Source of the DNA: Candidatus Obscuribacterales bacterium
Lineage (GTDB): Bacteria; Cyanobacteriota; Vampirovibrionia; Obscuribacterales; Obscuribacteraceae
Direction: 5' to 3'
Length of the DNA stretch: 64,000 bases
Assembly: GCA_965228855.1 (NCBI GenBank)
Contig: CBDDIJ010000003.1
Span: 2,304,001 to 2,368,000 of the forward strand
This document shows positions 1-64,000 of this stretch, in pieces (positions within the stretch are counted from its first letter, which is position 1; every line of letters starts with the position of its first letter). A program made the translations under genes and the position numbers. The notes under the pieces were generated by a model, which worked only from the letters and a program-made list of their open reading frames with translations, had not been told where the DNA came from and searched no databases.

Positions 1-957
1 CACTTCTTGATCAATCAGAATTCCGGCGACAACTTCTTGCGCATCGGTCTGCTATTCGTCGCTATGTCGAATGCGGGCGATGCTTTGTCTATAGACAATT
101 TGCTCAAAGCGACAAGACAAGATTGGCGGAAAGAGGGATTCCGCCCGCCGCTATCTGCTCCATGGGCACAGCGCATGTTGCAGATCCAGCTCTGTATCGC
201 ATATTTCCATACATTCTGGTGCAAAATCGCCGGTGAGGATTGGAACAACGGAACGGCAGTTTATTATGCCAGCCGCTATGATGACATCATCCGTTTTCCG
301 CTTCCATATCTATTAGATGATCTGAACGTCATAAAGATTCTTACCTGGGGTACGCTGGTAGTTGAACTTGCACTCTGCACGCTAATCTGGTGGCGCCCGG
401 TGCGCTACTGGATCATAATTGTAGGCGTGGCGCTTCACCTCGGCATCGAGTACACGATGAACCTGCCGATGTTCGAATGGCTATTTATTTCAAGTTATCT
501 GCTGTTTATCTATCCTGAACACTACGGCCAGGCAATGGATGCAGTGAAAGCCTGGATCCACAAAAACGTCGCAAAACCAAGCGACCTCGTTTTCGACGGA
601 AACTGCATCTTCTGTGTGCGCACAGTCGGTCTGATTCATCGCATGGATATTTTCGGTATGGTGCGATTGCACAACTTCAGAGATCTAGGTGACATCGACT
701 GGAAGACTGAAGTAAATGAGGAACGAGCCGAGAAAGAAATTCTACTGCGCAAGCCTGATGGAAAGTGGCTTGGCGGTTTTGCCGCGTTTCGATACATGGC
801 TGGTCGAATGCCCTGGCTCATGTTGCTCGCTCCGTTCCTCTATTTGCCTGGAATTGCGCAAATCGGAGATGCCGTATATAAACTCGTGGCAGCAAATCGC
901 TATGTGCTGCTCGGTGGCAGATGCGACCATAAGACTTGCACCTTGGCGGCGAAATAG
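1..957 (+). CDS. HTTM-domain membrane protein fused to a C-terminal DCC1/DUF393 thiol-disulfide oxidoreductase domain (5' partial)
   Basis: Frame is open from the window edge. HTTM-like segments QIQLCIAYFHTFWCK..W.NGTA and LHLGIEYTMNLPMF; C-terminal VFDGNCIFC (DxxCxxC) and YKLVAANRY, typical of DUF393. Confidence 0.8.
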   Translation, partial: HFLINQNSGDNFLRIGLLFVAMSNAGDALSIDNLLKATRQDWRKEGFRPPLSAPWAQRMLQIQLCIAYFHTFWCKIAGEDWNNGTAVYYASRYDDIIRFPLPYLLDDLNVIKILTWGTLVVELALCTLIWWRPVRYWIIIVGVALHLGIEYTMNLPMFEWLFISSYLLFIYPEHYGQAMDAVKAWIHKNVAKPSDLVFDGNCIFCVRTVGLIHRMDIFGMVRLHNFRDLGDIDWKTEVNEERAEKEILLRKPDGKWLGGFAAFRYMAGRMPWLMLLAPFLYLPGIAQIGDAVYKLVAANRYVLLGGRCDHKTCTLAAK

Positions 958-965
958 GAGGGCGG

Positions 966-1712
966 ATGGCAAGGATTGCAATAGCATTATTAGTAGCGGT
1001 GCTCTATATCTGGGTCATCATGGTGACGATGCCTTACCGCCGAAACGTCATTCAGCAACAAGATCTTACTGATTACTACGCCACACAAGAGCGTGAATTC
1101 GCATACGCGAAACAGGCGTATGAAACGGAAAAGGCAAAACCCAATCCAAATCAAGAACAGCTCCAACTAGCGCAAGAACGCCTTGCCCTTTACTGCTGGG
1201 AAAAGCGCGACTATGACAGAGCAGTAGAACTGCTGGACGATCTGGCGAAGAAGCGAAAACCCGCAGAAGGAGCGCCTTACAGTGAGAAGTATGTCGATAC
1301 GCTGTTGCGTCTGGCCGGCGTATACCGCGATGTGACCAACTGGAAAGTCGCGGAGATGACTTATCAGGAAGTCATGGATTACGACAAGAAATTCTTTGAA
1401 AACACAGATCCGAACAACGTAAAACTCGCTCGTGATTTGAACAACATGGGCTTGTTCTACTACCTGAAGGGAACCAGCGAGAAAGAAGAAGCTGCCCGCA
1501 GCGCGATTTTGAAGCAGTCTTCGGAGTTTCTGAATCAAGCGATCAAAAAGTATCAGGCAAAGCTCGGACCCGACTCTCAATCCGAGGGGATCGCTTTATG
1601 GAATCTGTATCTGACGGAACGCGACCTTGGTAATGTGAAAGAAGCGGATGCAATTAAAGCCCGAGCAGAAGCGATTGATGCTAAAGCCAATCGCCCTGTA
1701 AAAGCGCCTTAA
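966..1712 (+). CDS. Membrane-anchored tetratricopeptide-repeat protein
   Basis: ATG at 966 after GGAGG; N-terminal TM helix; TPR-like helices (TLLRLAGVYRD, ARDLNNMGLFYY). Confidence 0.75.
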   Translation: MARIAIALLVAVLYIWVIMVTMPYRRNVIQQQDLTDYYATQEREFAYAKQAYETEKAKPNPNQEQLQLAQERLALYCWEKRDYDRAVELLDDLAKKRKPAEGAPYSEKYVDTLLRLAGVYRDVTNWKVAEMTYQEVMDYDKKFFENTDPNNVKLARDLNNMGLFYYLKGTSEKEEAARSAILKQSSEFLNQAIKKYQAKLGPDSQSEGIALWNLYLTERDLGNVKEADAIKARAEAIDAKANRPVKAP

Positions 1713-1734
1713 GTTAGTTCGTCCTCTCGCAAAC

Positions 1735-3399
1735 TTAAGGCTTTGGCGCATCCGTTTTCAACTTATAGCAAACAAGAGCGGTTCTGAATCCGTAGTAGTC
1801 GAAGTTCGGCTGCGCATCGCTGTCCGGCCACTCGGCGTAGGCATACTCCTCGTACATGCTGTCGATCGTTTCCAAAACCTTGTGTTCCTTCAAGATGTCC
1901 CCAAGACTTTCGCGCTCGATCATAATCATCTTCGGCTTGACCGTTTTTATATCCGCTATCAAACGCTCATACATCCGAAATTGCAACCCCGTGTACTTTT
2001 CGGCGTTGGCATTATCGCGCTCCATCAACAAGCGCGACATGCGAATCGGGTAACCGGTGAGCAAATATGTCGCTGGTTTGCGATTGAACTGAATCATGAG
2101 CGGATACGCGGGTCTGACCCTGTCGTTCAAAATGAGAACCTTGTCGCCCGGCTTGGATTCTGCCTCGAGGCGAGTCGAGAATGCCGACTCCTCGTTCCAA
2201 AAATATGTTCCTGAGTAACCGTACGCTTCCAGGTTTTTCACATCATCATGATTGGTGGTGCTCATGTATGTGAAACAAACCGCGCCAACTCCGGCGCAGA
2301 CAGCCGCGATAATCGGCGTGAATAGCTTCGCTCCAAGTGCTCTCACATTTACTATCGAGTTGACTGCTACTGAAATCATGAGCGCTAAGGTCAGAAACGA
2401 CCCGTAAACCATAGGAAGCATTTGCGCAAGCATCGACTTCCCGGTAATGACGAAGGTACCGAAGCCGACAATCGAGAAGGCAATAAACAAAGGAATCAGC
2501 GAGCAGCGACGGCGCAAGCCCAGAGCGACAGAAGAGACCAGCATCATGAAATAGACTATGTTGCGATAATCGGGAGTTTTATTAACCCACCACAATCGTT
2601 CATCAAAAGTGACGTAATCACATACCACCATTGGCAGTGCGTAGTTGAAATAGATGTTGGAATAGTCCCTGCTGCAAAAAACAAAATGTAAGAGATAGAG
2701 GAAAATGATTACGAGCGCTGCACGCACTTCCATCGACATTGGCGGAGCAAGCCTATGCTTGGCGGCACAGAAGTATACCTCCATCAACAAAGCTATGATC
2801 AGGAATAAAGGGTCAAGGACAATACCGATACCACCTACGATACCAGCAATTAACGTTAGCTTCGCGTCCTTCGGCTGATTCGTCCAGGAGAGCCAGCGGG
2901 TTATGAGAAACGGGAGATACATCAGGAGAAACAAATGCTCCCGCTGACCAAACTCTCTGATCATGATCAGGTTTAGCAAGACGCAGCCAATGATGAGAGC
3001 CGGCATGTGGGCCTGCTCTCTAGACTTCTGCTGAAACAGGATCAGGGAAATTAGGGCACAAGAACCAACAGCAAGAACGAATACGAAAGTGTGAAATACA
3101 ACTACCGGATGTATGGCTGGAACCAATTTGCAAAACAGCGCGGGAATAGCGCACAGATACATGAGGGACGGGGCCGATACTTCCATGAAATCAATAAACG
3201 GAATTTTTCCGTCGACGATCAGCATTCCGCATTGCAAAGCAAGCGCGGCTTCGGCCGCAATGCGCAATCCAAACATTTGAAGTTGCGCCAACAGTGCGAC
3301 GAAGATAGCGGCAACAACAATTATCGTGTTCGCTCTCGATTGATACGAAGCAATCGTTTTCACTCTAGCTGCTCGTTCCAGTAAAAGCATAGCCCTCAT
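1735..3399 (-). CDS. Polytopic membrane protein, putative GT-C-fold glycosyltransferase (paralog of 3396-5039)
   Basis: About 11 hydrophobic segments; GKIPFIDFME and FGQREH motifs shared with the neighbouring gene; soluble C-terminal domain; ATGA overlap with the upstream gene. Confidence 0.55.
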   Translation of the reverse strand: MRAMLLLERAARVKTIASYQSRANTIIVVAAIFVALLAQLQMFGLRIAAEAALALQCGMLIVDGKIPFIDFMEVSAPSLMYLCAIPALFCKLVPAIHPVVVFHTFVFVLAVGSCALISLILFQQKSREQAHMPALIIGCVLLNLIMIREFGQREHLFLLMYLPFLITRWLSWTNQPKDAKLTLIAGIVGGIGIVLDPLFLIIALLMEVYFCAAKHRLAPPMSMEVRAALVIIFLYLLHFVFCSRDYSNIYFNYALPMVVCDYVTFDERLWWVNKTPDYRNIVYFMMLVSSVALGLRRRCSLIPLFIAFSIVGFGTFVITGKSMLAQMLPMVYGSFLTLALMISVAVNSIVNVRALGAKLFTPIIAAVCAGVGAVCFTYMSTTNHDDVKNLEAYGYSGTYFWNEESAFSTRLEAESKPGDKVLILNDRVRPAYPLMIQFNRKPATYLLTGYPIRMSRLLMERDNANAEKYTGLQFRMYERLIADIKTVKPKMIMIERESLGDILKEHKVLETIDSMYEEYAYAEWPDSDAQPNFDYYGFRTALVCYKLKTDAPKP

Positions 3400-5039
3400 T
3401 TTCCGGGTTTGCGCCGGAAGGTGCGAAAGTTTTCAATCTGCTCGAGTTCATCATAGTCAGCCGACAGGTATTTGGAAACGAATTTGTACGGCTCGTCAAA
3501 ATAGTCCGGTCCCTTTTGCATGAAGATAAATCGCGGTTTGTTTTTCTGAATATCTTCTGCATATTCATTGACGATTCTCGGCATCTGGGAAGACAAATTA
3601 TCGTTGTGCGGCGAATGAGGAAGAATGTCTTTGATGTACGACAGAACCGAAAGAATTACCATATGGAGATGCCTGGAACCCGGCTCGAAGCGGAGCTGAG
3701 TAAGCCATGGATACCCCGGTGATACCGCATTTGACATCACAATCACTTTGTCACCCAGCTTGTATCCATCAAGCACGAGCGACGTGTAAGGCGAGTGAAT
3801 GTCTGCCCAGGGCGACGAACCCTGGTAGCCGATGGTTTTTAAATCGAAGTGCCTGGGGTCTTCGACAACGATCTTATAGTCCTCCTGACCATCGCGGAAT
3901 GCGATACCAAGGGCTGAAACAACTATCAATCCAAGGGTGAATCGATGCGAGATGGAAACTGGAGACTTGGAAAATCTGGTACTGAACTTAGTGACGGCGC
4001 TCTCCAACAGTTTCCAACCAAGAAAAATGAAGTAGCCGACTTCCATCGAGAACAGAATAAACGCACCTGCGTAAACCGGCTGGTCATGGTAGCCCCAGCC
4101 TTTGAATTGGATCAAATATGGAATTATGCTGCCGAACACAAATATCGTAAGAGGCAAAAGAAACGAGCAACGTTTCCTCAATGCCACAGCAAGCAAACAG
4201 GCGACCGTAGTGAGAAAGAATACGTCACGCTTTCCCGGGTCCGAAAACGACGCAGCCAGTGACGTATCCCAGTAGTGATATCCAAGCGCGAATGCAGGAA
4301 CGACGAACTTCCAGTAAGCGTCATTCATCGCTTTTGGAACGAACAGGAAGTGGGCGAGGTAGAGAACGCCGCCGCCAAAGCATGCAATATTCTCGGTCGA
4401 TACGAGCTTCCTCCAGCGCCATTTATCCAGCAGGAAATAAAGTTCCACAAGGAAAACGGGAATCAGAAAGTGCGGCTTAATGCAGATTCCAATTGCGGCC
4501 ATGAATCCGATAGCGGCAGACCAGACTTTCGACTGGACACCGCGTTCTTGCCAACGCAGAGTACGCAAGACCAGATATGGCATGTACAGCAAAACAAAAA
4601 TTTCCTCCCGCTGACCGAAGTCGTAGCGTAAGAAGAAGTTGAACAAAGTCAGTCCTACTAAAAACGGAAGAAAGAAAGGCGCCTCAGCTCGCTTTGCGTG
4701 CCGGAAAAACAGCATCAAGCAAGTGACGACGGAGTAAACGATGAGAACAACGAGGAAGTAGTTGAACGCCAGTGTGACCGGAATATTGAAGAGCTCGGAT
4801 CCGAATGCTGGAATTGTATAGAGATACCAGACCAGGGGAGGATTGGCGTCGCTCATATCCACGTAAGGAATCTTTCCTTGCGTGATCATCTGGGCGATCT
4901 GCAAGTGCAACGCAGGATCCCAGCCGATTCGCAAAGGATGAATAGCGACAGCAAAAGCCAGACGCGCTGTCATGATTGCGACGACAGCAATACAGCAGTA
5001 AAAGAGTCCTTTATCTTCTTTTAGAACGGATTGCTGCAA
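3396..5039 (-). CDS. Polytopic membrane protein, putative GT-C-fold (ArnT/GT39/GT87-like) glycosyltransferase
   Basis: First loop WD....GKIPYVDMSDANPP resembles the G..PY.D..D..PP pattern of lipid-linked-sugar transferases; FGQREE and IKPHF motifs; TTG start with GAGGA RBS. Confidence 0.6.
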   Translation of the reverse strand: MQQSVLKEDKGLFYCCIAVVAIMTARLAFAVAIHPLRIGWDPALHLQIAQMITQGKIPYVDMSDANPPLVWYLYTIPAFGSELFNIPVTLAFNYFLVVLIVYSVVTCLMLFFRHAKRAEAPFFLPFLVGLTLFNFFLRYDFGQREEIFVLLYMPYLVLRTLRWQERGVQSKVWSAAIGFMAAIGICIKPHFLIPVFLVELYFLLDKWRWRKLVSTENIACFGGGVLYLAHFLFVPKAMNDAYWKFVVPAFALGYHYWDTSLAASFSDPGKRDVFFLTTVACLLAVALRKRCSFLLPLTIFVFGSIIPYLIQFKGWGYHDQPVYAGAFILFSMEVGYFIFLGWKLLESAVTKFSTRFSKSPVSISHRFTLGLIVVSALGIAFRDGQEDYKIVVEDPRHFDLKTIGYQGSSPWADIHSPYTSLVLDGYKLGDKVIVMSNAVSPGYPWLTQLRFEPGSRHLHMVILSVLSYIKDILPHSPHNDNLSSQMPRIVNEYAEDIQKNKPRFIFMQKGPDYFDEPYKFVSKYLSADYDELEQIENFRTFRRKPGK

Positions 5040-5058
5040 GTGTCCTCACTAGTTCGGA

Positions 5059-5532
5059 CTAATAACCCCACGCACGAAAGAACTGATCGTCGGTCTTCAC
5101 GTTGTGCAAGAGCCACTCTGAGGTTACGCTCTGCGTCTCGTTCTTCACTCGATTGTAGAACTTTAGATTGTTGTACTGATCGACACCCAGGGCTGGACTT
5201 GGCGGAGTTTCAACTCCGGCGAAATAGCGTCGCGCAGCTTCTTTATCCTGGTCGTTCGGAAGGAACTCAGACTTTTTCTTCAACTCCGCTATATGACCGG
5301 GCAGTTTAAAATGAATCCAGTAGTCATAATTACCAGAGACCTCGCCACCACCGGTGAGGTCAGTAACGCTTTCCGGACTGTCCACAAAGTTCTCAGCGAA
5401 TATCTTGGCCGGTTGAACCGTGTAGTTCGAAAATCCAATCTTGTAAATGAAGTATCCGACAAGTCCAATAACAGCCACTGTGAGAAGCGCCATCAACGGT
5501 TTTGCTGCACCCGAGCCACCCTGGTTTGTCAT
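5059..5532 (-). CDS. Hypothetical single-TM membrane or exported protein
   Basis: ORF co-oriented with neighbours; probable start ATG 5532 (MTNQGG); N-terminal TM LMALLTVAVIGLVGYFIY. Confidence 0.65.
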   Translation of the reverse strand: MTNQGGSGAAKPLMALLTVAVIGLVGYFIYKIGFSNYTVQPAKIFAENFVDSPESVTDLTGGGEVSGNYDYWIHFKLPGHIAELKKKSEFLPNDQDKEAARRYFAGVETPPSPALGVDQYNNLKFYNRVKNETQSVTSEWLLHNVKTDDQFFRAWGY

Positions 5533-5652
5533 ACGAAATCTGTCACTCCGAATCCACTGCAAATCACAACGCTCATGGAGCCTTGCATTCCCAGTTTAGC
5601 AAGAGAGCTTGAGTCTTGCGATGACAAGACCAATATCAGCTGCATTAGTTAG

Positions 5653-6819
5653 CTACGCAATCAAAACATCTCGACATCTTGCATCACGCAGTCGCCAGAT
5701 AGCTGCATCCGAGACGAAGTGATGGAAGTTGATACACGCTTGGATTACGGTAGCGACAAGACCGAACGTCAGACCGAAATACATCATAAAGTGAGGCACG
5801 AAGATGTAGACGAACATTCCGGCGACAATGACGTACGCCCAATATCTCATGGACCGTGGCGAGAACCAGTTTTTAAACACATCCTTCGAAAGCATGCCTT
5901 CCTGCAAGCCTTTCTCTTTGATGTAGAAACCGAGTGAGATCGCCAGGTATTGACTGCCATGGAAGAAATTGGGACCGTACTGCCAGATCATCGAGGACGC
6001 CATGCCCACCGACCAACCGATGGCAGCGACTGTAAGAACCTGACATATCGCGGGAAACGGCATCATCAGTCCTTCACGATGCCACTTTCTGACGACGACA
6101 CCGACGAACAAAGTCGTCATCACGGTGAAGCAGACAATTCCAAGATCATACAGCCAGAGTGGCAGACCCCAGAACGGCACGTCGACGCCCCAGTAGACAT
6201 AGGGACTGTACTCCCGGTGACAGAGTATCCGAGTGATAATCACATAAGACAGCGAGTGCATGAACCATCTAAAGGTTTCGCGCTCGAAGTTGTTCATGAA
6301 ATAGCCGCGCTTATAGCAGTAAATCAGCGCGACTCCGAAGCACTGACCGACGTAGTGTTGGAAAACCCACATCATATGCAGATATACGACGGTGCCGGCA
6401 GCTTCTTTCCAGATGCACGCCATCACAAATAGCGACAGACTGAGCCAGGGCAGATAATACGCGTACAGCCGGAACGTCTTGCGACTCTCCGGGGTAGCAT
6501 AGATCCGCATATAAGTGGCAATCGTATGTGTGTCCGCAAAGATGTGTTGACCGAGAATTCCAGCCATCATCACAATCGTGCCGATGGCGAAAGCTTCTTT
6601 GCTGGTCGAAAGTTGTGTGTCGAGGTTGTTCCAACCGAAAAGGAAGTAGTGAAGCGCGAAAACTCCCCAGAGAGCTCCCCCATAGACGAAGAGGAAGTCG
6701 AACCAGGGATTCACGATCCAGGGATATGGTTTCGCCTTTTCGAGCGGAACCGCCTGGGCTGTCGCTTTTGATTCTTCCGGAGCTGGCACGCCAGCCAGAG
6801 ATATTGTGCTGCTAACCAA
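5653..6819 (-). CDS. Uncharacterised integral membrane protein with four conserved His motifs (putative metalloenzyme)
   Basis: Motifs DTHTIATYMR, QHYVGQ, FHGSQY, FHHFVSDAAIWRLRD; multiple TM helices; TTG start with GAGGA RBS. Confidence 0.7.
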   Translation of the reverse strand: MVSSTISLAGVPAPEESKATAQAVPLEKAKPYPWIVNPWFDFLFVYGGALWGVFALHYFLFGWNNLDTQLSTSKEAFAIGTIVMMAGILGQHIFADTHTIATYMRIYATPESRKTFRLYAYYLPWLSLSLFVMACIWKEAAGTVVYLHMMWVFQHYVGQCFGVALIYCYKRGYFMNNFERETFRWFMHSLSYVIITRILCHREYSPYVYWGVDVPFWGLPLWLYDLGIVCFTVMTTLFVGVVVRKWHREGLMMPFPAICQVLTVAAIGWSVGMASSMIWQYGPNFFHGSQYLAISLGFYIKEKGLQEGMLSKDVFKNWFSPRSMRYWAYVIVAGMFVYIFVPHFMMYFGLTFGLVATVIQACINFHHFVSDAAIWRLRDARCRDVLIA

Positions 6820-6900
6820 GGATTCTTATCCTCACTAACCCATGTGCGGCCACACTACGAGTCTTTTCTAGTATACCCATAGAACGATTATCTGTAACTG

Positions 6901-6938
6901 AAAAAACAAAGAGCCGAGCGAGATATAACGCCCGGCTC
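6901..6938 (-). terminator. Probable intrinsic terminator after 6992-8131
   Basis: On the minus strand, hairpin GAGCCGGGCG-ttatatct-CGCTCGGCTC followed by TTTGTTTTTT. Confidence 0.7.
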
Positions 6939-6991
6939 CAGTGATAGAAACTGCTGGAGAGTTTCCAGCGAAAGCAACTGCTGGTCTCGGT

Positions 6992-8131
6992 TTAAGACAG
7001 CAAGATTTTTCTGCAGTGATTGTCCCGCAGGCGCCAGATTGCCGCATCGGTGATGAAGTGGTGATAGTTCACACATCCCAACACCAGACCGCCAACCATG
7101 CCGAAATCCAAGCCCATTTGCATGAAGAAATGGGGGATTCCAACGTAGAAGAAACATCCCGTTAAGATCACGGTCCCGATGTATTTAACGGCCGGCCAGC
7201 GAATTACTTCGCGGCTCATTTTCCAGGTGTCCATGCCTTCAGGCATACCGCGTTCTTTCAAATAGTATGCCAGGCACACTGCCAGGTATTGGCTTCCATG
7301 ATAGAAGCCCGGAACGTAGAACCACAACATTGAGTTGGCGGTACCGCTGGACAGACCGAGGCAGGCGACCGTGATAATCAGCAACAACGACGGGATAGGC
7401 ATGATCTTTTTATCCATGACCGCTTTCTTCAGCACCACGCCGACAAAAGCGATTGCCATGCAGATGAGGATCAATCTAGCAGCATTGAAGTAGACCAGCG
7501 GAAGCGGTCCCCAGAATGGAATCGGTACACCGTAGAAGTTTCGAGGACTGAAGTCTTGAAAGGTCAGAAAGCGAATGATCACATAACCGGACATTGAAAG
7601 GATGAACCAACGGAAAATCTCTTTCTCTACGTTGTTCATGATGTAGCCGCGTTTGTAGCAGTAGATGAGAGCAATCCCGAAAGCCTGCGCCGCGTAGTGC
7701 CAGAAAACGGTAATTAGATAGAGATAGACTAGCGAACTCGTGAACTCCGGCTTACTGAGCCCGAGTACGAAGATCGGAATTATGGAATAAGCGAGCCAGG
7801 TTCGGTAAAACTTGAATCGTTTTCGATCTTCCTTACTCCCCCATATCCGCATGTAGGTCGCGGTGTTGTGCGAGTCAGCGAATATGTGTTGAGTCAGGAA
7901 CATCGTGATGATGAGGAACATCGTCAGTCCGTTGGCGTTCATGTCGACGGGCACCGACCAGCCTAGAAACTGGTAGTTGATTGCCATCAGTACGAGAACA
8001 CCACCGCCGGTGATGAATATGAAATCGAAAACCGGGTTGATGATCCACGGATAAGGCTTGCCAGCGTGGGTGGCGGTTGAATCTTTCGGAACTTCAGGTA
8101 CGTTCGTACCTGCAATACTGCTACTAACCAA
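6992..8131 (-). CDS. Uncharacterised His-motif integral membrane protein, paralog of 5653-6819
   Basis: Same motifs: DSHNTATYMR, WHYAAQ, YHGSQY, YHHFITDAAIWRLRD. Start placed at TTG 8131 (MVSSS, matching paralog MVSST) behind GAGGGGAAGGA; the ORF track extends to 8170. Confidence 0.7.
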   Translation of the reverse strand: MVSSSIAGTNVPEVPKDSTATHAGKPYPWIINPVFDFIFITGGGVLVLMAINYQFLGWSVPVDMNANGLTMFLIITMFLTQHIFADSHNTATYMRIWGSKEDRKRFKFYRTWLAYSIIPIFVLGLSKPEFTSSLVYLYLITVFWHYAAQAFGIALIYCYKRGYIMNNVEKEIFRWFILSMSGYVIIRFLTFQDFSPRNFYGVPIPFWGPLPLVYFNAARLILICMAIAFVGVVLKKAVMDKKIMPIPSLLLIITVACLGLSSGTANSMLWFYVPGFYHGSQYLAVCLAYYLKERGMPEGMDTWKMSREVIRWPAVKYIGTVILTGCFFYVGIPHFFMQMGLDFGMVGGLVLGCVNYHHFITDAAIWRLRDNHCRKILLS

Positions 8132-8245
8132 GGTCCTTCCCCTCTTCCTCTTGCGCAATAGGGACAACAAGTTGATACGCCGGCCTTTTTCATTGTACCC
8201 AAGGCACCCGGCGCTAAACCACGATTATTCGACTTATAAGACCTG

Positions 8246-9259
8246 TTACTTTTTCGTTTTCTGATACAGATAATAGGGCGAAACGCGCCGGATCGTATCT
8301 TCGAACGGAGTCGGTTTGAAATCCAACTCTCTCATCGCTTTGTCGGAGCTGAAAAAGATCTTGTGCTGCGCAAGCCAGGCAGCCTGGCGACTCACCGGCG
8401 ATTGCATGCCGAACATCGGCATCACAGCTTCGGCGAGCGTCCCCAAACCAACCAGAATGGATGCCGGAATTTCAAACATAGGCGGGCGAACGCCCTGGAC
8501 CTTGGAAAATATCTCTGCGGCCTGGCGGTAGGTCAAGTTAGCGCTCACAAGCGCATAGCGCTCGCCTGGGGTCCCTTTATCGATTGCGGCGATATGAGCA
8601 TCGACCACATCGTTGATATCGGAGAACGTGACACCACCCTTTGGAACGCCTACCAGCGCGCCTTTTGCCAGCGCCGTAAATATCGCATGATGATGCGGAT
8701 GCTTGTCGCCTTCCCCGAAAGTGATACCAGGTGAAAGTGTGATCACAGGAAGACCACGCTTAAAGATCTGCTTCACTTCTTGCTCTGCAGCATATTTGGA
8801 ATCGCAGTAGTTTAAACCCAAACCGCCCAGGTTGTACTCGAGTTCCTCAGTACCAATCTCGCCGCTCTTTGGAATTCCCATCGCAGCCACTGAACTCGTG
8901 TGAATCACTCTTCCGACTCCGGCTCTCAGAGCGGCTTCCAAAACATTCCGAGTTCCGACCACATTCACGGCATACTGGCGATGAACGTCCTTTTTCTTGT
9001 ACGAAACCAATCCAGCCAGATGGAAAACGACATCGATATCATCCATCGCTCGATGAATACTTTCGAGGTTGGTGACATCACCGCTCAAGTGTTCGATAGG
9101 CAAATCGCGCAGTTTCTTCGAGGCAGTTCCCGAGCGGCCAAAGGTTTTGACCTGATAGCCATCGTCCACAAGACGCTGCACGAGATTAGACCCGATAAAA
9201 CCGGAAGCGCCTGTCACCAGGACTTTTTTATTGGTGTTAGCTTCCTTATCTTCGGACAT
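8246..9259 (-). CDS. NAD-dependent epimerase/dehydratase (extended SDR, HpnA/dihydroflavonol-reductase-like)
   Basis: TGASGFIG, FHLAG, HTSS and YCDSK catalytic motifs. Confidence 0.85.
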   Translation of the reverse strand: MSEDKEANTNKKVLVTGASGFIGSNLVQRLVDDGYQVKTFGRSGTASKKLRDLPIEHLSGDVTNLESIHRAMDDIDVVFHLAGLVSYKKKDVHRQYAVNVVGTRNVLEAALRAGVGRVIHTSSVAAMGIPKSGEIGTEELEYNLGGLGLNYCDSKYAAEQEVKQIFKRGLPVITLSPGITFGEGDKHPHHHAIFTALAKGALVGVPKGGVTFSDINDVVDAHIAAIDKGTPGERYALVSANLTYRQAAEIFSKVQGVRPPMFEIPASILVGLGTLAEAVMPMFGMQSPVSRQAAWLAQHKIFFSSDKAMRELDFKPTPFEDTIRRVSPYYLYQKTKK

Positions 9260-9342
9260 CCGTTTCGATTCTTTTTGGCTCGCGTGTCTATTCTGTCACG
9301 TTGGGTCGACAAATGGGGGTTTTGTGGTTGCGGATTTGACGA

Positions 9343-10272
9343 TCAGATCGGAATGAAGGTCCCGACGGGATTCTCACGGTATGTATCGAGAGCCACGTCA
9401 AGAGCAGCTCCGTCACGTCCAATCACTGTCGCAAGCCCGTTTGACTGGCAGATGTTGTCATTTAGCGACAGGACGACCTGATCGCGGCTAAGGGTCGGCA
9501 CGGTTTGCACCGTTTCCATCACCGCAGCTAAAAGTTTACCGGCTTGAGGTGGCAGATTTATGATCGGCTTTCTCTTGCCAACAATTGCACCCAGTTCCTC
9601 TACAAATCGTTTCATCGATAAGACTGTTGAGCCGCCGAGTTCGATGGTTTCTCCATCATGCCGGTCAGATATACAATTCGAAATCGCTTCAACACAATCA
9701 CTTACGAAGATAGGCTGGATCTTATTGGCGCCACCATTTACAAGAGGCACAAACTGTTTGTTCTGAATGAAACCGAGAAGGCGCGCCACAAGCTTGCTGT
9801 TTCTCGAACCGATCACACGACCAATCAAAAGCGATGGTCGCAGAATTGTGAAAGATAGCCCTGACTTCCTGACTTCCTCTTCAGCTAACCATTTAGTGCG
9901 ATGATACTGGGATGGCGCGTCCGAAGCCGTTCCCAGCGCAGTGATTAAAACAATTTTTTTCACGCCTGCGGATTTAGCCAATTCACAAAAACGCCTGGTC
10001 AATGCTTGATGAATGTCTTCAAAAGACTCGCCCTTTTTCGGTGCGATACTGCCGATCAAGTGAACCGCATACTCGACGCCTTCAAAAAACTCACCGGCAT
10101 TTTGGTCAGCCAGCGATCCTTCGACGACCTGCGCCCCCATCTTCTTAAGCAACGCCACTTCTTCCGAACGGGCATTTTTTCGCACCAGACACCTGACACT
10201 GCGCCCTTCTTGCGTGAGCTTGTGGGTCAAATGGCTACCGAGAAAACCGGTTGCCCCGTCAACTAGAATCAA
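9343..10272 (-). CDS. Atypical SDR, NDUFA9/NAD(P)H-binding family
   Basis: DGATGFLG, YHRTKWLAEE, ILRPS, IQPIFVSD; TTG start with GGGGAG RBS. Confidence 0.8.
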   Translation of the reverse strand: MILVDGATGFLGSHLTHKLTQEGRSVRCLVRKNARSEEVALLKKMGAQVVEGSLADQNAGEFFEGVEYAVHLIGSIAPKKGESFEDIHQALTRRFCELAKSAGVKKIVLITALGTASDAPSQYHRTKWLAEEEVRKSGLSFTILRPSLLIGRVIGSRNSKLVARLLGFIQNKQFVPLVNGGANKIQPIFVSDCVEAISNCISDRHDGETIELGGSTVLSMKRFVEELGAIVGKRKPIINLPPQAGKLLAAVMETVQTVPTLSRDQVVLSLNDNICQSNGLATVIGRDGAALDVALDTYRENPVGTFIPI

Positions 10273-10298
10273 GACACTCCCCTTTCTAAAGTTAAGCC

Positions 10299-10688
10299 TC
10301 AGCTGCGGTGCTTCAACTTTCTGTAGATATTTTTCATTAAGGTCACCTCGCCCACTTCGTTTCCTTGAGCCTTGTGGCCTAGATATTGAAACAGATAGCC
10401 AAGCACGATGAGCGCCGCGCCTTTAGGCACGTCTTTGCCGGTGAAAAAGTAAAAGAAGCCTGCAAATGCCGCCGGAACGCCCAGGATATGGAGGGAGGCG
10501 TTAACTGGATGAGCATGTCTGCCAATGTAATCTTTTACAAACCAGAGCACCGAACCGCAGGCACCTGCGATAGGGCATGAGTTTGCGGACTCATCGTTTC
10601 TCGCCGTGGTGGCGTCAGCGGTGCCCTGTTTTTTGTAGTCGAACGTTGTTTCCCGTCCGTTCTGTGTTCCTGCACCGTTATTACTCAT
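10299..10688 (-). CDS. Mpo1/DUF962-family small membrane protein
   Basis: YIGRHAHPVNASLHILGVP ... FQYLGHKAQGN matches the DUF962 His pattern. Confidence 0.75.
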   Translation of the reverse strand: MSNNGAGTQNGRETTFDYKKQGTADATTARNDESANSCPIAGACGSVLWFVKDYIGRHAHPVNASLHILGVPAAFAGFFYFFTGKDVPKGAALIVLGYLFQYLGHKAQGNEVGEVTLMKNIYRKLKHRS

Positions 10689-10700
10689 GATCGCATCTCC

Positions 10701-11720
10701 TTACTTGCGTCCATTTTCCGATTTGAAAGTTGCGAGCGTCTGTGAAATTCCGGTTTGAAACGGCACTCGATCAACGTAGTTCAATTCTCTCTCTGCCTTG
10801 GCAATGCTGAAGCCTTGATTGACGCCCGCGAGCCGGAAAGCGGCTCTCGAGAAGCGCGCTAGCTTCCTTTGCGTGTCGACTCCCATCATCGGAGCTACAG
10901 AGGATACAACTTCGCAGAAAAGCTTTGCCGCTACCCCCGGTACCACTTTTTTTACTCGCGGAAGATTTAAACCGTCAGCAATTGCATCAAAAAGTTCTTT
11001 CTTCGAAATTTTCTGCCCGTCAGTTAAGTTGTAAACCTGACCGTAAGCCTTTTCATTCAAGATGGCAGACGTGATCGCACGGCTCAAATTTTCCACATAG
11101 ATTACATTGGTCTCTTTTTTGCCGCCATCGATCAGCATCGCTTTTCCTGTCGCGATCGAGTTAATCAGACGCGGCATCCATGCCCGCTCTCCAGGACCGT
11201 AGATAAAACCTGGTCGCAGCGAAGTTACTTTCATCTTGCTCTGCGGATTTTCGGACTCCGCCATGACAGTACGCTCAGCTTCAACTTTAGAGTCCGCGTA
11301 AGACTCGCCACAAGGCTTCAGAGGCTCAGTCTCGTCGACATTATACAGATCACCCTGACCGGTGATGACGGACAGACTGCTCACATAGAGAAAGTGTTTT
11401 ACATTCTGAGCTTTGGCGGCCTCCAGAATGTTCCTGGTTCCGCCGACATTGGTTGCGAATATGCTTTCACGCGAGCCATAAGGGTCCACAGTGGCGGCGG
11501 AGTGGACCACAACCTCGGCCCCTGATATCGCCTGTGATACCGCTTCTCGATCTTCGATGTCCGCTGTTCGAATTTCAATGTTGGAGGACTTGAATTGCGA
11601 AAGTTTGTCCCTGCTTCTGCCGATTGCGATGACTTCGTAATTATTGTCGGCGAGATACTGGACCAGATGTCCTCCGACTAATCCAGTCGCACCAGTGACG
11701 GCAACCTTCGGATTTGTCAT
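10701..11720 (-). CDS. NAD-dependent epimerase/dehydratase (3-beta-HSD-like extended SDR)
   Basis: TGATGLVG, VHSAA, YVSS, YADSK, LRPGFIYGPG; ATGA overlap with the GH3 gene. Confidence 0.85.
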   Translation of the reverse strand: MTNPKVAVTGATGLVGGHLVQYLADNNYEVIAIGRSRDKLSQFKSSNIEIRTADIEDREAVSQAISGAEVVVHSAATVDPYGSRESIFATNVGGTRNILEAAKAQNVKHFLYVSSLSVITGQGDLYNVDETEPLKPCGESYADSKVEAERTVMAESENPQSKMKVTSLRPGFIYGPGERAWMPRLINSIATGKAMLIDGGKKETNVIYVENLSRAITSAILNEKAYGQVYNLTDGQKISKKELFDAIADGLNLPRVKKVVPGVAAKLFCEVVSSVAPMMGVDTQRKLARFSRAAFRLAGVNQGFSIAKAERELNYVDRVPFQTGISQTLATFKSENGRK

Positions 11721-13384
11721 GAAACCTCCAGTAAAGCGAGTCTTCCGGAAAATGATTTGTGAGCACTTAGAAGTGGAATCTTCACCTGGGCTTCAGGCGC
11801 GCCTTCCGCCACTCTTTGTTGTCGAAGACGAGTGTAGGTTCCGGGTGGAAGAATTCTCAACTCCGGTTCAGCAAGGCGTTTTGTCGAACGCTTATCTTCG
11901 TACTCCGGATTCTGCATGCGAAGCGATTGATCGAATGCTCTCACAAACGCAACTCTCAACGATTCCGGAAGCTCACTGTTCAACTCCGCGTAGCAAACAT
12001 AATACGGCGGCAGACCCAGTTCCACTTCAGCCGTGAAGTGACTGATTTCGCCCATGTTCAACTGTTTAACGGCTTGAGTGAGACCGACCAGCACTTGTTC
12101 TTCAGTCAGCTTCTCTCCGGTAATCGAGCTTACGCCAACCCCCTTGCGAACAAAGCGGAGCACCGGAGTTTTCTCTGCGAAACCGGTCACCTCCATCAAG
12201 TCGTTGATGTTATACCGATAGAGTCCGGCATTAGTTGTGAAGTGAATGTAATAGCGTCCGTTCAACTTCAAATCTTCGATTGTTTGAAACTTCATGTTGC
12301 CGGCTTCGTAATCGTCTTCGGAAACAAACTCGAAGAAGTGCGACGTTAGTGCAAGAACACCTCCTGCACCTTCATCAGATATTGGAATAGTTCCACGCCC
12401 CTCTGATGCCATGTAACCGAAGTCACGAATTGGAATATTGCCGTAAAATTCGGGCAATCGTTCCAGATAGAACGACATCGGTCCACCCTTCCAACAAGAC
12501 ATTACGCCCAGTCGCGGCCACACCATCTCCGGTGTCAATGTGCCATTTCGCTCCAGCAGTTTTTGCAATTCTTTTGCGCGCTTCGGATCGGCAGTGAAGT
12601 ACGGTTCAAAGGCCGCTCTTAAGGCAGCCGGAGGCGCATAACGTTGTTTCAAAGTGCCATCATGCAGGTCCTTGATCAAATCCATGGCATGCTCTTGCAA
12701 TTGATCTGCCAGTAGCAAGAAACTCGATGGATTACAACCAAGAACAGCGGTAACGTCCTGACCGAGGGAAACCCGAAGCATCAAGTAATATTTGACGTCG
12801 ACATCCTTGATAGTGCACAGCTCATACGGCACAGCAAAATGGCGCCGAATAATCGGAGCCTGCCTCCGGTTCAACAGGCCGGAAACGGCACCATACGGCA
12901 AACCGCCAGGAGTATAACCTTCCTGATCGTTACTCGTAATGATGAGAAATTTTCCTTCGGCTGCATGCTTGAAACTCTGAATTAAGTGATAGTTGTGCAC
13001 CTGAAAAGCATGTGTGTAATCTTTGAGGTGGTGTTCCGTAATCGGAATATACTTAGGGTTCGCAGTGGTACCACTTGTGGTGGCAAACATAAATGGATCA
13101 TCGGCGGTAAGTTGATTCGTTCCACCGTTCAATAGCTTATCTATATAAGGAGTGAAGTACTCGTAAGTCGAGTGCGGGACGCGGCTTTTGAAGCCCTCAT
13201 AGTTTGTAATCTCGGAGAACTTATGGTCTTTTCCGAAAGCACTGTTCTTATGTCTCTCGATGATTGATTTTAGTTTCGCACGCTGAAATTCGCCGGGATT
13301 TTTGAGCGCGTCGTAGAAGTGGCGAATGTGCGTCGCTCTGCGAGCCAATTGGCCGATCTTGATATCGAGATTTTTAAACGCCAT
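11717..13384 (-). CDS. GH3-family acyl-acid amido synthetase (adenylate-forming)
   Basis: P-loop TTSGTTANPKYIP, GYMASEG, HFFEF, GLYRYNINDL, GEKLTEEQV, NPEY and KIPLL, all characteristic of GH3. Confidence 0.9.
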   Translation of the reverse strand: MAFKNLDIKIGQLARRATHIRHFYDALKNPGEFQRAKLKSIIERHKNSAFGKDHKFSEITNYEGFKSRVPHSTYEYFTPYIDKLLNGGTNQLTADDPFMFATTSGTTANPKYIPITEHHLKDYTHAFQVHNYHLIQSFKHAAEGKFLIITSNDQEGYTPGGLPYGAVSGLLNRRQAPIIRRHFAVPYELCTIKDVDVKYYLMLRVSLGQDVTAVLGCNPSSFLLLADQLQEHAMDLIKDLHDGTLKQRYAPPAALRAAFEPYFTADPKRAKELQKLLERNGTLTPEMVWPRLGVMSCWKGGPMSFYLERLPEFYGNIPIRDFGYMASEGRGTIPISDEGAGGVLALTSHFFEFVSEDDYEAGNMKFQTIEDLKLNGRYYIHFTTNAGLYRYNINDLMEVTGFAEKTPVLRFVRKGVGVSSITGEKLTEEQVLVGLTQAVKQLNMGEISHFTAEVELGLPPYYVCYAELNSELPESLRVAFVRAFDQSLRMQNPEYEDKRSTKRLAEPELRILPPGTYTRLRQQRVAEGAPEAQVKIPLLSAHKSFSGRLALLEVS

Positions 13385-13401
13385 TATTCACCTATCCAAA
13401 A

Positions 13402-14640
13402 TCAGGCGTTCGTAGCCTGCGCGTAGCTGACCGCGTTGTCGGGCACTTTCACGACCAGACGCTTCAGTTTGTTCTCATCGATTCGGATTCCCAGTCCTGG
13501 TCCATCAGGCAGGAATCCGCGACCACCTTGTTTCATCGTGGTATCTTCGATTGACAGATCTGATTTGAGCAAGAAACGGTTGAACGAACCTTCGCAATTG
13601 TCGAGCGGTCCCTTGACACAAGCGAACGACCGACCGGCAGCACTGAGAATAGCGGACTCGCCGACTTGCGCGCCGAGCAAACATCCCACTCCGGCGGCCC
13701 TAGCCATATCAACCATGCGAGTAGCCGCTATCAGACCGCCCACCTTTGAAAGACGGATGTTGAATGCGTTGGCTGCTCTGGCTTCAATCAAATTTTCCGC
13801 ATCGCGCAATGTCAAAAGTGATTCATCCGCGACGATGGTTTCCGGAAGATCCCGTGTCAGGCGTCGCATGCCGGCGATGTCTTCGGCAGGGAGTGGTTGT
13901 TCGATCGACTCGATGCGATACTCACGCATTTTTTCGGCGAAGTACATTGTCTCATCGACCGTCCAGGCACAGTTGGCATCTATTCGGAGAATAGCGTCAT
14001 CGCCCATGATCTGACGGGTCAACTTCAGGCGCTCGAGGTCGGAATCGATGTCGCGGCCAACTTTGACTTTGACGGTTTTAAATCCGTATAGCTTGAAGAA
14101 ATAGAGCATTCCGAGAAGCGGAAGTTTGCTATTGCCGGAGAACGGCAAAACGCCGCCATACGTACAGTAACTGGATATGGTGGCAGACTGCTGAAACGCT
14201 CCTGTTTTGGATAATCGAACAGCATCCTGCATGGACAGTAACGATGCTATGGATAAACCGTTTACGCGTGCCACCGCATCTAACACCGCGAGTTCGACCG
14301 CGCACCAGGAAGCGCCTTTCGGTTTGTCGACCAGGGACAAACTGATGAAAGTCTCTTCCAACTTCGCCAACGCGTCGAGAGGCGAGTTAAAGGTCAGCGC
14401 CGCTATGCGCGGCGCGTATTCGGTGTTGATAGCTTTAATGGCGCCTTCGGTCGTTTCACCGGTGACGTAATCACGTGGCACACTCTCACCGTATCCGATG
14501 GCACGTCTGCCTGTTGCGGCGTCTTCGATATCGACTCGCACGATCACGTTAGTCGACGAATTGCGCGAGGCAAGACTGTGGCCGAAAGAAAAGCGGAACG
14601 GAATTTTGATGGCAAAGGCTTTGATCGAGTTTATTTTCAT
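13402..14640 (-). CDS. Enolase-superfamily enzyme, muconate cycloisomerase/dipeptide epimerase subgroup
   Basis: GYGE, KVKVG (KxK), DAN, EQP and DES metal ligands. Probable start ATG 14640 (MKINSI) overlaps the upstream TGA; the ORF track extends to 14673. Confidence 0.85.
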   Translation of the reverse strand: MKINSIKAFAIKIPFRFSFGHSLASRNSSTNVIVRVDIEDAATGRRAIGYGESVPRDYVTGETTEGAIKAINTEYAPRIAALTFNSPLDALAKLEETFISLSLVDKPKGASWCAVELAVLDAVARVNGLSIASLLSMQDAVRLSKTGAFQQSATISSYCTYGGVLPFSGNSKLPLLGMLYFFKLYGFKTVKVKVGRDIDSDLERLKLTRQIMGDDAILRIDANCAWTVDETMYFAEKMREYRIESIEQPLPAEDIAGMRRLTRDLPETIVADESLLTLRDAENLIEARAANAFNIRLSKVGGLIAATRMVDMARAAGVGCLLGAQVGESAILSAAGRSFACVKGPLDNCEGSFNRFLLKSDLSIEDTTMKQGGRGFLPDGPGLGIRIDENKLKRLVVKVPDNAVSYAQATNA

Positions 14641-15575
14641 CAGGACACCGCGGGCAAGCGAGACAACAGCCATTCAGAGATCAGGTGAGTGTACTCTTTA
14701 AACCAGTTTGCGTCAAAGTCCAGGCAGTGTTGCGCATCCGGGAATAACCTCATGGTTTTATCCGGCGACTTTAGCTTAGCGAACCACTTGCTCAGTTTAT
14801 CGGTATCCACAATCACGTCGTTTCCAGGCTGCAGGATAATGACAGGCATAGAGATATTTCCTGCTGCCTTCTCAGCCATTCCTCCAATTTTGTAGCTCTC
14901 GACAAAAAACGTTGCCGTCGCCTCGTGAAGTCGCAACGGGTCCTTTTCCAGGAAATCAAAGTAAACAGGATTATCAGTAAACATCTGTGTTGTTAGTGGA
15001 ATCGGCCACTTCCGCAATGCTCGGCGGTCACCAAGAACAGCGTTTGCGGCGATTTCGAGCTTCGTCTTCAAGTCGTAATCTACTTTTGAATAGATAGCAG
15101 GACTACTGAGGACAAGTGCAGAAATAGGGAAGGCGTCGGGAACTCCCAATTCGGAAGCCCCCCTGGAATTTTCCTGAGCAAATAAAGTCGCAGGTTTTGC
15201 GCCCCAGCAGTTTCCCCAGAGAATGATGGGGTGACCCATGTGCTGATTGCAGATCTTGCGAAGTATGGCGTTCAAATCATCGATAAAGACTTTGTAACTC
15301 GTCACATGCCCACGGTCTCGCGAATTCATGCCGGAGCCACGCCGATCCGGCGCATATACGGTGATGCCTCTGCTGTTGAGGATAGATGCCGTATTCTCGA
15401 ACCACTGGCTATGCCCTTCAATACCGTGAATATAAAGAACAACGGGTGCTCCAACTTTTCCACGCCAGATACGGCAAAACAACTGCGAACCGTCGGAAGC
15501 CCTCAACCATTCGTGCTCGGGCTGCACGGCTTGTTCTTGAACCGGTGGAAGCGGAATAGAGACGAGATCTTTCAA
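14640..15575 (-). CDS. Alpha/beta hydrolase (Hydrolase_4/lysophospholipase-like) with a GxCxG nucleophile elbow
   Basis: HGIEGH, DRRGSG.N...RGH, WGNCWG, ND.IVD (acid), AQH (His). Confidence 0.85.
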   Translation of the reverse strand: MKDLVSIPLPPVQEQAVQPEHEWLRASDGSQLFCRIWRGKVGAPVVLYIHGIEGHSQWFENTASILNSRGITVYAPDRRGSGMNSRDRGHVTSYKVFIDDLNAILRKICNQHMGHPIILWGNCWGAKPATLFAQENSRGASELGVPDAFPISALVLSSPAIYSKVDYDLKTKLEIAANAVLGDRRALRKWPIPLTTQMFTDNPVYFDFLEKDPLRLHEATATFFVESYKIGGMAEKAAGNISMPVIILQPGNDVIVDTDKLSKWFAKLKSPDKTMRLFPDAQHCLDFDANWFKEYTHLISEWLLSRLPAVS

Positions 15576-15828
15576 ATTTATGACCGCGCTTTGACTAAGG
15601 GCAGGGACGATTAACCTGATGAATACTGCCTGGGCAGCCGAGCTAACATTGAATTAAGAGATTCCGGGTTTCTTAACAATAAAATACGACAAGAGTTTAG
15701 CACCTGTCAGTGGCGCGCTGAGAGCTTTCAAGAGCAGCCAGGTGAAATCGCTTAATGTATTTTTCAAAATTATTAGCACCTTGAAATGGCTACGAGTGCT
15801 ACACGTAGTACATTATTAGGTTCCTGGG

Positions 15829-15851
15829 CACTTGACTGTGAGCGTCAAGTG
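15829..15851. promoter_or_regulatory. Perfect inverted repeat CACTTGAC-N7-GTCAAGTG in the divergent promoter region (candidate operator)
   Basis: 8-bp perfect arms, 33 bp upstream of the 15885 start; contains TTGAC -35-like half sites. Confidence 0.45.
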
Positions 15852-15884
15852 GCGATGGTTTATTTTTAAGGTTGAACTGACAAC

Positions 15885-16610
15885 ATGGCGAGAATCACTG
15901 GCTGGCTCGGTGAACTGGTGCAGGAATTGAATTGGGGCTGTGAAAACAGTCCTTATATTCGGAACCTCGAAGGCGACACATTAGAGACAGGACGCGAATT
16001 GTGCTTGGTCCTCTGGCCATTTCTTTCTCAACTGCCGGCAAATGTTTCCCGCGTAAGGCGCATCTTGCCGAACCATATGACGGCCGCCCAGAAGTTCTTC
16101 GACCAACTAAAAGACGACGAGCGCTTCTATCAGGGTCTGTACCTTCAGCAGTGCACACTCACCGGCGTGGAAGAGTCGACGCTGCGCAATTTCAAACCTG
16201 ATGAGAAAACGTTGAATCTCTGCGACCTGATGCAGCAGTACTGCGCCAGTCCCGATTATCATGACGGTGTTCTTGCGATAATCACAGCAGAACTCGCGGC
16301 GACCTGTTTTGCCCGTCACTCAATTGAGCATGTGGAGAGCTACTTCAGCAGCCTTCCGGAAAGCGAGCGCAGAATCAGCCTGGATGACGGTCTGGCGTGG
16401 CTGAGACTGCATGCGAAGCCGCACCCGAAACACGCGCTCTGGTTGATGAGAACAATTGAAGCAATCGACAGTCGTCCCCCGTCTAATAAGATGCCTCAAC
16501 CGGTAGCATTACTGGTGGATGCCATTCACCAGTTTTTGCGTTCGGAAAAAAAGGGGCCACGCGTCAGTCACACGAAGTTAGTCAGTTCTGTCTCAGATCC
16601 GGTCCTGTAA
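15885..16610 (+). CDS. Heme-oxygenase-like (TenA/PqqC/CADD, iron-containing redox enzyme) protein
   Basis: Helical protein with DQLKDDE, GVLAIITAE and WLRLHAKPHPKHA segments aligning by eye to CADD-type metal-ligand helices. Confidence 0.6.
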   Translation: MARITGWLGELVQELNWGCENSPYIRNLEGDTLETGRELCLVLWPFLSQLPANVSRVRRILPNHMTAAQKFFDQLKDDERFYQGLYLQQCTLTGVEESTLRNFKPDEKTLNLCDLMQQYCASPDYHDGVLAIITAELAATCFARHSIEHVESYFSSLPESERRISLDDGLAWLRLHAKPHPKHALWLMRTIEAIDSRPPSNKMPQPVALLVDAIHQFLRSEKKGPRVSHTKLVSSVSDPVL

Positions 16611-16662
16611 TACAAATCGAACCGATGTCATTGAAACTCGCATGTACTAGAGAGAGGTCCTA

Positions 16663-17316
16663 ATGCTATTCAATAATCCCACGTTGGTTTTGCTGATTCT
16701 CCTCGGCATCGGAGTCGCAATTGCGACGCCGGTTCTTGCCAAAGGGTTCATGCGCCGCGGAAAGGGCGTTAAGTACGAACAAAGTTTCATTCTTCAGCGG
16801 GCGCCTCAGTTCGCTTCAGTGGTTACGATTTTTCTCCTTATCTTCACAGGAATGGTCTACAACGACATCATTCAAATCCCGGGCGCAGTGCCTTTCATAA
16901 CACTTGCTTCCAGCAAAGCTCCTGAGGGGTTTCCTCTTTACCTTTCCTGGTTCGGATTGTTGATTTTCATCGATGGTTTGATTTTCATGATTGGCGGCTG
17001 GATCTCGCTTGGTGAGATGTTCTCCACCGACGCCGAAGTTATGGAAAATCACACCGTGCGTGATACCGGATTGTTGAGCTTCGTAATGCATCCGGCTTAC
17101 TCCGGAATCATACAGTCTCTGCTCGGTGCCTCGGTTGTGCTTGCATCACCGTTCTGCATCCTCTTCACTTTGTTCATGGTCGCTCCACTATGGTTGAAGC
17201 GAGCCAAGTATGAGGAGACTCTACTTCTGGAGGCGCTTGGTGAGCCATATCGCGCTTATGGTCAGAAGATGGGTTGGCGCAGGCTGGTACCGAGATTCAT
17301 TCCTATCGGCGTGTAA
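16663..17316 (+). CDS. Isoprenylcysteine carboxyl methyltransferase/PEMT-family membrane methyltransferase
   Basis: LGEMFS, TG....MHPAYSG, RAKYEETLL...GEPYRAY; GAGAGG RBS. Confidence 0.8.
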   Translation: MLFNNPTLVLLILLGIGVAIATPVLAKGFMRRGKGVKYEQSFILQRAPQFASVVTIFLLIFTGMVYNDIIQIPGAVPFITLASSKAPEGFPLYLSWFGLLIFIDGLIFMIGGWISLGEMFSTDAEVMENHTVRDTGLLSFVMHPAYSGIIQSLLGASVVLASPFCILFTLFMVAPLWLKRAKYEETLLLEALGEPYRAYGQKMGWRRLVPRFIPIGV

Positions 17317-17525
17317 ACAGTGGGGTTTCAGCGACCCGATGTTCAGCAACTGCTGGGACCGTGCAACAATCCGTGGATGCAGACCTCGCATCATTACTGA
17401 GATTTAGTGCAGATTAGCAAAATTTCCCTGTTTTCAACCTGGCACCACCAGTGATATAATCTGCTATAGACAGGAAAGTTTCTTTTAGACCTAGTTCAAT
17501 TATTTTCGGCTGGACGGTAACAACT

Positions 17526-18140
17526 TTGAATCCACGAACAAAAGCAATTTTCATTGCTGCTGTTGCATGCGGCGCAGCGGCCTCTATCTCGGTGTCATCA
17601 CCACAGGCAGCGTCTGCCAAACACTGTTCCAAAGCCGACGAAGCATCGGTCAAAAGCGAAAAGCGCGCCGGCGATAAAGTCTGGCACAGCGCGAAAATAC
17701 TGATTAAGGCACCGCCGAAGGTAGTCTGGGACACAGTTCACGAAGAACGGAAAAAAGACCCGGACCTAGCCTACAGCAAAGTGCTGCAGCAAGGCGAGAA
17801 CGAGTGCCGTCTCGAACAAAAATTTCAATTGATCCCCATAATCGGAACAGCTGTCTGTGAAATGCATAACAGCGAAGTTCCTCTTCAGCGAATCGACTAC
17901 AAGCTATTGAAGTCGGATCGTTTCAAAGCAATGGAAGGAAGCTGGGTTCTCACGCCGGCTGATGATGGAAAACACACCATGCTGGAACTTTCGACACACC
18001 TCGACATGGGCATTCCCGTGCCTGGTCCCTTAATGTCATCGGTGACCTCGAAAAAACTGGCAAAGAGGCTCGGCAACGTGAAGAAGATGGCAGAGCAACA
18101 TCACGCACAGGTTGCCGCTAAAGAGCACTCTGGTAGTTAA
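17526..18140 (+). CDS. Exported SRPBCC/START (polyketide cyclase-like) lipid-binding protein
   Basis: Signal peptide; IKAPPKVVWD, IDYKLLKSDRFKAMEGSWVL. Confidence 0.75.
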   Translation: MNPRTKAIFIAAVACGAAASISVSSPQAASAKHCSKADEASVKSEKRAGDKVWHSAKILIKAPPKVVWDTVHEERKKDPDLAYSKVLQQGENECRLEQKFQLIPIIGTAVCEMHNSEVPLQRIDYKLLKSDRFKAMEGSWVLTPADDGKHTMLELSTHLDMGIPVPGPLMSSVTSKKLAKRLGNVKKMAEQHHAQVAAKEHSGS

Positions 18141-18149
18141 CTTCCGAGA

Positions 18150-19886
18150 CTAGCGAACTGCTTGCGAAGCTTCGATCAAAAAGTGAAGCTTCACACCGAA
18201 ACGTGTCTCAAAATACGCCTTCTTTTCGTTGAGAGCCCAGGCCTCTGCTTTGCAGTTCTCTCCGTCTTTGACGAATGGCACCAGGGATAGCATCTTGCCA
18301 CCAAAAGTGGTATCGACCCCCTCGTAAGGATTCATCATAACCTTCAACTCCTTAATCACCTGGCGATGACTTCGATCGAGAGCTTCCGCCACGCGCAAGA
18401 TGGCTGCGAGGTCTTGAACAATCGGCTGCGCGGTGGGAGGCAGAGACTGCCATGCCTCATGCGAATCTTTAGGTGTTGAGCCGCGATGGTAGCGAGCGAT
18501 TGAAGCTATCATCTCGAGCTGTTCCTCCGAGTGACCAAGCAATCCGCCGTGTCGAATTAGATAGTAGCTATGTTTGTGATGCCCATTGCGAGCGATGAAC
18601 GTTCCTACATCATGCAGCATGGCTGCAGACCAGAGAATGTGGCCAACCTCCTCATCATGGTTGTGCAAAATCCCCTTGGTTTGCTGGAAGATGATGGTAG
18701 CGAGTTTTGCCACTTGCTCAGCATGAGCGAAACTGGAATCGTACTTTTCGAGAAGCTCGTGAACACTGGCAGAACGAGGGTCCCTATGACTCTTCAGATC
18801 GGAGTCATCCAACCAGCCCGTTTGAAGAAAACGGTCGACAACCACGCCTTCACGCAGAGCGGACGAACACACGGTAATCTCATCAGCCTTGAGTGCACGC
18901 ATCGTTTCAAGAAGAACAATTGCACCGGCTAAAATAGTCTGACTTCTATCGGCCGAAACGCCCTTTATGCGCTCACCGCCGACCGAACAACGTTCGATAT
19001 AAGCAACGATTTCGGCCAGTCGCTCGATGGGCATCCGCCATCCATGAAGTGATTCATTGGTCCGACCAGTTTGAACGCGGTCGATTTTGGCGAGGGCCTG
19101 CACGGTTCCGGATGTTCCGATCACTCGTTTAAAACCGCCCACAGTCTCAATCCTGGCGGCCGCCGGTTTCAGCATCCCAGTTACTTCGCCGTGCAATTCT
19201 TTTAACGCGTCCGCGGTCGGAAAGCCCTTTTTGAAAAACCGCTGTGTAAGACGAGCTCCGCCCAGTTTGTACGACTCGGCAAAATATGACTTCTCCCTGT
19301 CAGCGCAGACGATTTCTGTACTGCCGCCGCCGATATCGATTACGACAAACCGCTCTTTCAACTCCGGCATGCTAAACAACACGCCGAGATAGATCAGTCG
19401 AGCTTCTTCCTTGCCAGAAATAGTACGCGCGTCCAGCTTCAAATCTTGCCGGATTCGCTCGATCGTCTGCATTCCGTTGCGGGACTCGCGCACGGCAGAT
19501 GTCGCCACGGCTTGAACGTATGTCGCGCCTTTCGATGTCGCCTGTTTGATCATGTCGCGCAAAATCGTCTTCGCTGCATCGAACGCAACATCATCAATAA
19601 AATGCGCTCCAAGAGCTCTTCTGAAAAACGGCGCTATGTCCTTGACCTTTGTGATAACCTCGAAATCTTCTTTGTCATCGGTGGCGCGGCAGACAATCAT
19701 ATGAAACGAGTTGGTGCCCATATCGATGCAGGCGAAAACTGGTCCACCGGAAACTTTCGCCCAGCTTCCGGAGCGAGTGTTTTCAGTTTCCTTACTGGCT
19801 TTCGTTGCCGTCTTACTTGAGCCGGCGCTCTTCGATCTGGCGCTTTCAGTTTTGCCTTTCGAAATAGCAGCCTTCTTTGGACTCAT
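18150..19886 (-). CDS. ppx: Exopolyphosphatase / pppGpp phosphohydrolase (Ppx/GppA) with C-terminal HD domain
   Basis: IDMGTNSFHM, ATSAVRES.N, EEARLIYLG, DIGGGSTE, LREG, LHDVG, HHKHSYY. Confidence 0.93.
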   Translation of the reverse strand: MSPKKAAISKGKTESARSKSAGSSKTATKASKETENTRSGSWAKVSGGPVFACIDMGTNSFHMIVCRATDDKEDFEVITKVKDIAPFFRRALGAHFIDDVAFDAAKTILRDMIKQATSKGATYVQAVATSAVRESRNGMQTIERIRQDLKLDARTISGKEEARLIYLGVLFSMPELKERFVVIDIGGGSTEIVCADREKSYFAESYKLGGARLTQRFFKKGFPTADALKELHGEVTGMLKPAAARIETVGGFKRVIGTSGTVQALAKIDRVQTGRTNESLHGWRMPIERLAEIVAYIERCSVGGERIKGVSADRSQTILAGAIVLLETMRALKADEITVCSSALREGVVVDRFLQTGWLDDSDLKSHRDPRSASVHELLEKYDSSFAHAEQVAKLATIIFQQTKGILHNHDEEVGHILWSAAMLHDVGTFIARNGHHKHSYYLIRHGGLLGHSEEQLEMIASIARYHRGSTPKDSHEAWQSLPPTAQPIVQDLAAILRVAEALDRSHRQVIKELKVMMNPYEGVDTTFGGKMLSLVPFVKDGENCKAEAWALNEKKAYFETRFGVKLHFLIEASQAVR

Positions 19887-21337
19887 GTAGCAACCGACTC
19901 CACTTTCGATATCGTTCTGGCATATTCGACCGCCGCCAGGGCAGCTTTAGTGCCACTGGTTATACAATCCGGTATGCCTACACCATTGTAGGAACTGCCT
20001 GCCAGGAAGACTCCAGGCATCTGATTGACTTCGCGAATAATTTTTTGAACGCGCTCTGCGTGTCCGAGATTGTACTGCGGCATACTTGCCGGATAACGAT
20101 TCACTAGTTCGTTCAGTGGTTCCGCTTTCACTCCAAGATAATACTCCAGATCGGCACGAGCTAGTTTAACAAGTTCAGCGTCCGAGAGGTTGAGATGTTC
20201 GGGCTGCAAAACGCCACCTATAAAGGCGCGCACAGCAACGCAATCTTCCGGTGCCCGCCCCTTGAATTTGTTGCTGATGAAACTCGCAGCCAGGATGGTC
20301 CGCTTTTCCGTCACTGGAACAACAAATCCAAAGCCGTTTATATCGCGAGGAATGTCAGCCCGCTTATAAAGCAAATTGATCACAGCCGCAGAGCTGGTTT
20401 CGATTTTTTCAAGGTCAGAAGCCAGGTTGGCGTTTGTGTTTGAAACTATCTGCGCCGTTACGAAAGCCGGAGTAGCCATTATCACAGCGTCGAATTCACT
20501 GAAGCCGCCGGCAGCTTCAACGCTCCAGCGCCCGCTATCCAGTTTTCGAACGGAGGTCACCGTTGAGTTCTTCTCGATTCGATCTAAACCGATCGCAGCT
20601 TCCAACGCCCTGGACAGAGTGCTGACTCCGTTCTTCAAGGTGACGAACATTGAATAACGCGCACCGGATGCGGTGCGCTCATGCGCATTATCTTTGCGCG
20701 CCATTAATCCCTTTATGACACTACCCTGTCTCTGTTCCATCTCGACGAACTGAGTCAGCGTCGATCTGGCGCTTAGCTTCGCGACGTCGCCGACGTAAAT
20801 CCCGCCAACCATAGGTTGCACAATTTTATCGAGCGCTTCACGACCGAAACGGCGAAGAACAAATGTTTCGACACTCTCATCGCTGTCATCCGTTTTCGGA
20901 GGTGTCACCATATCCAGTGCCATCCTGAACTTGCCGCTCAGTGAGAAGAGGGGCGAAAGTGCAAACGGAATCAAGCGGGAGGGAGCAAGCATGACAAAGC
21001 CATCCGGAAGAGGATGCAGCTCCCCATTGCAGGCGATGAGAGAACGCCGGTTTGCCTCATTTGTGGAAATTACTTGGTCTGTTAAACCGAGATCTTCGAC
21101 AAGCTCCATCACATCGGGCTTTGATGCTACCCATGAATCCGGGCCGTGCTCGACAATTCTATTGTTGACTAGTTCAGTTTTAAGAACACCGCCAACAGAA
21201 TCCGCGCCTTCAAAAACTCGGACGTCAGTTTCCACGCCTGCAGCCGTTGACATACTGAGCACGCGGTAAGTTGCCGAAAGACCGGAAATTCCTGCTCCAA
21301 CTACCGCGATTCTGATTTTATTACCATTGCCTGCCAT
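19883..21337 (-). CDS. hemY: Protoporphyrinogen/coproporphyrinogen oxidase (HemY type)
   Basis: GAGISGL FAD motif, EHGPDS, GFGFVVP, MPQYNLGH, GVGIPDCI; downstream of hemE. Confidence 0.92.
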   Translation of the reverse strand: MAGNGNKIRIAVVGAGISGLSATYRVLSMSTAAGVETDVRVFEGADSVGGVLKTELVNNRIVEHGPDSWVASKPDVMELVEDLGLTDQVISTNEANRRSLIACNGELHPLPDGFVMLAPSRLIPFALSPLFSLSGKFRMALDMVTPPKTDDSDESVETFVLRRFGREALDKIVQPMVGGIYVGDVAKLSARSTLTQFVEMEQRQGSVIKGLMARKDNAHERTASGARYSMFVTLKNGVSTLSRALEAAIGLDRIEKNSTVTSVRKLDSGRWSVEAAGGFSEFDAVIMATPAFVTAQIVSNTNANLASDLEKIETSSAAVINLLYKRADIPRDINGFGFVVPVTEKRTILAASFISNKFKGRAPEDCVAVRAFIGGVLQPEHLNLSDAELVKLARADLEYYLGVKAEPLNELVNRYPASMPQYNLGHAERVQKIIREVNQMPGVFLAGSSYNGVGIPDCITSGTKAALAAVEYARTISKVESVAT

Positions 21338-21339
21338 TG

Positions 21340-22383
21340 CTATTTCTTCGTCAGTTCATGGACCAATTCGACCAGATATTGCACATTTTCAACCGGAGTC
21401 TTTGGAAGGATTCCGTGTCCAAGATTGAACACATGACCCGGTCTTCCTGCGGCTTTCGCCAGCACTTCCTTGACCTGGCGCTCGATTTCATCTTTATCGG
21501 CAAACAAGACCAGCGGATCTAAATTTCCTTGAATGGCTTTGTCTTCGCCAATTAGCTCCCATCCGTAATCGAGATCTATGCGCCAATCAACACCGAGCAC
21601 ATCCGCGTCGGTTTGCGACATCAGAGGCAGCAGGCCATTCGTCATGGTGCCAAAGTAAATGACCGGAGCGTCCCCCTTGAGTGTTCTGACCAGGTCCTTC
21701 ATATATGGGAGTACGAAACGCTCGTAGTCAAACGGAGAAAGTGCACCTACCCAGCTATCGAAGATCTGAACGGCGCTCGCACCGGCTTCGACCTGGGCAA
21801 GCAAATATTTCGAAGTGATGTCGCTCAATTTCCTCATGAGCGTATCCCAGACCTGGGGCTCTTTGTACATCAGGGTCTTCGTGTGTACATAATTTTTGCT
21901 GCCACCACCCTCAATGGCATACGATGCTAGTGTAAACGGCGCACCTGCAAATCCAATTAGAGGAGTGCGGCCGTCGAATTCGGCACAAACCGTTTTAATA
22001 GCCTCTAGGACGTAGGAAAGTTCTTCTCGCGGCTCGAAGTCCGGAAGAGCATTTACATCCGCGACTGTTTTAATCGGATTATCGAGAACCGGTCCGTCGC
22101 CCTCCGCGAATCGCAGTCCCAGTCCAAGATTTTCGAGAGGTAAAAGAATATCTGCAAAGATGATTCCGGCATCGACGTTCAATTGATTGACCGCCATTAC
22201 GGTCACTTCGGCAGCCAGAGATGGCGTCTTACAGAGTTCTAGAAACCCGACCTTCTTTCGAATTTCTCGATATTCGCTCTGGTAGCGTCCGGCCTGTCGC
22301 ATCAGCCAGACCGGCGTGTAGTCGGTCGGCTCTTTTTTCAAGCACCTGATGAATGGGCTATCCTTAACTGACGTTGAGACCAC
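21340..22383 (-). CDS. hemE: Uroporphyrinogen decarboxylase
   Basis: PVWLMRQAGRY, IIFADIL, GFAGAPFTLASY, QIFDSW, QGNLDP, FNLGHG. Start uncertain: GTG 22383 chosen; 22446 and 22509 are alternatives. Confidence 0.95.
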   Translation of the reverse strand: MVSTSVKDSPFIRCLKKEPTDYTPVWLMRQAGRYQSEYREIRKKVGFLELCKTPSLAAEVTVMAVNQLNVDAGIIFADILLPLENLGLGLRFAEGDGPVLDNPIKTVADVNALPDFEPREELSYVLEAIKTVCAEFDGRTPLIGFAGAPFTLASYAIEGGGSKNYVHTKTLMYKEPQVWDTLMRKLSDITSKYLLAQVEAGASAVQIFDSWVGALSPFDYERFVLPYMKDLVRTLKGDAPVIYFGTMTNGLLPLMSQTDADVLGVDWRIDLDYGWELIGEDKAIQGNLDPLVLFADKDEIERQVKEVLAKAAGRPGHVFNLGHGILPKTPVENVQYLVELVHELTKK

Positions 22384-22516
22384 AGCGCGCAATTCCGGAA
22401 GATTCGTCAAACGTCGGCTTGATGCCAAGACCGTACGCCCCGACATACTACCACGCCATGCTAATATGACACGCTGAGTTGAGAAAACCAAGCGAGACTG
22501 TCTTAACATCAGCTAA

Positions 22517-23470
22517 ATGACTAATAACGAAACACAAAATCCACAGATTGAAAACGTCGAAGTGATAGTACTGGGTGCCGGTCCGGCTGGCATCACCTGC
22601 GCTCTGGAGTTGAACGAGTACAGAATCAACTGCCTGGTTCTGGACCGTGGCAGCTTGCCAGGTGGACAATTACCGGAAATACCGAGCCCGATTCCGAACC
22701 TCCCACTGGGGATATACGAAGACGGCAGGGCAATGCAGAAAAGTCTTTGTGATGCCGTGAGCTCCGCGCGAATTAGAGTGGGTTTAAACGAAACCGTCTT
22801 GAATTGCGACCTTTCAAAGCTCGAGTTTCAGACCGCCAACCGCATTTACCACGCAAAAGCGGCGTTTTTGGCGACCGGCTACAGACTGAGGCGCTTGCCT
22901 GATGAAGAAAAATACGCTGCGTTCAGCAAAGAAATTTTTTATAACACGGGCTCCGTCCAGGGTGAGTTCGAGGGAAAAAATGTGGCCATCATCGGCGGCG
23001 GTGACAGTGCCCTTCTCGAGGCTATGGAACGAGCCGCCTCTGCGCATTCGGTATGCATAATCCACCGCTCGGAATCATTCAAAGCGAGGCGTCACGTCAT
23101 TGACGATTTGAAAGCGGACAATCGCATTCAGCTTCATACCAATATGGTTTTAAACAACATGATTGGCGCTGACGGTTTGAAACAGATCGAGTTGCGCTCC
23201 ACCACAGACGGTACCACAAAGACTATTGATGCCGAAAAATTGATCGTCAAAATCGGCTACGCTCCGAACACTGAGATTTTCAAAAATCAGATCGACATGG
23301 ACTCGAGCGGACACGTCCGAGTCAACGCAGAGTGTGGGACTTCGGTAAAAGCTGTCTATGCTGGAGGTGACATCGTGACGCCAGGCTTTGACCGCATTGC
23401 AAACGCGATGGGAAATGGTCTGGTAGCAGCCAGGTCAATCAGAAAATATCTGGAATCACTGAGTAACTGA
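22517..23470 (+). CDS. Thioredoxin-reductase-like NAD(P)/FAD oxidoreductase lacking the CxxC motif
   Basis: GAGPAG, GGQL, ATG, GGGDSALLEA, IHR, IGYAPNT, YAGGD. Confidence 0.8.
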   Translation: MTNNETQNPQIENVEVIVLGAGPAGITCALELNEYRINCLVLDRGSLPGGQLPEIPSPIPNLPLGIYEDGRAMQKSLCDAVSSARIRVGLNETVLNCDLSKLEFQTANRIYHAKAAFLATGYRLRRLPDEEKYAAFSKEIFYNTGSVQGEFEGKNVAIIGGGDSALLEAMERAASAHSVCIIHRSESFKARRHVIDDLKADNRIQLHTNMVLNNMIGADGLKQIELRSTTDGTTKTIDAEKLIVKIGYAPNTEIFKNQIDMDSSGHVRVNAECGTSVKAVYAGGDIVTPGFDRIANAMGNGLVAARSIRKYLESLSN

Positions 23471-24396
23471 TGCTACAACTCGAAGCGTTAGAAATGATTT
23501 TGGTATTCACCGGCTTCCTCATAGTAGGAATCGGGTTTCTTGTGGCCTATGCAAGAAACAGCAGCATAGCCGGCAAGAAAACCGACCATCGAAAAGAGTT
23601 TTTCAGACTGGTGGAAGCGGCACGGGAAGCCGAAATTTTGGAGAAACGCCCGATCGCCTACAACGTTGCCGGCATATGGAAAGGCGAGGGGGATGGCTAT
23701 TTCGGAGTCGGGAAAAACCTCGAGATTCATCTAGTTCAAACCCAATCGAATCTTGCCGGTCGGCTTATCGACCAATTCGGCTATAGCGAAGTCAGAGGAT
23801 TTTTTGTCTGGCCGTATATCTGGTTTGACTTCGAGCGGCATGGAACAGTCTTCGAATTTCGCGGCATCATAAAGGAAACGTCCGATGGCGCCTCCATCGC
23901 GGGGAAGTACAGATATTTCATGGAAGATGCCGAATGGCACGTTAAGCGCATCGAGGTTTTTGCACCAACACCACAGGCGGTATCACCTGTTTCAAATCCA
24001 ACCAAACCCGAGTCACGGACCGTCTCCGAAAATCAGGATGGTGCCGGTGAAGGCAAAGCAAAACAGGCAATTGAAAAATTGTCATCGGATGGATGGAAGG
24101 ACGTGGGATTTTCACCCGAGGAGATGAAACTATTAGATACCGCTAGTTTGCCACCGGAACCGTTGGAAACCGAAGCATCTCCGGTGCATGGTGTGAAACG
24201 AATCGCTCCGGAAGATTTTCCAGTGCTTCCTGAATTTCCACCGATCGATGAGGAAAGGATAAAGCCCGTTCCAAGAGGAGATACTCAGAATGCTCCATAC
24301 GTGCGAGGCAAGTCTGGCAAATGCTCGGAATGTGGAAACGACCTGGAAGAATTCATCTCGTTTTGCATCTATTGCGGATCGAAGAAAGAGAGCTGA
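23470..24396 (+). CDS. Hypothetical membrane protein with a C-terminal zinc ribbon
   Basis: N-terminal TM, beta-rich domain, Pro-rich linker, CSEC...CIYCG; start overlaps the upstream stop. Confidence 0.7.
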   Translation: MLQLEALEMILVFTGFLIVGIGFLVAYARNSSIAGKKTDHRKEFFRLVEAAREAEILEKRPIAYNVAGIWKGEGDGYFGVGKNLEIHLVQTQSNLAGRLIDQFGYSEVRGFFVWPYIWFDFERHGTVFEFRGIIKETSDGASIAGKYRYFMEDAEWHVKRIEVFAPTPQAVSPVSNPTKPESRTVSENQDGAGEGKAKQAIEKLSSDGWKDVGFSPEEMKLLDTASLPPEPLETEASPVHGVKRIAPEDFPVLPEFPPIDEERIKPVPRGDTQNAPYVRGKSGKCSECGNDLEEFISFCIYCGSKKES

Positions 24397-24424
24397 GCTA
24401 ACTTTCCTTTGTGGTCAACGAAGT

Positions 24425-25090
24425 TCAGACTATGTCGTCTGGCTGCACCTTGATCACTAAACTGCCTGAGAGTTTATCGTGAAGAGCTTGATGTTTAGCA
24501 GTCTTCAGGATCAAGAGATAACCGGCAAAACATGGAAGCATCGACAGCAATCTAGCAAAATGTCGCACGAGAGCGGCACCAAAGGATAGTCTCTCGCCTT
24601 TGGAATTGGTCACCTTGGCACCAACGACGATTTTACCGAGAGTTCCCTGATAACGAGAACTTTCCATGATGACGTGATAGAGCATGTTCGTCACCACCAG
24701 AAATCCGATAGTGAACATCCAGATCAGGAGAGTCGAAGACTCTTTGACCCCGACCATAGCTTGAGCAGTCATGTGCTGCTTCACCCAGAAGGCGAAGAAA
24801 GGGATAGCCACGGCAGGAGCAAAGCCTTCCATAAAGAAGTAGCCCGGGATCTCCGGAAGTACGATGGATGCGTCCATTCGGCTGATCAACAATGGAAGGG
24901 CAAAGGCTACGGGAATGCTGAGCGCCATGAAAACAAGCGCTTCTATGACGGCGGCAAGCCCTCTCAGCCAGAGTTCCGCATAAGGCTGAGCGGTATTTTG
25001 CCCGGTGCGTTCCTGATCGCTATTGGCGCTCATGTGTCTGGTTTCGTCTCCTGACGCTGCCGAGCCGGTCCCGAGTTGAGTCGAAGTCAT
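24425..25090 (-). CDS. RDD-family membrane protein
   Basis: YAELWLRGLAAVIE, QGTLGK...G.KV, QALHDKLSG. Confidence 0.85.
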   Translation of the reverse strand: MTSTQLGTGSAASGDETRHMSANSDQERTGQNTAQPYAELWLRGLAAVIEALVFMALSIPVAFALPLLISRMDASIVLPEIPGYFFMEGFAPAVAIPFFAFWVKQHMTAQAMVGVKESSTLLIWMFTIGFLVVTNMLYHVIMESSRYQGTLGKIVVGAKVTNSKGERLSFGAALVRHFARLLSMLPCFAGYLLILKTAKHQALHDKLSGSLVIKVQPDDIV

Positions 25091-25368
25091 TTCTGAAGCC
25101 TGAAACGTTTTATCATCGGCATTGTACAGGATTTCAAGCAGCCCTCGGCAGGCCTTGCGCTTAATGGTTAATAAACGCTTGCTTGCTTAGTAGCTAAGCT
25201 AGCAACGACTGAGAAAGTTGCTCTCCATGATACACATATAACAATCCGACGCGCCTACCGCCGGCAGCTCGGCAAAGACCTTTTTAAAACCCGTTGAACG
25301 CTGAAAACGTGCAATCCCGGGCACAATGCTTTGTGCTGAGTTATCAATCCCGGGCGGTTTGAGAGCGA

Positions 25369-27516
25369 ATGTTTCGTCCGACAATTTCTCACATAGGGTT
25401 GCTAGTCGTCTTCTTCTTACTGACGTCGGAGTTGCTATTTGTCGGCGTACTGAAATTTCAACTCGATGACCTCAATGCGAAACTCGCACAGGAAGAACGA
25501 AAGCGAGAAGTGGTCGAACTCCTGAACGACTCGGCAGCGCACTTGCAGAGCTTCTATGTGCAGATGATTCGTGATACCAACATCGTGCAATTTAAGGACA
25601 GACGAAGCCTGATCAAAGAGTTTGAAGTTCACAAGGTGGCAATTGAACGGAACTTCGAAGAGCTCCAGAAACTTCTGAAAGACCAACCCGAAGAGCTAAA
25701 AAAAATTAGTCGATATCAGCAAGAGAAGACGAGGGCGATGTCTACCCTGCTTGTTGGATTTACAGACAGACCGGACGTACTGTCGATAAAAAAAATCAGC
25801 AAAATAATGAAGTTCTTTCGGAAAGAATCTTTGCACTCCAGACTCCTGGCAAAATCATATAGCGCCGAAAACAAGTCAAATCCGGAGCAGGATATCGCGA
25901 ATGTTCAAAACCTGCTAATAGTCGGTCTCCTGATGAACCTCATCACAGCAGTGGCGGCTAGCTTTTTCTTCTGGAAATATGTGGCGAGACGCATCAACAT
26001 CGTCACCGAAAACATAGCGAGACTTTCTGCCGATGAACCTTTGCATGACCGGCTAGACGGGCAAGACGAGGTAGCAACAATCGACTCGGCTTTCCACTTT
26101 CTTAGCGATGAAATTTTAGCTGCCGCAGAGAGAGAGCGCTCGTTCGTAGAGAACTCTACAGATGTGATCTGTACAATCGACAGTAAAGGCTACTTCCGCG
26201 AAGTGAGCCCAGCAGCAAAACTGCAATGGGGTTATGACCCTGACGAACTCATCGACAGAGAAGCCACCAAAGTCCTTGGAATAAGAAACATCCCCGACAT
26301 ATTCACAGCAGACCCGTCGACAATCTCGAAAGACGCACACTTCGCGCTAGACGAGCGCGTGCGAAAAGCAGACGGATCATACATCGATACACTTTGGTCA
26401 GCCCATTGGTCTCCAACCGACGGATCACTTTTCTGTTTCGTTCGAGATCGGACGGACAGCAAACGTGCAAGTCGCCTCTTGGAGGAACAGGAAAATCAGG
26501 TGCGCAACGCCATTGAGAATCTGCCTGTCGGAATTCTGACGACTGATGTCGAAGGAGCAATACATCAATCCAATCAAATGGCCAGACGGCTTCTGGCGAA
26601 ACCTGACTTAGCAAATCAAAACGTCAACAAACTTCTCGTTGTCGAAGGCGCTAAACATAAAACAATCCAACAGGCTTTGACCGACCCGACTGTACCCACT
26701 CCGATCCGCTGCACCACCAGTAGTGCTGTAGGGAGTAAAACATATACCGACGTCTCTCTCGGCAAATCGACTACGCAGCTCTCAGATAGTCTGGTCATTA
26801 TTTTTGAAGACGCAAGCGAGCGAGTACGTCTTGAGGAAATCAAACAAAATTTCGTCTCACTCCTCGGCGAGAGCTTGCGCTCACCGCTTAACGAAGTGCG
26901 CACGATTGTTCGGGAAGAACTCCAGGTCAGCCAATCTGAATTGGCGAAAAAACGCATGACACGGATTTTGCCGAATATCGAAAGACTGCTCAAGTTGCTT
27001 GACGGGCTCCTGGACATTGAAGGTCTGGAACCCGGAAAGTTGGTGGGAATTCTCGAACCATGCGAGCTGGCAGATATCATCGAGCAATCAGTCAATGCAG
27101 TTTTCGATCATGCAGAGCAACAAAGCATATCGATTGACTATGCTCAAACAAAATGTACTGTCCTGGCGGACCCACAGCGATTGGTCCAGGTGATTATCAA
27201 CCTGCTGACCAATGCAATAAAATACTCGCCCGCCGGTTCACGAGTCTATATAGATACAGTTTCACTCGATGATTCAATAGAACTTCGCATCGTCGATGAA
27301 GGACGCGGATTGCCCGCCGAAATGCATGAGACGATTTTCCAGTCATATGTCCAAAGCCAGAAAGATGATGCCCGGCGTGGGAGCGGAACCGGGCTTGGTT
27401 TGGCGATCTGCAAACAGATCGTGCAGGCCCACAACGGCAGAATTGGAGTCCGGAGCGAAGTCGGCAAAGGAAGCACTTTCTGGATTGAACTTCCAATCGA
27501 GGGTGAGCGCGCATGA
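25369..27516 (+). CDS. Membrane HAMP/PAS sensor histidine kinase-like protein; intact HATPase, H-box His replaced by Glu
   Basis: Two TM helices, HAMP (DEVAT), two PAS domains, FVSLLGESLRSPL, NLLTNAIKYS, DEGRG, GTGLGLAICK. Confidence 0.88.
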   Translation: MFRPTISHIGLLVVFFLLTSELLFVGVLKFQLDDLNAKLAQEERKREVVELLNDSAAHLQSFYVQMIRDTNIVQFKDRRSLIKEFEVHKVAIERNFEELQKLLKDQPEELKKISRYQQEKTRAMSTLLVGFTDRPDVLSIKKISKIMKFFRKESLHSRLLAKSYSAENKSNPEQDIANVQNLLIVGLLMNLITAVAASFFFWKYVARRINIVTENIARLSADEPLHDRLDGQDEVATIDSAFHFLSDEILAAAERERSFVENSTDVICTIDSKGYFREVSPAAKLQWGYDPDELIDREATKVLGIRNIPDIFTADPSTISKDAHFALDERVRKADGSYIDTLWSAHWSPTDGSLFCFVRDRTDSKRASRLLEEQENQVRNAIENLPVGILTTDVEGAIHQSNQMARRLLAKPDLANQNVNKLLVVEGAKHKTIQQALTDPTVPTPIRCTTSSAVGSKTYTDVSLGKSTTQLSDSLVIIFEDASERVRLEEIKQNFVSLLGESLRSPLNEVRTIVREELQVSQSELAKKRMTRILPNIERLLKLLDGLLDIEGLEPGKLVGILEPCELADIIEQSVNAVFDHAEQQSISIDYAQTKCTVLADPQRLVQVIINLLTNAIKYSPAGSRVYIDTVSLDDSIELRIVDEGRGLPAEMHETIFQSYVQSQKDDARRGSGTGLGLAICKQIVQAHNGRIGVRSEVGKGSTFWIELPIEGERA

Positions 27517-29750
27517 GCACCCAGGACAACCAGTTGCGTCTTGATTTGACCAGGAAAGCCGTTCTTCTCTTTGCGGCAATCTTCATCGTGGAAGCTTTGT
27601 ATGTAGGCATTATTGCAAGCATGCTCTGGCAAACATCGAACAGCATTAAGAGGACTCAAGAATCCAGAGTGGTGGTTCAAGCCGTGGGAGAAGTCGCATA
27701 CGGGGCACAGGAGATAGTTGGGGAACTGCTCGAAGGATTTTTTAATGATGTGCTTCATCAGCCGCACAGACCGATCAAGATCTCTGCGGAGAAACGGCTG
27801 AAGATGATGGCGGACAATCTCGAAGAAGCACTTAAAAACGATAACTCACAAAAATCGATCGTCCGGGACATTAAGGAGATGTGCACAGATTCAGTACCAC
27901 CTCTGGTGAAAGATCTGAGGGAAGCAAACTGGGGCGATCCTGGCGATACAAGACGCTTCTCGATGATTCGGCTCGATGAAGTGAATGCAGATCTCATGCA
28001 CAGATTGGACGATATAACCAGCGTTTACGGCAAAGCTAAAGCAGATGCCGCGGCTGAACTTACATCACATACCAGCCTGTCCGCGACAACAGCAATTGTT
28101 CTCGGCTTTGTCGTAAATGCAGTTATCGCGCTCTTGCTCTATTTCGCGTTCATCAATGGAATCACCAGGCGTCTTTCAAAAATCGCGGAGGACATCTCGT
28201 TAGTAGCGAGCAAGAAGCAGCTACCCGCGACTGCTGCGAACCTCAAAGATTCGGCTGATGAAATCGATATGCTTGCTTACGAGATCAGGAAAATGTCGGA
28301 GAACTTCTCGGAAATTCAAAGTAAAGAGCGAACGCTTTTTGAAAACGTTCCAAGCATTATGTGCGCCATCAATGAGGACGGCCTAATTATGAGCGTAAGC
28401 CCTGGTAGCTCCGTTCTCTGGGGATATGATGCCGACGAGTTAGTTGGGAAACGAATGAGCGAGGTCTTTCACGATGCTGCGTTAGTTGAGGTAGCGCAAA
28501 AGTTGGAAGCGCTGTTCGAGGATGATGTCAACGAGATTGATTTCCAGGCAGCAGTCAGCACGAAAAAGCAGGAACGTCTGCAAGTGGCGTGGAAAGCGCG
28601 TCTTTCCGAAGACGGCACCGCCCTCCTGATTGGACACGATGTGACAGAAGAAGTAGAGGCACTCGATAGGATAAAGAACAGCGAGGAAGAGTTTAGAGCG
28701 ATAGTCGACAAAATGCCGATTTCGGTCGTCACGCTCGATGAGAACTATTCGATAACTTCAGTCAACGAAGCGACACAGGAGATGTTCAACACGCCGCCAC
28801 AGGCACTACTTGGGCGAAACATAGGCGCGCTCATCGCTGGCGCCACCACAAGCGGTGCCTCTGGAGCACAAGTTTTAGACCTTCTCTCATTGTCCGAAAA
28901 GAATCCGGTATCGCTGAACGTCGGTTACGATAAGGATTCAGTATTGCCGGTAGAAGTGAACACCAGCACTTACGTCAACGCGTACGCAAGAAAAACTTAC
29001 CTTGTAACATTGCAGGATATTTCTGTTCGCACAGAGATAGAAAGAGTCAAACAAGATTTTGTGGCAATGATCAGTCATGACTTACGGTCGCCGCTGACAG
29101 CCCTGTTCGGCACTTTGGAAACACTGGTTGAAACAACCGATGACAATCAGAATTCCGATAGCGCCGATAACGATTCGCCTCGTGAAAGCGAACCGGACAA
29201 GCCGTTGCTCAGGGCCAAAAACATCGTCTCCGATCTCGTCAATTTGATAAACGATTTTCTCGATCTCGAAAAGTTCGAAGCCGGGCGAGGTGTTTTGGAC
29301 CAGAGGAAAGAGCCGTTGCGAGACATTCTCAAAGAGACGATAGCCTCCATGCCAAGACTCGCAGGCGAACGAGTAACCACCTCTGCCTCGATTGAATCGC
29401 CAGTTCAAATAAAAATCGACCACGACCGTATGTTGTTTGCCCTGACAAACTTTCTGTCTACTGTTTTGCAATACTCAAGTGAGACTTCCAAAGTCAACGT
29501 GAGCGTTTTCAAAGATCAAAACAGTATCTCAGTGAGTTTCGCATGCCCGGAATTCGCCTTGCCCGAGTCTGTACGAAACTCATGCCTGTCGCGATATGAG
29601 TTTCAACCCGCAGCCAAAAATTCAATCCTGGATTCAAGCGGTCTGGCGCTTGCTCTATCGCGCGCGATAGTCCTGGCCCATGCAGGCAGCGTCACCTTTT
29701 CAGATGACCTGGGGACTCAAGCGATTATTATTCAAATTCCTACTGCCTGA
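27513..29750 (+). CDS. Membrane HAMP/PAS sensor histidine kinase-like protein; intact H-box, degenerate HATPase
   Basis: Same architecture; [14 protein letters not shown]-box [10 protein letters not shown], no DxGxG, G2 reduced to SGLAL; ATGA overlap with the previous gene. Confidence 0.85.
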
Positions 29751-30975
29751 GTGAAAATACAAGCTCAATGATTTCGGCCACCACCTGGTTGGGCGTGGAC
29801 GCACCGGCGGAAACTCCGATTACGCAAGGCGCCTCGGGCAACCAGTTGGTCGCTATCTCACAAGTGTCTCCGTGCTGAGGCTTATGCCTGATCTCCTGGG
29901 CTGACAAAAGGCATGAAGGGCTGTCGATATGGTAGGAAGGCAGTCCCTTTTTAAGTGCGATCTCGTGAAGATGACCGGTGTTGGACGAGTTGAAACCACC
30001 GATAATCAGCATCAAATCCATCGGCTCCTCGATCAGACCGAGCATGGCATCCTGACGCTCCTGCGTAGCATCGCATATGGTGTCACCCGGACTGAGGAAG
30101 TGATCGTTCAAATTCCAAGGTCCATATTTGGACATCATGGTTCGCTCAAAGAGCTTGCCGATTAATTCGGTTTCCCCCTTAAGCATTGTGGTTTGATTGG
30201 CGATACCAATTCGTTCCAAATCGCGTTCGGGGTCAAAACCTTGCGAACAAGCCTGGCGGAAGCGGCTTAGAAATTCGTCTTTTGAACCGCCGTTCAAAAT
30301 ATACTGTGCAACCCATTCGGCCTCTTGCAGGTTCTGAACGATCAGGTAAACCTCTGCACGAGAAGAGGTAGCGACGGTTTCTTCGTGGCTGTGCTTGCCG
30401 TGAATAATCGCAGTGAAATCGCTTTGGGCAAATTTCTGCACTCTGGTCCAAACTCTGGAAACCCATGGGCAAGTGGTGTCTACGACTTCGCACTTGCGGT
30501 CTTCAAGAAAATGCATCTCTTCGACACTTGCTCCAAAGGCTGGCAAAATCACCACGTCACCTTCGTTAACACGCTCGAGATCCTTAGTTCCATCTTCGCG
30601 CAGCGGCAAAAAGTCGATTTCCATGTCGCGCAAATGCGAGTTCACGAGAGGATTATGGATGATCTCGTTTGTTATCCAGATCTTGCGATCGGGGAAATGG
30701 CGACGAGTTTCATACGCCATGGAAACCGCCCTATCCACGCCCCAGCAGAAACCGAAAGCCTCTGCCAGTCGGACGGTTATGCCATTGCGAGTTAGCGTGT
30801 TGCCGCCTTCTTTCAGCTCCGCGATTAGATCTGATTCATAAGCGCGCTTCAGATCGCCTTCGACGACATCCTTCAGACCGAATCCTTTTCTATGGTAGGT
30901 CGGGTTTTTCATTGCGGAAATTCTCGTTTGAACTTGTTCGAATTTTACCGAGTTTACTGAATATTTGCTGCCCAA
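29740..30975 (-). CDS. ispH: 4-hydroxy-3-methylbut-2-enyl diphosphate reductase (cyanobacterial/plant type)
   Basis: [51 protein letters not shown]. Start may be ATG 30912. Confidence 0.95.
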
Positions 30976-31123
30976 ACCAGGATCGGGGTGTTATTATTTC
31001 TCTGGCACACACTTACTATGAACCCTAGTTGACAAGTGACATTCGTCGTTTTTGGGCACCAGCGGTAATTGAGAGCTCGTCCGTGCGAGTTTCTCGGGGT
31101 TCATAATTGGGGAGGAATTTTTC

Positions 31124-31519
31124 GTGAAGAAGTCGTTATTAACGCTCCTTGCTGCTCTCGCTCTCACTAACTGTGGACCTGCGAACGCAGAAGATATGAA
31201 AGAGATGGCAAAAAACACCGCTCTGTTTCCGGTCAAGGCACTAGCAATCGGATCGGGCATGGTAGTGGGCATCCCGGTCGCTATCACCAGACGCAGTTCT
31301 AATCGCTGCATCGAGTACACTCAGAATTTCGCAGACCAAATTGGCGGAAAAGAGCACATTCACCCGATGCTGTTCGGAAGCTTGATGGGAATGCCTTTCG
31401 GTCTTCTGGTCGGCACCGGCGAAGGAGTGTTCTTCGGTGGCAGAAACGCAATCAACCATGGCGTTGAAGAAAAACCATTCTCGCTGGCAACCTTCAGCCT
31501 CGATCCGGAACTGGAATAG
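31124..31519 (+). CDS. Hypothetical exported or membrane protein
   Basis: GTG start with GGAGG RBS; signal peptide; Gly-rich hydrophobic helices. Confidence 0.7.
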   Translation: MKKSLLTLLAALALTNCGPANAEDMKEMAKNTALFPVKALAIGSGMVVGIPVAITRRSSNRCIEYTQNFADQIGGKEHIHPMLFGSLMGMPFGLLVGTGEGVFFGGRNAINHGVEEKPFSLATFSLDPELE

Positions 31520-31566
31520 GCGCAACTGTTTCAGACAAAGAATCTGAGGCGCGGTATTCGCAGTAA

Positions 31567-31643
31567 GAATATTTTTCGCGCGATTTTTATTCCCAGCACG
31601 CAATTTATGCGTACTGGGAATATTTTTTGGTCGAAAATTATTC
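31567..31643. repeat. Long imperfect inverted repeat (extended hairpin) in an intergenic region
   Basis: TATTCCCAGCACGCA/TGCGTACTGGGAATA (14 of 15) plus outer GAATATTTTTCG/CGAAAATTATTC (11 of 12). Confidence 0.6.
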
Positions 31644-31863
31644 CCACCAGGAATGGCACTTTGAATTGATGGGCTCGAAGATTGGGTACGAAGATTGAGA
31701 GCAGCATCGCCTCGGGTTGAATATATCGGACGCTCTGAGTCCGAAAAGTCGCAATTCAGACGGACAAAGTTCTTCTTGACAAGCATGCAATAGATTCAGC
31801 TGGGTATAAAGCCTGGGGAGTAGGCACTTCTTTTTTCATTTTAGAGGGGACGGTTAGGCGTTT

Positions 31864-34800
31864 ATGCGAACAATTCCGAAGGAGCGGATACTTAGAGTCA
31901 ACTGTGCCGGATATGGCACGGACGCTCATTGGAATCTGGGCCGAGCAAAGAGCCTGAATAACTACAGTGCGATTATCGTCAATCCGACCAGTATCGCTCA
32001 CCTATTTGACAAGGACCCGGAGCTGGTCCGGAAGGTTGAGCAATGCCTGGCTGAGGGACTGACTTCTCTCACCGTTGATGACGATTTATTACTACGCAAC
32101 CTCGCCGCCGAGATCGACAGCCGAGTGTTGGAGCTTTCAGATTTTCTGACTCAAGGTGGAGTGCTCGTTTACTTCCTTTGCCGACCGTTTGTCATTCAGG
32201 GACCGAGCCTGTCACTGGACAATTACTATTGGCTTGAGAGTCTTGCGCCGGATCAGCCGGCAGAAAGAAACGTCCGTCACATGAGCGCCGTTTCGCACGG
32301 GCGGTTAATCGAACCTACGGCAGATGGCATGACGTCTGACTTCGGTCCGTATTTGCAACAGCACGGACTTGAATGGAGCACGCTGATCAGAACCGAATAT
32401 CTGACCGACGGTTATAACGTGCTGGCGGAAGCGGGTGCCAGGAAGTGCATTGCCGGACAGCTCTTTATAGTAGAGAGCAGTGGCAATGTAGTCTTTTTGC
32501 CGTCACCGTACTCACCGGATTTCGATAAAACTCTTATAGACTGCTTGAACAAATGGTATCAGTCTAAAGAACAAACCCAGGAAGAGCTCGATGCAGAGCG
32601 CCTGGAGATTCAAATGGCGGGCTCCGGTGTGAGCACGCCGGCCCCCCAGACGGGCCCCGCACTTTTCGATCGCGAACAAAATGCGTTTGAGCCTGCAGCA
32701 TCAGTCGAGATGGAAACAGCTCCAGCGGCTCCAGTTTCCGAGACGGATTCGGGCTTCAGTTTCAGCGCCGACCGAATAGCCGAATCGATTTCTCAGGACG
32801 CTCGAAAGTTTGAAGAGGAAGTTGCAAATCGCGTGCAAGAACCGAAGAAGACTCTGGGCAACATAGACTTGTCGATTTTCGCTCAAACGGCTCAACAACT
32901 AGTTCAAAAGGCAACCAAACCAGCAGAGCCGACAGTGCAAGATGAACCAGCGCAGGAAGCGGTGCAAGAACCTGCACCAGTGTCCGAGCCGTCAGCAATT
33001 GCAGAATCTGCGCCTGTCGCAGAACCTGAGTCAGTTGCGCAGGAAGCACCGATTCACGAACCGGCCGCCGAAATTCCGCAGGCGCCAGAACCAGAACCTT
33101 TGCCTGAGCCGATCGCGGAGAGTGCTCCGGCTGTCGATACCACTCCTGAATATGCACTTCCTGCAGAAAATGTGATTCAACCCGCCGAGCCCGATCCAGA
33201 AGAATCTATTCAATCAACTGGCGGTCAATCGCTCAGAAACATACTTTCGCATGCGGCGCCCACCGTCCCGGAGAGCGTGATGCCTCAGTCCGTATCACCG
33301 GCACCAGAGGTGCTACAAGAACCAGATGCGGCACAGCAGCCGTCACCACCTGCGATGGCACCAGCGCAAGCGCCGGCGTCGGCAGCGTCCTTGTTCGAGG
33401 ACGACGACGACGAATTCGGTAATGCAGAAGAATTAGCAAGACAAGCCGCAGCACAGGTGGCGCAATCAAATTCCGGAGCATATGCTCAGCCGCAGACAGC
33501 CCCGGCTCCTGCGGAGTCGTACTCAGATTCCGGTGTCTACAGCAGTCAGGCAGCGGATTACAACTACACTCGATCCGGCGCGTTTGAACAACCGCAGGTT
33601 GAACCGGCGCAGCAGGCATCTTCGTCGATAAGCGACTCGGGAGTTTTCAGCCAGGCTCAGCCTCAAGCGCCTGCAGCCGAGCTCTCGCCAGCTCCGACAC
33701 CAGAACAAAGAATTGTGACGCCACCACCGGCGGAGTCAACAATTTTACAGCCACCTTCGGGATTTGCCGCCTCAGTCGGCGGACCTCAAGACACAAACGC
33801 TGCCGTTCCTCCGTCACCACCGCCCGCGCAGGAACCGCCACTACCTTCCCCTGTTAACGCATCTGCTGGAGACAATTCTGTGACTAACGACCCCAACAAC
33901 AAATCTACAATGGATCTCCTTCGCGAACTCGAAAAAGCTCAGCGGCCGCAAGAGCATGAAGCGCCGCCACAAGCGATCCCGCCAGCGACTTCGCAAGTCA
34001 TGACTGCACCTGTTCCGGAGAACGGAACTCCCGCCAGACCTTTGCTCAATAACCTTTTCAAAAAAGACGCCGCCGACATGGCGCCTATTGAATCGCCACT
34101 ACCCGCAGTGCCACCTGCGGTTCCGCAAGCGATGCCTCAAACCACTCTTCCGCCGCCAGCGCCAGCAAGAAACACGCTTGGCGCGCTTATGCCAGCGGCA
34201 GAGTCTAGACCACAGGAAAGTTTCCCCTTGATGTCGAAGGATAACAACATGTCAAATCAGAACGTCCCGGACTGGTGCAGTGCTTACTCCTTCTCATATC
34301 TTGACGAATTGAAAAAGGAACAGAATGCTCTTGCCACACAACTGCAGGATGTTCAAGCAAAACTCAATACGGTAGAGTCCAAAATTTCGTCAGTAGAACA
34401 GCTGAAAAATGCGTTGTTAGCCGGCGAGGGCGAAGCACTGAAGGAAGCAGTCGGAATGGTTCTCGGTAAGTTGGGTTGGACAATCAACCACAACAACGCC
34501 ACACCGAACGAAGTTCTTTTGCTTAATGTCGATCAACCGGAAGCTCTCGTTCGCATCGTTCGCAGCGACAGCCATTGCGACCGCTCCGAAGTCGCCCATG
34601 TATCCGGCTCGGCAATCGCTTTCTGGGAAAAGCACGACATTGAACCAAAAGGCTTACTGATCGCTTGCACCTGGGCGAATATGAGCCCTCAAAGCCGTAA
34701 CCAACGAGATTTCGAAGAGGCTGTTTCGGAATTCGCACGCAAGAAAAATCTCTGCTTGATGACAACACTGCAGTTGATCGGCATCTATCGAGACCTCGAG

Positions 34801-34905
34801 CTGGGGCTCGTAACCCAAGATACGGTTCGTCGTCAGATGTTGGAAACCAGTGGCTGCCTCGTCGGCTACTCAGTTGAGGCCGGCATGGTCGGCGCACGCG
34901 CATAG
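31864..34905 (+). CDS. Large hypothetical protein: globular N-domain, long Pro/Glu/Ala-rich linker, coiled coil, C-terminal alpha/beta domain
   Basis: 1013-aa ORF; low-complexity middle; heptads LKKEQNALATQLQDVQAKL; C-terminal KGLLIACTW...FARKKNLCLMTTLQL. Confidence 0.8.
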   Translation: MRTIPKERILRVNCAGYGTDAHWNLGRAKSLNNYSAIIVNPTSIAHLFDKDPELVRKVEQCLAEGLTSLTVDDDLLLRNLAAEIDSRVLELSDFLTQGGVLVYFLCRPFVIQGPSLSLDNYYWLESLAPDQPAERNVRHMSAVSHGRLIEPTADGMTSDFGPYLQQHGLEWSTLIRTEYLTDGYNVLAEAGARKCIAGQLFIVESSGNVVFLPSPYSPDFDKTLIDCLNKWYQSKEQTQEELDAERLEIQMAGSGVSTPAPQTGPALFDREQNAFEPAASVEMETAPAAPVSETDSGFSFSADRIAESISQDARKFEEEVANRVQEPKKTLGNIDLSIFAQTAQQLVQKATKPAEPTVQDEPAQEAVQEPAPVSEPSAIAESAPVAEPESVAQEAPIHEPAAEIPQAPEPEPLPEPIAESAPAVDTTPEYALPAENVIQPAEPDPEESIQSTGGQSLRNILSHAAPTVPESVMPQSVSPAPEVLQEPDAAQQPSPPAMAPAQAPASAASLFEDDDDEFGNAEELARQAAAQVAQSNSGAYAQPQTAPAPAESYSDSGVYSSQAADYNYTRSGAFEQPQVEPAQQASSSISDSGVFSQAQPQAPAAELSPAPTPEQRIVTPPPAESTILQPPSGFAASVGGPQDTNAAVPPSPPPAQEPPLPSPVNASAGDNSVTNDPNNKSTMDLLRELEKAQRPQEHEAPPQAIPPATSQVMTAPVPENGTPARPLLNNLFKKDAADMAPIESPLPAVPPAVPQAMPQTTLPPPAPARNTLGALMPAAESRPQESFPLMSKDNNMSNQNVPDWCSAYSFSYLDELKKEQNALATQLQDVQAKLNTVESKISSVEQLKNALLAGEGEALKEAVGMVLGKLGWTINHNNATPNEVLLLNVDQPEALVRIVRSDSHCDRSEVAHVSGSAIAFWEKHDIEPKGLLIACTWANMSPQSRNQRDFEEAVSEFARKKNLCLMTTLQLIGIYRDLELGLVTQDTVRRQMLETSGCLVGYSVEAGMVGARA

Positions 34906-34911
34906 GGTTCA

Positions 34912-34964
<53 letters not shown>

Positions 34965-34993
34965 CTACTGGAATGGGGATCGCGTGAGCCAAA

Positions 34994-37714
34994 GTGACTA
35001 CACTACCAACTGTACTGATTTCAGGTGCTTCCGAGGAGCTCACGGCGAGGATCGAGCAGCTCATTCGAGGTCAGGCCGAGCTGTCTTTAGTAGAAAGTGT
35101 CACCCCTGATGCGGCCGCGAATCGAGATTTCAAAGCAAAACTCGTGTGGGTTGAACTTGAGTCAGACCCTGAAGCTAACGTCGCCCTCCTTGAGAGTTTG
35201 ATCAAGTCACATCCCAATACATTCTTTGTGGTTAGCAAAGAAGATCTTGAACCGGAACTCGTGAAGCGAGCGATGCAAGTTGGAGCTCTCGACTTTCTGG
35301 ATCACAAAGGCTGGGCGGCACAGATTCGAAGCGTCGTGCGCCGCATCATGGCAAAAGAGTTCGGATCAAAACCGACACAAGGAGCAGGCGGTCTCTCAAG
35401 ACAGCCTTCTCGCCAGTCCTCATGGGGACAACTCAACAGTGTGAAAGTGGCTCCCAATGCAGGCGGTTTCAAACGCGCCGAGCCCAATCGTCTTGCAGCA
35501 GCCCAATCACCACAGCCTCAACCGGTTCAGAAGCCAGCCCCAGCGGCTCCCAGTCCTGTGGCAAAACCGGCAGCACCACCACCGCCACCACCTGCGGTGG
35601 AACCGGAGATAGCCGAAGAAGATGAAGAAGTATTAGAGCAACCATTTGAGGAACCAACTCTTCCGGAGGCTGATGAACCTGTCGAAGAGAGCGAAGCGGG
35701 TTACGCGTCGGGCACCTCATACGAAGAACCTGAAGCCGAGTATCAGCAACAAAACTACGAAAACGAAGAAAGCGAACAGACAGGCGAACTCGAAGAATAT
35801 CCCGAAGCTTCAGGCGATGAAGCATACGCCCAAGGCGAAAACGATTTTGCGCAGGACAGTGAAACAAGCGCTGGTGGTGAAAACACAGACGATGCTGTAT
35901 ATCAGGGCGAACTAGGCGAGGCTTCGGGCGACGAGGACTCCCGGGCTGAGGATGGTTATACTGTCCAGGAGCAGCACGGAGAAGAACCAGTCTTCCAAGA
36001 TCAGTCCTTTGAGGATCCACAGTCGCCCGGGGAATTCGAATCGGAACCTGAGCAGCAACCGGAACTTGAATCGGAGTCGGAAGCGGAAGCGGAGCCGGAG
36101 CCGGAGACGGAACCAGAACCAGAACCAGAGCCAGAGCCAATCGCCGAGAAAGCAGTAAAGATCGAGACACCACAGGCGGTGAAACCCAAAGCACGCTGGG
36201 ATGATCTCGACTCTTTGATTTCAAAGGAAGCACCAAAAGCGGCAGCTGAAAAGAAACCCGCAAGCAAGTGGGGCGAACTCGGCAGCATCCAACCTAAGAT
36301 TTCAAAGGAGCCGACTCCATCCTCCGACAAGAAGTGGTCGGATCTCGACGCCATAGTAGCACCGAAATCGCCCGCTTCATCAGAGTCTCCGGCTGGTTCT
36401 ACCAGCAAGTGGGGCGACCTCGACTCTATCAGCGCGATAAAGTCAGAAGGAAGCGAGGAAGAAAACGAGACAGTTGAATCAAGCCCAGCTTCGAGCAAAT
36501 GGGGAGATCTCGACTCGATAGGAAAAGCGGATTCTGAATCCGAGCCGGAACCGCCGGAGTCCGTCGAAAGTAGCTCGGGCGACTTAGATTCGATAGGCGC
36601 AACTCCTAAAGCATTCGGAAAAACAGAAACGGGTCCATCCAGCAGCAAGTGGGGCGATCTAAATTCAATCGGCGCAAAGAAAGAAGAGCCAGTTGAGCCC
36701 GGAAGCAAATGGGGCAATTTAGATACAATCGGCTCCAGGGGTGGAGGCGGACTAAAATCCAATGCGCGCTCTTTTATCAAACCGAAAACGCCAGGTGAAT
36801 CACCGACTCGAACTAACAGCGGGCTGGGGGCATTTGCAGACCTGGGTCTAGCACCGGGTCAGGCGGATGCTGGTAGCGCATCCGGTGGCACTTCCGAGCC
36901 CAGCACCAGTCAATCAAAGTGGGGAGATTTGGGCGGTATTGGCTCAGGTAGCCCTGCCGGAAGCGAAAGCTCCTCGAGTGACTCCGAAAGTCCCAGTTCA
37001 GGACTCGCAGGTAATACAGGGCTCGGAGCGGGCACCGGTCTTGGTGGCGGAACCGGTCTCGGTGCAGGAGCTGCAGGCGGTCTGGGCAAACCGGTGGGCG
37101 GTGACGTCGACTCAAACCCGTCGGCTTTTAAGAACAGATTTGGAAGAAAGACTCAAAATATTGACTTAGCGACGTCGAATCCTCAGGACGCTTTGACTGG
37201 TAGCTCTGGTAGCGGCGCAGCCCCGCAAGCCGGCGGTCCCGGTAAATGGGGCAACCTCGACGCGATTGGCACTGCCGGCGGTGGCTCAGCTGGCGGCAGC
37301 CCAGCAGCCGGTTCCGCAGAATGGGGTGACCTGAGTTCGATACCAACTCCCAAATCCGCTCAAGAAGCAAGCGGAGGAAACTGGGGAAGTCTCGATTCAA
37401 TTCCAACACCAAAGGGTCCGGGAGAATCAGGGCCTACGCTTGTTGAAGGCGCTCTTCCAAAATCGCGTGCTCGAAACGAAGCATCTGAGAAATGGAAATC
37501 GGGCATGGGTGCAGAACTATCAGAAGGTCAGCGAGAATTAGGTGAACTCGCCGATAAACTAAAAGAGAAAGCGGCTGTTCGAGTTAAAGTTTCCGGCGGA
37601 TGGAAACAAGCAAGTATCGCCCTGGCTGTTGCAATCGTCGCGACGGTAGGCTACTTGAGCGTTGCCTTCTTCAGTGTTCCTGAGCCACCGCCGGAAATCG
37701 AAACAAACAATTAG
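34994..37714 (+). CDS. Protein with an N-terminal atypical receiver-like (CpaE-like) domain, long acidic disordered region with KWGDLDSI-type repeats, and a C-terminal TM anchor
   Basis: LVKRAMQVGALDFL receiver-like C-terminus with E in place of the phospho-Asp region (LVWVEL); repeated motifs; TM SIALAVAIVATVGYLSVAFF. Confidence 0.8.
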   Translation: MTTLPTVLISGASEELTARIEQLIRGQAELSLVESVTPDAAANRDFKAKLVWVELESDPEANVALLESLIKSHPNTFFVVSKEDLEPELVKRAMQVGALDFLDHKGWAAQIRSVVRRIMAKEFGSKPTQGAGGLSRQPSRQSSWGQLNSVKVAPNAGGFKRAEPNRLAAAQSPQPQPVQKPAPAAPSPVAKPAAPPPPPPAVEPEIAEEDEEVLEQPFEEPTLPEADEPVEESEAGYASGTSYEEPEAEYQQQNYENEESEQTGELEEYPEASGDEAYAQGENDFAQDSETSAGGENTDDAVYQGELGEASGDEDSRAEDGYTVQEQHGEEPVFQDQSFEDPQSPGEFESEPEQQPELESESEAEAEPEPETEPEPEPEPEPIAEKAVKIETPQAVKPKARWDDLDSLISKEAPKAAAEKKPASKWGELGSIQPKISKEPTPSSDKKWSDLDAIVAPKSPASSESPAGSTSKWGDLDSISAIKSEGSEEENETVESSPASSKWGDLDSIGKADSESEPEPPESVESSSGDLDSIGATPKAFGKTETGPSSSKWGDLNSIGAKKEEPVEPGSKWGNLDTIGSRGGGGLKSNARSFIKPKTPGESPTRTNSGLGAFADLGLAPGQADAGSASGGTSEPSTSQSKWGDLGGIGSGSPAGSESSSSDSESPSSGLAGNTGLGAGTGLGGGTGLGAGAAGGLGKPVGGDVDSNPSAFKNRFGRKTQNIDLATSNPQDALTGSSGSGAAPQAGGPGKWGNLDAIGTAGGGSAGGSPAAGSAEWGDLSSIPTPKSAQEASGGNWGSLDSIPTPKGPGESGPTLVEGALPKSRARNEASEKWKSGMGAELSEGQRELGELADKLKEKAAVRVKVSGGWKQASIALAVAIVATVGYLSVAFFSVPEPPPEIETNN
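35417..37402 (+). repeat. Dispersed coding repeat (S/G)KWG(D/N)LD(S/A)I, about 13 copies
   Basis: SSWGQLNSV, ARWDDLDSL, SKWGELGSI, KKWSDLDAI, SKWGDLDSI x2, SSSGDLDSI, SKWGDLNSI, SKWGNLDTI, SKWGDLGGI, GKWGNLDAI, AEWGDLSSI, GNWGSLDSI. Confidence 0.9.
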
Positions 37715-37745
37715 GCACCAAATCCGGTATCAACTGTTTTCTGAA

Positions 37746-38072
37746 TTACTCTTGGATTTTATCGATTTTAGCGGCAAGAATAAAGTCGCTCTCGGTCAAG
37801 CCGCCCACGGCATGCGTCCAGAGTTCGATTCCCAATTCGCCCCAGCGCACCAGCAAATCCGGATGATGATTCTCGCACTCAGCCAACTCGCCTATCTCAT
37901 TTGCTAACTTCAAAGAACCTTTGAAGTCATTGAATTTATACGATTTCAAAAGTCGTTCGTCATTTTTAATTTCCCAGCCCTTCAACTCTTTGAGCAGGGG
38001 CTCGAATTCTTCTCTGGTCAATGGAGGCACGCCTCCTCGACAAGGCACGCAACTTTTCTCAGCAAGACTCAT
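37746..38072 (-). CDS. phhB: Pterin-4-alpha-carbinolamine dehydratase
   Basis: CVPCRGG, ENHHPDL, WTHAVGGLTESDFILAAKID. Confidence 0.92.
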   Translation of the reverse strand: MSLAEKSCVPCRGGVPPLTREEFEPLLKELKGWEIKNDERLLKSYKFNDFKGSLKLANEIGELAECENHHPDLLVRWGELGIELWTHAVGGLTESDFILAAKIDKIQE

Positions 38073-38106
38073 GAACTATCTCCGGACAGTAGGGACGCAG
38101 ATCCTA

Positions 38107-39195
38107 CTACACTTGGTTGGTAGACGATATAGTTTCATCGCCAATTGACCAGGAGTCAACGAGATCATCCGGATCTTCCATCACTTCCATAGTGAAATCA
38201 TCAGTCGTTTCCGAATCGATGTCGGCGGGGAGCCTTCTCACAATTTCCTCGATGTTATAAACGAGATTGAAGCTCACCCGAGACATTTGATAGATGTGCA
38301 CAGCCTCGTAGAGTGCTACTAGCCACGGTATCAAGGTCCAGCACATCGCGAGATAAATTATGCCAGAGGCTTTTTCGCCCAGATAAAATTTGTGGATGCC
38401 GAAATTACCAAGCAGAACGGCAAGCCATATCGCAGTGCGCCGATCTCGTCCTCCTTCTACAGGCTTATGAGCAGCCTCGATTAGCTGGGCCTTCTTGATA
38501 CCCATTGGAGGTGCGAGTACTTCAGGCTCAATGGTCGGTGCGGAAGGAGAAGGTGACTCCGAGTCCGGAGTCACAGGTATGCCCTCAAACGCGCACATAC
38601 ATTTTGCCGTCTTTTGCTTTCCCGAGCGAAAACGATACACCTCCGACTCGGACAGAAGTCGGTGGCAAGTCGGACAATAGAGGACGGCGGACATCAACTC
38701 TGATGCACGAGGTTGGCGGAACTTCAAATTGCCGGACTGAGCGACTTTTTTGTTGAGATGATCGATTCGTTTTTGGAACAGTTGTTTTTGTTCTTCATTA
38801 GTTGACAAATGTTCGGCTCTGACCAGTTGCTCAACGGCTTCTTTACCTTTGTTCAATTTCAGAAACGCATCTGCAAGTTTTTGCCTGGCTTTGATCTCTT
38901 CTTCGCGATGTGCCTCAATTCCATTAACGCGCTTCAAAGCCTCCGCAAAACACGCGTGTGCTTCATCATACGAGCCGTTTTTAAAAGCTAGTCGCCCTCG
39001 TCGCATCCATTTTTGAAAAGCCGCAAGCAGGTCCGGTTGCAGTAATTCATCGCCTTTGATGACGGGAATTTCGGCTGATGAAATGGACTGACCGCATCCA
39101 TGACATTCGATCTGCCAGGACGTCAGCTCGGTCCCGCATGCAGGACAAGAAATGATGCCGGATTCGGATTCACTTACTTCCGGATTTTCAGCCAC
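38107..39195 (-). CDS. Zinc-ribbon/TPR protein with a C-terminal TM2/NINE domain
   Basis: CPACG..CHGCG, TPR helices, CPTC, AIWLAVLLGNFGIHKFYLG. Confidence 0.8.
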   Translation of the reverse strand: MAENPEVSESESGIISCPACGTELTSWQIECHGCGQSISSAEIPVIKGDELLQPDLLAAFQKWMRRGRLAFKNGSYDEAHACFAEALKRVNGIEAHREEEIKARQKLADAFLKLNKGKEAVEQLVRAEHLSTNEEQKQLFQKRIDHLNKKVAQSGNLKFRQPRASELMSAVLYCPTCHRLLSESEVYRFRSGKQKTAKCMCAFEGIPVTPDSESPSPSAPTIEPEVLAPPMGIKKAQLIEAAHKPVEGGRDRRTAIWLAVLLGNFGIHKFYLGEKASGIIYLAMCWTLIPWLVALYEAVHIYQMSRVSFNLVYNIEEIVRRLPADIDSETTDDFTMEVMEDPDDLVDSWSIGDETISSTNQV

Positions 39196-39275
39196 GTGCC
39201 TTCCTCAACCAAGCAACGTCCAGTGTAGTATGCCCTTGCACATCCTGTCGAAAAACTGATAAAAGTTGCCACTCG

Positions 39276-40880
39276 TTAATAGTTATCCGGATACTTTTCA
39301 AGAATGACTTTCTTCGTTAACTCCGGTCCTTGAAGCCGTCGAATAGAGAATTCCATAGCATCACCTGGTTTGAGCGTGCCTAGAATTGCTCTTACCTCGT
39401 CTGACGAGCGCACCGCTTTACCATTCACTCTGACGAGGATATCACCACGAGCGATACCAACTTTATCGGCAGGTCCATCGGGAACCAGACCTTTGACGAG
39501 CACCATAACCGGATGTCCAGCAAGTGTGTGTGCTTTCTTTCTGTCGGGGTCGACATCTTCCATGTAAATTCCAAGGAAGGGCCGCGCCACACCGCCTTGT
39601 TCAATAATTTTTTTGGCTACTGAAGCGACCGTATCAGCAGGCAAAGCGAAGTTAATGCCAACCAGGCCCATGTTGGAGGCGGCTGCCGCTATGCCGATGA
39701 CCTCACCATCGATGTTGGCGACAGGACCGCCAGAGTTGCCCGGTGAGACAGCTGCGTCTGTCTGCAGCATCGGTATGTGATGATTGAAATCGGAAACAAT
39801 ACGACCCAGAGAGCTCACGACACCAACCGTGACGGAGTGGTCGTAACCATGCGGACTTCCAATGACTACAGCCCAATCACCGACACGAACTTTTCTTGAA
39901 TCTGCCCACTTCGGCACTGGAAGATTGTTCGCGCCAATCTTAATGACGGCCAAGTCAGAATAGGCATCCCGACCGACGACCGAGCCTGGAAATTCGCGTC
40001 CATCGCTCAACGTAACCCGAATTTCTGTTCCCTGCGGCACTACGTGGTTGCTTGTGATTATATGTCCGGAGGTAGTAACAATGAGCCCGCTTCCCTGTGC
40101 TTGGCCAGAGTATCCTCTAGGTGGCCCAGGCACCGAAGCCGGTGGCGGCTGAAAAAACTGTTGGCTGGACTGCAGTGGTTGGATAACCGCAGGATGTCCA
40201 CGGCTAATTCTGGTATCGATATTCACTACACAGGGTCCCAGCGCGGCAGCGACATTGGCGACTGAGCTGTCGCCTCTCAATCGCGGTCCACTGCTCGCAG
40301 TTTTCTCCTTCTCATCAAACCTCATGCTCGTAAGAATTTTGTTTGGAAACAAGAAAGAACCGCACCAGAAGCCAATTGCAAAGACATTGATGCAAGCAAC
40401 GACGACTAAAACACGAAGTCGTTTACGAGCCTGGGGAGTCTCAACTCTCATAGGAGCACCGGACTTAGAAGAGCTCTCATCTTGATTATCCTCAGGCGTC
40501 GAGATCAAATTAGGCTTCAAAAATCTTCCGGACAATTTCAAAAATCGATCCAGAGTCATAGATTGTTCGGCCCGCCCCGCCTGCGCATCGACAGCTGCAG
40601 CCTCTACCGACTTCAAAACTTCATCTTTGTCGTTGGTACTCCCACTCGGAGGGAAGCTGGGACGATTTTTGATTCCCTTGATTTTCTTTTCGCCGCGGGT
40701 TTCAGCTTCTTTAGCAGCCTGCTCAAGCGTCTTAGCGGGATTGTATCGTTCCCATGCCGCCGGCGGTTCATCTTCCATCAACGCCTTACGATCTAGCTGG
40801 TGTCCAGCTAGATCGTCGTCAGAAAGGTCTTCATCTGGTGAGAAATAAATCGGAACGTCGTCGTCGATTTCTTTCGCCAT
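39276..40880 (-). CDS. HtrA/DegP-family membrane-anchored serine protease with PDZ domain
   Basis: GSGLI, TSNHVV, DLAVIKI, QTDAAVSPGNSGGP, RPFLGI, GPADKVGI..GDIL. Confidence 0.92.
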   Translation of the reverse strand: MAKEIDDDVPIYFSPDEDLSDDDLAGHQLDRKALMEDEPPAAWERYNPAKTLEQAAKEAETRGEKKIKGIKNRPSFPPSGSTNDKDEVLKSVEAAAVDAQAGRAEQSMTLDRFLKLSGRFLKPNLISTPEDNQDESSSKSGAPMRVETPQARKRLRVLVVVACINVFAIGFWCGSFLFPNKILTSMRFDEKEKTASSGPRLRGDSSVANVAAALGPCVVNIDTRISRGHPAVIQPLQSSQQFFQPPPASVPGPPRGYSGQAQGSGLIVTTSGHIITSNHVVPQGTEIRVTLSDGREFPGSVVGRDAYSDLAVIKIGANNLPVPKWADSRKVRVGDWAVVIGSPHGYDHSVTVGVVSSLGRIVSDFNHHIPMLQTDAAVSPGNSGGPVANIDGEVIGIAAAASNMGLVGINFALPADTVASVAKKIIEQGGVARPFLGIYMEDVDPDRKKAHTLAGHPVMVLVKGLVPDGPADKVGIARGDILVRVNGKAVRSSDEVRAILGTLKPGDAMEFSIRRLQGPELTKKVILEKYPDNY

Positions 40881-41013
40881 TTACCGAGCTACCCGTACTG
40901 AAACGCAGCAAACAAAGGGCCATTAACCGGTTGAGGACAGATTCAAGATCGCGCCCCTCCTGATCAAAATGATCATACCAATCGCGGGCATTGTTAAAAC
41001 GCTAATTCGGGCG

Positions 41014-42237
41014 CTAGCCAGCAATCGACAAGACTCTGTCGACTCGTTGAGGACTGAGCAGCAGGATTTCGAGCATCGCGATACTCTCCTGCCCGAAAGA
41101 TGAAACAGTCAGACGGCGCTCCAGTGTCCGAGTATCTTCCGCCAGAATCGACAGGCAATCAGCATCGGTGGGCTGAGAAATCTTTCTGTACAGCAATTCC
41201 AATTTAAGCCTGATTCGCAGTAAAGACACTAAAACTGCCAGATGATGCATACCAGCGATCACACTGAGGTAGTTAAAACCCGGACCGAAATACAACTTGG
41301 AGAAGATTCGCAGATAGGCGAATCGCCTGAGTAAATCAGCCGACTCGCGAGGCAAGCGACCAAGGCGAATACTCAGCAAATCTTGCAAACCGTACTCATT
41401 CTCACGATGCTTGAAGCTGACTTTCTTCGGCTCAGAAAGGAACTCTCGCGCCACAGACTGCGCGTCTAACTCACAAACTCCGGAGTTGTAAACATTGTCA
41501 GGGAAATACAAAATCAGCAGATTTCGAATCAAAACCTGATCGATGATTTTAGGATTGACTGTGAGAGCGGCTATGTTATCGAGTTTCGCACCAACGGCGC
41601 GTTTTCTAAAACGCTCAGTTTCTTCCAACAAACTCTTTTCGACCCGCGCCTCAGGCTCCAGTTTTGCTAGCTTCTCTAGAATGATTTCTTCATCTCCAAT
41701 GTAATCTTTCCAAGCGAGCGGCTGTCCATCGATAAGTTGAGCTTCGGACCAATCCAGTGAGAGACCAGGGAAAAGTTTTTTGAACAGTGCTAATCGACTT
41801 TCCAAAAGCGAAACCTGGTCGACAAGCGGCGTCCCGGTGTTGAACAAAACACCGGATGCGGCAAAACTGACAGACGCGAAAGTGCCACTTGGAGTGTCCG
41901 TAAACGTGTAAGGGAAAAGGCGGCACATTGCCGGCTTCGCCTCAGCGCCCAAATCGTTGTGAATCGAGCATCGTTTATCTGCTGTGAGAAACGCGCAAAG
42001 CCCATCATCTCGCTTCTCCAATGAGTGTGAAAAGACTCGGAGCTTTTCATCGGCAACGTTTAAAACGCGGAAAAGCTGCTTGTTGTCGAAACCTCGCTCT
42101 TCGGCGTATCTGCTGATTCGTTCAAAATCATCCCGTGTGGCTGGAACTGGCCACTCAAAGCAACAATTTCCGCAACCCGTGCAGTCGAAATTGATTCCCT
42201 CGGGTATATGAAGCTGAGACTCTTTTATTTCTGTCAT
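41014..42237 (-). CDS. YkgJ/CxxCxxCC-family cysteine-cluster protein (FliB-like)
   Basis: CTGCGNCC, CAFL...CSIH, KPAMCRLFP. Confidence 0.8.
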   Translation of the reverse strand: MTEIKESQLHIPEGINFDCTGCGNCCFEWPVPATRDDFERISRYAEERGFDNKQLFRVLNVADEKLRVFSHSLEKRDDGLCAFLTADKRCSIHNDLGAEAKPAMCRLFPYTFTDTPSGTFASVSFAASGVLFNTGTPLVDQVSLLESRLALFKKLFPGLSLDWSEAQLIDGQPLAWKDYIGDEEIILEKLAKLEPEARVEKSLLEETERFRKRAVGAKLDNIAALTVNPKIIDQVLIRNLLILYFPDNVYNSGVCELDAQSVAREFLSEPKKVSFKHRENEYGLQDLLSIRLGRLPRESADLLRRFAYLRIFSKLYFGPGFNYLSVIAGMHHLAVLVSLLRIRLKLELLYRKISQPTDADCLSILAEDTRTLERRLTVSSFGQESIAMLEILLLSPQRVDRVLSIAG

Positions 42238-42330
42238 CGAGACAATGTTAGCAACTTCCTCAGCCTATGCCCATGATTAGACTTATCGAAATTAGAAACC
42301 GATTACAGTAGGTTCCCTAATTTCGCAAAT

Positions 42331-45075
42331 ATGTCAGATAAACTTTCGCTCTCACAACATAAATCATTCACGATCGGTGTCTCAACAGTCATCGCAGTCC
42401 TCTGCCTTATGGCGTATGCCGTCTCATGTACGTCGCGTCCACTGCTTGATGAAACTTACCTGCTCGAATTGATGGGAGCGCGAGCATCAAACTCGATCAT
42501 GACCTTCCTCACTACAATGATCGATTGGCCAGGCCCGCTTCCTGAAGACTCCTGGGGGTTTCTGGGGAGCAGTATCTTTAGCGTCTTATCTCATTTATCG
42601 GGACAATCGATCGCATTTCTTAGAGTAGTCTCGATTACTTTCCATGCACTCAACGCCTTCCTGTTATTCCTGGTTGGCCGAGATGCTTTCGCTCCAAGCA
42701 GTGACAGGCATACGGAAACTTCGTCCTACCTTGCGGCAGGGGCCGCATTCATATTTTCTGTTTACCCCCTGGCACCAGAGGCAGTATCATGGCTGGGAGG
42801 CATGGCCTACGAAATTGGCACGTCATTCTGGTTGCTGGCATTTCTCCTTTACATGAAAGGTAAGCGCGAAAGAGACTGGACGACTCTCGGCGTATCTTGG
42901 ATCAGCTTCTTGTTGGCCGTTCTGTCGGACAACTCCCTTTGGTCCTCCGGATTCATTATCGTAGCGCTTGAATTGGCCAAGTCGTTCATCGGACCGCATA
43001 AGTATGATGAGACCGTCGAAGTGGCGTCTGAAGATGAGGTCTTCGAGGATGCTGTAGACCGCATGATGGAAGATTCTCTGCGTGGTCATGGATATTACAC
43101 CGCCAATGATGGTAAGCCTGAGCCTATCAAGACTCCCGATCCATTGGTTACTTTCGAGCCCGCATCTGCGGAACAGCGCAGCATTGATACCACTGATAGT
43201 AGCAGCGGTCCGAACAATAAAGTTGAGACGGAACAAACAGAGCCAGGCAAATCGACAGAACCAGCCAGCGAAGACTCTCGCACAGAGAGCGCCGATGAAC
43301 TCTTTGATACACTCACGCCTACTCTGCCTTTCATAGTCCTGGGTGTTCTGATTTCCATCAGAGCCCTTCCTGAACGAGGAAATGAACAGCTCCCAGGAGA
43401 CATGATCGCTGGATTTAGTGATTGGGGTCGAGTCCTAAAAGCTCTTTTCATGCCGATCAACGAAACAACTGTCCAGCACGCACCCTATGCGTCCATGCTT
43501 CTTTTTACCACATACGCGGCACTACTTGTGGTATCAATCTTTGCACTCGCGAAGAACAAGCAGTTTCGCCAAAATGCGTCTTTTCTTTTCGCATGGCTGA
43601 TTATGATAGTCGTGCCTCATCTGCATACGGCACTAACCGACAGCCAATTTACCGGAGCAAGACTCGCTTATAGTGCGATGGTGCCAGCCACGGCGTTAAT
43701 CGCATTAGCATCCTTCGCACCGATCTACTGGCTGATTACGTCTGAGCTGAAAAATGACGGAGCTCCGGAAACGCCGCATCCACACGAATCATTTCATCGC
43801 AGTCCAGCGGTATTTATCTCTATTTGCCTGGTCCTAGTCTTCGTCGGCGCCGGTCTATCGGCCACCGTAAGTCAAAATCTGGCTTTTAAAAAAGCTGCTG
43901 AGAAACTAGAAACCATCTTTCAAACAGCTCGTGAGATTGCCAGAGGTCCGAATTCTTCGTTGACCATAATTAGAGACATGCCTTCAGATGTCGCGCGCGG
44001 AGAGCAAATATCGCCCACTCAGACGGTGATGCTATACACCCAGAAGGCTCTCATGAGAGCTCCTCAGATTCCCGGAGGACGATTGAAAGACGCGTTTCGA
44101 GATGGAAAATATCGCGATATAGCTTTGCGCTGGAATGCCGATGAAAACAAGCTCTTACCTATCGACTTGGAACAGCCGCTGACAAGCGAAATTAAATTCA
44201 CGGTGCCGGAAATCAAACGTCGAACTAAGCCGGGGGATTCGGCTTACAAAACAACCGATGTAGTTCAGGAGATGGAAACGCTTGCACTCTCTGGGTCTTC
44301 AAACAAACAGCCTTGTTTAGTCCTTGACGCCTCTGGTTTGAGCCCCCTCGGTGATGACTTCATATACATCGACTGCCAGCTTGAAACAGAAGAGCAGGAA
44401 TCAGAACCGCAAATCAAACTTCTCTGGCTCACCAAGTTGAAAACCAGATACGATGACGATCGCCGTTCGTTCTCAAAAGCAATAGCCAACGATAAGAAAT
44501 TTCATCGATACTTCATGCCAATCAGATCGACAGCATGGTCTACCAACGGAACAATAGACGAACTCACACTGCTGTTCCCGCCATCATCGAAAGTCCGGAT
44601 AAAAGAAATCGGGACCGCATCTCCTGAAGACAGACTACCGACCTTCACCTTTGCAGGGAAATCCAGCGCCAGCGAAACCGCAGAAGAACCGCGCAAAGAA
44701 CCGATGTTTGCGGGACTTACTTATGATTACCCGATGCTTCCGAACCTCGGGCTTGTCAGTTTTGACAGAAAAGCAGAGGTGCTCAATCTTCGATATGACT
44801 CGTCGAATATACGAGAAAGTCATGATTGCGTAGCTGAAATTTCAAGAGTCAATCATTTTTTCGATCTCCCTAACGCCGATGACTTCGCAGCAAAATCTTT
44901 GAAGACAGTGCATTTAGACAAACCTGCCGGCGATATCAAACTTTCAGCCAAAGATTTCAAGGTGGACGGAATTTACTCAATCCGCATATTCGCGGTCGAC
45001 AAAGAGGGTAAACTACTGGCTAACTCGTCTGACGCGATTAATTGTTTGATCTACACCAGACCACGGCGCAGCTAA
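42331..45075 (+). CDS. Large polytopic membrane protein, TMTC/GT-C-like, with a soluble C-terminal region
   Basis: FHALNAFLLF and FSVYPLAPEAVSWLGG resemble the H..N / HP..E.V.W motifs of TMTC-like transferases; ARLAY; acidic internal insertion. Confidence 0.6.
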   Translation: MSDKLSLSQHKSFTIGVSTVIAVLCLMAYAVSCTSRPLLDETYLLELMGARASNSIMTFLTTMIDWPGPLPEDSWGFLGSSIFSVLSHLSGQSIAFLRVVSITFHALNAFLLFLVGRDAFAPSSDRHTETSSYLAAGAAFIFSVYPLAPEAVSWLGGMAYEIGTSFWLLAFLLYMKGKRERDWTTLGVSWISFLLAVLSDNSLWSSGFIIVALELAKSFIGPHKYDETVEVASEDEVFEDAVDRMMEDSLRGHGYYTANDGKPEPIKTPDPLVTFEPASAEQRSIDTTDSSSGPNNKVETEQTEPGKSTEPASEDSRTESADELFDTLTPTLPFIVLGVLISIRALPERGNEQLPGDMIAGFSDWGRVLKALFMPINETTVQHAPYASMLLFTTYAALLVVSIFALAKNKQFRQNASFLFAWLIMIVVPHLHTALTDSQFTGARLAYSAMVPATALIALASFAPIYWLITSELKNDGAPETPHPHESFHRSPAVFISICLVLVFVGAGLSATVSQNLAFKKAAEKLETIFQTAREIARGPNSSLTIIRDMPSDVARGEQISPTQTVMLYTQKALMRAPQIPGGRLKDAFRDGKYRDIALRWNADENKLLPIDLEQPLTSEIKFTVPEIKRRTKPGDSAYKTTDVVQEMETLALSGSSNKQPCLVLDASGLSPLGDDFIYIDCQLETEEQESEPQIKLLWLTKLKTRYDDDRRSFSKAIANDKKFHRYFMPIRSTAWSTNGTIDELTLLFPPSSKVRIKEIGTASPEDRLPTFTFAGKSSASETAEEPRKEPMFAGLTYDYPMLPNLGLVSFDRKAEVLNLRYDSSNIRESHDCVAEISRVNHFFDLPNADDFAAKSLKTVHLDKPAGDIKLSAKDFKVDGIYSIRIFAVDKEGKLLANSSDAINCLIYTRPRRS

Positions 45076-45095
45076 TTTCGCGAGGCAGCACTTGA

Positions 45096-45515
45096 ATGAA
45101 ACTACACATAGACATGGAGCAGCTCGTTTACAGCTTCGAGGACGAGAGTCAGGACAATCGCTATTATCTCGACAGAGACACTGGTGACATCAGACTAGTT
45201 CATCAAGGCTTGCATGAACTGCGCGACTTGACTGATGAAATCGAGATTGAGCGCGAACGGTTTTTATATATTCCAAAACCTGATCCGAAAAAGCAGAAGG
45301 ATGATCTGCGAGACTTCATTGATACCGTAGATGATGACAAAACCAAAATGCTTCTTGACGTCGCTATGGAAAGTCCGCATGTCTTGGCAGGTTTCAAAAA
45401 GATCCTGAGTGCCAGCCCGAATGGCGAGGCTACCCTTAAGGCATTTCTAGAAGGACGGACTCGCCTGCGCGTTCGCCAGTGGTTATCAGCCAATTTTATC
45501 GAAGTTGATTCATAG
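45096..45515 (+). CDS. UPF0158-family protein
   Basis: IDMEQL...YYLDRDTGDI, RFLYIP, FIDTV, FKKIL, QWL. Confidence 0.8.
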   Translation: MKLHIDMEQLVYSFEDESQDNRYYLDRDTGDIRLVHQGLHELRDLTDEIEIERERFLYIPKPDPKKQKDDLRDFIDTVDDDKTKMLLDVAMESPHVLAGFKKILSASPNGEATLKAFLEGRTRLRVRQWLSANFIEVDS

Positions 45516-45654
45516 AACCTCTGAATCGATCTTGGGCATACTGACAATCAAACTACGCTTCATTAAAAGTGAACTTAGCCGTTCCAGGTGGTAAAACATA
45601 CTTGGTTGATGCGCATCGCGTAAACTACACGGGGACGGCGAGCAAGAGTAAACG

Positions 45655-47256
45655 ATGGATTCTCCAGCCAAGCGGTGGGAAAAATATAGAGTCACTGCCG
45701 AACAAGCTCAGCAAGAGGGCATGTTCGAATTTGCAGAAACAGCCTGGACTGCCGCTTTAGAACAAGCAGAAGACTTCGGCGACACCGATCGCAGGCTCGC
45801 GTATACACTGGAGAAGATGGCTGAGTGCCTATGGCATCAAGGCAAACTCACTGACGCCGCAAACCACTGCAAGCGCGTCTTGAAAATGTACGAGAAAGTA
45901 TTGGGGGCAAAACACCCGGACGTTGCCTGTTTTATGGGCAACCTGGCGATGATTTACCACGCCAGAAACATGCACCAGGACGCTGAGGTCTACTACAAAA
46001 AAGCGCTCGAAGTGAAGAGTCAGGTGCTTGGTGCCGACCATCCGGACGTGAAGAAGTTGCAAGGCAACTATGCCGACTTGCTCTTCGTCACGAACAGAGA
46101 GTCAGAGGCTGCAGAGTTAAAGACCGGCGCCAGCCTGGTAACAGCATCAGATTGGAGAAAAACAACCGGCGCGCAATTTGCGCTCGAATCTCCCTCCAAG
46201 ACCACGCCTCCGCCCAACGGAGTTCCCGCTCCCGTGTCGCAAGCCAAAACCCTGCCTCAGGACAGCAGCACCTCACTTCAAGCAATGCCAAGCCAGGAAG
46301 CGCCTATCGCTGAGGCACCCGGCGCAACTTCCGCACGGACACTATCTTCTATACGCAGCAACAAAGCTACTGTACAAAAACCTAAACCGGTTCCGATCCA
46401 GGGCAAATCAAACCCACCACCAGCGCCGCCGCCGATTCCACCAGGAAAAACAGCTCTTCCAACTCCGGCTGCGCCGACTCCACAACCTCAAATGTCGAAA
46501 GAACAGGCATTCGAAAAGTGGAAGATGCATAAGGATCAAGCAGAAAAGGCCAGCGCCATGAACATGCTGCAGGAGTCCGAAAGTGCGTGGTTAAGCGCGC
46601 TTGAAGCAGCAGAGAAAATCGGAGAAGAGAATCCGCCGCTCTCATACACGCTTTACAGTCTCGGCGACCTGAAGGCCAGACAGGAAGCTTACGACATTGC
46701 GGTCACTTATCACCAACGCGCTTACGCAGTGAAGAAACGCGTATTAGGTCAGCACCACCTGGCTGTGGCAGCCAGCGCCAATAGCCTGGCGCGTTTGTTT
46801 TACTACCTTCGCGATTATTTTCAAGCAGAAAAACTCGCAGGCGAATGCGTGGAGATTTACGAAAAACTGCACGGCAAAGATCACGCAGAAGTTGCAGGCG
46901 CCATGCACAACCTCGCGACGCTGTATCACGTGCAGCGCAAATTTGCAGAAGCTGAGCCGGTTTATAAACAAGCTCTGGAGATCAAAACCAAAGTATTCGG
47001 CTCCGAGCACCCGGAGACGCTCCGCTTGCTGCGCAGCTACGCGGACTTACTGCGCGCAACCGGTAGAGAGTTCGAAGCGCAAAAACTCGACGCTGGTAGC
47101 ACCGGTATGATTACAGGATCCTGGAAAACGATTGATATCGCCGATGGTGCCCTTCTGAAAGCGCGAGAAGATCGCTGCGACATTTGCAACGCTCAACTTG
47201 GTGGCGCACCAAAGTGTCCGAAGTGCGGATTTGAAGCCGCTATCGGCGTAATCTAG
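45655..47256 (+). CDS. Tetratricopeptide-repeat protein (two kinesin-light-chain-type TPR blocks, Pro-rich linker, C-terminal zinc ribbon)
   Basis: LGAKHPDVA..NLA, HGKDHAEVAGAMHNLA, CDIC..CPKCG. Confidence 0.85.
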   Translation: MDSPAKRWEKYRVTAEQAQQEGMFEFAETAWTAALEQAEDFGDTDRRLAYTLEKMAECLWHQGKLTDAANHCKRVLKMYEKVLGAKHPDVACFMGNLAMIYHARNMHQDAEVYYKKALEVKSQVLGADHPDVKKLQGNYADLLFVTNRESEAAELKTGASLVTASDWRKTTGAQFALESPSKTTPPPNGVPAPVSQAKTLPQDSSTSLQAMPSQEAPIAEAPGATSARTLSSIRSNKATVQKPKPVPIQGKSNPPPAPPPIPPGKTALPTPAAPTPQPQMSKEQAFEKWKMHKDQAEKASAMNMLQESESAWLSALEAAEKIGEENPPLSYTLYSLGDLKARQEAYDIAVTYHQRAYAVKKRVLGQHHLAVAASANSLARLFYYLRDYFQAEKLAGECVEIYEKLHGKDHAEVAGAMHNLATLYHVQRKFAEAEPVYKQALEIKTKVFGSEHPETLRLLRSYADLLRATGREFEAQKLDAGSTGMITGSWKTIDIADGALLKAREDRCDICNAQLGGAPKCPKCGFEAAIGVI

Positions 47257-47280
47257 TTTTGAAACGCAACTGTTTGATCG

Positions 47281-49749
47281 TCAAGCTACTGCGGTCAGCT
47301 TCGGACGACGCTCAGCCGAGAAGTGCAGTGCTGCAGACTCCGGCGTAATGTATGTGCTGCCCAGTGAACCTGCAATCATCGCTTCTTTCTGCGTGCTTCC
47401 ATCGAATATGCCAAGTCTATTGCACTCTGCCAGAGCACGACCTTGATCGTTCGTCACGCCTAGCGCCGAAACGGCAATACCTTTTGCAAGACTCAAACAG
47501 ACCATAGCAGGCATGTGCCCTGCAGCTTGTCCCATGGCTGCGTCAGCCATCCCGATGCCGGCCCATGCCAGGTGCCGCATGATACCGAGCGCATTCGGAT
47601 CTCCACTACGTGCAATCGATAACGCCATAGCTCCAATGTTTTGAACCTTCGCACTGGTGGACGCGGCCTGGCTCTCAATCTTCGCGGCCTCCGCACGTGC
47701 TTCAGCTCGAGCTATGCTTCCTGCGACACTGCCCTCACCTGCGCTTCCATCCGAATGCAATACTACGCGACCATCTCCGTTGATGACACTACCATCGGTG
47801 CGCAACATCAAGTCGCTAGATTGAATGCGTATGTCGCCTCCCGGCATGCGTTCCACACCATTGATAACGGTGTGACCATCGCTGAAGTCGTGAGTCAGAG
47901 TGACATTGCCATCCTTATCGGTTCTGGTGACCTTGTCACCTTCAATGACAATTTTCTCGCCATTACTGTCGGTGGACACGGCTTTGTCAGAATTGACCTG
48001 GGAGTCGACAGCGATATGCGCCATTTGTCCGGGCTTGGCAGGATCAGGTGTTTCTGTTTCCGCACGGAATCTTCCATCGTGCATCCTGTGCAACCGATGG
48101 AATCCCTTACCAAATCCGCGGTCAATGTCGATATCGGTGCCATCGGCATTGATTTCAACATGTCCTACACGGAAACCACCCTTGTTCTTTCCTTCGGTAA
48201 TTCGCTTTACTTCAAATGGCGGCTTTTCGCCGGCCGGAATAGCGCTCCACTCGCCGTTACCATGGCGAACCATTATCTGAAGCGTATCTTTGTTTACCTT
48301 ATACTCTGTCGGATTTGCCGGATCGCTTTTTGGGTCGGTAAATATAGCGTCTCCGGAAGCTTTATCAAATCTGATGATTCGATTGCTTTGCTCGTCAGTC
48401 GCACCAATAGAGTCGCCGAGGGTAAAGATACCAGGTCGGCCAAGAACTTCGGTGAGACTGAATTTCGATTTGAGATCGATCAAAGACTCGGCAGAACCAA
48501 TCGCTTTGATGTACTTGGAGCCTATCGCGGCTTCCCAGCTGCCGTCCGGTTTCTTCTCTACAAAACCGCTGTTGTCTTTGTTAAACCAGGTTTCCGTTCC
48601 ATCTTTCAAGCGATGGACGGTAGTTCCATCGACGTTCTGCAAAGAGATGCTGCCATCCGGGTTTTCGATGCGAAGATTTCCAGCCGCGTCTCGCTGCACC
48701 TTCGCTTTAGACTTTTCGTCGATGGTCTCTTTAGCATCCTTCAAACCGTTGGTGAGCATGTCTGACGTTCTGGCGAGCTCTTCTGGAGATCTACCCGTCA
48801 GTCTAGCGATCTCGCCGTCAGCGCCGCCCGCTCCACTGTTGAACGCTCCATCAGCTTTAGCTTCTTCTTTGACTTTTTCCAGAGCGGCAAGACCGTTCTC
48901 ACCCGCCTTTTCCTTGTCCACATTCTTAAGCGCGCGGTTCGTTCTCAAAAGATCTTCGTTCGATGCATCTGCGTTGTAGACGGAATCGTCCAGGACTCTT
49001 TTGGCTTCCCAACCTTTATCGATCCCGGCAGTTTTAAATGCACTATCGAAAGTGTCTCCGAACCACGATGCCGTATCACCAAGCCACGAGGTCGCGCCAT
49101 CCCACGCGCCCTTGCAGACATTCTCAACCGGGTCCGGTGTGATCGCGCTCACGCCCCAGGCGAAAGCGTTTCCAATATCGCCTAGAATGCCCCAGTCGTT
49201 CTTCTTAGTGGGGTCGGTTTCGTTTTTCGCGTCTGCAACAGCTGTCGAGTCGGTCGGAGCCGCTTTGTCCGTCGCTCCTGCAAAAACACCCTTTGCGGCT
49301 GCGTCTTTAGCGACCGCTGAATCACCCTCGACATCGACTTTCGGCAATGATTTCTTGTCGGCTTCTGTGGTCTTATCGCCGAAACCGAGTGCGGCTTTGA
49401 TTTCAGATATCTCGTTATGGTCTTCCCAGAAGCCCCAGAGGCGCTCAGAAAGAGACTCTTCCTTCTTCTCGTCGCCTTCTTTCTTGGCTTCGCCTTCCTT
49501 CTTTTCCTCTGGTTTCTTCTCACCGCTGGCTTCAGTGGCGGTCGAGTCAGTAGAGGCCGGCTTGTCCGCAGGCTTATCGGCAGGCTTATCGGCTGGCTTG
49601 TCTGCGGGTTTGTCGGTCGCAGCACTGGTTGTCGAGTCGGCTTTGAGCTTCTCGGCAGCTCCCTTTGCATCGGCTTCCTGTGCAGCAGCCGACGGGCTCG
49701 AAGCGACTTCGGGCTTTTTGTCGTTAGCTGGTTTGGGAGCGTCAGCCAT
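47281..49749 (-). CDS. Large hypothetical protein with low-complexity N-terminus, beta-hairpin repeats and hydrophobic C-terminus
   Basis: 822-aa ORF; ADKP repeats; NPDGS/KDGT-type hairpins; Ala/Gly-rich hydrophobic C-terminal helices. Confidence 0.75.
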   Translation of the reverse strand: MADAPKPANDKKPEVASSPSAAAQEADAKGAAEKLKADSTTSAATDKPADKPADKPADKPADKPASTDSTATEASGEKKPEEKKEGEAKKEGDEKKEESLSERLWGFWEDHNEISEIKAALGFGDKTTEADKKSLPKVDVEGDSAVAKDAAAKGVFAGATDKAAPTDSTAVADAKNETDPTKKNDWGILGDIGNAFAWGVSAITPDPVENVCKGAWDGATSWLGDTASWFGDTFDSAFKTAGIDKGWEAKRVLDDSVYNADASNEDLLRTNRALKNVDKEKAGENGLAALEKVKEEAKADGAFNSGAGGADGEIARLTGRSPEELARTSDMLTNGLKDAKETIDEKSKAKVQRDAAGNLRIENPDGSISLQNVDGTTVHRLKDGTETWFNKDNSGFVEKKPDGSWEAAIGSKYIKAIGSAESLIDLKSKFSLTEVLGRPGIFTLGDSIGATDEQSNRIIRFDKASGDAIFTDPKSDPANPTEYKVNKDTLQIMVRHGNGEWSAIPAGEKPPFEVKRITEGKNKGGFRVGHVEINADGTDIDIDRGFGKGFHRLHRMHDGRFRAETETPDPAKPGQMAHIAVDSQVNSDKAVSTDSNGEKIVIEGDKVTRTDKDGNVTLTHDFSDGHTVINGVERMPGGDIRIQSSDLMLRTDGSVINGDGRVVLHSDGSAGEGSVAGSIARAEARAEAAKIESQAASTSAKVQNIGAMALSIARSGDPNALGIMRHLAWAGIGMADAAMGQAAGHMPAMVCLSLAKGIAVSALGVTNDQGRALAECNRLGIFDGSTQKEAMIAGSLGSTYITPESAALHFSAERRPKLTAVA
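49558..49617 (-). repeat. 5 x 12-bp tandem repeat encoding (A/T)DKP
   Basis: TDKPADKPADKPADKPADKP within 47281-49749. Confidence 0.85.
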
Positions 49750-50021
49750 CCGTTGGGAACTCCGGATTCGTGAGAGGGAACCTGGGATACGCGCGATGCG
49801 TGTTTAGGTTTTCGGACTGATAGTAAGTAGTGATATTGTCAAGGAGCTTGCTCCTAAAGTCAATCGGCGTTTGCGGGAATTACGTAGTCCGAAAACGATG
49901 ATTTAATATTAAATGCCCGAAAAAGCAATGAATTAAACCGAATATCAGCTGTTGACAGCGTTTTCCCTATAGCTTCGGTATAACATGACGCTAAAATTGA
50001 TTTCGACCAGTCTCTCCGAAC

Positions 50022-50942
50022 ATGATGACCAAACACCTTACTAATTCGACAAAAGCAAAAACAAGTTTCACCATCCTTTCTATGTGTGTTGCGATGCTGC
50101 TATCCGGCTGTGATGTCGTGAAGCAGCTCGTAGGCTCGGGAGCTAACGCACCGACAAATCCGGGCGCGCAAGCTCCACAGCAGCAACCGGCGACGCATGG
50201 TCCCATGGACGGTTATTGGAAGCTAGCCTTTCAATTCAACGAAGACGTGAAAAGCAGTCATATTCGCCTTTCCCAGATTGGAGACAAGTTTTCAGGTCAG
50301 GGAACCGATGATGAGACCGGCAAACCATTTCTCGTCGAGAACGGCGTGGTCCGTCAGGATGAAGTCGTTTTCTACAAACGTTATGAGCAGCCTGATAATC
50401 CCAATCAGCCTCCAGTCGAGTACGGCGGGAAGGTCGATTTCAAATCAGGCTACATGAGTGGCAAATACCTGATTACTTTTCAAGGGAAAGAGATCGCAGG
50501 CGATTGGGAGGCTCAACGCGAGGGCGCCGAGGGACAGAGCGCCGCAACCAATCCGCCGCCACAGGAGCAGAAAGCCCCGCCACCGGCAAACCAGCCGAAC
50601 AAGGCGCCTGACCTTTCGGGGAAATGGACTATGGGCTTCGAGTACCAGTTTAAAACCATGCATTCGACTATGTTTATCGAACAGCTCGGAGACAAGATCA
50701 CAGGGCACGGTGAAGATGAAAACACTAAAGAGAAATTCGTAATCGAGAAGGGCTGGTATAAGTACCCGAAAGTCACACTGATTCGAAAATACGCTGCGAT
50801 TAAGGGGAAAAATCCGAAGCCTGAGCGGCACATGACTTTCAAGGCCGATGTCTCCTGGGTCACTGATTCCGACTATCAGGGACCATACATGGCAGGTAAG
50901 ACCGACGGCGGCGGTAACTGGGAAGCTCAACTGGTTCGGTAA
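50022..50942 (+). CDS. Putative lipoprotein with two repeated beta-barrel-like domains
   Basis: Lipobox LSGC; internal duplication G.W..F...Q.GDK..G.G.D..T...F..E.G ... YM.GK...G.WEAQ. Confidence 0.75.
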   Translation: MMTKHLTNSTKAKTSFTILSMCVAMLLSGCDVVKQLVGSGANAPTNPGAQAPQQQPATHGPMDGYWKLAFQFNEDVKSSHIRLSQIGDKFSGQGTDDETGKPFLVENGVVRQDEVVFYKRYEQPDNPNQPPVEYGGKVDFKSGYMSGKYLITFQGKEIAGDWEAQREGAEGQSAATNPPPQEQKAPPPANQPNKAPDLSGKWTMGFEYQFKTMHSTMFIEQLGDKITGHGEDENTKEKFVIEKGWYKYPKVTLIRKYAAIKGKNPKPERHMTFKADVSWVTDSDYQGPYMAGKTDGGGNWEAQLVR

Positions 50943-51224
50943 TCAAACTGGTCATCTGGCGAAGAATGTGCGATGCTTAGAGTAGTGCGTTCGAAATCGA
51001 ACAGGCATTTTCTGTGCAGCAAAGTGGAGTGGCGCTCAAAGCGAAGACGATTACGCAATTCATTTGCCACTGGCTCTGAAAGACTGCTAGACAGGTCCAG
51101 CACGAATTTTCTTTGTACTTTTGGAAGCAACGGGCTCGCTCGATAGATGGGCGTCTGTAATCCATCCATCAACGCTGCTAGAACTCAGGAACATCTCCTG
51201 AAAATTCGACAACAAGAAGGACTT

Positions 51225-51872
51225 ATGAATCAACAATTGATTTTAGGAAATGAGCAATCAGTTTCAGTGACACCATGCGTAGTACTATGCAAATTGCAAA
51301 CGGATTTGGCTTCAATAGCAAAATCAAAAGAACTACCTTTTAAGGAGCTCTACGAACTGACTCCTGAGCTGTTTGTTGAGATAGAAATTCAAAAAAATCA
51401 AGCAAACAATTTCGAAGCTCGAATTCGCTCCGCTAACGGCACGGTCCAGGCAGAGGATCCAAACTTTAAAAAGCTACTGGAAGTCGTGCATGCAAAGACG
51501 ACGAGAGCACTCTCCTTTTGCCTGAGCCGACTGGAAGCAGCACCTTGCAATATGATGCCGCATTTTGCGGTTGATGAAATTCTGGCACTGTTTAACTGCA
51601 TCAGTTCATTCAAGAACGACACGACGATGCCGCATTCGTTTTTACAAAAGGGCCCGCGTGGTTCCTACGAGCTGTTCTCGATAAGGGAAACGAACGGGAG
51701 ATGCGAGGTGACCTTCGAAACCAATTACATTCATGGCAATACCATGAAATGGCGTGCTGAGGTCGAATCGTTGAACCAGGCTCTGGATAGAGCGGACAAA
51801 GTGCTGTCCGACAATCTCGCAGAGTGGCTCAAGCAGGGCGTTTCAGCAAAGTTTACGGCCTCAAAAAAGTAG
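51225..51872 (+). CDS. Hypothetical protein
   Basis: ATG 51225 with GAAGGA RBS (ORF track starts at 51147); no recognised motif. Confidence 0.6.
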   Translation: MNQQLILGNEQSVSVTPCVVLCKLQTDLASIAKSKELPFKELYELTPELFVEIEIQKNQANNFEARIRSANGTVQAEDPNFKKLLEVVHAKTTRALSFCLSRLEAAPCNMMPHFAVDEILALFNCISSFKNDTTMPHSFLQKGPRGSYELFSIRETNGRCEVTFETNYIHGNTMKWRAEVESLNQALDRADKVLSDNLAEWLKQGVSAKFTASKK

Positions 51873-52103
51873 TTGCCAGCCGAGAATAATCTATAACCCT
51901 GGTCTGCCAGAGCGAATACACAATCGCGAAGCGAGACAGGGAGGTTTCGTGCTACTATGAAACCAGAAAGTATGTGGAAGTGAGCTGTTCCAGCAAGGAC
52001 CTGAACGACGCCGCTATTTGCACTCGATCCAGTCTAACGGAAGATCAGAGGTGTTTATGGGCGCGTATTTACAACAGTTTCCGCATCAGCCCCGGCTGCA
52101 GCC

Positions 52104-52352
52104 ATGACTGAGCAGCACGACGCCGCAGCAGCCTCAAGACTTCTTCGGAGAATTCTTACTACTGACGCTCTGGAAACAAGATACAAGAGGCTTTTGCTGC
52201 TGCAGCAGGACAGTCCTGAGCCCTATTCTCGCGGCACGGTTGCCATCCTGAATCGCTTGATCAGGAATCTGAAAGCGCAGGGGAAATTCGCCGAGGCTGA
52301 TGAATTCAGCTTGCAGCGAATGAATGTCATTTACTTTCTAACAGGAAATTGA
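52104..52352 (+). CDS. Small hypothetical protein (single TPR-like helix pair)
   Basis: ILNRLIRNLKAQGKFAEA resembles a TPR helix. Confidence 0.45.
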   Translation: MTEQHDAAAASRLLRRILTTDALETRYKRLLLLQQDSPEPYSRGTVAILNRLIRNLKAQGKFAEADEFSLQRMNVIYFLTGN

Positions 52353-52354
52353 AA

Positions 52355-52465
52355 ATGGAACCGATGTTGTTAATTTTACTGGCGGCCTTGATTGCCGGAT
52401 TGTTAGTTCTGTGTGCCTCAGTTGGCGTAGCAACTGCTATCTACTTTGGCACACAGGAGAGCTAA
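52355..52465 (+). CDS. 36-aa single-TM small protein (below the ORF-track cutoff)
   Basis: MEPMLLILLAALIAGLLVLCASVGVATAIYFGTQES; AGGA RBS 8 nt upstream; fills the gap between neighbours. Confidence 0.55.
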   Translation: MEPMLLILLAALIAGLLVLCASVGVATAIYFGTQES

Positions 52466-52467
52466 CG

Positions 52468-53283
52468 TTGGTTGCCAATTTCAGCCTGTCCAGACTGCCT
52501 TCCAGCAGGCGAACAGTCGTCGATCTGCTGCGAATCGTCGGGAGTAATGCCGTCCCCGCATATATCGTTATAGATCTGGACATGAGCTGGGTCAATTCTC
52601 TTATCGACGGAATGCGCAACAGAGGCGAGCGATTGACGGTCACTTCCATTCTATTGAAAGCAATCGGTATGGCACAGCAGAACCATCCGTTAAGTCGAAC
52701 GGAATTAACTCCAGTCGGAAAAACGGTCACTTACCATGATATCGTAGGCGGTATCACCATAGAGCGCGATGTAGAAGGGCAGAAGACTGTTTTCTTCGGC
52801 GAGATTGAATCGCCGGATACAAAGTCAATCTATGAGATCGCCGACGAACTCCGCGAATACTCGAAAGTGGCAATTAAGAAATCCGCGGTCCTCAGACTGC
52901 AATCTATCTTTGCGGCGTTTCCGTATTTTCTCAGATTCTCAATTTTGAAACTTGGAATAGCGTTTCCTTTCTTGAGATTACAGTGCCAGAAAGCAACATT
53001 CGGGTTAACCTCATTGGGCAAATTCGGAATGAATACAGTTCTAAGTCCTTGTATCTGCACCTCGACCTTTGCCGTTGGGACCATCGAAGACCGGGTTACC
53101 GCGAAGGATAACATCCTTTCTATTCGTTCGATGATGACGGTTTCGTTCAGCTTCGACCATCGTGTAATAGATCCAAGCTCGGCAGCCCGATTCGTCAACG
53201 ATGTTCGCCAACTCATGGAAGGAGGGCTACAGCCCGTTCTTGTTGAAGACAACTCTTCGAGAGCAGAGGTCATTGCGTGCTGA
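52468..53283 (+). CDS. Stand-alone 2-oxoacid dehydrogenase E2-type (CAT-like) acyltransferase catalytic domain
   Basis: TFGLTSLG, FAVGTI, FSFDHRVID; no lipoyl domain; TTG start after CAGGAG (ORF track starts at 52411). Confidence 0.8.
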   Translation: MVANFSLSRLPSSRRTVVDLLRIVGSNAVPAYIVIDLDMSWVNSLIDGMRNRGERLTVTSILLKAIGMAQQNHPLSRTELTPVGKTVTYHDIVGGITIERDVEGQKTVFFGEIESPDTKSIYEIADELREYSKVAIKKSAVLRLQSIFAAFPYFLRFSILKLGIAFPFLRLQCQKATFGLTSLGKFGMNTVLSPCICTSTFAVGTIEDRVTAKDNILSIRSMMTVSFSFDHRVIDPSSAARFVNDVRQLMEGGLQPVLVEDNSSRAEVIAC

Positions 53284-53597
53284 ATTGTTAACTTACGCGG
53301 AGCAATCCGGACAATTCACCACGAATGGTGTCATACTTACAGTTGAAATAAGTCGGGCAAAATGCTCATCCTTCGAGTCTCGACAGCGTCTAAGCTCGAA
53401 GATCAGTGCAATAAGCACTTTCAGAAAACAGAATTCAATTCGCTCCAACGTTCTTTGTCGCTTCTCGACCAACAAAACTGCAAGCGACGCACTCGAAGTT
53501 TCAGTGCATAAATTCGGTACATCTGTAATCTAAATCCAGCTTTTTCAAAAGTCGCTGCATGCAGCGGCTTGCGTACTTCATTAATCAAGGCAAAAAC

Positions 53598-53879
53598 ATG
53601 CAAAACAGTAAATTATTCGTCAGAAATCTTTCATTCCGCACCACAGATGGTGATTTGGCGCAACTATTCGCCCAGCACGGAGAGGTTATATCCTCCAGAA
53701 TCGCCACCGACCGTGACACTGGTCGTCCGAGAGGTTTCGCATTCATCGAGATGAAGACATCAGAATCGGCAGAAGAAGCGATTCGCGCTCTGGACAATAC
53801 CGAATTCGAAGGAAGAACATTGTCAGTCGCGATCTCTGAGCCAAGAGAGCGCAGACCGCTCAAGGCTTACGGTCACTAA
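53598..53879 (+). CDS. RRM (RNP-1) RNA-binding protein, cyanobacterial Rbp type
   Basis: KLFVRNL, DRDTGRPRGFAFIEM, GRTLSV; probable start ATG 53598. Confidence 0.9.
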   Translation: MQNSKLFVRNLSFRTTDGDLAQLFAQHGEVISSRIATDRDTGRPRGFAFIEMKTSESAEEAIRALDNTEFEGRTLSVAISEPRERRPLKAYGH

Positions 53880-53901
53880 AAACTCGTATAAATTAATTCA
53901 G

Positions 53902-53933
53902 GCGCCGTCTTCCGAGTAATCAGAGGGCGGCGC
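53902..53933 (+). terminator. GC-rich hairpin after the RRM gene (possible terminator or stabiliser)
   Basis: GCGCCGTCTTC-loop-GAGGGCGGCGC; weak U tail. Confidence 0.45.
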
Positions 53934-54031
53934 ACCTCTTAGAAACCTTTTAGGATACAGATCTCAAGAGCGTCACAAATCCAAGCCTTCTATCTGGTAA
54001 TCTAGCCGAGCACCTTGACTACCAGGATCCC

Positions 54032-55435
54032 ATGAAAAAACAAAACGCAACGCGAACCGCTGCCTTCCTTGCACTATATATGGTGTCATCAACCTTTTCG
54101 CCGGTTGTCGCGGCCGAGAGTTATGCACGTTCAAGCAAAGCATTGCGATCAAGCGGTTTCTCTATAGCTATTAACGAAACCCTTCCTGACAGTTCGGTTT
54201 CCGCACAAGAAACGTTTCCGGACGAGTCTCAAAAGCTGGTCAAAGAACAAGATGCAACATCGCTCCGCAGCGACGATAATCAGGCGACGGCTTGTGAGAC
54301 TGATGTTCTAGACACCGAACTTCAACAAGACGGAGAGCAAACTGCAACGGCAGAAAAGAAAGGTTTCTTCAGCTCCTGGTCGTTGCCGATTTCAGGGCCG
54401 CTGGTATTCAGCTTGAAACGGCAACAGGTCGCCCAAAAGAGCAAAGAGTTATCCGGTTCGATTACATTCGAAGATCCATACGAGTCAGCTTCGCAGCAAA
54501 TAGAAGGTCTTCTGGAATGCGCACTGGCTCGCGACTCCCGTTCAGAGTCATTAGAAAAGGCTGTCACTCATTACAGAAAGAAAACCCAAATCGTGATCGC
54601 CGAATCGAAAGACGCGATCAACCATGTTGTTCCATTCCGAGGATTCGGCCCCTCGGCTGAGGCCGGAAACATAATCACAGGCGAAAAGCTGGAAATCAAA
54701 AGCCGCGCAGCGGCTGAATATGCAAGACAAAAGCATGTAGACGAGCTGCACGTCAAAGTGGTTTCAAGCATGATGCAAATTTCGATGGGTCTGGGCATGA
54801 CCGATCACGAGCGCGGTCAGACAGTCACAGCATCTGGTGTCGAGGCATTGACGCAACTGGTAGGCCAGGAAGAAGCAGAAAAAGCCAAAGCGCAGATAGT
54901 GAGCATGGCGAGCAAGCTCTCCGCTGACAATGAGGTGTTTAAGAAACCCACGTGGGACGTGCAAGAGCGGCAAAAACTTCATCGCCAGATTATGGAACTG
55001 TCACTGGATGATGATCCGGTCGTACACCAGATCAAAAAGCACATCCATAAATACAACCAGAAGTCCAAGTTTGCGATGGTATCATCGTCGGTGGTGCAAA
55101 CTATGCTTGGCGCAGCGTCCATGACACCGACGTTTGTAGGTCCGGCTGCGAAAACCGCACTGGTCGCGTTTGTGATGGCGACCGGAGGTCCGGAGCAATG
55201 CAAACTGCTCAAGGAATTGTACCTGGATAAACGACTGGAGAGCCGTTGGAAAGTCCTCAACGAAGAGGCGCATATGGCGGTCGAGAACTATCAGCTCGCA
55301 GTGTTAACAAAGAATCCGACACTACTCTGTTATTCGGAATCAATCGTTGGTCAAATGGTTGGCGGACACCACGTCAACGAAGTGTTTGGAACTACCCTGC
55401 TGGCGAAGAAGACAGAGTCGCCGAAGACAATGTGA
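54032..55435 (+). CDS. Hypothetical exported helical protein
   Basis: Signal peptide, AGGA RBS, 467 aa, no recognised motif. Confidence 0.7.
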   Translation: MKKQNATRTAAFLALYMVSSTFSPVVAAESYARSSKALRSSGFSIAINETLPDSSVSAQETFPDESQKLVKEQDATSLRSDDNQATACETDVLDTELQQDGEQTATAEKKGFFSSWSLPISGPLVFSLKRQQVAQKSKELSGSITFEDPYESASQQIEGLLECALARDSRSESLEKAVTHYRKKTQIVIAESKDAINHVVPFRGFGPSAEAGNIITGEKLEIKSRAAAEYARQKHVDELHVKVVSSMMQISMGLGMTDHERGQTVTASGVEALTQLVGQEEAEKAKAQIVSMASKLSADNEVFKKPTWDVQERQKLHRQIMELSLDDDPVVHQIKKHIHKYNQKSKFAMVSSSVVQTMLGAASMTPTFVGPAAKTALVAFVMATGGPEQCKLLKELYLDKRLESRWKVLNEEAHMAVENYQLAVLTKNPTLLCYSESIVGQMVGGHHVNEVFGTTLLAKKTESPKTM

Positions 55436-55455
55436 TCGTTTCACACCTGAGACTC

Positions 55456-56721
55456 TCAGGAAATCACGCCAAGCTTCTTGCCGACTTTCTGGAAGGCTCC
55501 TAACGCTCGGTCGATATCCTTCTTCTCAAGCGCGGCTGAAATTTGGCAACGCAGCCTGGCTTCACCCTGCGGAACAACCGGATACCAGAGACCGCGCACA
55601 TAGACACCTTCTTTGAGCAACTCACTGCTCATATCCATAGCCACGGATGCTTCGCCGACCATTACGGGCACGATTGGATGTATTCCCTCGAGAATCGTGA
55701 AACCAAGTTTTTGAATTTCGGTTCTGAAGTACTCAGTATTGCTTTGCAGTTTCTGAACCAACTCGTTGCTTTCCTCGAGCAACTTAAGCGCTTCAATAGA
55801 TGCGCACACAATGGGAGCCGGGACAGTGTTCGAGAATGTGTATGGTCTCGACTTCTGTCTCAAGAAATCAACTACTTCCTTCTTACCGGCGATGAAGCCA
55901 CCAGCCGCGCCACCAAGCGCCTTGCCCAGAGTTCCGGTCACAATGTCCATCTTGCCATGCAGTCCGCACTGCTCCGGCGTGCCACGCCCGGTTTTACCCA
56001 GGACGCCGGTGGAGTGAGAATCGTCAACCACTGACAGAGCACCGTACTCCTTGCAAATTGCGTGAAAACGGTTCAAATCACAGTATTCGCCTTCCATGCT
56101 GAAGACACCATCAGTGACACCAACGCTAAGGCGATAGTGTTTCGCTTGATTCTCCTTGATCGCGGTTTCGAATTCATCGAGGTTGTTGTGCTTGTATGCT
56201 TTCAAATCGCAAGTCTTCGTCGCCTGGCGCACTAACCTGATGCCGTCGATAATGCTCGCGTGATTGAGTTGATCGCTGTAAATGATGTCGCGATAGTCTG
56301 ACTGACCCAGGTCTGATGACATCAGTCCCGTGAACAGGGCTTCGTTGGCGGCAAAACAGGAAGAGTGCAAAATTGCCGCTTCCATGCCGAGAAACTCAGC
56401 GATTTTTTCTTCGAGCTCGAGGTGAATCTTCTGCGTGCCACAAATGAAGCGGACAGATGCCATCCCGTAACCATGCTCTTCTAAGCCACGCATTGCCGCA
56501 GCTTTAATTCGCGGATGATTAGCAAGACCGAGATAATTGTTTGAAGCAAGCATCACGCAGTCGCGACCGTCAGCGGTCACAACGCCGCCCTGCTCACCGT
56601 CAATCGGCACTTCGTATTTGTAGGTTTTTGTCTCTTTCGCCTTCTGCAATTCATTGCCGAGTGCACTGTAAAGGTCAGCCGGTTTCAACGATTTACTTTT
56701 GCTGTCGGTGGAAGCGCTCAT
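55456..56721 (-). CDS. kbl: Glycine C-acetyltransferase (2-amino-3-ketobutyrate CoA ligase)
   Basis: [47 protein letters not shown]; downstream of tdh. Confidence 0.93.
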
Positions 56722-56787
56722 TAGATTGGTCTCTCCTCAACTTGTAAAACTGAAGGTTCTATTGCAAAAAATGTTGTAAACCAGCAC

Positions 56788-57987
56788 TTACGGCTGGAAC
56801 ACTAGCTTCATTTCAGCGCCGTTGTTCAACTGCTCAAACGCAGATGCGTAATCGTCGAGCTTGTAGGTTTTAGACGCGAGTATTTGATCGAGCTTCGATT
56901 GCAGGTCCAGATGCGGTGCTTGAAGCAGGCGCAACATCGTTTCCCAGGTGTCAAACATTTTACGACCGAAGATTCCCTTGACCGTAACACCTTTCCATAT
57001 GACACCATTGGCGATATCAAAATCAGTCAATGGCTTTCGGGTAATTCCAAGAAGGAGTACAGTCCCGCCGTTTCTAACAATGCGGAAAGCATCGCGATAC
57101 GCCGTCGGAGAGCCGGACATTTCGAGAACGACATCGACACCATTTGCCATGCTCTCGTTTTTCTCTACTGCATCATAAAGAGCTTGTGAGCCGTTTAAAA
57201 CGTCAAAACATTGCTCTGCACCAAACTGCTCTCCAAGAGCGAACCTGCGCTCGGTATCAGCAGCTTCCGTAAGATAGATGCGAGCCGCTCCGAATTCGCG
57301 ACAGAGAAACGTCGCCATCAGACCCAGCGGACCAGCGCCGAGAATGGCCACGGATTTACCGCGCACATCCGCCTCGTAAACGGTGTGGACAGCATTACCG
57401 AAAGCATCAAGCATCGCCCCGATACGAGGCGGAACAATCGACTGGTCCCCATTTTTCCCAAGGAGAATGACATTCTTATACGGGACACAAACATATTGAG
57501 CGAAACATCCGTCAAGGTGCACGCCTTTCACCTTCACGCGGGTGCAGATGTGTTCATTTCCCGTCCGGCAAAGAGTACAGTGTCCGCAAGACAGGTGCAT
57601 CTCGGCGGTCACGTAGTCGCCAGGCTGGACAAGTAAACTGTCCGGCACGCCTGGGAAACGGTCGGCGCCCACGCCCTCACCGACAGCATCAATAACGCCA
57701 CAGAACTCGTGTCCGACAATTATTGGCTGGTAACCGCCCTCACCCAAGTAGCGCTGCATTTCGAGCCGAATCCCCTCGGATTTGGAACTCTGATAGATGC
57801 TTTTGTCGGTCCCGCAAACAGCCGTGGACAATACTTTGATTCTGACTTCGTCGGAACGAACTTCAGGAATCGCCATGTCTTCCTTCAGCGAAAGACCATC
57901 CTTATCTAGACTCTCCTTTACCAGGCATCTCATACCTTTCGTCTTAGACTCCTTTATTGATGATTCCTGGGCTGCTGTGTTTTGCAT
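56788..57987 (-). CDS. tdh: L-threonine 3-dehydrogenase (Zn-dependent)
   Basis: CGTD, GHEFCG, CGHCTLCRTGNEHIC, GNAVH, GAGPLG, LEMSG, GRKMFDTW; start ATG 57987 with GGAGG RBS. Confidence 0.88.
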   Translation of the reverse strand: MQNTAAQESSIKESKTKGMRCLVKESLDKDGLSLKEDMAIPEVRSDEVRIKVLSTAVCGTDKSIYQSSKSEGIRLEMQRYLGEGGYQPIIVGHEFCGVIDAVGEGVGADRFPGVPDSLLVQPGDYVTAEMHLSCGHCTLCRTGNEHICTRVKVKGVHLDGCFAQYVCVPYKNVILLGKNGDQSIVPPRIGAMLDAFGNAVHTVYEADVRGKSVAILGAGPLGLMATFLCREFGAARIYLTEAADTERRFALGEQFGAEQCFDVLNGSQALYDAVEKNESMANGVDVVLEMSGSPTAYRDAFRIVRNGGTVLLLGITRKPLTDFDIANGVIWKGVTVKGIFGRKMFDTWETMLRLLQAPHLDLQSKLDQILASKTYKLDDYASAFEQLNNGAEMKLVFQP

Positions 57988-58367
57988 CCCGCCCTCCGAC
58001 TTCACATAGACTGCGCGGCGCTCGTCAGCGCTCACGACATCGCTAAAGTCTAACAAGAGTGTGGCTTCACAACGTGAGATTAGACCAAGCTAAAAGCGTC
58101 GATGTCTGTTTCTCGTCACGAAACGCAACGACCTAATTTACGATTGAAGTGAATAGTTTTTCCGAAAGCGAAAACGCTGTACGTACACGGCTTTTGGAGG
58201 AAACACCAGCGCCGCCTGGAGGCAAAACATATACGCAATATCGCCAGAGACTATGCAGGCTTAGCGTTTGTTTAGTTGCCAAGCTGAGTCCCCGATTTTA
58301 AATTGGTAGACGTCTCAACAATTTCTTTATTTTTTCGAACCGTCCTCCATCCTCAGCGAGAAACCAT

Positions 58368-58679
58368 ATGAACTTCGATCCTTCACTCCCCAATCCACAG
58401 AACCTCCAACCACGCAGCGGCGATCCAGGAATAATTTCGATGGCTGAGGCGCTAATTGTTCGAATGATTGTGATGGGAAGCGGTGGTCCTGAGAACGCCG
58501 AGATCACAGAACAAGGTCTGCGATTCGTACGCCATCTTATGGCAAACTCGCGAGCATGCCGCTCGGGTTTCATTCCAAATTTCAAGAACATCGACTGCGT
58601 TCGGGAAGTGGCAAAAGACTTCATACGCCAATGCGGCTCCGCATCGCGCGCACTCCAAACTATGTATCAAGTGATTTAG
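58368..58679 (+). CDS. Small hypothetical protein
   Basis: 103-aa ORF converging on the kinase gene; no motif recognised. Confidence 0.4.
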   Translation: MNFDPSLPNPQNLQPRSGDPGIISMAEALIVRMIVMGSGGPENAEITEQGLRFVRHLMANSRACRSGFIPNFKNIDCVREVAKDFIRQCGSASRALQTMYQVI

Positions 58680-60157
58680 ACCTGTAAACGCTCCAGATCT
58701 TCGCGAACTTCATCCGCTGAGTAGTATCGGTGCTCGGTATCAAATTCAGTGGCACGCGCAACGATGGCGTTCATCTCCGGACTGATTTCCGGCATCACAC
58801 TTCGTGGGTTGGATTGCTGCATGGGCTCAGGATCTCTTGCAGTCAGCATGTAGTACATCGTGCAACCGAGCGCGTAAATGTCGCTCAACGGCGATGGATT
58901 TCCGCGGAATTGCTCCGGTGGAGTGTAGGCTTGCTTGCCCACGACCGTAGATGTTCTCGACGATTGAAACTGCAAAGCAACTGTAAAATCAATCAGAAAA
59001 ATTCGTCCATCACCGTCAACTAGAAGATTGTCCGGTGTCAGATCCCGGTGGACGATCGATGGTCTAAAGCTATGAAGATAGGCGAGTATGCTGCAGATGG
59101 TGAGCGAAACTTCGCGAACCAGCGCCTCGTTCAACGGTCCGTTCTTCTCAACCAATGCTTTGAGAGATTCACCATTCACCCAGTCTAAAACCAGATAGGC
59201 TCGATGGTCTTCAACAAAACAATCGAGCATATTAACAATCGACGGATGATTGATGTGACCGAGGATTTGCGACTCATTGTTTAAGGTCTCATACTGCTTA
59301 TCTGCGAGCGCAGAGCCCCGATGTACTGGAAGAACATATTCTTTTAAAACGACGAAAACTTCGGCATCTTCATCGAAGTGAGATCCGTAGATATATTCAC
59401 GGTTCCTTGTTGTAGCAAGGTAGACTGTCCCCTGTCCACCGCCGCCAAGTCGCTTTAAAACCCTGTATTTGCCTTCGTTCAATTCAGTGCCGTTGGGCAA
59501 TGCGCCACGGCGCTGGCGGGTGTCGGGCGATGAGAAGTACTGCAACCACAAGTTTGTGTATCTTGAATCATCGGCACCAATGGCGATATCACGAGGTGCG
59601 AAGTTGACCATCGCGTTAGGCGCGTTCGTTTTCAATTCAATAAAAAAGGATTCGGGTTCTACCCAGGCGAATGCATTCTCCCATTTTATTCGGTACGTTT
59701 TAAGCGTTCGGGTAGCCATATAAACCGACGTTTTACCGTTAGGTTCGTCGACAATTTCCAGAGCTTCTACGTCCCACCAGGGCACCACAATCGGAGGATT
59801 GGCGCCACCAATTTTCTTGTGGCCCAAACTGATGCCTGTTCCGTCGATTTTGATTATTTTGATCTCGGTTTGCTCAGACATTCGACGCCAGGACATGATC
59901 AACCCGAGGAGGACCACGAGACCGCTGTAGATCATCAGCGGAATGCCGTAATTAAATGCACTTACGACTTCCTTGCCCAGCGGCGTCTTGTCGCCAATGA
60001 TTTGCATTCCGGCAAACAACGCACCGAAAGTCAGAATCAGGAAAACGACCATCTGCCACTGCTCACGGTGCGCATTCACATCGCTCATCCGAGTGGTGAT
60101 CCGCCGCCCTTGTGTTGTTATGAACTCGAGTTTGCGTGGCTCTGTCGTTTTCATCAC
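58676..60157 (-). CDS. Hanks-type Ser/Thr protein kinase with an N-terminal 2-TM anchor
   Basis: GGGGQGTV, VLKE, HRDLTPDN, DFT, YTPPEQ, SDIYALG. Confidence 0.9.
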   Translation of the reverse strand: MMKTTEPRKLEFITTQGRRITTRMSDVNAHREQWQMVVFLILTFGALFAGMQIIGDKTPLGKEVVSAFNYGIPLMIYSGLVVLLGLIMSWRRMSEQTEIKIIKIDGTGISLGHKKIGGANPPIVVPWWDVEALEIVDEPNGKTSVYMATRTLKTYRIKWENAFAWVEPESFFIELKTNAPNAMVNFAPRDIAIGADDSRYTNLWLQYFSSPDTRQRRGALPNGTELNEGKYRVLKRLGGGGQGTVYLATTRNREYIYGSHFDEDAEVFVVLKEYVLPVHRGSALADKQYETLNNESQILGHINHPSIVNMLDCFVEDHRAYLVLDWVNGESLKALVEKNGPLNEALVREVSLTICSILAYLHSFRPSIVHRDLTPDNLLVDGDGRIFLIDFTVALQFQSSRTSTVVGKQAYTPPEQFRGNPSPLSDIYALGCTMYYMLTARDPEPMQQSNPRSVMPEISPEMNAIVARATEFDTEHRYYSADEVREDLERLQV

Positions 60158-61674
60158 GATAGATCCTTACGAATTTGCTTGACTCGCGCACGCAAAGAAC
60201 CTGCATCGGGCAATCTTCCGTCAGGGTCCAACTTCGTACACTCTCGAATGAGCGCGTCAATCGATCGCGAACAGTTCACTCCGGCGGCGTGTGGACTACT
60301 TTCCGAAAACGGCGACGGATCTTGACCCACCAGCAGAAAGAAAAGGGTGCATCCGAACGCATAAATGTCACTCCTTAAATTGCTCTTGCCTCTAAACTGT
60401 TCGAGCGGTATGTATGCGTTTTTTCCTATAACCGTTCCTGTAGCCGTACCGAGAAAGTCGTTAGCGGCGCCGAAATCCACAATCGTAATGCTACCGTCTC
60501 GACTGACAATCATATTGTCCGGAGTCAAATCGCGATGCACTATAGGTGGTGTCAAAGAATGCAAGTAAAACATCGCCTCGGCAATCTCGTCGGCCCAGAC
60601 GGAAACGGTCTTCTCGTTCTGCGCGCCGAACTCGTTGACAAACGTCCTTAGATTTCGCCCTTCGATATACTCGAGAACAAGGTAGTGGCGCTGGTCTTCA
60701 ACGAAATAGTCGTATACAGACGCGATACTGGGATGGTCGATCCGCGCAAGGAGCTGCGCTTCGCGCTCGAATAACTCTAAGCATTTACTGCGCGTCCGAT
60801 CGTCAGCGGATTCGGGCAAGACGGCTTCCTTGAGGACCACTGTTGTTTTACCATCACGCTCGGCAAGGTACACAGCCGACAGGCCGCCAAAGGCCACTTG
60901 TCCAACGATTCGCAATCGACCTTCGTTTAACTTATCACCAGACTCGTGAGGGACAAATGCAGTAGAGCTAAACCGCATCCCAAGCTCCTGCTGCCAAAGT
61001 TCCGTAAAACTGAGCGCATTCGTCGCTCTTCCTCGCGAGACTATCGACGAAGATAGTTGACCAAGCTCGGGTCGGATGCGAACCTTCGGGCAGTATGTGT
61101 TTATGACGAGCAAGAGGCGCTCCAGATCAGTTCGGTTAAAACCGTCGATCGCGAAAGTGGCCGATGAGTTACCGTGAAAGCTGAAAACGATGGAGACCGG
61201 GTCCCAGCTAGGCAAGCCGTCACGCATGAAGGCGATCTCGCGAAGCTCCGACCAGTGACGATCGAGTTGTCCATTCATCGAGAGGAAAAACAAAAGTGGC
61301 AAGGAAATACCGCTATAGTCGGCTTTCAACGCAGTATTTCGAGTGACGAGCGAGGCTGTTATCCAGATGAGACCAAGCCCGCCTATCATCACAAAGAGAA
61401 GAACGATTGTTTGTTTCGCAAAGAGCATTAAAACAAAAACCGCAATCAGCAGAATCAACGGTATCGCAGTCAAACCGAACGTCTCAGGTAGGCTAGTGAA
61501 CAAAGAAAGAACAAAACTTACCGGAGTCTGTTCCACGTAATGAGAGTAAGGAATTACATGTTGGACGCCGGCAAACTCTTTCACGAGCGCCAGTTCATGA
61601 TCGTCGATTTCGGCTTCGCTAAGAGGTTGGGATTCAGACGTCATGACAGTCGGTTTAAACAAAGCGTCATTCAA
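60154..61674 (-). CDS. Hanks-type Ser/Thr protein kinase with an N-terminal 2-TM anchor (paralog)
   Basis: FGGLSAV, VLKE, HRDLTPDN, DFG, YIPLEQ, SDIYAFG; stop overlaps the next start. Confidence 0.9.
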   Translation of the reverse strand: MNDALFKPTVMTSESQPLSEAEIDDHELALVKEFAGVQHVIPYSHYVEQTPVSFVLSLFTSLPETFGLTAIPLILLIAVFVLMLFAKQTIVLLFVMIGGLGLIWITASLVTRNTALKADYSGISLPLLFFLSMNGQLDRHWSELREIAFMRDGLPSWDPVSIVFSFHGNSSATFAIDGFNRTDLERLLLVINTYCPKVRIRPELGQLSSSIVSRGRATNALSFTELWQQELGMRFSSTAFVPHESGDKLNEGRLRIVGQVAFGGLSAVYLAERDGKTTVVLKEAVLPESADDRTRSKCLELFEREAQLLARIDHPSIASVYDYFVEDQRHYLVLEYIEGRNLRTFVNEFGAQNEKTVSVWADEIAEAMFYLHSLTPPIVHRDLTPDNMIVSRDGSITIVDFGAANDFLGTATGTVIGKNAYIPLEQFRGKSNLRSDIYAFGCTLFFLLVGQDPSPFSESSPHAAGVNCSRSIDALIRECTKLDPDGRLPDAGSLRARVKQIRKDLS

Positions 61675-61772
61675 ATATTACAAGTTTGATCACATTGTAT
61701 TTACTGTTCCCACCCCGGTACAAAGTCTCTGCAATGAGGCATATAAATATTGTTGAGCCCGGAAAAGTTACT

Positions 61773-63269
61773 ATGCAAAAAAGACGAAATAGGGCCGTGG
61801 GCAGCGCTCAGATCTCCGAATTCTCCGTCGCCTTGACGGTATTCATGCTCGTGCTGCTGTTGCCATTAATCAACCTTATCAGCTTATCCACTGCTTACGC
61901 GACTGGATTTCTCGCGGCCAAATACGCTGCATCGAGGGCGGGGGATTCTCTCAATTACGCAGAAGCAATTATGGCAGCGGCTGAGGCATCCCGGGACATT
62001 TCGTCTTCAGGTCTCGGAAAATTTGCTGCGCTCAGACCGGTCGGAGGCTACGACAACTCAGGCATGAATCTGTTTCTGACGGATACGAATATCGCAAGCA
62101 ATGTCAACGTGACACACGGCCCGAACACACCGGCCGTATCGGCGCTCGATACCGACCATTACTTGTATTCCTACGATACCGTCCTTACTTACGACGTAGG
62201 TCCGTTTCTAAACCTCAGCTCGATTCCGATCGTAAGCGATGTTCCGGCTCTGGGGAAACCTGTTCGCATGAGGTTTTCCGCGAATAAAGCCGTCGAGCAT
62301 CTAGATGGCATCATCGCGGCTGGAGGAGGCTACATAACAACTTCCAGCATAACCGGCACGACGTCGAACTCCACTGTTCTTGGTCCGACGATTTACTCAG
62401 CGACCTCGTCCAACAGCGCAGGCTCGAATTCCGCAAATTCCAACACCATCGCCTCCGCGTCGTCATCGTCCGCATCAAACGACACCGGAATTTCTACGCC
62501 GGCAGCGACTCCTCGGCGCCCATGGCAAATGGCTTCCACAAACGGTGTCGACCGCTGGATTCCCAATGTAGTAAGTTCATTCCATGTTCAACTCACTGGT
62601 GAAGTAGATTTTGACTCCGGTGCAGATGTATTCGACACTGATTTGTTTGAAACCACAGCTCAAGACGTTCAAAAGATCCACGACAACGGCGGTTATGCAA
62701 TCGCGTATTTCAACGGTGGTGCGTGGCAGCCGGGAATGCCGGATTCAGGGGATTATCCTGATTCTGTAATCGGGAAAACGCCGATGAATGGCTGGCCGCA
62801 GGAACGCTGGCTCGACATCAGACAAATTGAGGTGCTCCGCCCTCTCATCGCAGCCAAAATCGCGGTAGCAAAATCAAAAGGTTTCGACGCCGTAGACCCG
62901 GACAATATGGACGGTTATACGAATAAGGAAACTGCTGAATTTCACCTCACCAAGGCCGATCAAGTCGCATTTGCCAAAATGGTTGCCGAAGAAGCGCATA
63001 AGCAAGGCTTAGCCGTGTTCTTGAAGAACGGCGGTGACATGATGAACGACCTGGTCAATGACTTCGATGGCACCGTAGCGGAAGAAGCCTACAAATATAG
63101 AGAAGCCGAAATCTATCAGCCAATGCGAGACGCAGGCAAACCAGTATTCTTGATTGAGTACAAGAAACCAAAGAAGAAAGAAATTCAAGATGCAATAAGC
63201 CGCGGATACAATGTCGTCCAGGCGAAAAAGGCGCTTAAGAAGACACCAAAGATGGTGACTCCTATCTGA
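61773..63269 (+). CDS. TadE-like pseudopilin N-terminus fused to a GH114 endo-alpha-1,4-polygalactosaminidase-like domain
   Basis: Basic leader KRRNRAVG/SAQISEF plus hydrophobic helix; Ser/Thr linker; FHVQL, DLFET, GWPQERWLDIR, GFDAVDPDNMDGY, LKN, KPVFLIEY. Start uncertain (61686, 61734 or 61773). Confidence 0.8.
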   Translation: MQKRRNRAVGSAQISEFSVALTVFMLVLLLPLINLISLSTAYATGFLAAKYAASRAGDSLNYAEAIMAAAEASRDISSSGLGKFAALRPVGGYDNSGMNLFLTDTNIASNVNVTHGPNTPAVSALDTDHYLYSYDTVLTYDVGPFLNLSSIPIVSDVPALGKPVRMRFSANKAVEHLDGIIAAGGGYITTSSITGTTSNSTVLGPTIYSATSSNSAGSNSANSNTIASASSSSASNDTGISTPAATPRRPWQMASTNGVDRWIPNVVSSFHVQLTGEVDFDSGADVFDTDLFETTAQDVQKIHDNGGYAIAYFNGGAWQPGMPDSGDYPDSVIGKTPMNGWPQERWLDIRQIEVLRPLIAAKIAVAKSKGFDAVDPDNMDGYTNKETAEFHLTKADQVAFAKMVAEEAHKQGLAVFLKNGGDMMNDLVNDFDGTVAEEAYKYREAEIYQPMRDAGKPVFLIEYKKPKKKEIQDAISRGYNVVQAKKALKKTPKMVTPI

Positions 63270-63322
63270 GCCTGCAACGGATCAAAACTCAGCGCCTTGC
63301 ACGATTGTTTACGCATCATGAG

Positions 63323-63359
63323 AAAAACGGCGTCGTCCGTTACGCGGAAGACACCGTTT
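63323..63359 (-). terminator. Probable intrinsic terminator for fabI (possibly bidirectional)
   Basis: Minus strand AAACGGTGTCTTCCG-cgtaa-CGGACGACGCCGTTT, with a 5-T run at the 3' end; lies between convergent genes. Confidence 0.55.
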
Positions 63360-63379
63360 AGACCTGCTCTTGCGATTGA

Positions 63380-64000
63380 CTACATGCCGAGAATGCTGTA
63401 TCCGCAATCCACGTGAATTACTTCTCCGGTGACACCGGATGCAAGGTCACTCAATAAGTACAGAACAGATTTTGCAACTTCGTCTTGTTGCACATTTCTG
63501 CGCAGAGGTGCCTTTGATTCCACGAGCTTCAACATCTCGCCGAAACCGGAAATTCCTTTTGCGGCAAGTGTCTTTACCGGACCGGCAGAGACAGCATTGA
63601 CACGGACCTTATCCTGACCGAGATCAGCGGCCAGGTATTGAACACTGGCTTCCAGAGCCGCTTTAGCGACTCCCATCACGTTGTAGTTCGGAACGACTTT
63701 TTCAGCACCGTAATAGGTGAGCGTGACAATCGACCCACCGTTTTTCATCAAAGGCAACGCGCGACGGGTAACCGCTGTCAATGTGTAGGCGCTGACATCA
63801 AGAGCCAGTTTAAAGCCATCACGGGAAGTATCGACGAAGCGACCTTCGAGGTCTTCTCTGTTTGCAAAAGCGACGGCGTGAACAACGAAGTCGATAGTTT
63901 CCCACTTCTCTGCGAGCTTAGAAAATGATTTGTCGATCTGTTCATCGTTGCCGAGATCGCACATATCTACGAAAGGCGAGTTGACGCTTTCTGCAAGCGG
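63380..64000 (-). CDS. fabI: Enoyl-ACP reductase (5' partial)
   Basis: LTYYGAEKVVPNYNVMGVAKAALEAS, VNAVSAGPVKTLAA, TGEVIHVDCG. Confidence 0.95.
   Translation of the reverse strand, partial: PLAESVNSPFVDMCDLGNDEQIDKSFSKLAEKWETIDFVVHAVAFANREDLEGRFVDTSRDGFKLALDVSAYTLTAVTRRALPLMKNGGSIVTLTYYGAEKVVPNYNVMGVAKAALEASVQYLAADLGQDKVRVNAVSAGPVKTLAAKGISGFGEMLKLVESKAPLRRNVQQDEVAKSVLYLLSDLASGVTGEVIHVDCGYSILGM

Follow-up and report, generated by a model that had tools for sequence, protein, structure and literature searches.

Reciprocal motif losses in two adjacent full-length histidine kinases of an Obscuribacterales genome suggest an obligate heterodimer and belong to a recurring set of complementary pairs

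Organization of the locus

The window, a stretch of 64,000 nucleotides from Candidatus Obscuribacterales bacterium (contig CBDDIJ010000003.1, positions 2,304,001 to 2,368,000), encodes two adjacent histidine kinases, HK1 and HK2, whose phospho-acceptor histidine and ATP site sit on separate polypeptides, as in split (bipartite) kinases. Their features, in window coordinates, are as follows:

25369..27516, plus strand: HK1, 715 aa; two TM helices, four-helix sensor, HAMP-like region, PAS-PAS, His-less DHp, intact ATP-binding CA
25450..25902 (approximate), plus strand: HK1 periplasmic four-helix-bundle sensor (CHASE3/4HB/NarQ-like)
26869..26871 (GAG), plus strand: HK1 Glu501 at the phospho-His position, within FVSLLGESLRSPL
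26983..26985, plus strand: HK1 Arg539, DHp helix-2 Arg (profile position 38)
27199..27228, plus strand: HK1 N-box, intact (N611, N615), beginning at residue 611
27295..27309, plus strand: HK1 G1 box DEGRG, intact (residue 643)
27385..27399, plus strand: HK1 G2 box GTGLG, intact (residue 673)
27513..27516, plus strand: ATGA stop/start overlap of HK1 and HK2
27513..29750, plus strand: HK2, 745 aa; HK1-like layout, H-box intact, CA predicted to be folded and catalytically dead by motif
27615..28094 (approximate), plus strand: HK2 periplasmic four-helix-type sensor
29076..29093, plus strand: HK2 H-box H522-D-L-R-S-P (His522 codon CAT, 29076-29078)
29259..29273, plus strand: HK2 helix-2 Leu583 to Lys587 (profile positions 47 and 51), His-flanking
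29448..29477, plus strand: HK2 N-box, dead (essential Asn replaced by Thr650), beginning at residue 646
29544..29558, plus strand: HK2 G1 remnant CPEFA, by alignment
29634..29651, plus strand: HK2 G2 remnant SSGLAL (SGLAL at residue 709)

An earlier note on this DNA had described two paralogues of shared layout that overlap by ATGA, which we confirm; the overlap is consistent with translational coupling and a 4-nt overlap recurs in six of the eight complementary pairs of the genome. Pfam recognizes two PAS regions in each protein, two TM helices are predicted in each of the pair's orthologues in genome G007, and the TM-HAMP-PAS-PAS spacing is matched between HK1 and HK2. The HAMP domain named in that note was not called by Pfam in either protein, and its presence is instead suggested by paralogues with HAMP matches and by a NarQ-like fold match. 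Pfam matches comprise HisKA, HATPase_c and PAS only, Hpt (P1) and CheW-binding (P5) domains being absent from both proteins. A scan for promoters and terminators gave chance-level signals only.

Measured against a canonical HisKA class I kinase, HK1 alone lacks the phospho-His and the acidic residue that follows it (E501-S502), and HK2 alone lacks the ATP-binding N, G1 and G2 boxes. The glutamate reported for HK1 was found as described, and its N, G1, F and G2 boxes are all present (HATPase_c 107 bits; HisKA unmatched). HK2 matches HisKA with 48.7 bits and HATPase_c with 21.6 bits, under the 26.4 cut-off. The intact H-box and lost ATP-site boxes claimed for HK2 hold, except that the G1 remnant reads CPEFA and not ACPEF, the alignment placing the G1 Asp on C678. 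The N-4 Asn (N646) is retained, as are the leucines of G2, of which two of the three glycines are gone, and the dead CA is folded in prediction (pLDDT 78). According to descriptions of related kinases (PMC3904827, PMC3510030), the H-box of HK2 comprises the phospho-His, the general-base Asp523, Arg525 and the phosphatase-position Ser526. Judged by these motifs, HK1 is likely the ATP donor protomer and HK2 the His donor protomer.

Complementary pairs in the genome and in relatives

The pair, which the earlier note had treated as a one-off, belongs to a recurring system. The genome holds 109 kinase cores, about 90 of them in intact kinases, and eight adjacent complementary pairs. The arrangement is not due to chance, because every His-bearing kinase with a lost N-box (8/8) adjoins a His-less kinase with an intact ATP site; conversely, eight of the nine kinases of the latter type are paired in this manner, the lone exception lying at C5:110976 of G000. 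Among 100 loci of relatives, 61 of 65 adjacent pairs are complementary, four are intact on both sides and none is double-dead; these pairs span 29 genomes and 10 genera, and the counts are enriched because the loci were picked by similarity to dead-CA proteins. A further 12 pairs, some near-identical, occur in 78 metagenome loci. Exceptions include a His-less gene next to a nearly intact partner (L307), a CA-degenerate gene next to an intact one (L285) and a partner with the His but without the acidic +1 residue (L042). A scan of named genomes returned mostly generic kinases. Pairs or fusions of this lineage are not described in the literature searched, which lay largely outside subscription journals.

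Authenticity and selection

Contigs from two of four sequencing runs, which may be the assembly's source, cover the stretch with 0 differences, and G007 shares the motifs of both proteins, so that there is no sign of the sequencing error raised as a caveat in the earlier note. The reciprocal losses are kept under purifying selection: relative to G007, dN/dS is 0.06 for HK1, 0.08 for HK2 and 0.067 for the dead CA of HK2, and the His-less DHp shows 0 nonsynonymous and 9 synonymous changes. One relative's His donor holds an internal TAA stop codon (G006, L046), as decaying duplicates might. Decay or assembly error is nevertheless a most improbable explanation of the pair; given the low dN/dS values, the open frames, the identical sequence in other runs and the recurrence in 29 genomes, it is already refuted by the conservation data.

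The residue at the HK1-type His position varies among S, E, R, T, D, N, Q, I, H, Y and G (11 residues). An alternative phospho-acceptor at E501 was considered and rejected, because the position is free of constraint.

Partition of catalytic residues

Across the pairs, the distribution of catalytic residues over the two partners follows the CpxA Michaelis complex described in PMC3904827: H, D/E+1, R+3 and T/S+4 are present in 64/64 His donors, and N-4, the N-box Asn, the G1 Asp and the F-box Phe in 62/62 His-less partners. A similar split runs through DHp helix 2. Profile position 38 is K/R in all 62 His-less partners and R in 7/64 His donors; His donors that retain Arg38 comprise 5/14 in family B, two in L253, and the L244 fusion. 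The His-flanking positions 47 and 51 are kept in 64/64 His donors, position 51 as K/R throughout; in the His-less partners it is K in 24/62, and HK1 carries Gly552 there. The helix-2 split is found in all five families; it is least pronounced in family E, at position 51.

Such a split is what a trans-acting mixed four-helix bundle would predict. Arg539 is the candidate docking point for HK1's own active CA, and autophosphorylation in this kinase family would be in trans. Against trans action, HK853, one of the closest solved relatives, acts in cis. VicK, also among them, is described as cis (PMC3582566); Arg539 was mapped to VicK R256 by residue counting in the numbering of that source, which does not give the chain of R256.

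Proposed mechanism and alternatives

The comparative evidence supports the probable obligate heterodimer with a single active site proposed in the earlier note, the residue partition and the fusions being indirect support for a heterodimer over homodimers. We consider it probable that HK1 and HK2 form a single, obligate mixed dimer with one active site, where the ATP domain of HK1 would phosphorylate His522 of HK2 in trans. The HK1 CA may dock on helix 2 of its own chain, at Arg539, and on helix 1 of HK2. HK2 would provide His522 with Asp523 as the general base, as well as Arg525 and, flanking the His, Leu583 and Lys587. The dead CA of HK2 would stay folded, probably parked on the bundle like the idle CA of asymmetric kinase dimers, and helix 1 of HK2 would be the sole regulator-docking and phosphatase face, for an OmpR-type regulator encoded elsewhere. 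The absence of an adjacent regulator gene, already remarked upon, was confirmed: no ORF with a REC domain lies within 49 kb, the nearest being 49.6 kb from the pair. The genome contains 154 REC ORFs, 47 of which are BLAST matches to an OmpR-type query, and an OmpR-type regulator lies within 0.8 kb of three of the eight pairs; the regulator for this pair is likely of that type.

Reciprocal losses and linkage would equally be explained if an HK1 homodimer transiently phosphorylated His522 on an HK2 homodimer, as in CheA3/CheA4, which are described as acting via transient binding (PMC3591291). Under that arrangement the His donor should carry the helix-2 residues on which the CA docks, yet Arg38 is retained by the ATP donor; single-chain double kinases better fit an intramolecular pseudo-dimer, and the matched spacing of both chains also argues against two homodimers, to which we assign a small probability. 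Just as improbable in our view is a pair devoid of autophosphorylation, with HK2 acting as phosphatase or as sink for phosphate and HK1 as an ATP-binding pseudokinase modulating an intact kinase, as in DivL or RetS. The T/S+4 phosphatase position kept by HK2 (PMC3510030), the many intact kinases of the genome, the lack of a regulator near the pair and the existence of a lone His-less kinase are in its favor, but it leaves the near-constant adjacency and the complementarity of the defects unexplained, and the kinase-specific acidic +1 and Arg+3 of HK2-type proteins and the N-4 of HK1-type proteins are invariant.

The obligate mixed dimer leaves room for different sensor logics. Foldseek gave no match for the sensor at E<=0.001 (best NarQ, 0.014), and VIA-align Z scores reach 13.8, to generic four-helix bundles. 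The earlier note had suggested a two-input AND gate, with a ligand for each sensor. Purifying selection on the sensor domains of the two proteins (dN/dS 0.024 and 0.064) and their divergence, BLASTP giving no alignment between them, would suit such a gate. Ligands of four-helix sensors like NarQ and Tar, however, bind at the dimer interface. Both sensors being four-helix bundles, the mixed dimer could as well form one composite ligand site or carry one idle sensor, and one membrane domain is described as dispensable in FasB/FasC (PMC12675982). The AND gate is therefore without support, and we regard it as rather unlikely, if less so than the two readings above.

Origin of the complementary state

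In relatives, 15 single-chain double kinases were found, 12 intact/intact and three complementary, with linkers of 20-49 aa without a PAS domain or 53-58 aa with one. In the trees, split pairs nest within an intact tandem family; His-less genes group with upstream genes (100/99) and CA-dead genes with downstream genes (100/99). The quick trees of family A partners mirror each other (r 0.985, 0/1000 permutations). Mirror trees are also expected from linkage alone. Co-duplication of pairs is visible from sequence. An AU test on the DHp-CA tree did not reject a single origin of His-less cores (p-AU 0.0685); one kinase-core tree is a quick tree that omits six divergent and eight CA-dead cores. The complementary state apparently arose several times, in some cases from intact tandem pairs, and because the AU test did not reject a single clade, several origins rest on N-terminal trees, domain architecture and gene order. 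Its evolution probably starts with a duplication and passes through mixed dimerization, after which the His and the ATP site no longer in use are lost.

Relation to known systems and significance

Histidine kinases that form heterodimers in nature are described as rare (PMC12675982, PMC9491836). The closest precedent is FasB/FasC of S. pyogenes, adjacent full-length membrane kinases for which a heterodimer has been proposed, with FasC H246 as the His (PMC12675982); as there, one partner here is the His donor and the other the ATP donor, by sequence. The FasC kinase domain and the FasB membrane domain are described as dispensable in that source. FasB differs in having a candidate His (H284), cis phosphorylation was not excluded there, and FasB/FasC are described as a single locus with a ComE-like regulator in the operon, in contrast to the distant REC ORF here and the OmpR-type regulators of sister pairs. 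In the present lineage the His is plainly absent, and there are eight pairs per genome, apparently several origins, and fused forms.

Other systems share parts of this design. In M. tuberculosis, ATP and His functions are divided between Rv0600c and Rv0601c, short fragments of one kinase, whereas HK1 and HK2 are two full-length sensors. Rv0600c/Rv0601c/TcrA, described as two kinases with one regulator (PMC3544749), is alike in having two kinase genes for one pathway. Neither CheA3 nor CheA4 of Rhodobacter sphaeroides is described as autophosphorylating alone, the His being in one and the ATP domain in the other (PMC3591291); these are class II cytoplasmic proteins with whole domains deleted and transient contact, unlike HK1 and HK2, both full-length class I kinases that keep all domains and have lost motifs. 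CpxA and VicK homodimers are described with one CA active and one parked, mainly with one phosphorylation per dimer (PMC3904827, PMC3582566), but there the asymmetry is a dynamic one between two competent chains, whereas here we propose that it is fixed in the genes. DivL, RetS/GacS and an evolved ChrS pseudokinase are likewise kinases, defective or heteromeric, that take part in signalling (PMC9491836, PMC12189002) and that, as described, modulate an intact kinase and are not reciprocal halves; here, unlike in a DivL-type protein, the His position takes 11 residues and the neighbour is CA-dead, not intact.

Within a known kind of system, the recurrent complementary pairs are notable for scale, recurrence and fusions. 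We lean, by a modest degree, towards the view that kinases of this lineage routinely heterodimerize as tandem paralogues, some as one four-TM chain, and that the asymmetry has been gene-fixed repeatedly through loss of the His on one side and of the ATP site on the other. The resulting receptors would have a single active site and asymmetric sensor heads; they would account for about 15% of the kinases of this genome (16/109), with every evolutionary step between the single gene and the fused pseudo-dimer represented.

It is known that kinase dimers are asymmetric and have mainly one active site, which is hard to dissect in homodimers. If our reading is true, each of these pairs is a natural tool that combines a single ATP site with a single His and a single regulator face; half-of-sites catalysis, the handedness (cis or trans) and the switch between kinase and phosphatase would be open to direct tests in them. 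Annotation pipelines would label both genes as ordinary kinases or as broken ones. As ready-made single chains, the fused forms provide scaffolds for synthetic sensors that are asymmetric or take two inputs, and the single genes, intact tandems, fusions, one-sided pairs and complementary pairs together make up a repeated natural experiment in the passage from homomers to obligate heteromers.

Reciprocal losses in the HK1/HK2 pair

The motifs and coordinates first read for two kinase genes of the window, positions 2304001-2368000 of contig C3 in genome G000, were all recovered:

25369..27516 (+), HK1, His-less kinase with an intact ATP site (ATP donor)
27513..29750 (+), HK2, His donor with a dead ATP-binding (CA) domain

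HK1 carries E501 at the His position and intact N, G1 and G2 boxes, while HK2 has H522 but reads T650 where the N-box Asn belongs, CPEFA at G1 and SSGLAL at G2. In Pfam, HK1 shows a strong ATPase domain without a HisKA match, and HK2 shows the reverse. Aligned over 580 columns starting at the second TM helix, the two proteins share 22% identity. The whole stretch occurs with 0 differences in contigs of 2 of 4 runs, which may themselves be the assembly's source. The reciprocal split is a real feature.

A long acidic insertion (HK2 residues 540-563, region 29179-29199 of the window) lies in the loop between helices 1 and 2 of the His-bearing (DHp) domain. At 31864-37714, two long ORFs of 1013 and 906 aa, low in complexity and rich in acidic residues and proline, match no confident Pfam family, and the start of the second is weakly TadZ_N-like.

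Complementary pairs across the genome

An iterated profile search of the genome under study (G000) found 109 kinase cores and eight complementary pairs, all adjacent and co-oriented:

Complementary kinase pairs in G000, by contig
C2:1245192/1242991, complementary pair
C2:1696610/1694448, complementary pair
C3:509244/510703, complementary pair
C3:1908370/1906928, complementary pair
C3, window 25369-29750, complementary pair HK1/HK2
C3:3369896/3371698, complementary pair
C5:789069/787192, complementary pair
C5:940969/943137, complementary pair

Complementary loss is thus not a one-off in this genome. All eight His-bearing cores with a lost N-box stand beside a His-less neighbour; one lone His-less core with an N-box, from another clade, has Gln at the His position, an altered G2 and no kinase neighbour (C5:110976-112541). 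Left unclassed were four divergent cores in which no His aligned: one HisKA_3-like, one CheA-like and two weak matches. An 811-aa kinase-like ORF at C2:1273485-1275920 seemingly has neither His nor ATP boxes.

Complementary pairs fall into families A to E, with two PAS domains in A, none in B and C, and one in D and E; the His donor comes first in B and C, and the His-less gene in A, D and E. Family A comprises four G000 pairs, including HK1/HK2, and in its His donors the helix 1-2 loop varies in length (His and the helix-2 anchor lie 43-63 residues apart, vs 47-49 in intact kinases). The two fully intact tandem pairs of G000 (C2:2414976-2418676 and C3:2881627-2885222; loci L038 and L039) belong to a widespread family whose members are probable precursors of split pairs; the helix-2 Arg is often already missing from the downstream gene.

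Conservation in relatives

Searches of 31, then 107 genomes steered the fetch of 100 loci, which were picked by similarity to dead-CA proteins, so that their counts are not a census. They held 65 adjacent kinase pairs, 59 of them complementary by a strict N-box test and two more once G2 loss or misalignment was allowed; both genes were intact in four. The 61 complementary pairs represent 29 genomes in 10 genera. Among the genomes searched, family A is present in 5 of the genus's 8 and in one further genus. A further 78 metagenome loci gave 12 complementary pairs (some near-identical) and six His donors at contig edges. L194 (G041:C11) and L253 show two consecutive complementary pairs, a tandem duplication of the whole pair.

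The earlier note had proposed checking whether orthologous pairs keep the reciprocal losses under purifying selection, and they do. A strict orthologue of the HK1/HK2 pair in the relative G007 (97% and 94% identity) gives HK1 a dN/dS of 0.06 and HK2 one of 0.08; the His-less DHp of HK1 has nine synonymous and no nonsynonymous changes, and the dead CA of HK2, whose fold is predicted to be kept (pLDDT 78), has a dN/dS of 0.067. All other tested pairs lie well below 1, and part of HK2 recurs on a metagenome contig at 89% identity.

Four loci run against the pattern. L307 pairs a His-less gene with a nearly intact one, L285 a CA-degenerate gene with an intact one, and L042 retains the His but has lost the acidic +1 residue. 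The His-donor gene L046:4915-7104 (G006) is interrupted ahead of its second PAS region by one internal TAA, from a broken copy or an assembly error. L307 (1018-4079, G068) is a one-sided intermediate, in which the second gene has His at N-4 and its other ATP boxes near intact.

Residue partition and mechanism

One chain of the CpxA Michaelis complex contributes His, the +1 acid and Arg+3, and the other N-4 and the N-box Asn (PMC3904827); the +1 acid is described as kinase-specific and T/N+4 as phosphatase-specific (PMC3510030). The 64 His donors and the 62 His-less partners divide these residues completely between them; His and the N-box Asn served to define the two groups, and the other residues did not.

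In cis-acting VicK, L265 and R269 beside the His belong to the other chain and R256 touches the active CA (PMC3582566), from which a trans-handed mixed bundle should leave the counterparts of L265 and R269 with the His donor and that of R256 with the ATP donor. With VicK mapped by counting residues along the published numbering, and R256 assigned to its chain by inference, the observed partition is the one expected of such a bundle: at profile position 51 all 64 His donors have K/R, against K in 24 of the 62 partners, and at position 38 all 62 His-less partners have K/R, against R in 7 of the 64 donors. The window's pair has R539 and G552 in HK1, D574 and K587 in HK2. Helix 2 residues discriminate between the models. 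Judged from sequence, HK1/HK2 probably form an obligate heterodimer, as proposed earlier, which would act in trans. F-box and G2 hydrophobic residues, which anchor the parked CA in CpxA (PMC3904827), are retained in many His donors (F-box Phe 45/64, G2 Leu 49/64); this suggests that a dead CA, including that of HK2, would stay docked on the bundle.

A two-input AND gate is a rather doubtful reading of the pair, and nothing distinguishes it from one composite ligand site. The sensor of HK1 is modelled as all-helical, with a likeness to NarQ, HK9 and chemoreceptor four-helix bundles; by language model, both sensors have their neighbours in CHASE3/4HB clusters, as a lead only. The absence of an adjacent response regulator was borne out, with none within 49 kb, and OmpR-type regulators lie at most 0.8 kb from three sister pairs in G000, one of them of family A.

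Fused double kinases

Some relatives encode two complete membrane kinases within one four-TM chain. Such chains occurred in 14 of 20 fetched regions, 18 of which had been fetched for long open frames, and in L244; 12 are intact/intact (L290-L299, L301, L302; genomes G064, G065, G074, G075, G076 and G077; 1006-1272 aa) and look like natural single-chain dimers. Three are complementary:

L244:2700-5690, His-less/ATP-intact module, then His/ATP-dead module
L289:524-3505, His-less/ATP-intact module, then His/ATP-dead module
L300:853-3930, His-less/ATP-intact module, then His/ATP-dead module

The linkers (20-49 residues without PAS, 53-58 with one) would fit an intramolecular pseudo-dimer. Judged by motifs, L300 is akin to the intact fusions, and its loss appears recent. 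G000 has 11 kinase ORFs >850 aa, with no double-kinase fusion among them.

Origins and precedents

In the DHp-CA core tree each of the five His-less families is monophyletic, intact genes are sister to E and to C, and the tree requires five changes, although a single His-less clade is not rejected (p-AU 0.0685). The sensor-to-PAS tree, built on a region independent of the His/ATP-site traits, groups both halves of family E with intact single genes (100/100) and nests two metagenome pairs inside the intact tandem family, where their His-less genes join the upstream genes (100/99) and their CA-dead genes the downstream ones (100/99), these CA-dead genes having different intact sisters (98/96 and 96/87). 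Split pairs therefore likely arose at least three to four times, as far as these trees indicate. Partner trees mirror each other in family A (quick tree), which points to duplication of the pair as a unit.

The principle of a split or heterodimeric kinase is already known, and heterodimeric kinases are described as rare (PMC12675982, PMC9491836). FasB/FasC, as presented in PMC12675982, is the closest precedent; CheA3/CheA4 is also a split kinase, but of another class (PMC3591291). The literature searched gave no account of these complementary pairs or double-kinase fusions, nor of the scale on which the split occurs, its repeated origin, its intermediate states or its structural imprint.
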